Positions 1-64,000 are shown, numbered from the stretch's first letter. The stretch: 64,000 nucleotides of DNA from Hyaloraphidium curvatum SAG 235-1 (GCA_025558095.1 JAIVFI010000022.1:558001-622000), one strand, 5' to 3'. Numbers and translations are program-made. Notes: generated from the letters alone by a model not told the origin.

Positions 1-1
1 C

Positions 2-697
2 TTCCCTCTGGGACCCAACGCCGGGCCGATCTACATCCGCGAGAACGTCGACGGTAGCATTTGGTTCACTGCCCTGTGGGCATCGGCGCTCGGGAGGATC
101 AAGGACGGCAACCTGACCCTGATCCCCTTGGACCACGCCCCCGGCGGCGGCGAAATCACCGTGCCGTACGATATCGGCGGCAAGCTCTACCACGTCGACG
201 TTTCCGCGGGCGTCAAGCTGCGTGACGCTGGCGGCAAGCAGCTCTCCTCCGCCCTCGCTTCCATCGGCGGCGCCGCGGGGCAGCCCTCCAACCTCCCCAT
301 CGCCGTCGAACCCGACGCCGCCGGAAACATCTGGTGGTCCGAGGAATCCGGCAACTCCATGGGCTTCATCCCCGCCGCCGTCGCCGCCGGTCCCGCCTCG
401 GGGCTCACCAAGGACAACATCCAGGTGCACCCCCTCCCCAACACCGGCTCCAAAGGGGCCGCCCTCCTCGTCACCAAGGAAGGCAGCGTCTGGGTGCAGA
501 CCTACTTCCCCTTCGGCCTGGCCCGGTGGAAGAGCGGCGCGTGGGAGCAGTTCTGGCTGCCCGTGGCCCCCATTCCCGTCGCGCCGTTCTGGCCGACCCC
601 GCATCGGATCGCCAGGGCGCAGGACGGCGCGTTCTGGTTCACGGAGATGAAGGGGGACAGGTTGGGGAGGGTGGCGGTGGATGCGGCTCTCCTGTGA
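2..697 (+). CDS. Virginiamycin B lyase (Vgb)-like beta-propeller protein, 5' partial
   Basis: Frame open from position 2; repeated Vgb-type blade motifs DGSIWFT, AGNIWWSE, EGSVWV, DGAFWFTEMKGDRLGRV. Confidence 0.7.
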   Translation, partial: FPLGPNAGPIYIRENVDGSIWFTALWASALGRIKDGNLTLIPLDHAPGGGEITVPYDIGGKLYHVDVSAGVKLRDAGGKQLSSALASIGGAAGQPSNLPIAVEPDAAGNIWWSEESGNSMGFIPAAVAAGPASGLTKDNIQVHPLPNTGSKGAALLVTKEGSVWVQTYFPFGLARWKSGAWEQFWLPVAPIPVAPFWPTPHRIARAQDGAFWFTEMKGDRLGRVAVDAALL

Positions 698-728
698 AGC
701 ACAATACATCCGCCTCCTTCCATCTCTT

Positions 729-2088
729 CTACGATGCCTGTCCCGCGGCCCTGACCGGCGGGATGCCCTTTGCCCTGGCCCTCCAAAACGCCCCCTTTGC
801 CCTCCCCACCGCAATCACCCTGTTCGCCTCGCCGATAGCCCGTTCCTCCCACTCCTTTAGCGCCGCGTCGGAGTCGGGGGCGAACAGCGCCTCGGCGAGC
901 GACACCGCCTCGCGGATGCCCTTGGCCGCGCCCTGCCCCGAGGACGGGGCGGCGGCAGCGAAGGCGTCGCCGAGGAGGACCGCGGGGAGGGAGGGGAAGT
1001 ACGCCTGCCGGGGTCTGCGCGGCGTCGGGCGGTCAGCCAGGGAGCGGCACGGGGCGGGCGGGGAAGCGAGGCACCCACTCAAATTCCCAGCACCCCTGCG
1101 CGGCGATCGCGTCTGACCTGATCGCCGCCTCGAACAATGCCTTCCATTCGGGCGCCCCCTTCAAAGCCGCCTCCGCCTCGTCGAGCAGCCTCTGTGCGGC
1201 CCACTCGGACAGCTGCCCCGCGTAGGTGTTTGCCTCGTGCCGCGTGCCGAACCTGTCCAGCATGAACTTCTGGAACTCTTCGTTCCCGATGTCGTTGATG
1301 TACAGCGAGATTTCGATGCGGGAGGGCGCGCCCTCGGGCACGTGCCCCGAGTCGTCCATGGCGGGCGGGGCGAACCGGAACACCATGTAGGGATACTTGG
1401 GCGTCTCGAACCAGAGGAACCCGGCGGCGGGGTTGAGCGCCGAGAAATAGGCCAGCGTGGCGGGGTCCGCGCTTTCGCGCTCCATGATGGCGCGGAAGAG
1501 CATGTACTCCTTGTAAACTGCCTCGGCGGACTCGTCGGCGAGGAGGAGCTTGCGGAGCTGCGAGCGGAAGCCGTCCGCCACGACGAGCAGGTCGGCGTGC
1601 TCGACGGAGCCGTCGTCGAATTGGACCTCGGGGCCGTTTTCGCTGCGGGAGACGCCCACGGCGTTGCGTCCTGCGGTGAACACCCCGCCCGCGTCCAGAA
1701 AGTCCTTCAGGATCGCGTTGCGGAAGCTGCCGTAGGACAGATCGGCGCCCTTCACCGGCTTTGCCGACGTTGCCAGGATGTGCCCGCCGGCTTCGAACTC
1801 GTACGCCTTCAAATTGCCCTGCATGTCGAGCAGCTGCATGCTCACGGCGGCGCCGGGCGGCGTGTTCCGCGGCGGGTGCGTCGGCGCCAGCTTACCGCCG
1901 AACAGCCTTTCGAGCACGTCCTCGGTCATCGACATGCCCGAGCCGCGGTCACGGAAATCGCGCGAGCGGTCGACGACGCGCACCTCGGCGTCCGTGCCGG
2001 CGGCGCGCGCGGCGCGGAGGGCGGACAGGCCGAAGCTGAGGCCCGCGAGGGAGCCGCCGACGACGAGGATGCGGCGCGGCGGGGCCAT
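729..2088 (-). CDS. FAD-dependent monooxygenase (aromatic hydroxylase class)
   Basis: ILVVGGSLAGL Rossmann motif, ADLLVVADGFRS, VLLGDAFAAAAPSSGQGA; intron 1015-1078 (GTGGGT..CAG) joins ORFs 1033..2205 and 729..1082 in frame. Confidence 0.85.
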
Positions 2089-2306
2089 CGCGGTCCGGGG
2101 GAGTTGGGAGACACACCAGCCGCAGGGCCCTGGGGCCCGCGAACATTCCCACGCAGCATTGCGAGGTATGCCGGGTGATTGCAAGCGACGTGGTCGGAGG
2201 GTCATCCGGAATGCCGGAAAGACGGGAACGTGATATGGTTTCCGCGTCGGGAGCCTGCTGTACTAGGTGTACTAAAACCGTTCGTGGTCTTCTGAAAGAG
2301 CAACTG

Positions 2307-3380
2307 CTACTGATGCGGCGGCGAGTAATCCATGTACCTCGTGAGCAGAAAGTCCCTCGTCAGCCTCTCGGCCGGTACGGGTTGGCCACCCCCGCCTGGC
2401 CGCCCATCACCCAGTGCGTGCCGGGTTCCTTGCTGCCCTCGATGCAGTCCACGTAGAGGTCGAGAAGCCTGGATGCGGCGGAGGAATCGGCGGCGCAGGT
2501 CAGGTTCCGGCGATGCACCCGGCGCAACGGCCCGACTTTTCGATGGGCGTCCACCCGGCGCCCCCGGCGGTGATGGGTCCCCGCACGGGATCGTTCTGCA
2601 CGGCCTCGGGCGTCGCCAGGCCGATCTTGGGCCAGATATTGGACCAGGTGAGGCCCGGGAGCACGGAGAAGTACCGGCAGCCGCTTTTGAGGTTGTTGGC
2701 GAGGCCCTGCATCTGCCCGATGTACGCGATCTGGCCGGCTTTGGCCACCAGATCTGGATGCCAGCATCGTCGGTGAGACATCCGCAGGCGACCGTGCTCG
2801 ACGGTCCGAAAGGGGCGGTTCCCACAGTAGGTCGCGTCGTTGGCCCCGGCGAGCGGGAAAACGCCGTGTATCCCCGACGTGGACGCGCTGACCACGCACA
2901 CGCCCGCCGTGCCGGTCGTGGCCCAGTGGTGGCTCGCCACATGGCACATCAGCATGGTCCCCCAGAGGTTCCCCACGGTCCCTTCCTTGAGGCGGGAAAA
3001 GTCGCCCGACAGGAGCTCCCTCTCGCTGGCCTTGGTGCTCGTCTCCATGTACCCCGCGTTGGCGACCAGCACGTGCACGTTGCCAAAGGCCTCCAGCGCG
3101 GTGCTGAAGCAGGACCGGATGCTGGAGTCGTCGGCGAGGTCCCGGGTACCTCTTGATGGTGAGCCCTCGAGCGGGGCTAATCGCCTCCAGTGCTTCTTGG
3201 AGGGAAGGGCACGCGGGCGGAAAATCCGAGGAGTGCGGCCGATGAGCACGGCCGCCGATGCATTGGACGATAATCGGCACCTGCGCTTCCCGGGAAAAGC
3301 CGGCGAAGTGGGTCAGAAGAATTGACCCGCCCATCGCGGTGGCGCCGTTCGTGGTCGCCTTGGTTTTTGGGGAACCGGAC
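2307..3380 (-). pseudogene. Short-chain dehydrogenase/reductase paralog with degenerate 5' end
   Basis: DLADDSSIRSCF, VLVANAGY, YC..KAG closely match the SDR at 26999-28085, but no recognisable TGxxxGIG N-terminus; 5' limit approximate. Confidence 0.6.
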
Positions 3381-3663
3381 CGAACTCGAAATCGCGGTTC
3401 AGCCACCGACCGACCGGCCGCGTCCATGCCTTCACGCCCGATCGACTGAAATCGAGCCTGCGAGCCGTCGCGATGATGACTAAAAGGCGAGTTGCCACAG
3501 TTTCTTCCAGCGAATGCCGCGGACCCGTTTTCGGAATTCCCGCTTGGCATCGAATGTTCCACCGCACGTCCGCCTCCGCCGCGGAGTGGCTGATGACATT
3601 CGTCAGGCGCTCTTCCAGCCCAGCCAACTGGTTGTGCAATCGCAAGGTGACCTCGCAGACGGC

Positions 3664-5404
3664 ATGGATACCGCCAGCCTCCCGCCCGAGCCGCCGGCGT
3701 CGCCGCACCCCACGGCGACGCTGTCCTTCGACCGCACGATCGTCCGGGGCCGCGGGGGGGCCGCCGCGCCGGTCCCCGCGACGCCGCACCCGCCACCCCT
3801 CGCGCTGTCCCCATCCGAGGCGCTCTGCGTGTTCCCCACCGGCCCACCATCCGCCGAGGCACCGGGCGACCGCCGCCCGCACCCGCTGGCCGGCCCCCCG
3901 CAGATGAGCCTGAAGGACAAGCACGCCGGCGACGAGGAGGAGCACGCGCGGCGGCCGCCGGCCGAGGTGCCGCTGACCGCCGCGGAGATCGTCGACGGGC
4001 TGGCGCAGTGGCCGGCGCTGCACTCCATGGCCCGCATCAACGTCGCCATGAGCCCGCTGGTCCGCGTCACGGGCTACAGGCTGCTGCTGCAGCCGCTGCT
4101 GTCGATCGCCTTCATCGTCGGCATATGGCGCTTCAACGACCTCGCCTTCGAGCCGCCCTACTTCGGCCGCCGCCAGCTGGTCGTCGGCACCGTCGGCCTC
4201 GTGCTCGGGTACACGCTGCCCGTGCTGGGCATGTCGCTGCTCTCCATCGCCTTTTCCAACATCGCCTACTCCAACGCCATGCTGGGCTCGCATTCGCCGT
4301 TGGCCCCGCTCGTGCGATGGGCCTCGCTGTGCAAGACGGACCCGAAATCGAAGCTGATTCGGCACGTGGAGGGTGGGACATCCGCCACGTCCGCACCATT
4401 CTGCTCGCAAAGCTGACACGCAAACTACAGGTGACGCGCTGTGCTCGTGCCCTCGCCCGGAGTGCGCGGGTGGGCTGCCGGGCCAGGCCGCATTCTTCAG
4501 GGTGCTGGTACCGGTTATTACCTGCCTCGTCGACCTTTTTTGGAACGTCATGGTGGCGTGGACCATGGCTGTGACCTTTGCAAGCGAGACGTGGACCAAC
4601 TGGTGGAGCGCGCTGGTCACCGCGCTTTTCTGTGGGTAGCGCACGTGGCGAAACCGTGTCCGAGGGCTGACTTCGATTGTCCCAGTCGTCGCCATCGGCC
4701 TCATCTACACCGTCCCCACGCACATCGTTTTCTCCTTTCACCGCCCCAGCCTGGCCCTCCTCGGCCTCGTCGACCGCATCCGCTGCCGCGCCAGCGACGA
4801 CCTTGTCAACGACATGCTGGACCGGCACGCCCTCGCCGCCACGGATCCATCGGTCGTCCTCCCGGCGCCCGCCGACGAGCCCTACGTCGCACTGCATCTC
4901 GGCCTCTCCGTTGTATGGCCTAAGCAGGCCCAGGCCGCCGCATCCGGCCGCGAGGGCGTGATGATGATCCTCATTGCCGCGCTGCTGGCCGCCATTATCA
5001 ACTCAGCCGGCGCCGGATGCATCCCCCTCTGGGCCGTCGCGCAGGCGCTCACCGTCGCCGTTTTCACCGCCAACGACCTCGTCTCCATCGCCGCCGCCAA
5101 CGACGGCGTGCGCCGCGTCGCGAGGCTGCACCGAGTGGGGAGGCACCGCTGCCTTTTGCTCCTCGGCCGAGTCGACGTGCGGGAGAATCCGATGGTCAGG
5201 GCGTCGCTGGAGGTGCACGAAAAGGTGCTGGGTGCTTTCGCGGACGCCGATGCGGCGGCCTTGGCGGTGTTCCTTGGGTACGAGGTCACGCCGGGGCTGG
5301 TCAAGACCGCCATCATAACCGCCTCCACGGTTGCGCTCGCGGGGTGGAGCTTGATTCGGGGGGTGGCCGTGGGGTTCTCGCTGGATACCATGTGCCCGTC
5401 CTGA
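3664..5404 (+). CDS. Multi-pass membrane protein, paralog of 35312-36790
   Basis: Three hydrophobic ORF pieces joined by introns near 4372-4430 and 4636-4685; CSCPRPEC loop and C-terminal GYEVTPGLVKT..IRG..LDTMCP shared with the paralog. Confidence 0.75.
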
Positions 5405-5479
5405 TGCGGCGGAATGCTTGGGCGGTGGATGTCTTTCGCTCGGAGGGAAACTGCGGGCTGATGCCCGATTGGATGCAAT

Positions 5480-6138
5480 ATTGGACCCCGCTGCGTGCGA
5501 AGTTTGTAGGCATATGCATACAAGGCTTCGGCGCCGTGTTTTCCACGATCAGACTCGTCGGCTTCCGTCTCCGCCTCCGCGAGAGCCGCCAGCGGCCCCT
5601 CCATCCGCCCCGACTTGCAGCCTGACAACGTGACCAGGTTGCACGTTCCGTACGGTCCCTCGATCAACTGGCGGCGCGGTTCCGAGTCAGCGTTCCGCGC
5701 GCGGCGGGAACCTCTGGCTCCGGCCGACCTTGAGTTCCCCGATTCCGCCTATGGGCAGCATCTTCCCCTCCTTGGCGGTCACGGAGGCGCCGAGCGGCTT
5801 TCTCGGTTCGAGATGGAGGAACGCCGAGAGCGCGCGCGGCCTTCCAAGACCCAAGACCCGAAAGGGAAACCCACCCTGACCTCCGCGTCCGCGCTTTCTT
5901 TGAACTCGTGCTTCAGCGCCGCGCGGAAGAACCCCGAATGGGCGCAGATCACCATGCGGTGGAGCCTGCGCTCGCTCCCGTCTGGCCCGACGACCTTGAT
6001 GTCCGAGTGCTCGCCAGACTCGAGGAAGGAGAGGAACGCCCCGGTCCGGAAGAAGCCTGTGGCGGAGGCAGCTTCGTAGAACACCGTGGCCGCGAGTCCG
6101 GGAGGCGGCGGCGGGGTCGAGGGAGGGGTCTGCGCCAT
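5480..6138 (-). CDS. BTB/POZ-domain protein (3' part unclear, possibly truncated)
   Basis: HSDIKVVG..LHRMVICAHSGFFRAALKHEFKES is a typical BTB N-terminus; downstream exon structure unresolved, lower coordinate approximate. Confidence 0.6.
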
Positions 6139-6390
6139 GGCGGAGACAGGGTGACTGGGTGCCGCAAATCGCGCCGGTTTGGGCAGCTCGTTCCAAATCC
6201 CGAAAAGATTGGGCTAATCCAGCTACAATGCAAATAATTGCCGCCTTTTGCAGCGTCCGACGGCACTGCGACGCGAACGGACGCGAATGCCCGCGATCGC
6301 GTCGCTTTGTTTGTCCGCAGCCCGATTCGGCCCGCGCGGCCGCTTATCGTCGGATTGCGGCGACCCGCGAACGCAAAGCAAACCGGCACG

Positions 6391-7532
6391 ATGGCGTCCT
6401 TCGTGGAGCAGCTGCTGTCCGGCCTCGACCCGGACAGCCTGATGACGATATGGGCGCTATTCGCCTCCCTCGCCTCCGTGGGTCCGTCCGCAGCCCCGCC
6501 GGACCGCCCGCTGATCCCCCCACCGCAGTGGGCCATCGCCATCGAATTCGCGTCAAGATGGCAGTTCCTAGACGCCTCGGCCGACCCGCCGACCGCCGCC
6601 GGCAAAAAGGCGCTGAGGAGGCAGGCGCTCCTCTGTCTGGGGATCGTCGCAGCGTTCGCGCTCTCGGGGGCGCTGCACTCGGGGGCGACGTTCCTGCAGT
6701 TCCGTTCCGTGGACTCGGAGAAGATTGCGGCGTGGGGGATTGATCTGCCGGCGTGGGCGGGGGGGAGGAGGCTGGTGGGTGGCCCCCGGACCGCGCGACT
6801 TGGTCGATTGAGCTGATCCGTGTCTTCATCGGCCGCCAGAACCCCGTCGGCATCCATCGGCTGACGTACAACCTCTCCGTCACGGCGCTCCATGTGCTCC
6901 TCATCTTCTGGTACCACGCGAGGCGGTCGGCGCTCGCCGAGGCCGCGGCCGCCAAGCCCGCCGAGGCCGGCGACGCCGCGCCCGCCACGGGAGCCGGAAT
7001 CCCCTCCCCCTTTCCCGACCTCCTCTCCCTCGTTTCGCTGCTCATCCTGGCCGTCCGCCTGGCCTACCTCTGCCTCCCCCTGCCGCCCCCGCCGGGCATC
7101 CGCACCCCGCTCCCGCTCTTCCGCGTGCTCACCGACCTCCCCGTGCTCTGGGCCGGCATGCTCAACGTCGGCCGCCTGCTCGGCGAGCCCGGCGGCGACA
7201 AGCCGTTCCGCGCGGCGGCGATCGGCACGGCGCTGGCGTGCTTCTTCACTCTGCCGGCTCTCTTGCTGCCGCCCTTCCCCGACAAGGCGCGCGACCCGGA
7301 GGCCGCCAGACAGGTGGCCTTCTTCGAGGCCGCCACGCACGCGATGTACCTCTACGTGATGTGGAACGTGTGCCTCGGCACGCTTTCCAAGGCGGGGGAG
7401 CTCAGGGACGCGGAGGGGGAACAGCCGGGTGGGACGGGTGGGGCGGCGGGGCCGGCGTCGAGGGCCGAGCGGAGGGCAAAGGAGCGGGAGGACGAGAAGA
7501 AGCAGAAGAAGAAGGCTGCCAAGGCGGAGTGA
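6391..7532 (+). CDS. Hypothetical multi-pass membrane protein with Lys-rich C-terminus
   Basis: Hydrophobic segments in ORFs 6238..6816 and 6753..7532 with probable introns near 6478-6528 and 6774-6839; ends KKQKKKAAKAE. Confidence 0.6.
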
Positions 7533-7837
7533 AGGTTTGCCTATAGAGGAGGCTGTCTTGCGGCCGCAAATGAACCACGATCGGTCGACTATGGGCCCGG
7601 AGGAGGCTTGCTGCGCGCAAAGGGGACGATTGGTCACGTCCCTGAAGCCCACTGCCACCTTTCGGCCCTCGAGACCCTTTCACCGATTATCAGAACATCC
7701 GAAGCTGCTCCGGATGCCATTCGGCTACGCTTTCCAATATGTTGAGTTCGTCGCCCAGCCGTCGCGGTGCAAGGGCGCTGGGCGCCGAAGTCCCTAGACA
7801 AACGTCACCGGGCCATCCCCCCCACCGGATCCCGGCG

Positions 7838-9961
7838 ATGGCGGCCGCGGCGATGAACGGCGGCTCGCCGCCGTTGACACCGGACACGGTGGTGGCGACG
7901 CCCGTGGACGCGGCGGCGGCGGGGGCCTCCCAAGCGGCGCCGTCGCCCGCGCCGCCCGCCGACCCGAAGGGCGCCGCCGCGGGGGCCGCCGCCGCCGGGG
8001 CCGCCAAAAAGGACGCGCCGAAGAAGGAGCCGCCCGATCCCGTCGCCGACGAGGACCGCTTCTTCATGCACAAGAACTCGCCGTTCTCCATCGCAAACAG
8101 CGTGCGGCTGGGCGAGGCGCACAAGACCGAGGCCGCCGCCTTCGTCGCCTCGGTGTCGGTGCTGTTCGACATCTGCGCGATTGGCATGGTGCTGGCCTGC
8201 ACCGTCGGCCTGGCGACCGGGAACGCCGGGCTGGCGTGGACCGTTTACTCCAACGCGACCTACCTCACCGCTACCCAGGTCGACGTCGCCTGGGGCGCCT
8301 GGAACTACTGCTTCGCACCCGGCGGGTTGAACTTTGCCGGGGCCAGATGTCCGATGTTCTTCCAGCAGTCGTGGGCCACGCAGAATTTTAGCCAGGCCTA
8401 CCTCGTCACCCCGTTCCCCCTTGCCTTGGTGGGTGGTTCCGTTGCCTCGCGTGCGTCCTCGCTGATCTTGGCTCGCGGCGCCTTTCCCGTCGAGCAGCTC
8501 TGCGTATTTGCCCTCTTCACCACCCCCTTCTTCATCTGCACCAACGTCGAGGGGCTCAAGGCCTTTATCCTGGCGGCGGCCGCCGCCTCCTTTGCCCTGG
8601 TCACCTGGATCGCCGCCTTTGTCATGGTTGTCTTGCAGCTCCCTAAGGTGGGGCCGCTGATATCACCTTACGTCAGGTGGTTCTATGGCTCCGGTTTCAA
8701 CGGTGGGTCGTGAAGTCGAGCTGATCCGTGAGCGAAAGACACCTGACCCGCGTGCTCGTGTTCTCCAGTGGCCTGTGCCACTTGCGGCATGATAGGAATC
8801 TCCGCCATCATGAAGATCTGGGCCACGGCTTTCTACATGCGGCATTACCGGGAGGAGGCCGAAATGCGGGCCAAGAAGGCGGAGGAGGAGCGCAAGGAGC
8901 AGGAGCTCCGCGAGCAAGAGGCCGCGGAGCGCGCCCGCGTGGCCTCGGAGATGGCCCAGGCCCGGCGCGCCTCGCTGGCGAACATCGACCCCGCCGACGA
9001 CCCGTACGGGAACCGGCTGGCCATGCTCCAGTCGATGGGGCCCGAGGCCTTCTCCTCCACCTTCGGCTCCACCTCCACCCTGGCTCCCTGGGCCAACGCC
9101 TCCCTCAATCCCTACGCGGGCAACGGCTCGCTGAACCCCTACCTGGCCAACGCCTCCCTCAACCCCTACGCCGCCAACGCCTCTCTCAGCCCTTACGGCA
9201 ACGCCGCCGCCGTCCGCGCCGCCTCCATGGCCCGCGCCAACGGCCAAAGCGCGCTCGCCCTCCCATCTGGCCCACTCCCGCCCGCCGACCCCTCCGCCTT
9301 CCTCGACACCCTGCCCCCGGAGCTCAAGGCCGCCGCCGACGCGCAGATCCGCACGCAGCTCGAGGCCTATGCCCCCGCGATCGCTGACCACGTCCGCGCG
9401 GTGCTCCCCGGCGCCCCCGCCGAGGCGCAGCAGGCCGCGTATGAGAGCGCGATGGGACAGTACGCGGACCAGCTGCGGGCGCACCAGGCCGCGAGCGTGA
9501 TGGGGAGCACGATGCAGCTGGGTGGTGGGTTGCCGGTTGGGCCGGGGGCGTCGGTGGTGATGCCCACGCCGTCTGGATGGTTGGGGCCGCCGAGCGTGGG
9601 GATGGGGATGGGGCCGGGGACGAGCGTGCCGAGCCTCGGGCCGCCCGGCATGCGGTACGGCTCGCCCCCTGCGGGCATGGGCTACCCCGCCACAGGCTAT
9701 CCGGCCGCCTACGGCAGCCCCGCCGCGGTGCAGGGCTTCCCCGGCCCGTCGCCGTCGCCCTACGGCGGATCCACCAGCGCCTACGCGGCGGCGGGGTACG
9801 GCACCCCGCCGCCGTCGTCGAGCCCGGCGAACGGGGCAACGTCGGGGTCGACGATCAACACGGGGAGCCCGGGCGTGCCTGACACCGGGGCAGGATATGC
9901 CGGGCAGGGGGGGCAGGGGTACGGGTCGGGGGATCGGTATGGGTCGGCGGCGCCGGGGTAA
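7838..9961 (+). CDS. SUR7/PalI (claudin-like) 4-TM membrane protein with long Pro/Gly/Tyr-rich tail
   Basis: TM1 followed by WGAWNYC motif, three further TM segments, coiled coil and low-complexity tail; introns near 8430-8496 and 8703-8768 (approximate). Confidence 0.6.
9092..9196 (+). repeat. Coding tandem repeat, four copies of a 27-bp unit (N[AG]SL[NS]PY)
   Basis: Translation ANASLNPYAGNGSLNPYLANASLNPYAANASLSPY. Confidence 0.85.
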
Positions 9962-10225
9962 TGGGCTATTTATCTATGTAGGCAGCTGGGTAATCTATGT
10001 CGGTGCTGTGGACATCTTTGCGCGGTGAACGGATTGGCTCGGAGGTTTGCGGGCGGGTCCTGGCAGAAAACTCGCCCTCGGGCATGGCAGATGATTCCCG
10101 AAATGGATATTGCAGACAGCCACGATGCGAGTTATGTACAGGATGCGGCCGAACCCCCGGACGACCGCGGTCATATGTCCATGCGAAGCAGTGTCTCTCG
10201 GGCCCCACGCCTCTCCGCCCGAACC

Positions 10226-10578
10226 TCAGATCTTGAGCTCCTCCAGCTCCAGCTCCACCCGCTTCGCCTTCTCGGCCTCCATCTCTGGGCTGGCCGGCCC
10301 CGCGACCGCCGGCCTCAGCCGAGGCGACCGGTTCAGCAGCGCCGGAACGAAGGCGTCCCTCCCCGGCGCCGGCTCCGGGTCGTCCGGCGGCGGCGTGGGC
10401 GGTTTCTGGTCGTGAGAGCGGCACGCAGAGGAGCAGTACAGCCTGTTTGCCTGCGGGACGGACGGCCGCGTCATGCTCGGAGTTGCGTTGCGAAAGGCGG
10501 GACGGGCGGCACCTCGACGTCGGTCAGGGCCAGCTGCCGCTCGCAGCGGAGGCACCACGAATGCAGGTACTCCGCCAT
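10226..10578 (-). CDS. Ecl1/2/3-family (extender of chronological lifespan) small Cys-rich protein
   Basis: Removing intron 10451-10512 gives MAEYLHSWCLRCERQLALTDVEANRLYCSSACRSHD, matching the CxxC..LYCSxxCR..D family pattern. Confidence 0.75.
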
Positions 10579-10894
10579 TGCCGGGGGGGTTGCGGGCGTC
10601 CGCAGTGTTTTCTCCGCAGTTCCGCGCGGGAGGTCGCGCGTCCCGATCGTTCCGACGGGTCCTGGGCATCACGTGCGGGCTGGTGGGGCACGATCCTTCG
10701 AGACATCTCACGAAACTATGAAACTCCTTGCTTTTATGGGATGCTTTGGAGCTACATTTCTTTGCCCTTGACGTTCCCGCGGGATGTCCCCTGCAGGGGA
10801 AGGCTGCGAAGCTCGCAAATGGCAGGGTGACCTTGGCGGGGTGGAGTCCATTCGTCAACGGACGTCGCTGGATTCCAGTCGACGGATGGCTGGG

Positions 10895-11052
10895 CCCGAA
10901 TCGGCCGAATTGTCCAAGTGGCCGATAAATTGGCCAATTCGGCGGCCGATTCGGCCGAATCGGCGGGGAAATCGGCCGGATTGGCCAGTTCGGGGGGCGA
11001 ATCCGCCGAATTGCGGGGCAAATCGGCCAACTCGGTGGCAATTCGGCCAACG
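10895..11052. repeat. Array of degenerate palindromic AATCGGCCGAATT-like motifs
   Basis: Repeated AATCGGCCGAATT, AATTGGCCAATT, GATTCGGCCGAATC, AAATCGGCC units; GGCCGAATTG at the left end is inverted as CAATTCGGCC at the right end. Confidence 0.8.
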
Positions 11053-11421
11053 CGGCGGGCGCAGCAGCCTCATCATGTATCACAACGTCCGCAACGTGGT
11101 AATCGTTGATCTGTTCCTCAGTGAGCGGGCCGCGCTACACCGTGGGAGAGACTAAACGGGCAGGAAAGCGACTGGTGCCGCAGGTTGCCGTCAAGGCCTG
11201 TTGCACGCGGGTGACTGAACCTGGCCCTACTTGGCTCTCGTCGTGAGCTGGATCATCAAGTCATGCCCATGCCATTGGGCCAGCGTAGGCCACCAGCGTT
11301 GCAGGCTTTTCATGAGGGTCCTGCTGTTCCAGCGTACGCGGACGAGCGGCGACTGCACGAAATCCTTCATCCTCGACCCGCCCCGTCCCCCACTCCTGTT
11401 CTTGGGGGCCAAGGAAACAAG

Positions 11422-12443
11422 ATGGCCGCCGCGCTGCACGACCGGAACGCTGAGCTCAATTTCTGGGAGGACAAGGGCGACGGCTCCGTGCCCGCGCCGT
11501 TGTTTGTCGGGAAGTGGGAGTCCGGATACCGCGCCCGCCCGACGCCACGCCAACGCGCCTCGCAGGGAGGTCACGATCGACCGGCCGCTGGTCTCGAAGC
11601 GCGTCCGTGTGCGGGACGTGTCGGGCAGTGAGGGCAAGTTCGGGTTGGACAATGCGGCGTTCCAGTACCGGAAGCACTCGACGAACTGCTGGCACACCTT
11701 TGGAGACGACGCGCTGATCGAGAAGGAGTACTACAAGGAGTGCGAGCGGGTGCTCCTCGAGGCGTGGGGTGCCTTCCTCGACGAGATGCGGTCCGTTCTG
11801 CTGACACTCGCCCGTCCCTTCGCTCAGAACGGGAGGCACCCGCGCCCACGTCTTCGACCACCGCCTCCGCCGCTCCACCGTCGCCGGCGGCACGGGCAAG
11901 ACCGGCCCCGTGCTGCGCGTTCACGTCGACGAGTCCGAGAAGGGGGCCGTGGCTTACCTCCGGCACTACCTTCCGGACGAGGCCGAGGAGCTGCTCAAGT
12001 ACCGCTGGCAGATCATCAACGTGGGCCCTCCCCCCTTCCATCGCCGCGATCCCACTCACCCCGCACTTCTGCAACAGGTCTGGCGACCGCTCGTCCCCGT
12101 GGAACGCGACCCCCTCGCCGTTGCCGACGGCACCACCTTCACCCCCACGGACTTCTTCCCCGCCGTGGTGCACTACGACGGCGGCGCCCACGCTGGCGGC
12201 TGGGACGGCGAATCGCTCGCGGTCGCGCACCGCCCGGACCAGCAGTGGTTCTACAAGCATCGCATGTCCCCCGACGACGTCGTGCTCATCAAGAACTACG
12301 ATTCCGACACCGGGGTGAGGGCGCGGAGCTGCCCGCACTCGGCGATCGAGGACGGGAAGGAGGCGGACGGGCTGCCGCCGAGGCAGAGCGTCGAGGTCAG
12401 GGCGTTTGTGTTCTACGGGCCGCGGGGGGAGGCGAGGCTTTGA
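11422..12443 (+). CDS. CmcJ/AsaB/NvfI-like oxidoreductase (hydroxylase/desaturase family)
   Basis: YYKECERVL, VFDHRLRR, VHVD, WQIINV/WRPL..RDPLAVAD, CPHSA, RQSVEVRAFVF; three short introns. Confidence 0.85.
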
Positions 12444-12620
12444 AGGGGCCGTGGTGCCGGGATCAAGGGCAATCCGCCGAACCTGTCCTCCTTCACGGGA
12501 AAGAGCGTGTAACGATTGCTGTGTTGATGGGGTCCGATCCTTTCGAGAACTTTCCAAAGCGAGTATGGTGTGGGTCGAATCCGGATGGCCCGGCTCCAGA
12601 CACGTCACCGATGCACTGCA

Positions 12621-13220
12621 ATGTCGGATCTGCCCCCACGCGACGCCGACGGGCGATACTTCTTTCCAATAGCCATTCGCATCTGCTCCTCGTGGCCCGC
12701 CGACGCGGAAGAGCCCGTCTTCGGGGACCAGGGCCCGCGCTGTGGAACCTATGTGTCGGACGAAGCCGTCCCCGAGGGCAAAGACGGATACCAGACCGTC
12801 ATCCAGATGGCCACGGCTTCGTCTCGGGAAGTTCTGCTCGAGACCCTCGGCTCGAGACCCTGGTTCTGTATCGCCTGCGGGGTGCCGACGACCAACTTCG
12901 TCGGGACCAACTCCATCATCCCCCCCTGGCCCTTTGAGATCGTCTCGGACACCTTCCCCGTCTGCAGAGGCTGCGAACATGCCGTCATTCGCCGGTGCAA
13001 CGCCCGTTCCAAGCGCAGCGTCGAACCGGTGCGGGACTACAAGTTCAAGCTGGGGATCGCATGCCGGGGGTGCAGGGACTTCACGAAGGACAGGACAACG
13101 TTCCAGAGGTGCTCGCGATGCAAGGCGGCATACGACTGCTCCGCAGACTGCTTCCGCCGGGACTGGACGAAGCACAAGGAGGTGTGCCGGCCGCCGACGA
13201 AGCCGGCGCGGGACGGCTAG
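12621..13220 (+). CDS. MYND zinc-finger protein of the local expanded family (intact)
   Basis: C-terminal CRGC..CSRCKAAYDCSADCFRRDWTKHKEVC; upstream ICSSWPADAEEPVFG and CIACG..WPF..DTFPVCRGC module. Confidence 0.9.
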   Translation: MSDLPPRDADGRYFFPIAIRICSSWPADAEEPVFGDQGPRCGTYVSDEAVPEGKDGYQTVIQMATASSREVLLETLGSRPWFCIACGVPTTNFVGTNSIIPPWPFEIVSDTFPVCRGCEHAVIRRCNARSKRSVEPVRDYKFKLGIACRGCRDFTKDRTTFQRCSRCKAAYDCSADCFRRDWTKHKEVCRPPTKPARDG

Positions 13221-13402
13221 AATCGTCATTCGCGAGCGAAATACATTTCGCCATAGCATGAAGGCTATGCAGATTGATTGTTTTCGATTCCATCAATACG
13301 TCCTTGAAACGATTGATTTCACTCCACTGGGGCGGCGTTCACTTCTGCACTTCTGTGAGAAGCCGGCGTCGCTTTGTCCGACACGTAATCACGCCGAACG
13401 CA

Positions 13403-13857
13403 ATGTCCGGCCGGCCCGCTCCCGACGCTAACGGCAACTATTGGGTGCCCGTCATCATCCGCATCTCCTCGTTTTGGCCGGCCGATGCCGACGAGCCCGC
13501 CTTTGGGGAGTGCGAGCCGCGCCGCGGGATCTATGTGCCGAGCGACGAAAACGAGAGCGCGGCCGCCGTCGAGACCGTCCTGGAACTCGCCGCACCCGGC
13601 ACGGACAAAATCGGCACTCCATGCTCGCCCGCCAGCCCCGCTTCTGCACGGGCTGCGGCGCCGGGACCGAAGCCTCGCTCTCCGTCTTCAGGCTCCGGCA
13701 CACCGACTGGCCCTGGGAGATCTACGCGGACTTCTTCCCAGTCTGCAGCCACACGGATTGTCAGCAATCCCTGACCCGGAGGTGCAAGGCACGCCACAAA
13801 CGAAGGAAAGCCGTCGAGCTCGTAGACGGACTGTCTCGAGAACGAAATGCAAGGTAG
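13403..13857 (+). pseudogene. Frameshifted, MYND-less tandem copy of the 12621-13220 gene
   Basis: ISSFWPADADEPAFG and PRFCTGCG..WPWEIYADFFPVC lie in different frames (shift near 13600-13625); stops before the MYND finger. Confidence 0.75.
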
Positions 13858-13894
13858 AAGAAGAATCTGTCTATTCTAGATCTCGTGCGCGACA

Positions 13895-15047
13895 TCACGC
13901 CTCCTCCTGCTCTCGGATCGTGGAGTAGTCCGTGTAGCCCTTCTCGCCGGGCGTGTAGAAGGTCGCGAAATCAGGCTGCGCGAGCTCGCTGCCCGACTTG
14001 ATCCGCTCCACGAAGTCGGGGTTGGCGATCAGCGGCCGGCCAAAGGCAACGAGATCCGCCCGCCCTTCGGCAATGTCCTTGGACGCGCGCTCGGCGTCAT
14101 AGCCGCCCGAGAGGATCAGGCAGCCGTCAAAGGCGCCGCGGATCTTGGTCTTGATGTCGGCGTCGACGGCGGGGGCGCCCATCGACGAGTGGTCCACGAT
14201 GTGGATATAGCCGACCTTGCCGGAGAGCGTGGCGACGAGCTTGAGGTACTGCGAGTCGTAGGCGGCGTCGTAGGGCTGATCGTTGAAGACACCGTAGGGG
14301 CTGATGCGGATGCCGGTGCGGGCGATGCCGATCTCTGGAAGCGGACCTGTCAGCAATGGCTCGTTGTCATACTAAAGAGCGATGGGACCCACCCTTGGAG
14401 ATGGCCTCGACGACCTCGACAGCGAAGCGGTTCCTGTTTTCCTCGCTGCCCCCGTACTCGTCCGTGCGCTGGTTGCTCGTCGGGCGCAGGAACTGCTCGA
14501 CCAGGTAGCCGTTGGCGCCGTGAACCTCGATCCCGTCGAACCCGGCCTCCTCCACCGCCCTCTTGGCTGCCTTGGCGTGGATCTGCACCAGATCCTTCAC
14601 CTCGGCCGTGGTCAGCTCCCTGGGCACGGGGTGGTCGAGCATGCCCTCGTTGTCGGTGTAGATCTTGCCCGCGGCCGCGACGGCCGACGGGGCGACGACC
14701 TCGGCGCCCTCCGCCATGTTCACCGGGTGCCCGATGCGGCCGGTGTGCATCATCTGCAGGAAGATCCTGCCGCCCCGTGCGTGCACGGCGTCGGTGACCT
14801 TCCTCCACGCCCGCGCGTGCTCGGCGTTGGCGATGGCCGGCATCCTCGCGTAGCCGGCGCCGTTGAAATCGGGGGAGGTGCCCTCCGTGACGATCAGCCC
14901 GACCGACGCGCGCTGGCCGTAGTACGTGGCCATGATGTCCGTGGGCGCCTGAGCGGCCGTGGCGCGGTTGCGGGTCATGGGCGCCATGACGGCGCGGTTG
15001 GCGAGGTCGACGAGGCCGCCGAGCTTGTAGGGGGTGAAGAGGGCCAT
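13895..15047 (-). CDS. Old yellow enzyme / NemA-type NADH:flavin oxidoreductase
   Basis: NRAVMAPMTRNRA, GFDGIEVHGANGYL, RTDEYGGS, AFGRPLIANPD, TFYTPGEKGYTDY; intron 14335-14392. Confidence 0.95.
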
Positions 15048-15529
15048 GGTGGCGGGGAGGTTGGAACGACGGTACTAGAGAGAGGGAGAGATGCGATGCG
15101 GCAGCTGGAGTGGAAGGAGAAGAGCTCCTGTCTTTCCACAAGTCCGGGTCGGCGGCGGCCTCTTATCCCTCGTCGGGCTCGGAAGTTTGGAAACCGTGCT
15201 CTCGTCAGCGTTTAGGCGAATTTGCCCGGCGGTCCGGTCCCGAGATTCCGCGAGCGGGCCGCATTCGGTGGCTGACGAAACGCATCGGCCGGTCGCGCCA
15301 CCGGGGGCAAATCCGGAACCCGAGGATGGCGGCCAAAAGGTGTAACAAAAGGCGCTCTCGCACACTCGAAGAGGATTCTCGAAACACACAAACTTTAATC
15401 GAGAGAAGCCGATGGATCATTGACACCGTGGTTGCGAGGGACACTGGTCTTTCGGTGCTAGATATGGGCTCGCGCAAACTGCCAAAAGCCTTACACAATA
15501 GAATAGTTCCTAATGAAGGCCAGCTAGCG

Positions 15530-17584
15530 TTACGTGCAGACCGTCACGGTGACGGGCGTTGCCACCACGGTGCTCGTGCTCGTCGATGCCACCGAAACGG
15601 TCGTCGTGATGGTCACGGTGAGAGGGACGTCCGGTGGCCCGGCGGTGGGATCGAAGCAGGCCGCAACGGCTCCCTGGACCGCATCGGTCAGCCTCCGCAG
15701 CTTACCACGGGCAGCACTCCAGCGTTGACTCACCTCTCCGGTCCCGCAAAGGTCGTAAGCCACGGCGCACAGCGAGTCGTCGATCGTCGCGCATTCTTCC
15801 GTCTGCCTGGCCCTCAGCCTCCTCCGCGCCGCCTCGGCCCCCAGCTTCCCCACTTCCAGCCTCGTTCCGATCGCCTCCCAGGGCTTCGCTGCCGCCGGCG
15901 CAGCCTCCTGCACCACCCTCGCCGCCGCCGCCCTCGCACCGCCCAGCAACCCGCTCCTCCCCTCCCACCTCCCGTTCCACCCCTCCACCCCGCTCAGCAC
16001 CGCCACGTTCCACGCCCGCTCCATCTTGCGCACACGCGCGAGGCTCCACGTGGCGTTGATCCGCCGGGGCGGACCCCACGGGCCCGCGGCTTGGTACCCG
16101 ATCCGCGGCCGGGAGGCGGCGCTGGCGTTGAGGTTGCGGCGGGACCAGAGGGGGAGGGCGCGGTTGACAAACACGGCGCGCTTGACCCAGGCGTTGGACT
16201 TGGGTTGCGGAGTCGTGCGGCGGCGTGTGGTTGTGCGGGGGGAGGAGGAAGCCCGCGCGGCGGGGTGGGCCGCGAGGAGGACGTTGACCTGTGCGACCTG
16301 CGCGCCGGTGGGGTAGCTGAACGTGCCCAGCGACCGCACCGCGAGCTTGTCGAACACGTGGAACGTGCCCGACGGGAACGCCCGCGCGTCGAACCGCACC
16401 AGGCCGTCGGCGTCGGTCACCCCCTCGGCGCGGAGCACCGCCCCCCTCCCCCGCATGCGGACGAGCTGCACCGCGCGGCGGGCCAGCGGGGCGTCGGCAG
16501 GGTCGTACATGCCGTTGGCGTTGGCGTCGCGGAAGAGGCGGGCGAGGACGACGACGCGGTGCGGGCGGGCGGGGTCGAGAGCGGGGCCGGGGCGGCGGGT
16601 GGTGCGGGAGCGGGTGGTGCGGCGGCGGGTGGTCCGCTTGGGGGGGTTGGCGGCGGGTTGGGTGGTGCGCGCGCCCGAGTTGAGGCGGGCGAAGCGGGCG
16701 GCGGAGGTGATCTGCGAGGCGGGGTCTAACCCGGCAGGGCAAATATCAAGCTGGGTGGCGGACGATTTGGCATTGGAGACCCACAGCAGAGGTATGAGCT
16801 GCCCGGCGTCGCCGATCCCGTCGCCGTCGTCACAGTGACGGTGATGGACGCCGTCGAGGTGGTCTCCTCGGTGGCGTATTCGATGACAAAGTCCTGCCTG
16901 TCAACGCACCGGGTCGGGGGACGAAGACGAAGCGGGGTCAGAAGAAGCTCATCTGTGCCTCGAACCTCAAACCCACCTCGTCTCGGTCCTCGTGGACGTC
17001 ACGGTGGTTGTCGTGGACCCGCCGACGGTCACGGTACACGTCCACCACCTCCCGGCCAGGTGCACGGGGCCGGCCTCTTCCGGCACTGTGCTGACCTCTT
17101 CCACGGCCCTCCCCGCATCATCTGAATATTCGGCCTCGGGCTCGACGCTCCTTTTGAGCAGGGCACGCGGAACCTCGCCGTCGGCGACCTCGTGGAACGA
17201 GGCCGACAGCGGCAGCGCCGATGGGTCGTTTGCCTTCCCGGAACTGTCCCCCTCCCCGGAGAATGCGCGTCGGAGGCGATGCAGTGCAAAGGCGATTCTG
17301 TTTATGGTCCCCGGCTCGGCGGTTTCGGTGACGACGGCGGTGACAGTCCGGGTGAGCCGCACGGTGTGCCGCGGGGGGCAGCTGTCGCCGGCCGGTCCCT
17401 CTGCACCGCCAGCAATCACTGCATTGCCCAGGGCGGAATCCGATGCGGCGGCGGCGGCGAACAGTGCGGAAACGGCGAGAACCGCGAGGAGCGCGGCGGC
17501 GATCCGCGGGCGGCCGTGCGGAACCGCGATGCGCGGCGGATCCCGCTGGCGCCGGCGGGGCGCGGCCTCCGCTGACAATCGCAT
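15530..17584 (-). CDS. Putative secreted/surface protein with Thr/Val-rich segments and an SdrD-B-like domain
   Basis: Hydrophobic N-terminal segment, repeated C-TVTV-type Thr-rich motifs, LFRDANANGMYDPADAPL..VTDADG motif; exon structure only partly resolved. Confidence 0.5.
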
Positions 17585-17829
17585 CTCGCGGCGACGGCCG
17601 CGATGTCAGAGCCGGCCCCCGAGGGGCGTCGACAGGAGGGGGGCACTCGGGGGGGATCTCGGCGGCTGGTGCACAGGCGCCGACGGAGACGTTTGGTCGT
17701 CACAGGCACCAAAGGCGCCCGGCGCTGTCGCGACGGGGATACCGTCTCTCTGATTAAGGCGCGCAAGCAGCTTCTCTACCATCCATTAGGTGTTTAATCT
17801 ACGTCTAGTCCGTCTGTCTGGGCCCATCG

Positions 17830-18867
17830 TCACTTGGTGGGACGCCCAGCGGCCCGCGCCTCGGCCGCGTCCAGCTCCCGGATCCACCCCGCCTTCTTCT
17901 CCTCCGGCGCCCAGCACGCGTCGATGCTGTTGCGCAGCACTCTGTGCCAGGTCTCCAGGTCCCACCCGAAAGCCCGGTGCACTTCGCGGATCACGTGGTC
18001 CAGGTACCCGCCAAAGTAGGCGGGGTCGTCGCTGTTGAGGCACACCTTGACGCCGGCGGCGAGCAGCACGGGCAGCGTGTGGTCCTCCAGCTTCTTGAAC
18101 ACGCCCAGCCGCACGTTGGATACCGGGCACACCGTCAGCGGCACCCCGTCCCTCGCCAGCCTGGCCACGACCTCGGGATCCTCCGCCGCCCGCACCCCGT
18201 GGTCGATCCTCTCCACCTTCAAGACATCCAGCGCCTCGGTCACGTACGCCGCCGGCCCCTCTTCCGCCGCGTGCGCCGTCAGCCTCTTGCCCGCCGCGCG
18301 GCACTCGGCGTATACCTTGGCGAACTTGGCCGGCGGGTTGCCCCGTTCCCCCGAGTCCAGCCCGACGCCGTCGATCCGGTGCAGGTGCGGCCGCGCGGCC
18401 TCGAACAGCTCCAGCGCGTCCGGCTCGGGGAGGTGCCGCAGGAAGCACATCACGAGCCCCGCGTCGATCCCCAGCTCCTCCCTCCCCCGCGCGATGCCCT
18501 TTTCCAGCCCGCCCAGAACGGTCTCGAATGCGATGCCCCGCGGGATGTGCGACTGCGGGTCGAACGAGATGTCGGCGCGGACCACGCCGGCCCTCTTCGC
18601 GCGCGAGAGATAGTCGAACGCGAGCTCGGCGAAATCGTCCTCGGTCCTGAGGGCCTCGGCGCACGCGTAGTACAGGTCGAGGAATCCCTGCAGGTCGTGG
18701 AAGGCCATCGCGGCGCGGAGGGCGTCGGGCGACGCGAAGGGCAGGGTGAGGCCGTTGCGCGCCGCGAGGCGGAAGGCGAGCTCCGGTTCGAGGGTGCCCT
18801 CGATGTGCAGGTGCACCTCGGCCTTGGGCGCCGTCAGCGCGAATTCCAGAGCGGCGGAGGAAGCCAT
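17830..18867 (-). CDS. AAH1: Adenine/adenosine deaminase, intronless
   Basis: PKAEVHLHIEGTLEPE, TAHAAEEG, ERIDHGVR, NSDDPAYFGGY. Confidence 0.92.
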   Translation of the reverse strand: MASSAALEFALTAPKAEVHLHIEGTLEPELAFRLAARNGLTLPFASPDALRAAMAFHDLQGFLDLYYACAEALRTEDDFAELAFDYLSRAKRAGVVRADISFDPQSHIPRGIAFETVLGGLEKGIARGREELGIDAGLVMCFLRHLPEPDALELFEAARPHLHRIDGVGLDSGERGNPPAKFAKVYAECRAAGKRLTAHAAEEGPAAYVTEALDVLKVERIDHGVRAAEDPEVVARLARDGVPLTVCPVSNVRLGVFKKLEDHTLPVLLAAGVKVCLNSDDPAYFGGYLDHVIREVHRAFGWDLETWHRVLRNSIDACWAPEEKKAGWIRELDAAEARAAGRPTK

Positions 18868-19012
18868 TCCGGGAACGATTGCCAAGCGCGAGATACACGG
18901 CCCCCAAGGGAGTTTGAAGGGGACGCCAACAATCCTACTCACGGACAGCTTCGCACAGCGCTGGCCTTAGGATGCAAGTCTCTTCACATTTCCTCATCGA
19001 TCGCTCCACAGT

Positions 19013-19976
19013 TCACGCCGCCGACTTAATGAACTCCGTCACGTGCCTCACCATCTGCCCGTTGGCCCAATCCGACACCACGTCGTGCGAAAGCCCCGGT
19101 ATCATCACCAGCTTCGAGCCGGGCACCGCCCGTGCCGTGACCTCCCCCGCAGCCGGGTGCACCAGCGGATCGTCGGCGCCGTGAAGAACCAGAAACGGCA
19201 CGCGGACCCCCGCGAGCGCCTCGATGCGGGACGGCGTGGCGACAGTTGCGGCGAGGTGCCTGGATGCGGCGGCCGGGTCCATCGGGGCCCAGGCAATGTG
19301 CTCGGTGGCCGCGGCGAGGAGCTGCTCATCCGATGCGGGGCCCCCCGGGGAGTTGATCGGGCGCAGCAGGGCCAGCCGGGTGGCGATCTGGTCCTCCGTC
19401 GACATGGAGGGGGCCGGCGCCAACAGCAGGCCCGTCAGAGAGGGGTCGGCCGGCGGGATGGAGGGGTCGCCGGGCGCAGAGGGCGTGCCCATGTATGCGG
19501 TTACGGTGATGCTCTTTTCGGGATGGTGGATGGCGAAGAGCTGCGCGATGGAGGCCCCTGGACGGCGCGCAACGATCAAGAAGATCACAGAGCGAAACGC
19601 TGTAAGATTCCGTACCCATCGAGACACCGACGATGTGGGCCTTGTCGATGCCAAGCGCCGCAAGTATCGCAGCGGCGTCATCTGCCATATCCTTGAGGGT
19701 ATACGCGGCCCCGTCGAACGGCTTGCCTGCCCCTATTGCAGCCATAATGGCGCCCATGTCCGCGGGCCCGTGCTGCGACAGGCGCTCGGACCTCCCAGCA
19801 TCGCGGTTGTCGAAGCGGATGACGCGGAAGCCGTGGTCGACGAGACCTTGTACAGCCGTGCGCGCCCACGCGACCATCGGGAACGAGAATCCCATGATCA
19901 ACAGGACTGGGGGCCCATCTCGGGGACCGTGCTCGTCGTATTCAAACTCGAGGCCGTTGGCCTTGACGCGCGGCAT
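19013..19976 (-). CDS. Alpha/beta-fold hydrolase (esterase-like)
   Basis: RFDNRDAGRS, GVSMG nucleophile elbow, HGADDPL, PGLSHD; intron 19558-19615 restores the frame. Confidence 0.92.
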
Positions 19977-20096
19977 CTCTGGAGACGGTGGCCCGGCGGG
20001 TGCTGCTCAACGGGATGCCTGGAGTTGCGGAGGTTTCCAGCGAAGGTTCCTCCCAGAACCGGGCGGCTTGGCTGTCTCCCTCAGCTATGTCTCCCG

Positions 20097-20729
20097 ATGG
20101 GACTCCCAACGGACCCGGACGCTACCGACCATGCTGGGCGCCCATTGGACCTTGCAGCCATCGCCGGGCGCGACAGTGCGGCGGCGCTGCTGGCGGGATT
20201 CGACCCTGGGAACGCGGTTGACCGGCAGACGGTTTTCGACGCGCTGGACCAGCTTGTCGAGCGCTACCTGGCCCCCGCCGCGGACTGCCGGCAGGCGGGA
20301 GACCGTTTCGGCCTCTTTGATCTGGGTGCCGCTGCGGGGACCGAGCTTTCTGGGCTTCTGGCGGGGCTGTTCGAGGGACAGCTGCCTCCCTTCCCCGCTG
20401 AGCCGTCCGACGAGCAGCTCCGCGCCGCGCTGGCATTTGTGGACATTGCCGTGCCCGACGCGTCGCAGAGGGCCATGGTGCAAAAGTGCCGGGCAGCCAA
20501 CCACGCCGCGCTGGCCGCGATCCGGCTGGTCGGGTTCCTGAAGGCGCCGCTGCTGTCGCCCCCCGGGTCCCCCGCGTTGCCCCGCAGCCTCATGATGGCA
20601 GAGCGGGAGCAACTGGCCACGATGCGATCGGAGTTCCTCCCGGAGCCGGTCGGAGAGAACCTGCGCTGGCTGGACCAGCTGCTTTCGCGCCATATTGGGT
20701 GGACAGCGGATGCCGGCCATGGCGATTGA
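20097..20729 (+). CDS. Hypothetical protein with a possible single ankyrin-like motif at the N-terminus
   Basis: Coding-like composition; DATDHAGRPLDLAAIAGRDSAAALLAG. Confidence 0.45.
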   Translation: MGLPTDPDATDHAGRPLDLAAIAGRDSAAALLAGFDPGNAVDRQTVFDALDQLVERYLAPAADCRQAGDRFGLFDLGAAAGTELSGLLAGLFEGQLPPFPAEPSDEQLRAALAFVDIAVPDASQRAMVQKCRAANHAALAAIRLVGFLKAPLLSPPGSPALPRSLMMAEREQLATMRSEFLPEPVGENLRWLDQLLSRHIGWTADAGHGD

Positions 20730-21020
20730 TCCCGACGTCCGTTTCAAACGAAGCACGGTCGCCTTTAAGCCGGGCTTGAAGGTTCTGGGGTCTGTCCGCC
20801 AGCTCTGACCTGAGCAGAGCATAGGAGCCGGCTCCCGTCGTCGTAGCCGTGAGGGGACCGGGTCTCGGACAGCTCGATGCCCATCGCTTGCTGCTTGATC
20901 CAGAGGATATGTGTCATCAGCCTTAATGTCCATAGCATCATCTGACATTTGTCGGTTGCCTTGGTCCCCGAGTTGACGCCCGTCCCCGAGAGCTCCATTT
21001 TCCCGACACGGAACGCCAAA

Positions 21021-24000
21021 ATGGAGGTCCTCGCCGCGCAGAGCGCCCCGCGCGGCAATCCAGATGAGCTCGGCAGCGCGCTTGCAGCGGACGTGCTCCC
21101 CGACACGGACCCCTCCCTCCCCGAAACCGACCCGAATTCCAGGCCTGCCAAAAGGCAGCGCGTGGACGGGGACACCGATACCCTCGTGGAGGACGACGGG
21201 AACGGGGTGGACGATGGGGAACCCGGAGAAGAGGAGGACGGGGAGGAGGAGTGGGAGGAGGAGGTCGGCGGATTCGAGGACTTCGACGGCGAGGGATACC
21301 GCCACGGCTCCCTCGTCGAGCTCGCCGAAATCCTGGCCTCCTCCGAGGGCTCCACCGCTTTTGCCGCCGAAGTTCCCCTGCCGGAGCGCAACCCGGCCGT
21401 GTCGGTGGCGGGCTTCGGCGTCGTGCCGCTCCCGCTGATCCCGGCGGTCGCCAACGGCCTCCGGCCCCACCTGGTGCCGAGCAAGTTCGGAAAGGGCACC
21501 TGAGACCCTGCTGCATGCGTCGGTGCGGACCAGCCTCGAGGCGGACCCGGGCAAGCTCGAGGTGCTCAACCTGGAGTGGGACGCCGCGGTGCAGCAGGCC
21601 GCGCGTGCGCTGGCGGACCAGCTCGGCGTGCCTCAGACCGTTGCGGTCGAGGCCCAGCTCTGGCGTCTCGTCATGTACGAGCCCGGCTCCTTCTTCAAGC
21701 CGCACAAGGACTCGGAGAAGGCCCCGGGCATGTTCGCCACGCTCGTGGTGCAGCTGCCCTGCGCCGAGGTGCAGCGCGGGGGCGGGCTCGTGGTGTCGCA
21801 CACCGGGTCGAGCAAAAGGTTCGCCGTGGCCGAGGGGAACCCGGTCTACAGGCCCGCGGCGTTCGGGTTCTTTGCGGACTGCGTGCACGACGTCGAGCGG
21901 CTGGAAGCGGGGCGGCGGCTCGTGCTCATCTACAACGTCGTCCGCTGCGGCGGCGGCCTGGTGCCCGCGCCGCCTGGGGGCGCGCAGCATGATCGCGTGG
22001 TCGAACGGCTTTCCGTCATATCCAGCTTCTGCGCCGGTCTCGGCGAGGAGGGCTTCGTGCTGTACCCCCTCGAGCACGAATACTCGGTCGCCTCTCTGGC
22101 GCACGATGGCGGTGCGGCACTCAAGGGATCCGATGCCGCCGCCTGGAGACTGCTGTCGGATCCAAACTCGGGCTTCGACGTAGCTGCGGCCGAGATCAAG
22201 CTTACCGCGTCCGGCACCGGCGACGGCGGCCGCGACGATGGATGGCACTACGAGCCGGCCACCATGGACTGGGACGAGGACGTGAATATTACCAGGACCG
22301 CCGCGATCCAAGTCGCGCTGAAGGGCATCGCGCCCTCGGTGCTGATCGGGCGGCGGGTTGAGTTCGCGACATCGCAGATGGCGCAGAGCGACGAGGATTT
22401 CTTTGGGAACCGCGAGTCTCCCGCGGACAAGGACGCCAACTTCACAGGGAATGCAGGGACCGAAGTGGGTAGCTCGCCGCCCATCTATTCACCGTCTGAT
22501 CCCACACGTCCCAGGTTGAGTACCAGTACCAAAACATGGCCCTCGTCCTCTTCCCCTCCGACCCCGAATCCACGGCCCAATTCTGCAAGCCCGAATCTGG
22601 AAAGCTGCTGGACCAGGCTTTCAAGTCGTGGCGGAACTCGAAGCCGGGAACACTCGCCCACGGCGGTGCCCTCGAGCTGCTCAAGCACTCGTTTGCCGCC
22701 GGCGTCGCGCGGATGGAGCCCGGGCAGGCGATCGGCTTGCTCAAGTCGGTCCCGCCCGAGGTCGCCAAGGGGGCGGTGGAGACGATCCTGCGGACTGGAA
22801 CCCAAATGAACGCCAGGATGATCCTCGCCGATCCCGCCCTATTGGGCCTCGTCGGGTTCGAAGAGGCGGTGAAGCTCATTTGCGCGCGCCCTCCGCGCAC
22901 GGATTCTCAGGGGGAGGCCGGACTCCTGCTCGCTCTGCTTGCGCTGGATTCGAATCCCGCCTCCGCGACCTCGGCGCAGCTGCGCCCGATGATGGAATCG
23001 GCTTTTGCCAGGGTGCTCTCGAGCGGTGCGGACCACACGATCCTCGGGAAGGTGGCCTCGCGGGCCGTGGCGGCAGGGATCGACCGGGAAGCCATGTTCA
23101 AGGCGGCCTGCACGGGTTTCTCCAATGCGCTGGCCAGGAATTCGAGCCTGCCGGATGCAGCCTCGTCGCTCGCCACCATCGCTCGGCTGGCCGAGACGAA
23201 GGAGGAGCTGGAAAAGCTGGCGGCCGCCGTGTTTGGCCAGGCGCCGGCCAAGCTCGTTTTCCTAACGTCGTGCGGCATCCTTCGGAAGACGTTCTCGCGG
23301 TTCGACGTCTGGACTGGTCTTGTCAGGCCCGCGCTCCTGCGGGCCTGTCTTCCGGGCATACCCACTTTTCGAGGAGCTTCGTTGCCATCAAAAGGATTCT
23401 GGGACCTCCTTGATGCGTGCAAATGCGATGCGGACGCGGCCACCTTCGCGGCCGCAACTTGCCGCCAGTGGGCGCAAGCAGACCCCGGCAGCGCATTCGA
23501 AGCGCTGGGCTTCGGCGCCTGGTACGGTCCGGCCCTGATCGGCGAGGTCGAGGCAGTGGTCAGACAGCGGAACCGCGTGCCCATGGAGACCGTCAACCGC
23601 ACGATCTACGCCGCCGAAGGCATGCGGCAGATCGGCCCCGCCCGGACGCAGATTTTGGACCACCTCGCGCGGGCCATGAAGGCCCTCGAGGTGCACTATC
23701 CTGCTGTCGGGCCGACCCCTTCGGGATGGACCGATCTGCACGGGTTTGCCCGGGATGTGCGGGGTCTCCCCTCCGACGTGGCGTCGTTCCTGGCCAGCGA
23801 TGCCGCCGGTGCCGCCAGGACCTTCCTCTACAAGCGCAAGATGGACCGCGACCCCGTCGCCCGCAGGCTGAAGGAGGCGGCGCCGTCAGTGCGGGTCCAG
23901 GAGGACAAGGTGGGGGCGAAGTGGACGCTGGCGCTGACCAAGACCCTCGCGGCGTACCAGGCGCGCGTGGCGAAGCGGAACCAATGGTCGTCCATGATGA

Positions 24001-24062
24001 CGCGGCTCAGGAAGCTGGGGGCGCCGACGTTGGAGGCGGCGCCGCCGATCTTGATCGAGTGA
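21021..24062 (+). CDS. 2OG-Fe(II) oxygenase-domain protein with long helical C-terminus; one frameshift
   Basis: FFKPHKDSEKAPGMFATLVVQLP, DCVHDVERLEAGRRLVLIYNV; +1 frameshift near 21500 (FGKG / ETLLHASVRTS); intron about 22465-22515. Confidence 0.8.
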
Positions 24063-24220
24063 CGTATGAAGCTTCAACAACTTCGGAATATTGAAAAGTG
24101 TACTTTCGAGCAAGTGAAACCGGTTTCATCGCCTGCGTGACGTCCGCCAGCACGCGGCCAGAGTGGCCAGTGACGCGAAGCGCGTCGCGCAATCGAACCT
24201 TGGAGAAGCGCAGGGCCGAA

Positions 24221-25126
24221 ATGACAACACAAACCCTCTCCCTGAGGATCTTCGATGGCACCGACGAGGACGCGGTTTTCACGGTGCATGCGCCGAGGCT
24301 CGAGGATCTGGCGGCGACTCGGGAAGAAGCTTTGGAGATCCTCTGCCGCAGCGTTGCAGCAGAGGCCCGGAAGCGTGCCAAGAAGTGCCACGTCTGCCGC
24401 AAAGGGCCTCTTCAAGGCTTCGCAACCGAGTTTCAATACGGGTCCGACGGAATGGAGCTCGTTGTCGTCGCCACGTGCGGGAAGGAAGCTTGCAATGAGG
24501 GAGCGGGGAAGGCGCTAATGCGGGCCGCTGAAAAGCAGCTTTGGCGCCCTGCTCCAGACGACAGCGAAGTTTCCGTCGAACTTTTCGGAGCCATTTGCTC
24601 GTCGTGCCCCGCCGACGCGCGCAACGCCACCATTGGGGATCCCGTACACCTGCGCACGATCGCGATCAGAGCTGGCTTCCTGCAAAACCTGAAGGCTGAT
24701 CCGACGCCGGCACAGCGCATCGTGAAGACGTACTTTGATCAGCTGTTACCCGAGCTCTTGAAGTCGGACCCGCAGACATGTCTCGTTTGCAGGACATCGA
24801 CTTCGCAGTACGTCACTGTCCAGACCATTGATTGGCGAGAGGGCTCCTGGACTGTGCGATCCGTCGTATTCCCGTCGTGCGAGCCTTGTTCGTCCGTGGT
24901 ACACAAAAGGGGATCCTCTTGGCAGAAATGGAACGGGCTCGAGCAAGATGGAAAGCGCATCAAGGCAACGCAAGTTTGCAACGGATGCGGGGCTTGCTCG
25001 ACGGACAAATCGAACTTTCAGAGGTGTTCCCGGTGCAAGGTCGCCTCGTACTGCTCCCGCGAGTGCCAGCGGGACCATTGGAGCGAGCACAAGAAGATCT
25101 GCCGGCCGCCTGCAGACTCCACCTAG
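24221..25126 (+). CDS. MYND zinc-finger protein of the local family, two Cys modules (intact)
   Basis: KKCHVC..VATCGKEAC, CLVC..FPSCEPC, CNGC..CSRCKVASYCSRECQRDHWSEHKKIC. Confidence 0.9.
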   Translation: MTTQTLSLRIFDGTDEDAVFTVHAPRLEDLAATREEALEILCRSVAAEARKRAKKCHVCRKGPLQGFATEFQYGSDGMELVVVATCGKEACNEGAGKALMRAAEKQLWRPAPDDSEVSVELFGAICSSCPADARNATIGDPVHLRTIAIRAGFLQNLKADPTPAQRIVKTYFDQLLPELLKSDPQTCLVCRTSTSQYVTVQTIDWREGSWTVRSVVFPSCEPCSSVVHKRGSSWQKWNGLEQDGKRIKATQVCNGCGACSTDKSNFQRCSRCKVASYCSRECQRDHWSEHKKICRPPADST

Positions 25127-25304
25127 ACGATTGATACTGTAGCTCCTCAATCACCTGATGCGAAAGCTTCGAATGACAACATCAATTCTCAATTCTCGAT
25201 ATCGGATGCCTCTTCAGCGCGAGCGGTCGTACAGAGTATGTTGGACGAGTCAACGCTGGACCCGCGGTCGCCGCGCCGCACTCCTCGCCGCAGCTCGCCC
25301 CACG

Positions 25305-26849
25305 ATGGGGCCTGGCGACGGGTCCGATTCGGGCGAGACGGTCGAGCCGCTCTTTGGCGGCTTCGATGGCGGTCAGGGCGGCCGCGAGGACGACGCGGAG
25401 GCGGCGGGCGGCCGGCGCCCGCTCGGCTGGGCCTTCTGGACGTCGCTCGTCCTCGCGCTGCTCACCGTGCCGATGGCCGTGTCGCTGCTCGTTCTCGTCG
25501 TTTTGAACTACGATGCGGCGTCGGCCCCGCCCGCCGCTCCCGGAGTGGCCCCCGCGGCGGCCTCTCCGCCGCCGGCTACCTCTTCCGAACACCCGACACA
25601 CACATTGCCCAATGCCGGCGAGCCCGGGAAAATCATCGAGCTGCCGGTGAACTGGACGGGCGACGCGGGCGTGGCGCACTTGCTGTACTACAACACCTCG
25701 TTCGCGCCGGTAATGGGCCTGCCGCCGGCCCCGTGGAACCCGCGCGTGTTCCGCTTCGGCGACCCGCGCAAGCCGCTGGGCTTTCCCGACGCAGGCCTCA
25801 CTTGCCGCGTGTTTTCGCTGCCCGACGAGCCGCTGCAACTCGTTGCCGCGCAGCCGCTCGTCGACCTGCACGGCGGCGTGGAGCTGGTGCACCACATTGA
25901 CATCTACGCCTGCAACGACCTGATCGACCAGCTACCCGAGGACTCGTACGCGCCGCATTCGCGGTGCCCCATGGTCGACCAGTTTGATCGCCGCGGGCCG
26001 TGCTGGAACCTCATGTTCGCGTACGACCGCGGCGCTCACGGCTTCGTGTTTCCCAACAGCACCGGCTTCCCCGTCGGCAAGGGCACCCCCATCACGCGCC
26101 TTGCGCTGGAACTGCACTACCTCGCCCCCGAAAACTGGCCGTCGAACCCGCTGGCCGTCACCGGCGCATGCGACGTCTCGGGCTTCCGGCTCGACCTCGT
26201 CCGCCGCTCCCTCCTCCGCCCCGTCACCCTGGGCAGCACCGCCTTCGTCGCCACGGAATTCAACGTGCCCCCCTCCCGGGGCCTGTGGCAGCTCCGCGCG
26301 GACTACTCCCCCGCGCAGCTGTGGTCCCGCCTCGCCTCCGACTTCCGGGCGGCCCCGAACCGCACCCTCACCCTCGTCGCCGCTCACCTCCACACGCACA
26401 ACTACTCGGTCGCCTCCTACCTCGAACAATACCGCGGCGGGCGCTTGCACCGCCGCATACGGACCCACGGGCGGGGCGGGTACGGCGCCGTGCAGTCGTT
26501 CGAGAGGATGCCGCCCGTCCGCCTGAAAAAGGGCGACGGGCTGAGCTACACCTGCATCTACGATACCTCGGGCCTGCGGGAGGCGCTGGGCCCGCATCCC
26601 GCCGCGGGCGACAAGGCACGGACCGGGGTGGGGTACTCGCTCAACGCCGGTGGGGAGATGTGCGCGCCGCTGATGCTGTACGCGCCGTCGCTGGGGGGGA
26701 AGCCGGTGCTTGGGACCAACTACGACTCGACGGTGGGGTTCTCGGGGCCGTTCAGGGGGAAGCTGGAGGATCTGGAGAGGGCGGACTGGGAGGAGAGGGC
26801 GGCGCGAGACAGAGGGGACTGGGCGAGGGAGGCCGGGTGGTTGGATTGA
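25305..26849 (+). CDS. Copper type II ascorbate-dependent monooxygenase (DBH/PHM-like) with N-terminal membrane anchor
   Basis: VHHIDIYAC, LELHY, HLHTH and GEMC copper-ligand motifs; single N-terminal TM; intronless. Confidence 0.85.
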   Translation: MGPGDGSDSGETVEPLFGGFDGGQGGREDDAEAAGGRRPLGWAFWTSLVLALLTVPMAVSLLVLVVLNYDAASAPPAAPGVAPAAASPPPATSSEHPTHTLPNAGEPGKIIELPVNWTGDAGVAHLLYYNTSFAPVMGLPPAPWNPRVFRFGDPRKPLGFPDAGLTCRVFSLPDEPLQLVAAQPLVDLHGGVELVHHIDIYACNDLIDQLPEDSYAPHSRCPMVDQFDRRGPCWNLMFAYDRGAHGFVFPNSTGFPVGKGTPITRLALELHYLAPENWPSNPLAVTGACDVSGFRLDLVRRSLLRPVTLGSTAFVATEFNVPPSRGLWQLRADYSPAQLWSRLASDFRAAPNRTLTLVAAHLHTHNYSVASYLEQYRGGRLHRRIRTHGRGGYGAVQSFERMPPVRLKKGDGLSYTCIYDTSGLREALGPHPAAGDKARTGVGYSLNAGGEMCAPLMLYAPSLGGKPVLGTNYDSTVGFSGPFRGKLEDLERADWEERAARDRGDWAREAGWLD

Positions 26850-26998
26850 TCAGGAGTCCAAAGTGGTAATTCGATTACCAAGCTTCGAGTCTGTCCCAGC
26901 ATCTGCGGCGGTCCTGAAACAATAGAAGGTTCCTTTGCCTGCCTATCGACGCTTAGTCGAAGATATAGCAGGAAAGTGACCATATCCAAACACACCCA

Positions 26999-28085
26999 TC
27001 AAGTGCTCCGCGCGGATAAGTCGACGTAGCGCGTCATGGCGTAGTCCATGGTAAGAGGTTCTGCCGGATACGGCTTTGCTTTGCCGGCCTGACCGCCCAT
27101 GTACCAATGCGTCCCCGGTTCTTTCTTCCCATTGATGCAGTCCATGTAGAGATCAGCGAGCCTGCAAGGCAAGGTCAACCGATGAAGAGCTACAAGAAAG
27201 CAGGGCCAGATTGCCTACTTATCCATTGGAGTCCAACCTGCACCATTCGCAGTCGCAGGTCCCCAATCAGGGTCATGTTCCACGTCCTTTGGGGTCTTAA
27301 AGCCGGCCTTAACCCATATGCTTGACCAAACGTAGCCTGGCAAAATCGTATAGTAACGACATTTGTTGTCCAGTTTGTTAGCGAGGCCCTGCATCTGGCC
27401 GACGTATGAAATCTGGCCCGCCTTCGCCACGGGATCTGTGATATTGCTTAACATCAACAACAGAATTCGGGGGGCAACAGTATTGCACGCACAGTATGTT
27501 GAATCGTGGGCGCCAAAGAGGGGATACAAGGAGTGGATTCCGCCACCAGATGAGGTGACAACGTAGACACCCGGAGTTCCAGTCTTTGTCCAGTAGTGCG
27601 ATGCGAGGTGGCCAATGAGCATGTTCCCCCAGAGGTTTCCCACGAGGCCGCTCTTGAGGGAGTCAAACTCGCCCGACTCGATCTCGCGCTCAGCGGCGTG
27701 CAGCGCCGGTTCCGCGTATCCCGAGTTCGCCACGACCACATCGACGCCGCCGAACTTGTCCAGCGCCGCCTGGAAGCACGACCGGATGCTTGTGTCGTCC
27801 ACCAGGTCCATCCTCGCGAACGCGACGTCGCCGTCGGTCTTGCCCAGCTTCGTCTTGAGCTCGGAGATGGCCTTGGCCGCCACCTTTTCGTTGCGGTTGG
27901 CGATTAGCACCTTGTATCCTTCCCCGAGGAGACGCTCCACGACCGCGAGGCCGATGCCCTAAGGTGGGGAGGGGGACCGGAGACGGTTTGAGTTCCGAGT
28001 CGCGCCCACAGTGCGGCGGCGTTCCCCGTGCCTCGCTGCCGCCGGTGACGATTGCGACGCGTGATTTCGGTTCGGCCGACGTCAT
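26999..28085 (-). CDS. Short-chain dehydrogenase/reductase
   Basis: VAIVTGGS/GIG split by an intron, DVVVANSGY, YC..KAG; three introns. Confidence 0.88.
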
Positions 28086-28353
28086 TTTATTGGAATAAGG
28101 GAGAGGCAAGGGAGATGCGGTGGATGTGTCTCCCGGAGGCGGACCGGGGAAGATTCCTCGGAACGCTCAGGCGGCTTGGGCCATGCTCAGCCAGTAGGGC
28201 CTCGTGGTACTTCTAGCTGCTTTTCGCACGGGTAGGCTTTCCCGCAGATGAGGGCCGCAACGGACCACATCCACTGACACATCAAGATGCGCCTGCCTAC
28301 ATTACATGTGTTCCTCAAGATTCGCCTACATTACGTGTGTTCCTTTCCTCCCA

Positions 28354-29490
28354 TCAATCGCTGGCCTTTGCTGCCTCGAGAGGGGGAAGGACCTCCGCCG
28401 CCCCGGTCTCGATCGCCGTTTCCGCCGCCCTCGAGAACATCGCCCAGAACATCGCGTCCCCGCGCTCGGTCCTCTTGACCACGTGGCACGCCACCACCGC
28501 CATCCACAGCCCGTGGAACTGCCCCGCGCGGAACTCATCCCAAGCCGTCTTCTCGTCCAGCTCCACGCCGTGCGCCGCGAGCCCGCTGCGGTACATCTCC
28601 AGCAGCCTCTTCTGCTCCCGCCTCCGAACTTCCGGGTCAGAGAAGCTGGCGCCGAGAAGGTATCCGATGTCGTTTCCGGGGCTGCCGGCGCACATTGTCT
28701 GCCAGTCCACGGCGACGCTCCATTCCGGGGCCGCGTCCGCGGGGGGATGGAACAGTATGTTGTCGATCCTGTAATCCCCGTGCTCGAGGGTGTAGAGCCC
28801 GGTGTTGATCGGGCGCAGGGCCCAACCATGCAGGCGCGGGCCGTAGAAGTCTCCGAGTTCGATCATCTCCGGCGTGAGCTTGTCGGCGTAGCGCTGCTTG
28901 AAGGACGGCCACACCGCGTTGAAGATGTTGGAGACTCCTTCGGCACGTTTGCGGACGGTGAGCTCCCCGGCCCAGTCCGTGCTCATGAGGTCCTCGGACT
29001 TCCAGAAGGAAGCGTGCATCTTGGCGAGGTACTCGACGGCGACCTCCACCGCCCGCACCGAGCATCCGACGACCTGGTCCCCCTGCACCGCGGGCGCCAG
29101 ATCCTCGAGCAGGAGCAGGTGTCCGCCGCGTTCCGGATCGAGCTCCGCGGCATAGCACTCGGCCACCTTGACGACGGCCCGGACCTTGTCGGCGAGCTTC
29201 CGGTAGAAGTTCGTCTCCCTGGTGTACGTGCTGCCGAAGCCGTTCCGCCGCGACGTCGGGTCCTCCGAGGCCATCTTGGCCACCAGCGTCCGCGGCGCAT
29301 CCTTCGGCGCGTCGGGGCCGTAGTCTATGGTGATCCGGGCCATGTCGCCGATTTGGCCCGTGCCGATGGCCTTGGCAGAAACCGACGTCGGCACCGCGTG
29401 GACATGGTGCGCCGCGAGGACACGCGCGAGCCACGCGGGCGAGATGTCCTCGGCGGAGAGCGGGAAGTCCGGGAACGACGGTGGCGCCAT
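28354..29490 (-). CDS. APH/EcKL-type small-molecule phosphotransferase, intronless
   Basis: AIGTGQIG, LVAK, RETNFY, LLLEDL, HGDYRIDNILF, VDWQT. Confidence 0.9.
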   Translation of the reverse strand: MAPPSFPDFPLSAEDISPAWLARVLAAHHVHAVPTSVSAKAIGTGQIGDMARITIDYGPDAPKDAPRTLVAKMASEDPTSRRNGFGSTYTRETNFYRKLADKVRAVVKVAECYAAELDPERGGHLLLLEDLAPAVQGDQVVGCSVRAVEVAVEYLAKMHASFWKSEDLMSTDWAGELTVRKRAEGVSNIFNAVWPSFKQRYADKLTPEMIELGDFYGPRLHGWALRPINTGLYTLEHGDYRIDNILFHPPADAAPEWSVAVDWQTMCAGSPGNDIGYLLGASFSDPEVRRREQKRLLEMYRSGLAAHGVELDEKTAWDEFRAGQFHGLWMAVVACHVVKRTERGDAMFWAMFSRAAETAIETGAAEVLPPLEAAKASD

Positions 29491-29658
29491 CGCGATTGGA
29501 GCGGGTTTGGGACAGAGAGTGGACGCGTTTCGGGCGGGGGACACTCGCTGCTGCCTCTTTCGGCAGAAGAAAACACGCTCGGCGGAGCGTCGATCCACGA
29601 AAAACATCTACGGAACATCCGAGACCAAGGATGCCGAGTTGCATTCGTGTGGTCTACC

Positions 29659-30258
29659 TCAGTCCCGCGCCGGCTTCCAAGGGGCTTGGCAGACCTTCTT
29701 GTGCTCGGGCCAGTCCCGGCGGAAGCAGTCCGACGAGCAATAGTAGGCGGTTTTGCAGCGGGAGCATGTCTGGAACGTGGATCTGTCCTTCGCGTACGCT
29801 TTGCAACCTTGGCAAATCGCCCCGAGCTTCTGTCCTCCTCCGGGCCGTATCCGGGCATGAGCTTCGCTCGGGCTATGCAGCGGCGCTTCACGGCCCGCTC
29901 GCATCCCTGGTACACGGGAAACACGTCCGAAACGACGTCGAACGGCCAGGGGGGGTAGAGGCCGCTGGTCGCGATCATGACCGTCGGTCCAACGCCGCAG
30001 CCAATGCAGAAGCGAGGCCTCAAGCGGAAAGCTTCGACCCGTGCTTCCTGCGTCAACGGCGAGGAAAGACGGACGACGACATCACACCGGTCTGCTCCCT
30101 CGGGGAAGTCGTCGTCGGTGAGCTGGATTCCGAGCGGCTGGCTTCGGTCGCCGAAAACGGGCTCGTCGGCGTCGGCAGGCCACGAGGAGCAGATACCAGC
30201 AGAGACCGCGAAAAAGTGTCCCCCTTCGGTGCCGCGAGTACCCAGGTGAGCCCGACAT
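29659..30258 (-). pseudogene. Frameshifted MYND-family copy closest to 12621-13220
   Basis: ICSSWPADADEPVFGD, RPRFCIGCGV, PPWPFDVVSDVFPVYQGC and a MYND finger ending KPARD, broken by two frameshifts; FPVC changed to FPVY. Confidence 0.8.
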
Positions 30259-30664
30259 TTTGGAGGGCAGTGATGACGTGTCGGACCGAGCGAGGCGAGC
30301 TTCTCGCGAATAACTGAACAGTTGAATCCGACGTAATCTTCCGGTCAACCGGAGAGAGGGAAACCTGTGGGAAATGGAGTTCACTTAAAGGCTGCCGAAG
30401 CTATAGAGCCGAGAAGCCCCCGCCTGGGTCGGTCTCGTTGGCTTCATGCTCGGCCGCCCGGTCGGAATAGTTCCAGCATATCCGTATGATCTGCTCGCGT
30501 TCTGTAACAGGAAACTTCACCGATTCTTGCTCGCACTGGCGGGATCGGACGGCATCCGGGCGCGTGACCGATTACGGCGGTCGATCGGTCCGAAGGGCCT
30601 CCCTCCAGTCGCTCCGCCACCTTTTCGAGTCAACAGTCCCAAACACCGGCCGGGATCCCCCGCA

Positions 30665-32015
30665 ATGCGACTCCGGCGGGCGGCGCTGGCGCTGCCTGCC
30701 CTTTTCTTCCTCGCGGGCGCCGCGCGCGGTGCGCCGCTGTCGGAGCGGCAGCTGCGGTTCGCCCCCCGCGAGCGCATCGAGGGAACCGACGCCAGCGAGT
30801 TCCTTTCCGGCACCTCGGGCAACGATGAGATAGTCGCCAAGGGCGGCGACGACAACGTGGACGCTCGGCAGGGCGGGGACGACGACATCAGCCTGGGCCC
30901 GGGGCAGGACTTTGTCAGGATGGGCAACGGCAAGGTGTCGGCCGGCTCTGGTGGGCACGTCGCGGCGCCGTCCCTGGCCGATCTCATCGGAGACCGCGGC
31001 GCCAACGTTGCAGGACACGACAACGTTAAGGGCTTCGGCGATGGGGAGCTCAACGCCAAGGGGGAGGGCGGCCAGGATATCCTGTTTGGATCGCAGCAGC
31101 CGACCGCCTTCAACAACCTCGACGGCGGCACGGAGAACGACATCCTCATCGGCGGGCCGCGGGAGGACAACCTGCTGGGCGGAGATGGTGCGGACCGGTT
31201 GTACGGGAAGGCCGCATCCGATACGATGAGGGGCGGGACGGGCAACGACTGGATGGAGGGCGGCGAGGTGCGTTTTCCCCCCGTACGGCTGTGCTGTTGC
31301 CCGTCAGACTGATTGTCCCTTTATTCCTCTTTGGCGCCTGCATCGGTTCGTGCCTTTTTTTGGACGCTGAAGGGCGACGACAACATCCGCGGGGAGGAAG
31401 GCAACGACTCGCTGTTCGGCCAGGAGGGCAAGGACACCATGGAGGGCGGCGAGGGCGACGACACCCTGGTCGGCGGCCCCGGCGGGGACCACATGGATGG
31501 CGGCACGGGGAACGACGCCATGTACTCGTCCGGGGAGGGCGACAACCTTATAGGCGGCCTGGGTTCGGACGCCTTCATCATCGCAACGGACCGGGTGGTC
31601 GACCCCGACATCATCCAGGACTTGTGGGTGCTTGATGTGGCTGGCTGTGGCCGTCGTCGAACGCTCACCCGTCCCGCCGTGCAGCGACCCGACGATGGAC
31701 CTCATCCGCTTGCCGACCCAGCTGGTCCCCGGCATCCGCTTCAACACCGAGGGCGACCCTTGGGTCGCCTGGGACCAGTACTTCACCATCACGGACGTTG
31801 GCGACGAGAAGGACCGCGCGGACCTCGTCGCCCCCGGCATCGTGCGGGAGCGCAAGACGGGCTGGGTGTTCTACTTCACCGACGTGACGGACCTGAACTC
31901 GTACCTGCGCATCGTGAGGGTGCTCCCCACGGGGACGGACATCACCAACAAGCACTTCTACATCCTCGACGCGGTGCCCGAGTTTGCGAGCACGATCCCG
32001 ATCTGGGCCATGTAG
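30665..32015 (+). CDS. Secreted protein with RTX/hemolysin-type Ca-binding nonapeptide repeats
   Basis: Signal-peptide-like MRLRRAALALPALFFLAGAARG; repeats GGDGADRL, GGTGNDWM, GEEGNDSL, GGEGDDTL, GGPGGDHM, GGLGSDAF; about three introns. Confidence 0.85.
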
Positions 32016-32217
32016 GGCGCGGCTGAATGTCTATTCAGGATGTCTATGTCTTTGTCATTTTGGTCAATATATCACGTGCAATGACTCTGTGAAAGGTGTG
32101 GCCGTGCGCAGGACCGGGGGATCGTCCGGAAAAAGGACAAGGCTCTATAAGACTTCTCAAGAGGCAGCCCAGTTGCTCTGCCCTCCTGGCTCCGACTCCC
32201 ATCGCCTCCGCCCAACC

Positions 32218-33861
32218 CTAAGGAACGAACGCGACCGGCGCCGCGTCGACTATCCACGCCTCCCCGTCGCCCACGTCCTCCAGCGGCGGCGGCTCGTCCC
32301 CAAGCTGCGCTCCCTGGCCCGGCGGCGGCGGCGGCACCTCCTCGAACTCGACCACCAGATCCTCCCTCCGCGCGCGCAGCTCCGCCAACCACCACTCGTC
32401 GTCCGCCGCCACCCCGCTGGCCCGCAATTTCCTGAGCGTGGGGCACGCGACGACGGCCTCGACCAGCGCGACGGGGTCGTACGACGATCCCGTAACGTCG
32501 AGCTCCTCCAGCCGCTTCAGCTGCCGCACCACCTCGGCGCCCTCGGGGGTGAACGCGTCGCCCATGACCGCCAGCACCCTCAGCGCGGGCAGGTGCGCGG
32601 CGAAGCACGCCGCGTGCGGGCCCAGGCCGCACGAGTCGAGGTGCAGCTCGGCCACGTGCGCGGGCAGGCTCCAGCTGATCCCGTCGCACTGCGGTGTGTC
32701 GAGGCGGCACAGCTCCATGCGCAGGGTGCGGAGGTTGAGGTTGTCGGCGAGGAGGCCGCCGAGGAGGTCGGCGGTGAGGGCGTCGAGGAGGACGTTGCGG
32801 AGGGCGAGGACGCGCAGGACGGCGGTGCGGATGCCGGGGAAGAAGGGGCGCGGGGGGGAGACGGGTTCGGGGAACTCGATGGCCAGGTGGGTCAGGCGCG
32901 CGGTGGCGCCGGGCAGGGTGGCCAGGGCGCGGTCCGTCATCCACGCGGGGAGGCCGAGCGTGAGCTTCTGCAGCTTGCGGAGGCGGCCGAACAGGCGGGC
33001 CAGCTCGCGGTCCGAGAACTGCGCGTTGATGGCCAGCTCGCGGATCCCGGTCGGGGTGTTCCTGACGACCGACTCGCCGAGGTCGGGCACGATGACGTCC
33101 GTGTCGATCGGCAGCTCCAGCACGTCCAGGTCCGGCCACGAGGCCAGGCAGGGCCCGAACACGCCGGGCCGCGGGGTGGCTGCGCGGTCGGCCAGGCCCA
33201 GCGCGCGCAGCGGCAGGCCGCGTGCGGCGGCGACGAGCTGCGACATGAGCGCCTCGGAGCGGGGCGGGAAGCGGCCGCAGATGATGCGGTTCAGGCCGAC
33301 GAAGCGCGGCACGTGCACGATCAGGCGGCGCAGGATGTGCACCAGCTCGTCCTCGACGCCGTGCCCGCCGCGCTCGGACGGAAGGCCCAGCAGCAGGTGG
33401 CGCACCGAGGCCGCGTAGAAGGCGCCCCGGGGCGAGTCCAGCGCGGCGAAAACCGGGTCCGGCGCTGCCCTGAGCTCGGGAGCGAGCACGAAGAAATCCG
33501 GCGAGGCAATGTGCGCCCAGATTCGCGGTGCGGCGACGCCGAACCACTGCTTGTTTACGCGCAGCAGGGGCAGCAGCGGGGCGCGCGAGGCCGGCCCGCA
33601 CGAGCAGAAGGCGCGCTCGAACACCGAGTACGGCGCGGCGGCGGCGCACGGCGGCTCGGCAAAGTCGCAGATGCGCGCGATCAGCTCGGACGGCAGCGGC
33701 GGGCAGCGGGGAGGCGCCGGGGGAGGGGGCGGTTGAGACGCCCTGGACGCCCGCGGGGGCGCCCGCCGCACCGAGCCCGCCCCGCCCGTCGCACGAGATG
33801 ACTGTCTCTTTGCGCCGGCAGCGCGGGAGCGCGGAATCCGGGGCTGATTGCCGTCGACCAT
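32218..33861 (-). CDS. F-box-like / RNI-type leucine-rich repeat protein
   Basis: PPLPSELIARIC, LLRVNKQW, repeated LxxLxL segments. Confidence 0.75.
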   Translation of the reverse strand: MVDGNQPRIPRSRAAGAKRQSSRATGGAGSVRRAPPRASRASQPPPPPAPPRCPPLPSELIARICDFAEPPCAAAAPYSVFERAFCSCGPASRAPLLPLLRVNKQWFGVAAPRIWAHIASPDFFVLAPELRAAPDPVFAALDSPRGAFYAASVRHLLLGLPSERGGHGVEDELVHILRRLIVHVPRFVGLNRIICGRFPPRSEALMSQLVAAARGLPLRALGLADRAATPRPGVFGPCLASWPDLDVLELPIDTDVIVPDLGESVVRNTPTGIRELAINAQFSDRELARLFGRLRKLQKLTLGLPAWMTDRALATLPGATARLTHLAIEFPEPVSPPRPFFPGIRTAVLRVLALRNVLLDALTADLLGGLLADNLNLRTLRMELCRLDTPQCDGISWSLPAHVAELHLDSCGLGPHAACFAAHLPALRVLAVMGDAFTPEGAEVVRQLKRLEELDVTGSSYDPVALVEAVVACPTLRKLRASGVAADDEWWLAELRARREDLVVEFEEVPPPPPGQGAQLGDEPPPLEDVGDGEAWIVDAAPVAFVP

Positions 33862-34119
33862 CGGGGGAAAAGGGTGTGGGAAAGGAGCCTGAGAGTGGAA
33901 CTTTGCCGCCGCCGCCGCCGCCGGACACTTCAGACGACGGGACGGCCTCTGAATAAGTCTCATCTAGTGAGATCTATTCCTCAGAAGTCCTCAGTAATGT
34001 CCCTTGGATGCCAGCATCACTGATTGGCCATCCGTGATCCGTCCACCGCGTCATGAAGCCCTCCACCTGATTTGCCCTCCTGTCCAGCTGCTCCAACCCG
34101 GCTCTGGTGTCCTCGATCC

Positions 34120-34794
34120 TCACAGCACCATCTCGTACGACTGCGGCACCCTGTACCCAGGGTTGCCCGCGGCGAAGAGGAATTGGTGCACGGCTGCGGC
34201 CCTCGCGTAGGCCTCGTCCATCAGCGCCGCCCCGCCCACGGCGAGCTGCTCCCCATTGCGGAGCACGAGCACGGTGGCGTAGGTCGACTGGTGGTTGATC
34301 CTCATGTTGGTCTTGCTCAGGGCGACGTTGGCCACGTCGGCGTAGGGCACGGTCCGGTCCTTCTTGAGGCACATGAGGAAACCGGGGTAGTTCGCGAAGG
34401 AGACCTCCTTCGCGGCCGAATCGAAGACCGTGTCGGCGGTTTCGAACAAGCAGCAGCCCATGCAGAGGAACGGGAAGGGCAGCATGAACACGGCGCCGAT
34501 GCAGCCGGGGTCCGTGTGCAGCGAGAGCTTCTTGCCGTCGGGCGAGCGGCAGATGCCCTCGGGGACGACTGCCGGCTCGGGCGTGCGGAAGTTGGATAGG
34601 GGCACGGGCTGCAGCGGCGCGCCGGCGGTCGGGGGGAACGGGTCCGCGGTGGGCGGGTACGGGTTGCTCGTCGTGGTTGTGGAGTAGACCGTGAACGACG
34701 TGAACGTCGCGGGCGCCGAGGCGGGGCCGGCGGTGCTGGCGTTGTACGGCGGGGGGGCGTCGAGCGGCGCGGGCGGCGCGGCCTTCTCGGACAT
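34120..34794 (-). CDS. PPPY-motif Cys-rich membrane protein, copy 1
   Basis: LDAPPPY, GCIGAVFMLPFPFLCMGCCLF; highly similar to 37102-37749. Confidence 0.8.
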   Translation of the reverse strand: MSEKAAPPAPLDAPPPYNASTAGPASAPATFTSFTVYSTTTTSNPYPPTADPFPPTAGAPLQPVPLSNFRTPEPAVVPEGICRSPDGKKLSLHTDPGCIGAVFMLPFPFLCMGCCLFETADTVFDSAAKEVSFANYPGFLMCLKKDRTVPYADVANVALSKTNMRINHQSTYATVLVLRNGEQLAVGGAALMDEAYARAAAVHQFLFAAGNPGYRVPQSYEMVL

Positions 34795-35311
34795 CGCGGC
34801 GGGGCGGTGGCGGGGGAGTTGCGGAGTCCGTGGAGCCGGTGCGGTCGAGCGGCCTATTGGAGGCGCGAGCTTATGGGGCCGACTGCCGGTTTTGAGGCGG
34901 AATGGGGGCCGGGGCGGGGCGGTCGCTGTGTGCGGCGGCGCGGCGGAAGATCCTCGGGCGGGAACAACATTGGGCGAATCACCCGCACTCAACGTAGCAG
35001 CCTGAGGACGGGATTGCCTTGAGGTTAGGTAGAGGAATCGCGCAAGATGACTTGATTCCGTTGTATCTGTGGAGGATTTATGGCCGACAAGACCGGTGGA
35101 CGGGTGTATCCAAGGGGGTTCAAATCGTGATGATGTTTTGTTTATGCGCAGGGTCATCTTCCCGTGCCTGCTCACATTCAGCTTCTCTCTCTCGCTGATG
35201 TAGTGGACGTAGATGGTGTAGGGTGATCAGCCGTAGAGGGGTGCATAGCCCCGGGAGGAGAGAACTGATGACGTTTCGAAGTTTCCAGGGGAAGCGGCCC
35301 CCCTCGCCCCC

Positions 35312-36790
35312 ATGGACGGCTCGGCTCGAATCGACGTGCGCCGCAAGGGCGGGCCGTGGAGCGACGCGGCATGGCTGGCCCTCCTCCCGGGCCCGACCCC
35401 CGGCGGCGGCGCGGCGTGGGCGGCCGCCGCCCCCGACCCCGCGCGCGCCGCCCGCGACGCGGACCCGCTGACGCCCGAGCGCGTGGCGCACGCGCTCGCC
35501 GATGCCGGGCTGCCCGCCCTCGGCCGCTTCATGGCCCTCCGCATGCGCGCGGTGGCCCGCTCGTCGCTGTGGATGGTCCCGCTGTGGCTCGCGAGCAACA
35601 CGCTGCCGCTGCCGATGCTGGCCGTGCCCTTCGCTGCCGCTTCGTACTCGTCGCGAGCACTGGCCACGTTCCTTGTGGCCGTCACATGGTGCACCGCGGC
35701 GTGGTTCGTCACCAACGCGCTCAGCGCGCGCACTGCCTCCGGATACAGGGACCCCGGCTTCGAACAGTTCGTGCGCTACGTCCAGCTCTCGACGTCTTCC
35801 TCGCACGCAGATTCTCTCCTGGAGCACTCGGACAGAGATCCGCGATGCCCATGCCCTGCCCCGGCCTGCCTTGGCCGACTTCGGACCAGCTTCACCCGTG
35901 CCCTAGCCGCCCGCACGGTGTACTCGTTTGCGAGCCTTTGGACTTCGTATGCTTTTGTGTTTTTCTATACCCAGCTGGTAACGCTGGGCGGGTACACGTG
36001 GACGCAAGCCTGGAGCTTCGTGTTTGCTGTGCTTTCGCTTGTCATACGGACCGTGTGGTACACGGCCGGGGCGCTGTTCCTGCCGTTCAATGAGCTGAAC
36101 GCCGCCTCGGTCGACCTTTCCAGCCGGCTGGAGGCCCGGGCGTTCGACCTCTCTCTTGGCCAGCTTCTGGACTCGGCGGCCGCCGCGGCTGCCTCCCTTT
36201 CGGACAGCCAGACTGAAGCCGACCCCGATCCCGCGGCCTCCCTGCCTCCAATCACCGCCGAACCCTATTGGACCGTGCACGACGCCCTCGCCCCCCGTAT
36301 GCGCACCAGGTTCGCCAACTTCGAACCCGCCAACAGGGTTGTGCTGGCCGGCATGGCCATCGAGCTCGTCTCGGGCTTCGTTTACGTCGTCGGCTCCTCC
36401 TGCCTGCCCGCCTGGGTGCTCCTGGCATTCTGCACCTGGGCCTCGTTCGCCCTCTCGGACCTCGTCACCGTCGCCCTCGCCAACGCCCGCGCCGGCGCCG
36501 TCGCGGACCTGCACCGCTCCGCCGCCGCCGAGCTGCACCGCCTCGTGCTCTCGCTCCCGGCGGCGGAGCGCTCGGCGCCCCTGCGGAGGCAGCTCCTGGA
36601 CCGCGAGGCCGCGCTGGCGTCCGTGGCGGGCGAGGCGGAGCACATGCGGGCCAGGTTCGCGGGGGTGGTCGTGGATACGGGGGTCGTGAGGACCGTGCTG
36701 GCGACGGGGCTGACGGTGGGCGTGGCGCTGTTTGGGATACTGAGGGGGTCGGTGGCGGTGACGCTCGAGAGCGTGTGCAATACGGCGTGA
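35312..36790 (+). CDS. Multi-pass (about 7 TM) membrane protein, paralog of 3664-5404
   Basis: 492-aa ORF, multiple hydrophobic helices, CPCPAPAC loop, C-terminal ARFAGVVVDTGVVRT..LRG..LESVC. Confidence 0.85.
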   Translation: MDGSARIDVRRKGGPWSDAAWLALLPGPTPGGGAAWAAAAPDPARAARDADPLTPERVAHALADAGLPALGRFMALRMRAVARSSLWMVPLWLASNTLPLPMLAVPFAAASYSSRALATFLVAVTWCTAAWFVTNALSARTASGYRDPGFEQFVRYVQLSTSSSHADSLLEHSDRDPRCPCPAPACLGRLRTSFTRALAARTVYSFASLWTSYAFVFFYTQLVTLGGYTWTQAWSFVFAVLSLVIRTVWYTAGALFLPFNELNAASVDLSSRLEARAFDLSLGQLLDSAAAAAASLSDSQTEADPDPAASLPPITAEPYWTVHDALAPRMRTRFANFEPANRVVLAGMAIELVSGFVYVVGSSCLPAWVLLAFCTWASFALSDLVTVALANARAGAVADLHRSAAAELHRLVLSLPAAERSAPLRRQLLDREAALASVAGEAEHMRARFAGVVVDTGVVRTVLATGLTVGVALFGILRGSVAVTLESVCNTA

Positions 36791-37101
36791 AGATGTTGAT
36801 TTGGAGAGGACTGCCTTGGAGATGGGGATGTGCCTAGCAGGCACGGTCGTGTCGTCATGCGACCCTCTTGTTGACAAAGCGGCCCTTGGTGATCCGTCTC
36901 CACATGGCTTCCTCCGCCGCGTCCGCCTCCGATCCAAACCCCCGTGTGAACTCCATGAACTCGACGTCACGTTCGGGCACTTCTTCCGCAAGGCTGCTTC
37001 AGTGGGAGAAACCGGTGCCGTCGAAGCCCGCCGAAGCCAGGGTCCGCATCTCCGTCCCACAAGCGATCCGTCCCCTCAAAGGAGACAGCAAACCCCAATC
37101 A

Positions 37102-37749
37102 TCACAGCAGCATCTGGAGCGGCTGCGGCACCCTGTACCCCGGGTTGCCGGCGGCGAACAGGAACCCGTGCACGGCCGCCGCCCGCGCGTAGGCCTGGTC
37201 CATCAGCGCGGGCCCCCCCACCGGCAGCGTCTCCCCGTTGCGGAGGACGAGCACGGTCGAGAAGGTCGGCTCGTTGTTGATCCGGAGGTTGGCCCTGGTA
37301 AGGGCCACGTTGCCCACGTCCGCGTACGGCACCGTGCGGGCCTTTTTGAGGCACACGAGGAAGCCGGGGTAGCTCGCGAAGGAGACCTCCTTCGCGGCCG
37401 AGTCGAAGACCGTGTCGGCGGTTTCGAACATGCAGCAGCCCATGCAGAAGAAGGGGAACGGCAGCATGAACACCGCGCCTACGCAGCCGGGGTCCGAGTG
37501 CAGCGAGAGCTTCGTGCCGTCCGCCGAGCGGTCGACGCCCTCGGGAACGACGAGCTGGGAAGTGCGCAAGGCGGAGAGGGGGACCGGCTGGAGCGGCGCG
37601 CCGTCCGCGGGCGGGAAAGGTTGGGCGGTCGGCGGGTACGGGTCGGCGTAGGGCACGAAGCCCGACGGGATCGCGGCGGGAGCGCTGGCGGGGCCGTCGA
37701 TGTAGGGCGGCGGGGCGTCGAGTGGCATGTCGGCCTTCTTGGACATCAT
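37102..37749 (-). CDS. PPPY-motif Cys-rich membrane protein, copy 2
   Basis: LDAPPPY, GCVGAVFMLPFPFFCMGCCMF; paralog of 34120-34794. Confidence 0.8.
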   Translation of the reverse strand: MMSKKADMPLDAPPPYIDGPASAPAAIPSGFVPYADPYPPTAQPFPPADGAPLQPVPLSALRTSQLVVPEGVDRSADGTKLSLHSDPGCVGAVFMLPFPFFCMGCCMFETADTVFDSAAKEVSFASYPGFLVCLKKARTVPYADVGNVALTRANLRINNEPTFSTVLVLRNGETLPVGGPALMDQAYARAAAVHGFLFAAGNPGYRVPQPLQMLL

Positions 37750-38735
37750 CGCGAGTTTCGGAGTCGGCGGAGTCGGCGAACGAACAAGGTCGAGCCTCTT
37801 CAGGCCCGGGAACGAGGAATTGCGGTTCGCTGTGGCACCGTGCGACGAGCGTGCCTATTTGAGGCCCGAATGGCCGGGGCGCAATGGGTGCTGTGTCGTG
37901 TGGCGGCGCCAGCGGGAGATCCTCGGGCGGAGGACAAGTACTCGGGGGCCCTCGGCCGTCAAACGGCTGCAAATCGGACTCATGACGCGATAGATCGCGT
38001 TTGGATTGGATGGGAGAAGAGCAAAACAGGTCGTATTGGTCGTGGAAGACCAACTGCCCGATCCTTTCTGTTGACATGAACCCATATGTGGAGGGTTGTG
38101 TAGCCCCGGGAGAGTAGAATTGAACCCATATGTTGAGAAGCCGAGTGTGGGAGGTCCAGCAGGTACACCGTTCAGCTATAAGACTTCGTCACTTGTCTGT
38201 AACCGATTTCGCGGCTGGCGCGCAATCGTCTTTGTGCTCGAGCCAGTGGTCACACAGTTGGCCGGGTGCAGGGCGACGGCGGGGGGCAACCGGAGGTAGA
38301 ACTCCCGACCAGTGGACTGGATCCTGCCGCCACCGTGTTCGGCGAGGACCACCACGGTGGTGGTGGAGGCCATCTGTCTGTTTGGGCGGCGCACTGCGAG
38401 CTAGCGTCTGGGAGACAGTTGGCCACGTCGCTGAGGGCCCCCTAGCCCCCAGTCGTCGCAGAACTGCATAAAAGTCGGCATTATGGGCGGGATCCCATGG
38501 TGAAAGATAGGGAGAATGAGATGTCCCGGTGATGGTGCTTCACCGCGGCTGCGCCCTTCTGTAGATCGGCACGACGCGCATGCCCCGACGGGCGTGACCT
38601 ATAGCTTTTGTGGGATCGATGTGAAAGCCGCCCGCCACCTATTGGATTTCCCGGCCGTTTCACTGAATCAACTGATGACCCGAAGGACTGGCTGCATCCA
38701 GGCTCGACGCTGTCTTGGTTGATAACGACACAGCT

Positions 38736-38760
38736 CTGGTCTGGTCTGGTCTGGTCTGGT
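38736..38760. repeat. (CTGGT)5 microsatellite
   Basis: Five perfect CTGGT units. Confidence 0.95.
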
Positions 38761-39068
38761 ATTTCCGTCGGCGTCGCAATACACGAGGTAGATCGATGCC
38801 ACTAGGTTTTCGATCACGCTTAAGGCGCGTGTCAGGCCATTCCGTCAATTCCTTAGCGAAGTCCGCCCCAGTGAGTTGCCTCAGTGAGGTGGCGGCACCG
38901 TGCAGCGGGGCAAACCCGACGAAATCCGCCGTTGCATGAAAACAATCCAGAGTGCCACGAGTAGACTGTCGGGCGCGACACTCTGGGGTGCCTCTCAACT
39001 TCGGCGCGAGGAGCACCAAGAGGTGGTGACGAAGCAGGAAGAGTCCGGGCCTGGGTCGACAACACAGC

Positions 39069-40007
39069 TCACTTGCTACACCCAGGGTTTTCGGGAGGCT
39101 CGCAGACAGTCTTGTGCTCCGCCCAGTCCTTGCGCTGGCACTCCTTCGAGCAGTACGAGACGAGTTTGCACCTCGAGCACTTCTTGTAAGCCCCGTACTC
39201 CGGCTGGTCGGGCATCCCAAGGGCGCCGCAGCCTGCGCAGACCCGGATCGGGTACGGACGTACGTCCTCCGCCGCCTCCTGCTCCTTCTGCCAAGCCTTG
39301 CACCTGCGCTCCACCGCGAACGCACAAGACTGACACGACGGGAAGAGGTTCATCTGGAACGTCCACGGCCATTGGAAGCTGTCCAGATCGCTCAGGCCGT
39401 AGGGCTCGATCGCCGCTTTACCGCAACCGAGGCACTGGCGCTGGCGGGCGTAGAAGAGAGAACTTGCTTCCCGCAGCGCCTGTCGTTCCGCTTCCTTGGC
39501 AACGCCGAAGCCTCCTTCGAAGAGGGCTTCGGGAACCTGGACGATTAGGGGTCCGCGGCTTTCACCGAACTCGGGATCGGCCCCGTCCGGCCAGGCGGTG
39601 CAGATCCGCAGCGCGATTTCCAGAGGCTGCTTGCCGTCCTTGGGCGGCGGTCGCGGAGCACATGCTCCGTCGGCGATGGCGCGCAGCTGCTTCTCCGCGG
39701 CCTCGGTGCACGCGCTTCTCCCGCACGTTGCGACCACGGCGACTTCCACGGCCATCCGCTCGCCGTCCCGGAAAAAGGCCCGCGTGGAAAACTCCGCCGG
39801 TCGTATTTTGTGGCACGCGTAGCACTTCTTCGCGAGGCGGCGGCCCGCGTCCTGGGCCGCGGCGCGCGCGGACGCCTCTGTGGACGCGCGGTTGTCGTGA
39901 CGGAGCGCGACGGCCGGGGGCACCGAAAGCTTGCAGAGTTCATGGAATGGGCGGCTCGTTGCGCTGCCGTCGTAGACCGCGGAGCCGACGATCGTGTAGT
40001 GTTCCAT
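39069..40007 (-). CDS. MYND zinc-finger protein of the local family, two Cys modules (intact)
   Basis: KKCYAC..VATCGRSAC, ICTAWPDGADPEFG, CLGCG..WPW..FPSCQSC, C-terminal MYND. Confidence 0.9.
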   Translation of the reverse strand: MEHYTIVGSAVYDGSATSRPFHELCKLSVPPAVALRHDNRASTEASARAAAQDAGRRLAKKCYACHKIRPAEFSTRAFFRDGERMAVEVAVVATCGRSACTEAAEKQLRAIADGACAPRPPPKDGKQPLEIALRICTAWPDGADPEFGESRGPLIVQVPEALFEGGFGVAKEAERQALREASSLFYARQRQCLGCGKAAIEPYGLSDLDSFQWPWTFQMNLFPSCQSCAFAVERRCKAWQKEQEAAEDVRPYPIRVCAGCGALGMPDQPEYGAYKKCSRCKLVSYCSKECQRKDWAEHKTVCEPPENPGCSK

Positions 40008-40300
40008 TGTGTGCGCGCGTGGTGCGGGAAGAGGCGGGGAAGTGAAGCGGACTCTCTCGCAACAAGACTGCCGGCCTTCGTGACTGCGAAGCGCCTAGCG
40101 GGCGAGACCCTCACCAAAGCAACTGATTCGTAACAAAAGCTCATCTACACCACTGCTGTTGCTATCTAATGACCGGACACGTCCTCGATCTCCTACCCAT
40201 TGCAAGACGCCTCGACAAGCTCCGCCGCATCCATTGGCAAGATCACCTCCGTCAGCTGCAGCCTTGTTTCCAAAGGTAGCAAAATCGCGCGAGCAAGGAT

Positions 40301-41335
40301 TCACTTGCCCGCGTGTGCAGAGCTTCCAGCGTGCGCGCAAAGAAACTTGTGCCTGTCCCAGTCCTTGCGCTGACAGTCCTTAGAGCAGTATTTGACGATC
40401 TTGCAGCGCGAGCACCTCTGGAACGGCGTCGTCGAGTCAGAGTAGCGCTTAGACCACGTTGCGCCGCAGTCCGCTGCGCAACTGGAGGCCAAGTGGTGGC
40501 CGCCGTTGAGTTTCCCGGCTTCAGCTTTCGTCCATGCCGTCCCTCGCAGCGCGATAGCCCTCCCACAAGGCGAACAGGTTGGGAAAATGTCATAGATCAA
40601 GGTCCAAGGCCACGCGTCCACGTCGCAAGTGCCGCTCATGTATGCTCCCTCGAAGGCAGAACCGCACCCGAGGCACGACATCCCTAGAGCGGGCATGATC
40701 GCGTCCGAGACCCGCTTGACGTGCGTTTCGCAGGCGGCCTGGACTGCCTCGTGAGGACTTCCCCCGTTGAAGAGTGGGCTGAACAGCCGCTCCTCAAGCT
40801 GCACCCGTTGCGGCTTGAGGCATTCCCCAAACACGGGCTCCGCGCCCTCGGGCCACGACGTGCAGAACCTCACAGCGACTTCCACGGGGTGCTTTCCGTC
40901 CACGGGGGGCGGCAAGCGGTGTCCGAGCGAGCGCAGCTTCCCCTCGGCGGCCGCCGCGCACGGGGCTTCCCCGCAGACCGCCACGACAGCGACACCCGCG
41001 GGGCCGACCGAACCCGGCCCGCCGAACACGACGTCGACCACCGCCTTTGAAGGGTTCGGCTTTTGGCAGCCGAAGCACGCCTTGGCCATACGGCGGGCAG
41101 CGGCCTCCCCCTTGCCGCGCACGTAGGGCTCCGTGGCGGCGAGGTTCTCGGGCCGCAGCTAGTCAGGCGGGGGCGGTGATGACTCAGCACGTGTCTCACA
41201 ACCAAGTCCACGGCAGCGCCCACTACCCTCACGAGAGCCATGGAAAACGTCATCGGCATCGTTGTCATCCACGGCAGCAACAACCGCGAAACCCTGATGG
41301 CCGTGGACTATCTCCCGGCCCCCGCCGACGTGTCG
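40301..41335 (-). pseudogene. MYND-family gene whose first 32 codons are inverted (41160-41334)
   Basis: Minus-strand body begins LRPENLAATE right after a TAG; + strand 41240-41335 encodes MENVIGIVVIHGSNNRETLMAVDYLPAPADVS, the family N-terminus. Confidence 0.85.
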
Positions 41336-41410
41336 CGAGCTTCTGCAATTTTCCAACGCTCAGTTTCGTTGCCATTACTTCCTGCCTGCACACCTGCACT
41401 AGGCGCCCGC

Positions 41411-42641
41411 TCAGTGGCGGCAGTCCCCCCAGGGCCCCAGCTCCTCCCCCGCGCCGATGCGCCTCCTTCGCTCCCGCCGGGCCGCGTTGCGGAGATCCTT
41501 GTACTCCTTGTCTCCCAGCGTGGCAACGAACTCCTCGTCCTTGCGTATCTTGGCGTAGTACGGTCCCTTGTACCTGAGATTGCCGATCAGCGGGAATGCG
41601 AGTGTCCGATCTCACAATCTGCGAGCGAAACTCACTTGATCAAGCCCCGCTCCAGATCCGCAAGCTCCTCCTGGGTCCAAGCCACGGCCGTGTCGTCCCC
41701 CCTTGCGCTGTCGTCCCCGAGGCTCCCCGGCGTCTCGGGCGCGTCGCCGACGGAGCTCCCCGCATCGAACGCCAGATCCTCCTTCAGCGGGCTGGGCAGG
41801 TACGGCGAGCTCCCCGCGGCAAACTTCTTGTTGGAGAGGGTGAGCTTGACCGGCCGCGGCCGCTTCGAGCCGGCGCCGGGGGTGGTGTACGGCGAGCTCG
41901 GAGGGGTGCGGGGGGGTTCGGGGGTGCGCGAGGAGTGGTGCAGGCGAATCCAGCGGAGAACTTGGAAGGCTGTGAGGCCAGTGCGCTGCGCGAGGGACTC
42001 GGATTCGGGCTTGGTGGGGATTGAGCCGCCGCTAGCGGGGGAGCGGGAGCGTCAGTCCCGGCAGATTGGGGTCAGGAAAACACCCACGGCCGATCGGCAA
42101 TCCATTCGAGCATCGTATCGATCGCCTCTTTCGGGTACTCGACGTTGAACTTGGGCTCGGGGGAACCCGCCGGGGTCGACCACTCGCTCGCCTCGGCATC
42201 GGGATCGCGCCAGACCATGTCCGGATTCTCCACCGCCCTGACGCGTTCCTTGAGCTCCTTGACCGTGTCCTTGAGCCTCCCGACCTCGCGCTGAAGCGCC
42301 TCAATCTCTGCCCGGTCCCGCTCCCGCTGTGCAACCAGCGTTGCAATTGCGTCCTCGAGGCGCTTGGCGCGCTCCTCCTCCTCGGCCCGCCCGCGGAAAA
42401 CGGCCGAAGTCGAAACAGCTTCCGGACCGAAGGTGACCGGCACCACCGAGACGTTCAGCAACGGAGATCCCCTGCGCCCCACATCGTTCTCGAAGAGAGG
42501 CATTCCCGGCTCGTCCGCGTGGAGCAGCCCGAGACCCGCCCCCGCTGCGTTCGCGTGCTCGTCGGGGTCCGAGAAGGGCGCGTCGTGTCGCATGTCCGGC
42601 CAGAAGAGCGAGTCCGTCGAGGTCGTGCGGAGGTGCTCCAT
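41411..42641 (-). CDS. Coiled-coil protein with atypical TALE-like homeodomain
   Basis: Removing intron 42032-42087 gives YPKEAIDTMLEWIADRPGGSIPTKPESESLAQRTGLTAFQVLRWIR; second intron about 41575-41636. Confidence 0.65.
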
Positions 42642-42738
42642 TTTGTTGCGCGGCGACCGCTGTGTCAGCGCGTCGATTCCACAACACCAGTCACTCCGTG
42701 GCGAAAAGGGAACCTCCCCGTCCTGCTGCTAGATCGCG

Positions 42739-44346
42739 ATGTCGACTTCTCCACTTGAGGAATCAGTCCCTCCGCCGCAGGAGGGCGGGGAGGCAAAGTC
42801 GGCGGCCGCGGAAGCGGCAGAGATCATGGACTCCATCGGAGCGTTGCGTGGCCACGGGATCAATGCCCAGGACAGGAAGAAGCTACTCGCTCGCACGCTG
42901 GAGAGTGCTCGACGCCTGCTCGGCCATGGCTTCGAGGAGATCACGGACGACGGTCTCTCTGCGGCGGAAAGGGACGGCGAGAAGCCTCCGGTCGGGGAGG
43001 CGCATGACGACGCACGATCTGCGAAACTCCCGACACCCGCCTCTTCGCCCTCCGAGCCTCTCGAGCCATCGCAGCCGGCATTTTCCCGGACCATGACGGA
43101 CCCTCATGGCTTCTGGACAGGGTTCACGCCCTCCCCGTCCCCTTCGCCGCCTCCTTCGCCGCCCACGCCTTCGGAACTGGACTCGGACTACGAGCTCCCG
43201 ATTCCAAAGCGGCCAAGGCCCCTGCGCACACGTCGCAGGAGGCAGGCTCCGGTTGGGGTGGAACCGGTGGTGGAGGAGGCCGCCGACCGCAGCGAGAGAG
43301 AATGCCGTACCTCCCTCGGTGATGCAGCCGAAGAGGCCCCGCCTTTGCTCTTCGAAGCCACGGAACCTCTTCGAAATGTGTCTTTGTCTTTGCCAGCTCC
43401 AGCTCTGGTGCCAACGGTGGTTGCTCCCGCCGAACCCGGGCCAGCAGACGGCACGCCCGAGGCGGCTTCCTCGAACACTGCATCTTCGCCTCCGGCCCAG
43501 ATTCCCGGGCCTACGAATGAAGCTCCAGCTACAAAGCAGAAGCCACCGTCGAAGACGGACGGCACCTACGACGAGCGGATGGAAAAGACCTGCTGGTTGT
43601 GTGGTGTGAAGTGAGCGATCTCCCCTCGCGGCCGCCGAGCCGCTTCCTCATCCCTCGCGTCAGCTCGACGGTGCAATGGCGGCGCATGCAGGACTCGGGC
43701 GGTGTGATCCGGAAGCTGTGCAATGCGTGCGCGCTGAGGATCAAGCGGGCGGGGGGGAAGCACAAGGCGGTGTGGGCGGAGGGGGGGCCCGCGGGGAGGT
43801 GGTACGCGGTGCCGAATCCGCGGACGGGGTTAGGAGCGGGGAAGTCTGGTGAATTCCTGTTTTCCATCGCGATCGCGTGTGCTGATCTTGGCCCCGAAAG
43901 CCCCGCCAGCTGTGCCGAAGGAGCCGCGCAGGCGGGCGCCCAACCCCAAGACCACGTCGGCCGCGACCGCCAAGATCCGTGGGGTCACCACGATCTCGAT
44001 ACCCCACGTCCTGGCTCTGATCGACTTCATCCTTGCCCACCCAGGGGCTGGACTTCCGCCCAAACAGGCAGCCAGTGCCTCACGGAGCGTCGAGGACGTG
44101 AGCAGGTTCGGCAGGAAGAGGAAGCTCGTCAGCCTGGTGGAACCGAGCGATGACGAGTCGGAGGCGTCGGGCGGGTCGGGCGTCGGTGAGTCAACGAGCG
44201 GCCGGGAAGGGGCCGCGATTGATCGACTTCCGACAGCAACTACGCAAGAAGCGTTGCCTTTGCCCGAAGGGGATGCTGCGATTGAGGAGGACTGGGCGGG
44301 ACTGGAGGATCTGGCGGACGTGGCGAGGTGGTTTCTCGACGAGTGA
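42739..44346 (+). CDS. GATA-type zinc-finger protein
   Basis: Removing intron 43611-43663 gives CWLCGVNSTVQWRRMQDSGGVIRKLCNACALRIKR; later exon boundary uncertain. Confidence 0.75.
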
Positions 44347-44523
44347 TCGGACCGTTCTTGCTAGAGATGTACGGTTACTGTTGCAATTGAGGCTTGCAAA
44401 ATGGAAGCTCGATCCGGGATTATCTGATTCAGTTTCTTCTGGCTTTCCTGTCATTTCGTTTCGTTGGAAGCGAGAGCGAGCGCGCGCTTCGACTTTCCTC
44501 CACGCCACGTCCAACTCGCCGCC

Positions 44524-45454
44524 ATGGACGACTCCACCTTCGTCGGCATCGGTGTTTACGACGGCGCGGGAAGCAAGCCGCAGTTTACCGTCGACTTCCT
44601 CCCGCTTGCTCCCGAAGTCGCCCTCCACCCCGACAACCGCAAAACCACCGAGGCGTCGGCGAGCGCCCTGGCCGAAGAGAAGGCCCGCGAGATCGTGCAA
44701 AAGTGCAACGGGTGCCGCAGGCGTGGACCTTTCCAGTTCGTGACGGATGTGACCCTCGGGACCAGCCGTAGCGGTGCGCGTGGTGGCGGTCTGCGGGGGG
44801 GAGGGCTGCGGCGGGGACGCGGCGGACCTGCTCCGCGTCATGGCGGCAGGGGGCTACAAGTTTCCTGCGGCGCAGAACGGGAAGCAGCCGCTGGACATTG
44901 AGTTGCGCGTCTGCGTTTCGTGGCCCGAGGGTTCCGAACCCGTCTTCGAGACGGGGGCGGTCCGGATCCAGGCCGAGATGCCCGCGGACGCGGTGGAAAC
45001 CAGCAATGAGGGAACGTATCGGGCTCTCCAAGCGGCGGAGGAGGTCACGAGGCGCGCGAGCCAGCAGCTGTTCTTCGCGCGACGGCCCCGGTGCCTTGGT
45101 TGCGACGCCGCGTCACTCGGCTTCTACTCCCTTGGCAGCCTCGAACCGAAGACGTGGCCTTGGAGGTTCCACTCTGATCTATTCCCGGTCTGCGGCTCCT
45201 GCGAACAAGCGATCATCCGGAGGGCCAAGGCCTGGCGGAAGAAGGTTCTCGCGGCAGGAGACCTGCGCCCGTTCATTATGAGAGTCTGCTCGGCAAAGTG
45301 CGGCATCAACTCCTCGGATCCTGGAGCGCCGACTTTTCGGAGGTGCTCAAGGTGCAAGGCGGTCGAGTACTGCTCGAAGGAGTGCCAGCGGAGCCACTGG
45401 GCCGAGCACAAGAAGGTCTGCATGCCAGCTGGAAGCCCTTCGCCGAGCACATGA
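44524..45454 (+). pseudogene. MYND-family gene with a single +1 frameshift (or sequencing error)
   Basis: MDDSTFVGIG..QKCNGC in one frame, VRVVAVCGGEGC..MYND in the next; shift between 44753 and 44774 with no room for an intron. Confidence 0.75.
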
Positions 45455-45629
45455 ACACTTTCCCCGAACGGAGTGCCGAGATGGATGACGAGAACTAGTC
45501 GGGAGTGGAGGATCTGGCGGACGCGGGAGCCAGTACGACGATATCGCAGCATTTGCCACTGTAGTTGCCGCAGACCCTTCCATTGAACCGTCCCCCACAC
45601 CGCCCCTTCTCGCTTGAAGGCTCCGCACC

Positions 45630-47690
45630 ATGGGAGGGAGCACCGCCCTCGATGCCGCCATCATCGGCGCGTGGGTGCGCCCCGCCCGCTCTCCGCTGCG
45701 CCTAACCCCCCGGCAGCGGTTTCGGCGGCATGTACGCGATCCGCCGGCTGCGCGACATTCTCAACCTTAACGTGCGCTGCTTCGAGGCCTCGGCAAAAGC
45801 CGGCGGGACGTGGAATTGTTGGTTGTGCAGGGAGGCGAAAGGGCCGTGACCGACCGCGTTCCTCGGCAGGGAACCGCTACCCCGGCGCGCGTGTCGACGT
45901 GCGCAGCGCCGAGTACTCGTACTCGTTCGACCCACAGCTGGAGCAGGACTGGGAGTGGTCCGAGGTCTACGCCGCGCAGCCCGAGCTCATGACCTACGTC
46001 GAGCACGTCCTGGACCGCTACGACCTCCGCCGCTCCATCGACTTTTCGAGCCGGCTGAACAAGGCGGTGTGGGACGAGGACCGGAAGCTGTGGAAGCTGA
46101 CGGTCGCGCACTACCCGCGCGAGGAGCGCTCGATCAAGGACATCATCGGCGGCGAGCGAGAGGCGCGGGTCGAAGAGTACACGGCCCGGTTCGTGGTGTT
46201 TGCGACCGGGTGCCTAAGCGCTCCGAACCTTCCGAAGTGTCGGTGTCGACGGGTGGGCCGGAGGATATGCTGCTCACTTCGCCCGTCGCAGGGCCGGGCT
46301 TTGAAACCTACAAGGGCGACATCTACCACACGGCACGCTGGCCCGAAGGAGGCGTGGACTTTACCGGAAAGAAAGTGGCGGTCATCGGAACGGGCTCGTC
46401 CGCAGTGTGGGTACCTTCCGCCAAGCACCTTGCGCCTCTGACCGCGCCACGCCGCCAGCCAATCCATCCCCGTCATCGCCAAGCAGGCCGAGTCCCTCAC
46501 TGTCTTCCAGCGCACGGCTACCTACTCTATCCCCGCGCACAACCGCCCCCTGACCCGCATGGAGGCCGCCGAGGACAAGGCGCACTACGCCGAGCTCCGC
46601 GCGCGCCAGCAGGCCAAGCCCGGCTGCTTCGACGTTGAGTACGGGGACAAGATCGCCGCGGAGATGTCCGCCGAGGAGGCCGAGGCGGTACTGGAAAAGT
46701 TCTGGCGGCGCGGCGGGCTCGGGTTCGCGGCCGCGTTCCTGGATTCGCTGACGAACCTCGAGGCAAACAAGGTGCTGCAGGATTTCGTGCGGAAGAAGAT
46801 ACACGAGATCGTCAAGGACCAGGCCACGGCGGACCTGCTGTCTCCGACCCACGTCGTTGCCTGCAAGCGGCTCTGCATCGACACGGGATACTACGAGTGC
46901 GTGACGCGTTCCCGGGCCGGCAAAGAAGGTACCGAGGCCAGATGCTGATTCGGAACCCCCGGTCAGGACGTACAACCTCCCAAGCGTCAAGCTTGTTTCG
47001 GTCAAGGACAACCCGATCAAGGACGTCGGCGGCCCCGACGGCACCATCTCCCTCACCGACGGTAGCACCTACGGCCCCTTCGACGCCATCGTCTGCGCCA
47101 CGGGCTTCGACGCCATGACGGGCGCCCTCCTCCGTATCGACATCCGCGGCGTCGGAGGGCAGACGCTCAAGGACAAGTGGGCCGCGGGGCCGGCGACGAT
47201 GCTGGGGCTCATGATCGACGGGTTTCCCAACGCATTCATGGTCTCGGGGCCCGGATCGCCCTCCGTGCTGACTAACAGTAAGTGGTGGCGGATCCGAGTG
47301 CGCGGACGGCGTGCTAACCTGTTGGCGGCCTGGGGCAGTGATCCCGAGCATCGAGCAGATGGTCGAGTACATCTCGGACACGATCAAGTGGCTCATCGAC
47401 CGCGGCTACGCCTCCATCGATCCGACCCCCGAGTCTGTGGCCGGTTGGGTCGGCCACGTGAACGAGGTCTCGACCTACACGCTCTTCCCGACCGGATGTG
47501 GGTCCGCATGCGTCCCGCAGCGCGCGGCTCATTCTCGTCCCGACATCCAGGCAACTCGTGGTACCTGGGCGCCAACATCCCCGGCAAGCCCCGGGTTTTC
47601 CTCCCCTACGTCGGCGGGTACCCGGCATATAAAGCGCGGTGCGACGAGATCCACCGCGACGGGTACCCGGGGTTCGTGCTGGCGAAGTAG
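45630..47690 (+). CDS. Baeyer-Villiger monooxygenase (CHMO/PAMO type)
   Basis: IIGA/GFGG, GGTW..NRYPGARVD, YKGDIYHTARWP fingerprint, VIGTGSSA, ATGFDAMTG, NSWYLGANIPGKPR; about seven short introns. Confidence 0.93.
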
Positions 47691-47782
47691 AGGTCCCGTC
47701 GGGTACATTGGCAAATGTGTCGAACTCAATCGCAAGAAACCCGAAGACATATCACAGCAACCGAAACCTCGTCCTTCGTATC

Positions 47783-49678
47783 CTAATCCGCGTCGCCCCG
47801 ATCAACCGCCTTGGTCTTCGTCGGCGCGGGGGTAGGGCGCGGGGTGATGATCACGAGCACGCTGGTGCCGTCGTCCCCTACGACCATGGGCTGCCGGTCC
47901 TCCGTCCTGCGACGCTTCGCCTTGGGGGTTTGGGTTTCGGACGCACTGTCTCCGCGACCGTCGCGCCGGCGATCCGCGGGTTCCAAGTCGCGCTCGTCGC
48001 CGTCCGCCTGTTCCCAGAGCTTGGGCAGCCTCTTCCTGACCTCCAGGATGAAGGCGTCCTCGCATGCCCGGAGGATGGCGGAGGAGTACGTCTGGCCCTC
48101 AGGGACCCTGTGGGCGGATAGCAAGTTAGCCGCCCGGGCCCGTGCGAGGCGTCGCTCGCTCGGGCGGCACCCACGTCCGGTGCTTCTCCCCCGTAACCTT
48201 ATATCCTCCACACCCAAGGTGGCCGCTGTTGAACCACTGCGCGATCTGAGTGATCCTGTGGTTATCCGTCCCCTTGCCGGCGTGGCGGATCATCGCAAGC
48301 GCCGTGCCCAGCGCCGCGGCGCGGGTGCCGTAGAACGAAGCGAGGCGGGAACGGACGAGCACGATGCAGGAGGTGCCGTCGACGTGGGGGTGCGGAGGAC
48401 GTCCGCGCCCGCGGCCGGGCTTCGTGGCTCGGGCGGCCTGGGTGCGAGGAGGAGTGGCGGGGCCGGGATCGGACCCGCGGTTGGGGGAAACGGATGAGCT
48501 CCGGGGTGGGGAAAGGCTGTCCCCGGCGTTCGGGTTGTCGTTGCCGGCCCCGGAGGGTGCCGGGGGGGATGGCGAGCAGGGCCGGTCGCGCACCGCGAGG
48601 CCGAGCCACTCGCCGGAAGCGAGTTCGGTGGGACCGGGGTGAGGGTGATCGTCCACGACAACGCCGAAGGTGGCGGGCTTCGCAGGTCGTGACGGAACCG
48701 CGGCGCCCGCCTCGCCGAGGTTGGGTATCGTTTCCTTGTCCGACGCGCGGTCGTCCGCCTGCGCCCCGAGGTCACAGCCGGCGGCGCCCGTTCCCTGGTC
48801 CCCCTCCGCGTGCTCAGACGGATCCGGCGAGGCCGGACGACGGCGGGTATCTTTGCAGGGCGCCGCTTCCGAGGGATCGGACGAGGGCGATCGGCGGCGA
48901 CACGGCTCACGGGGAGCCTGCTCCGAAGGGTCGGGCGAGGGCGGGCGCCGACGAACAGCCCTGGAGGTCGGGTCGCCTTCATGCGCGCCGCCGTAGTCCT
49001 CCGCCATCTCCATCTCCCAGTCCTCTCCGTCGGAAGCGCGGTCGCCTTCCCCCGCAGCCGAGCGAAGCCGAGCCTCCAGTTGCCCGACCTTGGCCTGCAG
49101 CTGCGTGATCTCCCCCATCAGCTCGTTCCGGAGCTCCCGCAGCGCGGCCATCGTCCGGTCCTTCTCGCCGCCCGCCGTGCTTTCGAGCTCCGCGACCCTC
49201 GCTGCGAGCGCGTCGAGCTGCCGGGCCTCCGCGATGTTTCCCGCCGCGGCCCTCAGGGTCTGCATGCACTCGGGCACCCCGAGCCGCCGTAGCTCGACCT
49301 CGACGGCCTGACGCACGACCGCGGGGCCGAGCAGCCTGCCCACCGCCTCGTCGACGGCCCGCTGGATCTCCTCCCCATTTGCCGCCGCGCCCTGCGTCGG
49401 CTCCACCTCTCCCACTGCCCGCTCCCGCAGCCGCGCCTCCACCGCGTCTGCGATGGCGGCCTGGACGTGCGGGTTGGCGGCGAGCTCCTCGGGCCTGTAG
49501 ACGAAGAACCGCGGGGCGTCGGGCGCTTCGGAGATGTCCTGTACGGTTGCCGCCTGCGGGGAGGGGTTTTGCGGGCGGTCAGGGGCGGGTTCCGGGGGGA
49601 GGCGGCCTCTCAACTGACGCGGGCGGGAGGCGGGTCCGCTTCCATGCCTTCCGCGGCGGCCAATGCTGCGGCCGCCAT
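47783..49678 (-). CDS. Hypothetical coiled-coil/acidic protein, paralog of 52064-53891
   Basis: DAPRFFVYRPEELAANPH, RLASFYGTR, ILEVRKRLPKLWEQ shared with the paralog; start codon uncertain. Confidence 0.6.
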
Positions 49679-50056
49679 CCCGCCGGGGTGCTGAGAGCTT
49701 GCTGCCGGAGATTCGGGGGCGGCGGAGCCCGCGTCGGGCGGCCGTGCGGGGGCGGAGGCGCGAGGCGGGCCGTCGAGCGCGGGATGGGCGGGAGCGCAGC
49801 GGGACGCCGGGCGGGCTGGTGCCGCCCCGGAACGCGCGGGGACGGCTTAAAAGGTGCAATTGGAGGCGGGTAAGGCCCGTTTGGAGGACCGCCGAAGGCG
49901 CGATGGCCGAGGTTGAAAGGGCGGGACGCGTGTCACGGTGGTCGACGACGGGACAATGGGTGTTCGCTCCCTCCTGCACGACTTGCACGGAGCAACGTAC
50001 TGGCAACGACGGTTCATCGAATCACCAACCGGGAATACCAAAACCCGAGCCCTCCA

Positions 50057-51430
50057 TCAAGCCCTCACCGCCCACCCCCGTTCCCTCATCCGCTCCGCCG
50101 CCCACACGCACACCGCGGCCCAGAACCCGCCCCACGCGAGCCCCTCGAACCCGTTCTTCCCGAACCACGCCGAAACCGTGGCCTCCCTCAGCCTGGTCAG
50201 GTACGAGTCCCTGAACGAGGGCAAGACGGCGAGGATGTGAGGGACGAAGGACTGCACGGCGTAGACGGTGAGCGTGTTCCGCCCCGTGCGCACGAGGAGG
50301 TTCTCGACCGACGAGGGCGGCCCGTTGCGGGTGCGTTCGAGGGACATCGCGGCCGCGGCGAGCAGCAGCGAGGCGCCCGACGAGACGAGGGCGAAGGAGG
50401 GGGTCCAGAGCTTCTTGGAGAGGGGGACGGAGAAAGGGGGCTGGGAGAGAAGGTAGCCGGCGCTGAGGAGGGCGAGGGAGGAGAGAAAGATGGGGGGAAG
50501 GGATGGAGTGGGGTCGGTGATGAGGTGCTGGCCGAGGAGGGCGCCGGCCCAGACGTTGGTGACACCTGGGTGGGGAGGAGGGCAGGATGAGCTCAATGCT
50601 AGCTGGCCGGCGGGTGCGACAACCCCACCTGTCAGGATGCCGAGCAGCCCCTCGGGATCCAGCCCGCGGTTGTACATCCTCTTCAACCCGACCGTCGCCG
50701 CGTCGAGATAGTACGCCGCGGTCCTTTCCGGCACCGCCACGCGCTCCAGCGGGAACAAACCCGGCAGCGGCCCGTTGTCGGTGTTGGGAAACGGCACCTT
50801 GTACGAGACGACCAGCCAGAGCGCAGCCAGCGCGACCGGCAACCCGAGCTTCCTCGCCAGCCCGGCCAGCAACCCTTCACCCTCCCCCTCCCTCTCCTTC
50901 CCCTTCCCTTCGGGCGCTTCCGCGAGCAGGTACAGGTACCCGACCCCGGAGATCAGGTAGGCGGCCGCGTGGCGCTGCAGCACCCCCCAGACGCGCAGCG
51001 ACGCGAGCCGGTCGCGGAGGCTGCCCTGCCCCGCGACCAGCGTGAAGGGGGCCGAGAGCAGCGCGCCCAGGGCAAACAGGCGTGCGGAACGGGGCAGCAG
51101 GTCCGATACCACCACGTCCCTCTTGATCGCCGCCCATTCGGCACGCGTCGGCGGGTGCCCCAGTTGATTGGCCCTCCCCTCAACGGCCCGCGCGACGGAG
51201 TGCGGGATGCCGGCGCCGGCGAGCAGCGAGAAGGTCGGCATCACCAGATCGGCGAGCGCGAGGCCGAGGTGCGGCGGGTGGCGGAGCTGCGCGAAGCCCG
51301 TCGCGTCGCGGAACTGCGTGTTGACGATTATCATCGAGACCGCCGCGGCGCCGCGGAGGAGGTCGAGCGACGCGTGGCGCGCGCGCTGCGGCGCGTCGCC
51401 GTTGCTTTCGAGCGGCTCCGAGGCGGCCAT
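50057..51430 (-). CDS. HGSNAT: Heparan-alpha-glucosaminide N-acetyltransferase-like membrane acyltransferase
   Basis: SLDLLRG, LADLVMPTF, GVLQR, DPEGLLG, KKLWTPSF. Confidence 0.88.
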   Translation of the reverse strand: MAASEPLESNGDAPQRARHASLDLLRGAAAVSMIIVNTQFRDATGFAQLRHPPHLGLALADLVMPTFSLLAGAGIPHSVARAVEGRANQLGHPPTRAEWAAIKRDVVVSDLLPRSARLFALGALLSAPFTLVAGQGSLRDRLASLRVWGVLQRHAAAYLISGVGYLYLLAEAPEGKGKEREGEGEGLLAGLARKLGLPVALAALWLVVSYKVPFPNTDNGPLPGLFPLERVAVPERTAAYYLDAATVGLKRMYNRGLDPEGLLGILTGGVVAPAGQLALSSSCPPPHPGVTNVWAGALLGQHLITDPTPSLPPIFLSSLALLSAGYLLSQPPFSVPLSKKLWTPSFALVSSGASLLLAAAAMSLERTRNGPPSSVENLLVRTGRNTLTVYAVQSFVPHILAVLPSFRDSYLTRLREATVSAWFGKNGFEGLAWGGFWAAVCVWAAERMRERGWAVRA

Positions 51431-52063
51431 CGTGCGGAAGTGATTCAGATCTCGAAGTGATTGGGGAAATGGGAGGCCGCAACGCGATCTGTTGGGAGGC
51501 ACGCTTCAGAGGGACCCGGCAACATCCCAGATCATGCTTCGAAAAGCTTCCGTAATGTTCCTCGTTCGTCCGTCTTTCATCTGGGGAATCGTCTGCCACT
51601 TATGCACCGAAGCTAAACTTGACGTTTGCCCATTCCTCGCTCTTGTCAAACACCTCCTTCTTCAGCGCCGCATCCTTCGCCAGGGGCTGCTCCTCATTCA
51701 CGGCCGGGGAGCCAAAGCTTTGGGCCCCTCGGGCCCACCCCACTCGGGCCCGATGCAACTGTTCCTCGGGCACTCGGGTGCGGCGCACGGAAACACGCCC
51801 ACCCGCACCGACTGCGCCGCGAACCGGACTGCCGCCCCATCGTATCAAGCAGCAATGTTACGGTCGTCGGAAATCCCGACTCTGGCAGCTGGGGCTCGTC
51901 TGCGCTTCGGAACGAACTGACGTGCGGTGGGCCTCCTCCGCTCCTTCGGTCTCAGTCTTTGCGCCGCCATCAACTTCCCCGTTACCTCCGCCGCACCTCG
52001 TTTCCGCCTCCTGCCGCGTCTTTGGAACACCCTCTGACGGTTCCCGGGCACGCTTTCGACCGC

Positions 52064-53891
52064 ATGGCGTCCCGCGGCGCCACGGCCCCGGCAGGGTTCC
52101 CCGGCGCGGCGGGCCCCTCCGACCGCTTGGGAGGCCGCGATGCGCGACTCGCGGGCTCCAACGCCGGGGCGTCGCACTCTCAGCGGCACGGCGGGACGTC
52201 TACTGGGCCCGCAGGCGAAGGCATGGAGGTCGACCCGCCCCCCGTCCGCGTGGGCGTCTCTCAACCCCGCCTCGCCCTTCCCTCTGACGCCCCGTTTCCG
52301 CCCGGTTCCAGGCAGCGACCGCCGACGACATCGCCGGCTTGCCCGACGCCCCGCGGTTCTTCATCTACGCGCCGAAGGAGATCGCGGCCAACCCGCACTT
52401 CCGGGCTGCCATCGCGGAGGTCGTCGGGGAGCGCCTGGGGGAACGGGGGGCCGGGTTCCCGGGGGGCGGGCCGCAGTCCACAGTGCCGGAAGGAGAAGAC
52501 CTCCGGGCGGCCGTGGCAAGGGCGGTCGCGGAGGAAACGGCACGGCTACGTGCCGAGATGCGGCACGGCGTCGGCGAGGCGGTGGCTGCGGAGCTGCGGC
52601 GGCTCGGGGTGAGCCCTGCAGGCCGCGGGGACGAGCTGGTGGAGCGGGTGGACCGGCTCGAGGATGCTGTCGGGAGGCTCGAGGACGCCATGGTGCGAGT
52701 GAACGAGCTCGCGGATGGGGAGGAAGGACGCGTGCAGGCGGCCGCCTCGGGGATGATCTCGGAGACGGCGGCCGAGCTGCGGGCGGAATTGACCGCCGAG
52801 ACGGACAGGAGGTTCGACGACGCCGAGGGGAAGCGGCGCAAGATGCGGGACAGGATCGCGGAGAAGCTGGGCGAGCTGGAGGACGGGATCGGGGAGCTGA
52901 GGCAGGCCGTCGTCGAGATCCGGGGGCTGCTGCCGCCCCCCGCCGCCGACTCGAGCGCCGAGGGGGAACATATCTCGGACGACGACGACCCGGACGACGG
53001 CGGACCTCCCTCCCCGCCGCCGCCGGTCGCCTCCTCGGAAGACGAGCGCCGCCCTCCCTCCCCTTCGACCTCGGATCCCGGCCCGGCGCCGAAGCGCCCG
53101 CGCGGGAGGCCCCCCAAGGACCCGGCCCCGCACGGGACTCCGGGAACGACGAGGAAGCTCCCCTGGCCCGCGCTCGCGGCGCCGCAGTACAAGTCCCCCG
53201 TCAACATCATCCGCGACGACCTCAGGGCATTTTACGGCGACCGCAGGTCAGCGATGGACAAGGCGCTGCGGCTCCTTGTTTCCGGGACGAACGAGTACAG
53301 CCGGGTGAACCAGAAGGCCATCAAGTTCAACAAGGACCACCGCGTGTAGGTTCCGCTGCCGGTCGATCGCACGGACGTCCGCTGATTCGCTTCCCCCGAC
53401 GGTGCAGGCAATCCGCGACGGGCGGCAAGTCCATGAGCAAGATCCTCGCCGTGCACGAGGCGGATTTCCTCGCCGAGGTGCGGCTTTCGGTGCCGAAACT
53501 GTGGGAGCAGCCCGACGACGACGACGCTGCCCGGAGCGCCCAACGCGAAGGGTCGCCGTCGCCAGCACCCAAGCCGCGCAGGCGCAAGGACCCCGTGGCG
53601 GACGAGTTTGCGCGGAACAAAGACGCGGGCGTGATCACCCCCAGCCGGACGAGGCGGTTGGATAGGCCCGACTACGCGGCGCAAGCTTACATCCGGAAGA
53701 TCGAGGAGGCGATCAAGTCCGAGTCTGAGGAGGATTCGGGGGAGGAGGACGGGATGGGGGAGGGCGCGGAAGTTCTTGCGAGGAAGGCGGATGGCGCGGG
53801 CGCCCCGGATGATGAGGACCGAGGGGAGGAGGCAGCGAGGGAGGAGGGGATGGAAGTGGACACCGCGGAAGAAGGGGAGATCCGGCAGTGA
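52064..53891 (+). CDS. Hypothetical coiled-coil/acidic protein with AT-hook-like KRPRGRPPK
   Basis: Three exons (introns about 52249-52311 and 53344-53407); DAPRFFIYAPKEIAANPH, LRAFYGDR, LAEVRLSVPKLWEQ. Confidence 0.7.
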
Positions 53892-54397
53892 CGGCGGGAT
53901 CCGAGCCGCGGTCGGGAGGTCCCGTGTACCCTGCGTCTTGATTCATGTTGCTATGTGCTCGGACGCTTGCACCGTCTGCTTCCGTTCAGAGGCAAACTGA
54001 TCTACTCGCCCTACTACACTTCCTTTCCGAAAGACAATATACACAGAGCATAATAATCACGGGCTTAGGCGGACGGTCAGGTGTGCGGCCAGGCTAACCG
54101 GGCGGGCGGCCAGCTCTAACGCGCTGACCGCACAAACGCTACCCCGAAGCAACCGCCCGAACGCGGGCAAACACCCCCGCGCGGGCCCCGCCGACAGCGC
54201 AGAGCCGGACAGCTGTCGCGCGCCGAGCTCCCCGGGCCGGCGCTTCGCGCCGCGGAGGCCCGGTGCGCGAGCGGCGCCGCATCGCCCGCGGGCAAACGCT
54301 GACAGGTCGCGCGCGCGGGTTCCCCCGCGGTCCTCCCGCGCCGCGGTCCTCCCGCGCCGCGGACCCCATAGATTCGGCGGACCCCATAGATTCGCGC

Positions 54398-57300
54398 ATG
54401 GACACCCTCGCCGCCGCGGCGGCCGCGCTGGAGCCCGTCGCGGGCCCAGGTGCCGGCGGTGACGTCGACTCGACCCCCGCCCCGCGCGCCGCGCCCAAGC
54501 CGCGCAGGCCCGCCGCCGGAGCCGCCCCCGCCCGGGAGACGGGAGAAAGGAAGCGGAAGAGCGCGGGGGAGGGCGAGGGCGGCGCCGCTGCGGGCCCCGT
54601 CGCCTCCGCCGGCGGCCTGCAGGGCCCACCGAAGCGTCGGATCGCCGCGACCAAGCCCCCGTCGGCCAAGGCGCCCGGCGAACCGGGGCGCAAGCAGCCG
54701 GCAGGCATACGCAAGAAGGATCTGGCATCGGCCGGTGCTCCGGCAGCCCGCGGAGGTGCGGCGGGCGCCCCGGACGCGGCGGGCTCGGGAGGCAGCGGAG
54801 CGACGCGCAGGAGCAAGGTTGGCGACGCCGTCGTCCTGCACGAGGCGTCCCCGGGCGGGAATGATGCCGCTGCATCCGGTGCCGGGGCTCGCGCTCGCGG
54901 AGGAGGTGCTGGGGGCGACGGCGACGGCGCGCGGACCGGAGCTCCGGCTGGAGGGGCGCCGGTCAAGGCAGGAACCCCTCCCGGCGGTCAGGAAGCGCAG
55001 AATCCTGGCGGCCAGGGATCAGATGGATCCGCTCCCGCGGCAACGGCTGCCTCGGTCCCTCCGGCGGAGGCTCCGGCTCGACCGACGGCGCGGAAGCCAA
55101 AGAGGAAGCGCGCCGCCGAAGACGACGGGGATGCGGAGCGAGCCGGTGCCGAGCCCGGTGCAGACGGCGCGGACGGAGGCTTGGGCCCCGCCGAGCGCAG
55201 CGAGCTCGAGGAGGCGCTCCGTTCCGGCCCCGCCGTGTCGGACGACCTGGAGCGCCGGGCCGCCCTCGCCGCGGACGAGGCCTGGAAGAACAGGGAGAAC
55301 AGCGGGACCACGGACAGCATCTACGCCTCGCACTTTGAGCACTACAAGCTCTGGTGCGGCGGGAACGGCGTGGAGCCCTTCCCCGTCCTGCCGGCCAAGG
55401 CGGTGCTGTTCGCCGACTGGACGATGAAGCGGCCGCGCCTCAAGTCCGGCGTGAGGAAGGGCTCGAAGAAGGGGCGCACGGCGGACCAGGGCCCAGCAAC
55501 CCTGGCGGCTTTGGAAGAGCTGTTCGTCACGGGCACTCGGATTGGGCCGGGTGTGGTCGGGGGCGTTCTCAACGCCCTCGAGTTCTTGCGCAAGGCCACG
55601 GCCATCGACTTCCCCGAGGCCGATTTCCCGCAGGCCCACCGCCCGCTCCGAAGCGATCCTCGGGTGACGCGGATCGAGAAGCTCTCGAAGCAGAACAGCG
55701 CGTCGCGGCAGGCAAACTCGGAGGAGATCAAGTCGGCCGGCGGCGCGTCCAAGACCTACAACCAGCAGCAGTACCGCGACGTCGCGGACTACCATCTGCT
55801 GCGAGCGGCGAACGGCAAGAAGGCTGCCGTCACGCCGCAGGAGGCCGCCGCGGGGGTGCGCAACCGGGCACTGCACTTGATCTCGGGATCCTTGGCGGAT
55901 CGGTCGTCGGACGTGCGCCCGACCGCGCTCTCGGACGTGCAGTTGCGCGAGGTGACTCTCCCAAAGACTGATCGCATTGTGGAGGTGGGCAGTCAATCTC
56001 CGTGGGTCGCGTGAAGCTTCCTAACGCTTGTTTGCCCGCCCAGCTCGGCGTCATCCTCGACAACAGCTCGAAAACAAACAAGGAAGGGGAGATCTTCGAG
56101 AAGGCGATGTTGCGGAACCCGGACGTCCGGATCTGCCCCATCAACTCGCTCGCCCTGCACAGCTATGCAACGTACCACATCCTACAGGAGCGGCCCCCGG
56201 AGCTTGCCCCCGTTTTTGACGCCAAGAGCCCGCCGTACGGCCGCAGGGACTGGTACAAGATCCCGCTGTTTCCTGGGAACGGAGAGAAGGGGGAGATCGC
56301 GTACAAGAGTGGGTGGCCGCGGACTTCCCGCCTCTCCGTGAACTCACGGGCCCTTCTCCGCCGCAGCGCACTGGAAAGCAGTCACGGGAGCACACACGGC
56401 GCTCGGGCTCTTCGACGTCACGAAGAAGACCCACGCTGGGCGCTCGTACGCTCCGCGTCGCGCGCATGCCAAGGACTGTCCCGACGAGGACATGATGGCC
56501 CTGGGGCGGTGGAGCAACGGCAAGATCTTCCGGGAGCGATACTTGACGTCGATGCCGTGGCCGGCGGTCATCGCGACCGCCGACTCCGACGCCTCCAACC
56601 CGGCGGCCTACTACGTCCCGCGTGCGCAGCTCGGTGGGTGCCGTCGAATTGACACCTGGCGAGGCGCCACTGACGCAGCACTCCGCGATCGATCGCGTCG
56701 ATCCTGCAGAGCCGCCTGCGGAGCTCCAGCAACGCATCATGCCTTGGGCAGACGCCTCGCTCGCTGCGTACAAGGAGCGCCTCGAACTGGACCCGTCCAA
56801 GTACCGCGACCCGTGCTGTGAGATGACCTGCAAGAGGTTCATTTTGGAGCGGAAGGTGCGGGGCGTCCCTTTTCCTCGGTCGTGCGTGCATGCGGGCGGT
56901 TGCTGACCACCCTGCTTTACTCTTGCAGATCCTCCTTCAAGACGCCCCGGAGCTCATCAACCATTTCGCCCCCGAGTTCAGCAAGGACGGCTACGATGCG
57001 CACGCGGACGACGGCCTCCCCTTCGTCTTCAAGACCGAGCTCTTCCTCTCCACCGAGTACCTGGTATGGCACCGCGAAGCGCTCGCCAAGATCGGCGAGC
57101 TGCGCGAGGCCGTGCGCCACGTGGCTGGGCCGAAGGAGTTTGTGAACGCGATCGTGCCGCTCTTTCAGCAGCAGAACCTACTCTTCGGGCGCCTCGAGGA
57201 GGCTGTCTCGCGCAAGCCGGACGGGGCGTCGGCAGACCTGCGCACCGCGGTGCGCGAGGACGTGCGCGAGGACATGACCGTCCTCTACAACACGCTCGTG

Positions 57301-58227
57301 GAGACCCTCGACTCCACCATGGAGCAGGCCATGGAGCATCTGACCGAGACGGTCACGGACGTGGTGCAGGACGTGTTCCGCAAGGCTGTGCCTTCCTTGG
57401 CGGCGGCCCTGCAGGCCCAGGTGCCGGCCGTCTCGGCCGGAAGCCCGGGCGTCTCCACCTCCTCCCCTTCGGCCCCGGCCCTCGCCAATCCATCGGCAAC
57501 GGAGCTCCCGGTGCTCCTTCCCCGCCCGCAGCCCGTTTCCCAGGACGGTGGCGCCGGCCTGGGTGTTCCCCGCCCCCTGCTTTGCTTCCCCCGGCCTCCG
57601 AGCTTTCCCCCCTCCGGAAGCCCGGTCTCCGCCCTTGCTCCCCAGCCCAGCACCTCTGCAGCTCCCTCAGAACCTGCCCAGGGACCGGCAGCTGCCCCCT
57701 CGGCCGGCGCTGCGGCGGCAACGGGCCTCGACGCCGCCCAGGCGGAGAAGCGGGCGCTGGAGGCGTCGCGGCTGCGGCAAAAGTACGGAGCCAAGCTCCA
57801 GGGCATCGACATTGTTTTCCACAACGGGCAGATGGTACCGGCGTACGAGCTTGCCGCCGGGAAGCTGTCGATCGAGGACGCCTACAACGAGATCTACATC
57901 GGGCGCGATGGCAAGATCTCGGTGGAGGAGCTGGACAGGGACTTTGGGCCCAAGTGGCGGCGGAACAACAACCGCATCCAAACCGAATACGGAAGGCGGA
58001 AAGCGATCAAGGAGGAGCTGGAGAAGATCCGGCGCGGCCCGCCCGCAAAGTCGCCGACGGCGGCGCTCCGGGCCCTCAAGGACAGGTTCACGGACAATGG
58101 GGCGGAGCTGACGGCGCGGCAGGTGAGCGACCGGCTCCAGAAGGCGGCGCGGGACGCCGCCAAGGCTGCGAAGGAGGCGGCGGGCGGGGCGGGGACGGGT
58201 GCGGCCGCGCAGGGGGCTGCGGCGTGA
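54398..58227 (+). CDS. Crypton tyrosine recombinase with NDC10-II-like core and C-terminal GCR1_C domain (1187 aa spliced)
   Basis: Introns 55985-56043, 56309-56366, 56634-56709, 56856-56928 give one continuous frame; ADRSSDVR, SKTNK, CPI, KTHAGR, LGRW, RERYL, ILLQDA; GCR1_C-like SIEDAYNEIYIG..SVEELDRDFGPKWRR..YGRRKAI. Confidence 0.9.
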
Positions 58228-58527
58228 CGGAAGGCGGGTCTTCTTGGGACATGGGGCAGTAGCGAGGTAGCGGAGGATCTTTTCGTTCTTTTCCCTGTGT
58301 TTGGTTCGGTTCAAGAATTGTAGGCCTCAGAAATCCGGTCAATCCAGTCCAGTCTGCCAGCGGGCGGCGCCCGCGGGCTCGCAAAACCTCCAGGAGGCCG
58401 GCAAGGCCGCCAGTCGCGGGCACCCTGCGCTGGCAAGAGCCGCGCTGGGCTCGTTGTCCGATTTTGCGGTCCGTTGCCGCGCTGTATCGCGGGGGTAGAG
58501 GGGTGGCGGCGAACCCACGGCACTGCC

Positions 58528-58858
58528 CCCCCACATCCCCCTCCCGCCGGCGGGAACCCCCGGAAAATCCGAACGGCCAGCGAGTTCAATACCGCGGGCA
58601 CCTCGAACGGGGATTTTTCCGGCCCTTCGACCCATCCATCCCGTGTTTCGCCTCCGGAAGAACCGGCGCCCGACCGACGGTCCCCCACATCCCCCCTCCC
58701 GCCGGCGACAGCTCCCGGAAAACCCCAACGGCCAGCGAGCCCAATGCCGTGGGCACCTCGAACGGCGATTTGTCGAGGCTTCGACCCGTCCGCCCGGTGT
58801 TTCGCCTCGAAGAGCCGGCTTCCGCCAGACGGCCCTCCCCATCCCCCCTCCCGCCGCC
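58528..58858. repeat. Tandem repeat, about 154-bp unit, about 2.2 copies, in the Crypton 3' non-coding region
   Basis: CCCCACATCCCCCTCCCGCCGGCG..AACGGCCAGCGAG..GGGCACCTCGAACGG recurs 154 bp apart; a third partial unit begins near 58835. Confidence 0.85.
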
Positions 58859-59357
58859 CTCCGGTCCCTCTGGGAGCTGGTCCAAACCGGTGCAGCAACG
58901 GTGCCCGGCCTCGGCGCGACGCACGCCGGCCGGCGGACCCGGCGGCGCCGCGGGAACACGGCACCTCCCGCGGGGGGTTCCCGCCCGCGGCCGCAATTGC
59001 GGGCTCCCCCACCGCCACGCCCGCCGCCGCGGGCCCGCACGCCGGGGCGCCGCACGGCCCGACCGGTGCCGGAGTCGCAGCGCCGCGCGGCGGCCCGGGG
59101 GGAGCGGCGGTGCGGCGCGCGGGAGCGCGGCCGGCTTCGCCCCTCCGCGGTCGGGGCCAAACACCGCCGCCGCCGCGGCCGCCGCCGACCACGGCGCCGC
59201 GCAGGCGGATCCCGCGGCCGCGCTGCAGGCCGGGCGGGCGGGGGGCGGCGGCCGTGGGGCAGCGGGGGAAAGGCGGTCCGGCTCCGGGGGAATGTTACAC
59301 GCCCTGGGTGGGTTCGAGTCTGGCGGGGCCAATTAGAGCTGACCGCGGAACTGGCCG

Positions 59358-59383
59358 GGGAATGTTATGCGCATAACATTCCC
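59358..59383. repeat. Perfect 26-bp palindrome GGGAATGTTATGCGCATAACATTCCC
   Basis: Exact self-complementarity; extra half-site GGGAATGTTA at 59288-59297. Confidence 0.95.
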
Positions 59384-59586
59384 TGCGGTCAGGGCGGCTA
59401 ACGATCGGGCGGTCAGGTCTAGTTCAATTAGGCGGCGGTCAGGGGTTTGGGGGGCTGACCACGGTGCACACACACGACTCTTCCGTTCGGAATCGGCGGC
59501 CGATTGCGTCACGTGACCGCCACATCACCCTCCTGCAAACCGTCCCCCCGGGAGAAAACCGCTCCTCCAACACCAGAAGAACATCC

Positions 59587-60261
59587 ATGTCACCACAAAT
59601 CACCACGGATTTCCCCCTCCCCCCGACCCCGCCGCGCCCTCCCTCCCCCGCGGCCCCCTCCTCGGACTCGGCCGCACCCCCGCGCCTGCGCCTCGCCCGC
59701 CTCCCCACGGTCCTCGCGACCCTCCCCTCGCCCTCCCTGATCACCCCGCCGCCGCCTTATTCGTCGTTTCCGGGCCCCGCGGAGATTTCCGCCGGCGCGG
59801 CGCGGCACGGCTTCTCCTTCGCCCCGGCTGCAAACGTGGACGCGGTGGAAGGGGGGGACCCGGGCGCGGCGGACTACAGGCGCTCCGCAATGCTCGCGAT
59901 CATGGGGATGCCGCCGCTCTCGGTGATGCTGGCGCCGGGGGAGCCGCGGTTCCGGTTCGCGGAGGAGCCGCGGCAGCAGCTTCGAAGGGACGGGGGCGGA
60001 GGGGACGGGTTCGTGAAGGGGTCGTGGAGGGACAGGCCGCTGCCGCCGGTGCCGGAGGAAGGGGCAGGGGAGAGGATGGAGTCGGGTGCGGGGGAGCCGG
60101 GCCGGACGAGCCCGCCTGTGCCTCCGCCGCGCGATCGGACGGCGGAGGTCGCCGGCGGCCACCCGGACGGGCCTGCGCCGCCGCCACAGGCGCACGTGCA
60201 GAGCCATGACCGGCACGGGGCGTCGCTGGATCCCGTCGCCGAGAACTGGCGGTTCCTCTGA
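59587..60261 (+). CDS. Proline-rich hypothetical protein
   Basis: ORF with PPPPY, RPLPPVP and PPVPPPR motifs. Confidence 0.55.
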   Translation: MSPQITTDFPLPPTPPRPPSPAAPSSDSAAPPRLRLARLPTVLATLPSPSLITPPPPYSSFPGPAEISAGAARHGFSFAPAANVDAVEGGDPGAADYRRSAMLAIMGMPPLSVMLAPGEPRFRFAEEPRQQLRRDGGGGDGFVKGSWRDRPLPPVPEEGAGERMESGAGEPGRTSPPVPPPRDRTAEVAGGHPDGPAPPPQAHVQSHDRHGASLDPVAENWRFL

Positions 60262-60346
60262 GGAACGACGGCAGCTTCTCGCTTTCCTTAGAATAGACAT
60301 CCCCGCCATCGCGTCGATTCCAAGCGCCAAACACCGGCACATCCCA

Positions 60347-60787
60347 CTACACCGGCGGCTCCTTTTGCAGCAGGTAGTACACCCACGAACAGGCCATGAC
60401 CGCGTCCCCGAGCACCTGCTTCTGCCAGTCGCCCTCGAGCGCCGGCACCTTGCTCGCGAACGCGAACCTCCACGCCGCCAGCGACCCGTGGATCGCCAGC
60501 GCGACCTTGCAAAAGTCCCTCCGGAATCCTTCGTCCTTTGCCGTGGCGGCCAGCCCCAGCAGCAGCGCGACGTCCACGAGCAGCACGCCCACGAGCGACT
60601 CGCTGGTGCGGATCGCGAGCCTGTCGTCCGGGGTCGAGCCGAGCAGCTTGGCGCCCTTTTCCTTGCCGTGTACCATGGCGGCCGCGTCGTCGAGGTTGGC
60701 GAGGATGGCGCCGCCGGTGAGGAGGTTTATGGCGGCGTGGGCGCGGCAGAGCGTGGAGAAGCGGAGGAGCGAGGGCAGCGAGGCCAT
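60347..60787 (-). CDS. Small multi-TM protein resembling a conserved uncharacterised plant family
   Basis: HG....KLLGSTPDD.L.IRTSES..G.LL and DW.KQVLGD..A.SWV motifs. Confidence 0.7.
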   Translation of the reverse strand: MASLPSLLRFSTLCRAHAAINLLTGGAILANLDDAAAMVHGKEKGAKLLGSTPDDRLAIRTSESLVGVLLVDVALLLGLAATAKDEGFRRDFCKVALAIHGSLAAWRFAFASKVPALEGDWQKQVLGDAVMACSWVYYLLQKEPPV

Positions 60788-60993
60788 ATCGTGTACGAGA
60801 GGATGCTGGAAGGCAATGTGGCGATCGGATTTCCCGCTCGCGGCCCGTGGAGATCGGGGGAGACAGACGCGTTCTTCCGCCGGGGGGGACGGCTCCGGCC
60901 GCGTCCTGATCGCTGCGTCCTGATGGCCGCATCGAACTGTTTCTCCCCCGCATGGTCTGTTTTCCTCTGGGCCCCCCTATCCCGACGTGGACC

Positions 60994-62013
60994 ATGCCCG
61001 GACCATCCAAAATCGACCATCTCATCGGACTCATCTCCGCCGTCGAGGCGCTGCCGACCGCAACGGCGCAGGTCCGCGAGCTCGTCGGCCGCGGCGAGCT
61101 GTCGGCCGACCAGGCGCGCGAGGAGGGGTACGACATCGACGGCGACGGTTCGGCGTCGGAGAGCGGCGCTTCTGCATCGGACAGTGACGACGCGGGGAGC
61201 GGGAGCGGGGACGACGGCGGGTCCGCGTCGGAGGACAAATCCGTCTCGCAGGACGAATCCGGCTCGGGCTCCGAGGACGGCGCCTCGGGCTCGGAGGAGG
61301 AGCAGCTCATCTCCCTCGCCGACGTCAAGCTCGACCGGCTACGCTGGGATCTGTGCCAGGCGCTCAACAATTCGCGACCCTGCCGGATCGTCGAGGCCGT
61401 CCCGCACGTCCGCAAGATCCTGACGCTCTGGGACCGCAACTACCCCGGCGAACTCTCGATCGCGCCGGGTTTCTACCTCGCCGTGGCGCTGAGCAAGACC
61501 CCCGGGGGCGAGGCCGAGGCCGAGCGGTGGTTCGAGAAGCTGATCAAGCACCCGCAGGTCCGCGTGCCCGGCTCCGAGTGGGCGGACCGGGAACTGTGGG
61601 GTCGGGGCCACTACTCGAGGATGCTACGGCGGCTCGGGCGGGAGGAGGAGGCGGAGAAGCAGGAAAAGTGGCTGCGGAACTGGATCGCCGGGCACCCGTT
61701 CGGCATGTCGATGGACAGGTTCAGGTGGCTCGTGCTGGATCCCGAGCACGACGGGCCGGATTACATCCTGGGCCTTAAGGACGCCAAGAAGCACGAGAAG
61801 GCGCTCGGCCGGATGGGGGTCGTCTCGACGGGGACGGCTTCCATGGTGGTCGGCCCCGCGTCGCTGGACGAGTTTTGTGCCAATTGCAGGACGGCCACGC
61901 TGACGATGCAGCGGTGCTCGCGCTGCAAGGCCGCCAGGTACTGCTCGGTCGACTGCCAGACGGAGCACTGGGCCGAGCACAAGAAGGTCTGCAAGCGGCC
62001 ACCGAAGGACTGA
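60994..62013 (+). CDS. MYND zinc-finger protein with acidic Ser-rich tract and helical region (different family)
   Basis: FCANC..CSRCKAARYCSVDCQTEHWAEHKKVC; lacks the WP..P.FG module. Confidence 0.88.
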   Translation: MPGPSKIDHLIGLISAVEALPTATAQVRELVGRGELSADQAREEGYDIDGDGSASESGASASDSDDAGSGSGDDGGSASEDKSVSQDESGSGSEDGASGSEEEQLISLADVKLDRLRWDLCQALNNSRPCRIVEAVPHVRKILTLWDRNYPGELSIAPGFYLAVALSKTPGGEAEAERWFEKLIKHPQVRVPGSEWADRELWGRGHYSRMLRRLGREEEAEKQEKWLRNWIAGHPFGMSMDRFRWLVLDPEHDGPDYILGLKDAKKHEKALGRMGVVSTGTASMVVGPASLDEFCANCRTATLTMQRCSRCKAARYCSVDCQTEHWAEHKKVCKRPPKD

Positions 62014-62064
62014 CACGACCGGGCGCCGCGCGATCCGGAAACCGAGTCGACACCGTTTTGCCAA

Positions 62065-64000
62065 CTACAGCACCGCCCCCATCAGCGCCGCCGCCTTGAG
62101 CGAATGCCTCGCCCCCAGGTCCGCCATGATCTCCTCCGACCCGCCCGGGATCGCCGTCCCCCTCACCTCCCTGTACAGCCTTTCGACGCGGCCGCCCTGC
62201 CCGCCGCGGGTGTATGCGATGCCTCCCATTACTTGGCACGCTTCGCGGGCGCAGTATTCGAAGGTGCGGGTTGCTTGGAGCTTCAGGAGCTGGAACGCGC
62301 GCCCGTAAGGACATGGATCCGGGATTGGGCAGCCGGCACGTACCGCGGTGTGCCCTCCGAGCCTCATGCCCTGAAGGTGCTCCGGCATCTTCTGGAACTG
62401 GACTGGCAACGGATCGCCGTCAGCTCCAGCACAACGGGCCGGCGATCGTTCCGCCCACGGGAGAGGAAGTTGCACCACGCGTCCGTGCTCTCGATCTGCC
62501 GCGCCATCTGCGCGAACTTGTCCCGGATCACGGGGTGCTCGATCAGCAGCTTGCCGAACGTCTTGCGGCGGTGCTGTCGCGGGAGGGTCAGAGTGGCGGA
62601 GGCGAAGGCGGGGAAGAACCGACGGCGTAGTGCAGGGCGTCGGTGTAGACGTTGCGGGCGTGACGGAGGGCGCCGTAGGCGGCGGCGAGCCGTTCGCTTT
62701 GTCGGAGGAGTGTCAGATGGCCCATCGCTGGCAAGCGACGCAAAGATCGTACTGGTTGAAGTTCTGCATGATCACCTTGAACCCCTCGTTGAGCTTGCCG
62801 ATCAGGTTGCCGACCGGAACCTTCGACAGCTGATCAGCACTCAGATCCCGCGGTCCGCAACAGATTGGAGCCACCTTGTGGTCCTCGAACATCACGTAGC
62901 TCGTCCCCGCGAGCCCGCTGGTCTGCGTGTACACGTGCCGCGTTGTCAGCCCGGGGCCGCGCTCGCAGAGGAGGATGGAGATGCCAGCGCCGCCGGGGCC
63001 GCCGGTGCGGACGGCGGTGAGGAAGTAGGTCGCGAAGCGGCCGCCTGCGGTGGCGGTTAGGCACGATCGGGGCGGCAGGTGTCGAACCGACCCGTGATCC
63101 ACTGCAGGCGACTCGAGGGTCAGAAGCCCGTCAACTCCAGGCTCGAAAACGCCCACTTTCTTCTCGCCGTTGACGATAAAGTGCTTCCCGTCCTCGCTCA
63201 GCACCGCCCGCGTCAGCAGCCCCTGCACGTCCGATCCCGCGTGCGGTTCCGTGACCGCCAGCGACATGTGCTGCTCGCCGTTGAGCACCGCCGGGATCAC
63301 CCTGCGCTGCAGCTCGGGGGAGCCGAAGGCCATCAGGGGGGCGATGCCGACGGCGGCGCCGATGGTGATGCCGGCGTTCACGCCGGGGTAGCCTGAGCGG
63401 GTGAGCTCGTCATGAACGATCTGTTCTGGAGGTGGGACGGCGCGTCAGCTGCGGCAAAGGGGTCCCGCGAGAACCACCAACCGTGAAACACGTCAAACTC
63501 CCCCTCGGGCACACCGCCGGGCAGCGCGGGAACGCCGGGGATGTCCTTGACCCTGTTGTCGTGCCCCCACGAAACGGGCCCCGGCATCGCGCGGAGGATG
63601 CCCGCCTTTCCCGCGGCGAGGTGGATCGACTCGGGCAGGTACTCCCCGCGCCGCTCGAACGCCTCCTCCCAGTTGTCCGCGTGGGGGAGGATGTTCTCGG
63701 CGACCCAGGTCCGCATGAAGGCGCGGAGGCGCCGGTGCGAGTCCTTGTAGTCTGGGAGGGAGGGCGGGGAGTCAGAGCGAAGGCCGGACGCGGTCCGGAG
63801 GGCGACCCACAGGGGCTGTAGTTGTCCTGGTACCTGAACAAGGCGATTCATGGTCAGATGTCTCCACGCCGACTGCCGGGGTGGCACCAACCAGGCGGGC
63901 TCGCAGAACGGCGCGAGGTCTCCAAAGACCTCATTGTCTCCCGTCAACCACTGGTTCTTGGGCGCCACCGCCGCCGACGACGCCTTCTGGACCTCCGACA
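62065..64000 (-). CDS. Acyl-CoA dehydrogenase, multi-exon, 5' end outside window
   Basis: SLAVTEPHAGSDV, IVNGEKK, VPVGNLIGKLNEGFKVIM, ACQVMGGIAY, ERLYREVR..AIPGGSEEIM. Confidence 0.93.

Follow-up and report, generated by a model that had tools for sequence, protein, structure and literature searches.

Positions 54045-59475 of the window, a 64,000-nucleotide stretch of the Hyaloraphidium curvatum SAG 235-1 genome, very probably hold a full-length CryptonF-type transposon with a single five-exon gene that would move according to the Crypton model of Goodwin et al. Cryptons are rare and poorly understood, and in that model they reportedly excise as a circle and then integrate. The element lies on the + strand and measures 5431 bp, counting one copy of its ACAC repeat. 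An initial annotation of the window had read the region as a full-length Crypton-type mobile element and not a domesticated Ndc10/Gcr1-like gene, and this reading is backed by near-identical copies at three unrelated loci, by head-to-tail arrays, by preserved catalytic residues, and by a dN/dS of 0.2 to 0.3 against an older copy. Relative to the ends proposed at that time, the true ones are 13 and 11 bases further out. The features of the element and its immediate flanks, with positions counted from the first letter of the window, are as follows.

54031-54044, no strand: left flank, AAGACAATATACAC, the opening 14 bases of the target motif, with the left copy of the putative crossover repeat (ACAC) at 54041-54044
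54045-54397, + strand: 5' noncoding arm, with four CGGYCAG motifs at 54074-54130 and TTAGGCGGACGGTCAGG at approximately 54066-54082
54398-55984, + strand: exon 1, 529 codons, approximately 290 low-complexity basic residues followed by a SAM-like N-terminal domain and R502
55901-55903, + strand: codon for R502, in exon 1
55985-56043, + strand: intron 1, 59 nt, GT..AG, absent from an RNA-derived contig
56044-56308, + strand: exon 2, with the NDC10_II Pfam match at 56050-56283 and K539, the lysine of the conserved GKTN
56309-56366, + strand: intron 2, 58 nt, GT..AG, absent from the RNA-derived contig
56367-56633, + strand: exon 3, with H640-x-x-R643, W666, and Y676, the predicted tyrosine recombinase catalytic core
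56634-56709, + strand: intron 3, 76 nt, GT..AG, absent from the RNA-derived contig
56710-56855, + strand: exon 4, continuing the spliced frame
56856-56928, + strand: intron 4, 73 nt, GT..AG, absent from the RNA-derived contig
56929-58227, + strand: exon 5 and stop codon, with the GCR1_C DNA-binding domain at 57868-58035
58228-59475, + strand: 3' noncoding arm, with five CGGYCAG motifs at 59339-59442 and TTAGGCGGCGGTCAGG at approximately 59429-59444
59467-59475, + strand: terminal CA tract, CACACACAC, with the right copy of the putative crossover repeat (ACAC) at 59472-59475
59476-59477, no strand: right flank, GA, completing the 16-base target motif AAGACAATATACACGA

Gene structure and encoded protein

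Joining the five exons of the Crypton gene yields 3564 nt, equal to 1187 codons plus a stop codon, without an internal stop. The four-intron model and 1187-residue open frame of the initial annotation are borne out by this spliced translation and by a 942-nt RNA-derived contig from run X3, which lacks all four introns and joins the exons exactly as in the gene model. The analysis covered three runs in the form of assembled contigs, which are interrupted where repeats end. Coverage of the coding region in run X3 comes almost entirely from a truncated copy with 94 to 95% identity, and the intact copies are nearly without transcripts there.

Pfam recognizes two domains in the protein, each above its cut-off on a single exon: NDC10_II on exon 2 (E = 4.4e-7) and GCR1_C (PF12550) on exon 5, residues 314-369 (E = 6.7e-9, 36.4 bits versus a cut-off of 23). 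From these profiles and the residues below, the product is predicted to be a tyrosine recombinase with the complete R-K-HxxR-W-Y set. The five motifs previously picked out as catalytic (ADRSSD, SKTNK, HAGR, GRW, and RERYL) are all present and align with conserved homologue columns; R502, K539, H640, R643, W666, and Y676 each occupy a position conserved among 12 distant homologues of the NDC10_II/GCR1_C type. When 10 homologues from an exhaustive search were scanned, six had both domains, three had one, and one had neither. The N-terminal part is similar to the Phage_int_SAM_1 and DUF3504 clusters, and the nearest database proteins share only 30 to 40% identity across the N-terminal 240 amino acids. 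No match was returned by word-index protein searches that took the exon 1 core and exon 5 as queries, with a length window that excludes full-length relatives, or by a PDB sequence search.

No further Pfam family was found on the exons or on the seven long open reading frames (ORFs) of the noncoding arms, and reverse transcriptase (RT) and RNase H domains were absent from the same exons and arm ORFs. We rejected a DIRS/Ngaro retrotransposon, as the element has neither RT nor RNase H and lacks split direct/inverted terminal repeats, and equally a DDE transposon or other retroelement, there being no RT, DDE transposase, or long terminal repeats. A Starship, a large element that transports cargo and has a DUF3435 "captain" recombinase at one end, is ruled out by the lack of a Pfam match to DUF3435 and by the size of the element, 5.4 kb with a single gene.

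Copies, ends, and target site

The genome holds seven units that are 98.7 to 99.8% identical, namely, the window copy (C22), one on C2, three in tandem on C21, and two in tandem on C49. The three-unit C21 array is re-assembled with two units on C49. Counting an older truncated copy on C2 (94 to 95% identity), the search for further copies shows that the element is multicopy. Protein searches recovered the C21 and C49 arrays; searching the genome with the DNA of the whole element listed the C2 copies alone. Smaller differences among the copies include a 5-bp deletion at 56681-56685, within intron 3, in the tandem-array units and, in the C2 copy, the loss of 34 bp (54343-54376) from a region of short direct repeats in the 5' arm (54328-54392). 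The C2 copy also has a 15-bp deletion at 55564-55578, and the window copy is distinguished by differences at, for example, 57642, 57898, and 58617. For the window copy against the older truncated copy, dN/dS is 0.31 across the coding sequence as a whole and falls to 0.21 within the recombinase core, at a dS of approximately 0.10.

At all three loci (C22, C2, and C21/C49), the ends are shared and the flanks are unrelated past 54043 and 59475. The same unit, 54045-59475, is repeated head to tail on C21 and C49, where each junction consists of the right end followed by the left end with a 4-bp overlap and the tract reads (CA)5 and then GAGC. One end of the element (ACAGAGCATAAT...) repeats the other (...GGTGCACACACAC) in neither direct nor inverted orientation.

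Every insertion is flanked by a short repeat, ACA at C21 and C2 and ACAC at C22, one copy of which lies inside the tandem junction. Read from these junctions, the crossover is predicted to use ACA(C) within the terminal (CA)5 tract, and an empty site should read AAGACAATAT-ACAC-GA. The target motif has nine exact occurrences in the genome and 22 with up to two mismatches, versus two for a reversed control, and the 24-base target sequence is AAGACAATATACACGAAAAGCGAA. The 16-base motif forms the fixed end of a dispersed repeat family, R, with at least 35 copies, and two of the three loci (C21 and C22) are inserted at the identical spot in that fixed end. Their flanks restore the repeat-R end base for base, with none gained or lost, and so rebuild a paralogous empty site; 23 bases of the repeat-R end are restored at C21, and only three target-motif bases lie to the right of the element at C22. 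The core lengths fit the relation attL + attR = attP + attB, being 3 + 11 at C21 and 5 + 9 at C22, each equal to 10 + 4. The short terminal repeats thus appear to reflect identity with the target, without a target-site duplication. The microhomology of 3 to 4 bp lies at the short end of the 4 to 6 bp reported for Cryptons.

A search for dyad symmetry across the crossover revealed no core site of that kind, and the genome search found no empty site for the C2 target. The target rule is thinly supported because only three independent loci are available. In repeat family R, the ORFs up to 2.3 kb from the fixed end gave no Pfam match, and we call the family LINE-like solely because of its pattern of variable truncation. 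Imperfect direct repeats that flank the copies were considered and set aside: those at C2 are explained by local tandem duplication of the target, and those at C21 and C22 are explained by the repeat-family end together with a GAA-rich insertion context. Separately, a 34-bp repeat in the left flank of the window copy (53985-54018) also occurs on C34, C42, and C13; it is neither a tRNA nor a member of an Rfam family and lies outside the element.

Both noncoding arms carry repeated motifs near the ends. CGGYCAG occurs four times in 57 bp at the left end and five times in 104 bp at the right end, versus approximately once per 1450 bp elsewhere in the window, and the arms share a 16/17-bp repeat, TTAGGCGG(A)CGGTCAGG. 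We infer that the CGGYCAG arrays and this shared repeat are putative binding sites of the Crypton protein. The 3' arm also contains tandem units of approximately 154 bp (58522-58870) and a perfect 26-bp palindrome (59358-59383), and no recognizable second gene was found in it.

Mobility and alternative readings

In the mechanism that we propose, the recombinase would join both ends into a circle with the junction ...CACGGTG(CA)5GAGCATAATAATCACGG.... Where the CA tract of the circle ends, its ACA(C) would then recombine with ACA(C) in an AT-rich target (ATWTACAY), and integration would be conservative, without a target-site duplication. Arrays could form by insertion of a circle at one end of a resident copy or by insertion of a circle that is already multimeric; the head-to-tail junction supports excision as a circle only indirectly. 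Tentatively, the Crypton may home to the fixed (3'-like) end of the dispersed LINE-like repeat, ATAT-ACAC-GA, and amplify as head-to-tail arrays by circles integrating into resident copies. If so, the genome would display the full natural site set, composed of the joined-ends site, the left and the right junction of each of the three loci, and nine or more targets that are still empty, and a eukaryotic tyrosine recombinase transposon would be directly reconstitutable in vitro. With an open recombinase gene, precise ends, a natural joined-ends sequence, and many unoccupied target copies, the family offers material suited to testing the circle-and-integrate model of Goodwin with purified or expressed protein.

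Present-day activity may be possible, judging from the sequence, and the alternative that survives best bears on this point. The copies could have been produced by ectopic recombination together with segmental or tandem duplication of an element that was formerly mobile and is now dead, such that nothing moves today. In the assembly, all five tandem units lack one base at the place corresponding to 57150 and so have a frameshift in exon 5, leaving C22 and C2 as the sole copies with open frames; the near lack of coding-region transcripts from intact copies in run X3 points the same way. Among the assembled contigs of the three runs, we saw no circle, excision footprint, empty allele, or go-back or skip joints, and the unseen circle and empty allele likewise fit a dead element. 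We nevertheless regard this explanation as rather unlikely, as the same two ends recur at three loci amid unrelated flanks with no flanking DNA copied along, and insertion into the repeated target is conservative to the base. The units also diverge by only 0.2 to 1.3%, and two of them keep open frames. Inactivity would in any case touch only what the element does at present and not its nature as a Crypton.

A second alternative concerns the ends. The initial annotation had bounded the element by CACGG at 54058-54062 and 59460-59464, with a 5-bp CACGG crossover, a circle junction CTGAC-CACGG-GCTTAG, and an empty site CATAATAATCACGGTGCACACAC (TAATAAT-CACGG-TGCACACAC); the extra 15 and 11 bases shared by the copies would then represent a long specific target. 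CACGG does stand at both places, and it is similar to the CACCG end and CAYCG target given for the active CryptonF-1_cRei (PMC9977147). However, copy alignments end away from CACGG, with identity extending another 15 bp on the left and 11 bp on the right, and the tandem junctions keep both of these outer stretches. The joined-ends sequence retains 26 bp between two CACGG motifs, as seen in four head-to-tail junctions, of which C21 holds two and C49 one, the overlapping blast ends being counted as well. The genome contains neither the proposed circle junction, allowing two mismatches, nor the proposed empty site, allowing three, and the flanks outside 54045 and 59475 rebuild the motif with nine exact occurrences. 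We therefore consider CACGG ends highly improbable; annotation should use the coordinates 54045-59475, with CACGG internal.

Least credible of all is a duplicated host gene akin to Ndc10/Cbf2 or Gcr1, that is, a domesticated Crypton recombinase: the Pfam names of its catalytic domain (NDC10_II) and its tail (GCR1_C) do point that way, but the sequence is multicopy, noncoding arms of approximately 0.35 kb and 1.25 kb are copied along with it into head-to-tail arrays and different loci, and all catalytic residues are present, whereas Kojima and Jurka (PMC3212892) report them as not preserved in Cbf2 and Gcr1.

Relation to known Cryptons and other tyrosine recombinases

We compared the CryptonF element with described systems. 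A close counterpart is CryptonF-1_cRei of Chlamydomonas reinhardtii, which has the end motif CACCG and a 5-bp target, CAYCG (Lopez-Cortegano et al. 2023, PMC9977147). Both elements have a single gene combining a tyrosine recombinase with GCR1_C, a short end motif with a near-identical target sequence, and a gene-proximal intergenic position (the window copy lies between two genes), and both have grown in copy number despite an excision-type model. Compared by description, the two differ in that the Hyaloraphidium crossover would be ACA(C) in a (CA)5 tract with an AT-rich target. Head-to-tail arrays, present here, are not mentioned for Cryptons in the passages of PMC9977147 that were consulted. 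Mobility was observed directly for CryptonF-1_cRei, whereas the Hyaloraphidium element is known here from its sequence. In the literature searched, the 2023 Chlamydomonas report was the only direct observation of Crypton mobility that we found, and our literature search found no biochemical Crypton system.

Fungal CryptonF elements such as Crypton-Cn1 similarly combine a tyrosine recombinase and GCR1_C in a gene with introns, and they have no terminal inverted or long direct repeats but short terminal direct repeats regarded as recombination substrates (Goodwin et al. 2003; Kojima and Jurka 2011, PMC3212892). Most of them are reported to have 6-bp terminal repeats, in contrast to 3 to 4 bp here. 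Ndc10/Cbf2 and Gcr1, the CryptonF-derived host genes of Saccharomycetes, share the NDC10_II-type fold family and GCR1_C with our element; they are single copy with a degraded catalytic site, whereas the element is multicopy, has repeat-bearing arms, and keeps R-K-H-R-W-Y.

The arrangement of sites also recalls lambda-type integrative elements of bacteria and phages, which have a conservative crossover in a short identical core obeying attL + attR = attP + attB, repeated arm-type motifs away from the crossover, and tandem multimers with attP-like junctions. Unlike these, the Crypton is eukaryotic and nuclear, has introns, shows no dyad-symmetric core site, and has a core identity of only 3 to 4 bp.

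The host belongs to Monoblepharomycota, which does not occur in the part of the species table of PMC3212892 that was consulted, and our literature search found no Crypton report for the group. The young CryptonF family described here is thereby placed in Monoblepharomycota, an early-diverging fungal lineage.

Boundaries and copies of the element

The initial annotation had described a full-length Crypton bounded by CACGG at 54058-54062 and 59460-59464. Its observation is partly confirmed and its interpretation partly supported: the family and the gene model stand, and the boundaries do not, because both CACGG are internal. A whole-element DNA search identified a second full copy on contig C2, 98.7% identical to the window copy on C22. 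Identity between these two copies begins at 54043 and ends at 59475, extending outward past the left CACGG by 15 bp and past the right CACGG by 11 bp, and the flanks outside are unrelated. Protein searches of the genome found three units at ~5425-bp spacing on C21 and two on C49, which by local alignment form head-to-tail arrays 99.4-99.8% identical to the window copy. The array junction reads ...GGCTGACCACGGTG(CA)5GAGCATAATAATCACGGGCTTAGG..., so the 26 bases that separate the two CACGG there belong to the repeating unit. Neither the circle junction predicted from CACGG ends (CTGAC-CACGG-GCTTAG) nor the corresponding empty site occurs in the genome. Based on the copy identity limits, the array junctions and the absence of these CACGG-based sites, the element is 54045-59475 (5431 bp), with ACAC at 54041-54044 and 59472-59475 flanking. 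Each end searched alone, a check for further copies proposed at the outset, retrieved exactly seven units sharing these ends across C22, C2, C21 and C49, and no others. The arrays and an older, incomplete copy are located as follows (assembly G000).

G000:C21:156539-172816, Crypton array of 3 units
G000:C49:7612-18461, Crypton array of 2 units
G000:C2:557579-561410, older copy truncated at both ends, equivalent to window 54105-57994, 94-95% identity, 7 kb upstream of the full C2 copy

C49, 28 kb long, aligns collinearly with C21 at 99.8%; the two arrays are one locus assembled with two versus three units, leaving C22, C2 and C21/C49 as the independent loci. Either copy number is heterogeneous or the difference in units is an artefact of assembly; the C21 middle unit, with >10 single-base indels, may be poorly polished. 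Full units differ among themselves by 0.2-1.3%. Open frames are found in the window copy and in the C2 copy, which has lost 15 bp in frame and 34 bp of the 5' arm. The array units all lack the same 5 bp of intron 3 and one base at the equivalent of window 57150, the latter loss shifting the frame of exon 5.

Recombinase gene and its transcripts

The gene model is the same as that first proposed, with five exons.

54398-55984, + strand, exon 1
56044-56308, + strand, exon 2
56367-56633, + strand, exon 3
56710-56855, + strand, exon 4
56929-58227, + strand, exon 5

The genome has a G+C content of ~68% and short GT..AG introns; those of this gene measure 59, 58, 76 and 73 nt, with GT..AG in all four. 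A script that counted codons and stops and located five short motifs gave 3564 nt for the joined exons, with 1187 codons and no internal stops. Three sequencing runs, all from one organism, contain the window stretch. Run X3 yielded a 942-nt contig without 55985-56043, 56309-56366, 56634-56709 and 56856-56928; it skips all four introns at the predicted places, which shows that X3 contains sequence derived from RNA and confirms the introns. Together with the codon count, this contig bears out the claim of a four-intron, 1187-aa open frame.

The X3 transcripts derive mainly from the truncated copy, as indicated by three observations: the 942-nt contig differs from the window by about 4%, a companion 3546-nt contig leaves the window match at 57994 and runs into the truncated copy's flank, and summed X3 depth across 55046-55618 almost exactly equals the depth of that companion. 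Contigs 99-100% identical to the window cover only the 3' arm, a region absent from the truncated copy. X3 shows strong transcription and correct splicing of the truncated copy, in which 1 bp is deleted from the N-terminal low-complexity region and the final exon extends ~50 codons into the flank. Comparison with the window copy gave a dS of about 0.10 and a dN/dS of 0.31, falling to 0.21 within the recombinase core, indicating that the protein was constrained while the two lineages diverged. The truncated copy could be a decaying one transcribed from a neighbouring promoter, or it could be at an early stage of co-option.

Similarity and domain searches were run per exon on single-exon translations. 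Pfam matched the two expected domains: exon 2 has NDC10_II (E=4.4e-7, exceeding the curated cut-off) and exon 5 has GCR1_C (E=6.7e-9). In the ESM Atlas the N-terminal part is similar to clusters of Phage_int_SAM_1 and DUF3504. When the final 240 residues of exon 1 were searched exhaustively against representative proteins, only 43 reached E<=0.001, the top ones 34-40% identical; among 10 homologues scanned, six had both NDC10_II and GCR1_C, three had one of them and one had neither. With the translations of single exons placed in an alignment of 12 homologues, each proposed catalytic residue falls in a conserved column: R502 with the (F/L)RG arginine, K539 with GKTN, H640/R643 with THxxR, W666 with GxW and Y676 with the conserved tyrosine. 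The R-to-W spacing of 23 and the W-to-Y spacing of 10 are near the corresponding distances in Cre. Long ORFs of the non-coding arms matched no Pfam domain; the element thus lacks a second gene.

Target site and crossover

Removing the element from its C22 and C21 flanks leaves AAGACAATAT-ACAC-GA at both loci. This target 16-mer has 9 exact genomic occurrences and 22 at <=2 mismatches (reversed control, 2); it forms the fixed end of R, a dispersed repeat family.

54031-54044 + 59476-59477, R fixed end (AAGACAATATACACGAAAAGCG...) at the element

At least 35 R copies begin at the fixed end and run 33 to >800 bp, and sequence on the other side of that end is unique; the C21 flanks rebuild the end exactly over 23 bases. 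The pattern suggests 5'-truncated, "LINE-like" non-LTR retrotransposons; no reverse transcriptase was found for R, and the 2.3 kb adjoining the fixed end matched no Pfam domain. DNA beyond that end is frequently GAA/TTC-rich.

Counted from one fixed landmark to the next, the core measures 10 bases in the joined-ends site (CACACACACA) and 4 in the target (ACAC); C21 has 3 left and 11 right, and C22 has 5 left and 9 right. Both loci sum to 14, so the join is conservative, its register shifted by 2 bases between the two events, as would be expected of a tyrosine recombinase acting in a short identical core. The same motif position, with ~22 copies in 32 Mb, was hit at two of three loci, which cannot be chance. 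Only three target-motif bases lie right of the element at C22, so this insertion might instead, less probably, be an aberrant event in which 12 bases of flank came along from a donor resembling C21. The C2 target, GATTT-ACA-TATG, occurs once in the genome, and ATWTACAY is common to the C2, C21 and C22 targets. The C2 insertion lies inside a local tandem duplication of ~38 bp (right flank G000:C2:573846-573910), whose unoccupied second unit (CTGTCTGATTTACATCTTTATG) is similar to the deduced empty site.

Arm motifs, paralogues and known Cryptons

Four copies of CGGYCAG lie within 54074-54130 and five within 59339-59442, compared with ~1 per 1450 bp elsewhere in the window. A 16/17-bp repeat, TTAGGCGG(A)CGGTCAGG, lies on both sides of the crossover in the joined form, and GCGGTCAG-11-CTGACCAC directly adjoins it. 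We regard these motifs, and the palindrome given below, as candidate binding sites. No dyad symmetry was found across the crossover.

59358-59383, perfect 26-bp palindrome in the 3' arm

In the 3' arm (58522-58870) every full copy also carries a ~154-bp tandem repeat of two to three units, which are 78-87% similar to one another.

Distant Crypton-like paralogues, 26-37% identical to the exon 1 core, lie on C22 and C2, so the genome holds several Crypton families.

C22:418773-421222, distant paralogue
C2:518056-518709, distant paralogue
C2:638274-639599, distant paralogue

One distant paralogue (37% identity) is KAI9016786.1 (P0003), a 1007-aa H. curvatum hypothetical protein with GCR1_C encoded at 417.8-420.7 kb of C22; 53 of its 67 15-mers are exact there, the remainder falling at exon joints or outside the compared locus.

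CryptonF is defined by Kojima and Jurka (PMC3212892) by a tyrosine recombinase, GCR1_C and short terminal direct repeats, and the element here shows every testable defining feature. CryptonF-1_cRei was observed moving, with end CACCG, target CAYCG, clean excisions and an increased copy number, according to Lopez-Cortegano et al. (PMC9977147). Crypton terminal repeats reflect microhomology rather than duplication, as restated in a 2026 paper (PMC13465315). Compared with those Cryptons, the element here differs in having an ACA(C) core in a CA tract, an AT-rich repeat end as target, head-to-tail arrays and another host lineage, Monoblepharomycota. A literature search for Hyaloraphidium together with Cryptons found no paper. 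The value of the family is as an unusually complete natural collection of recombination sites.

In the left flank, a 34-bp stretch at 53985-54018, rejected as a tRNA or Rfam family after matching neither, recurs at G000:C34:481599, C42:415741 and C13:724492, and these three loci share ~20 further bases (ACAACCTAATCGGACCGACG).
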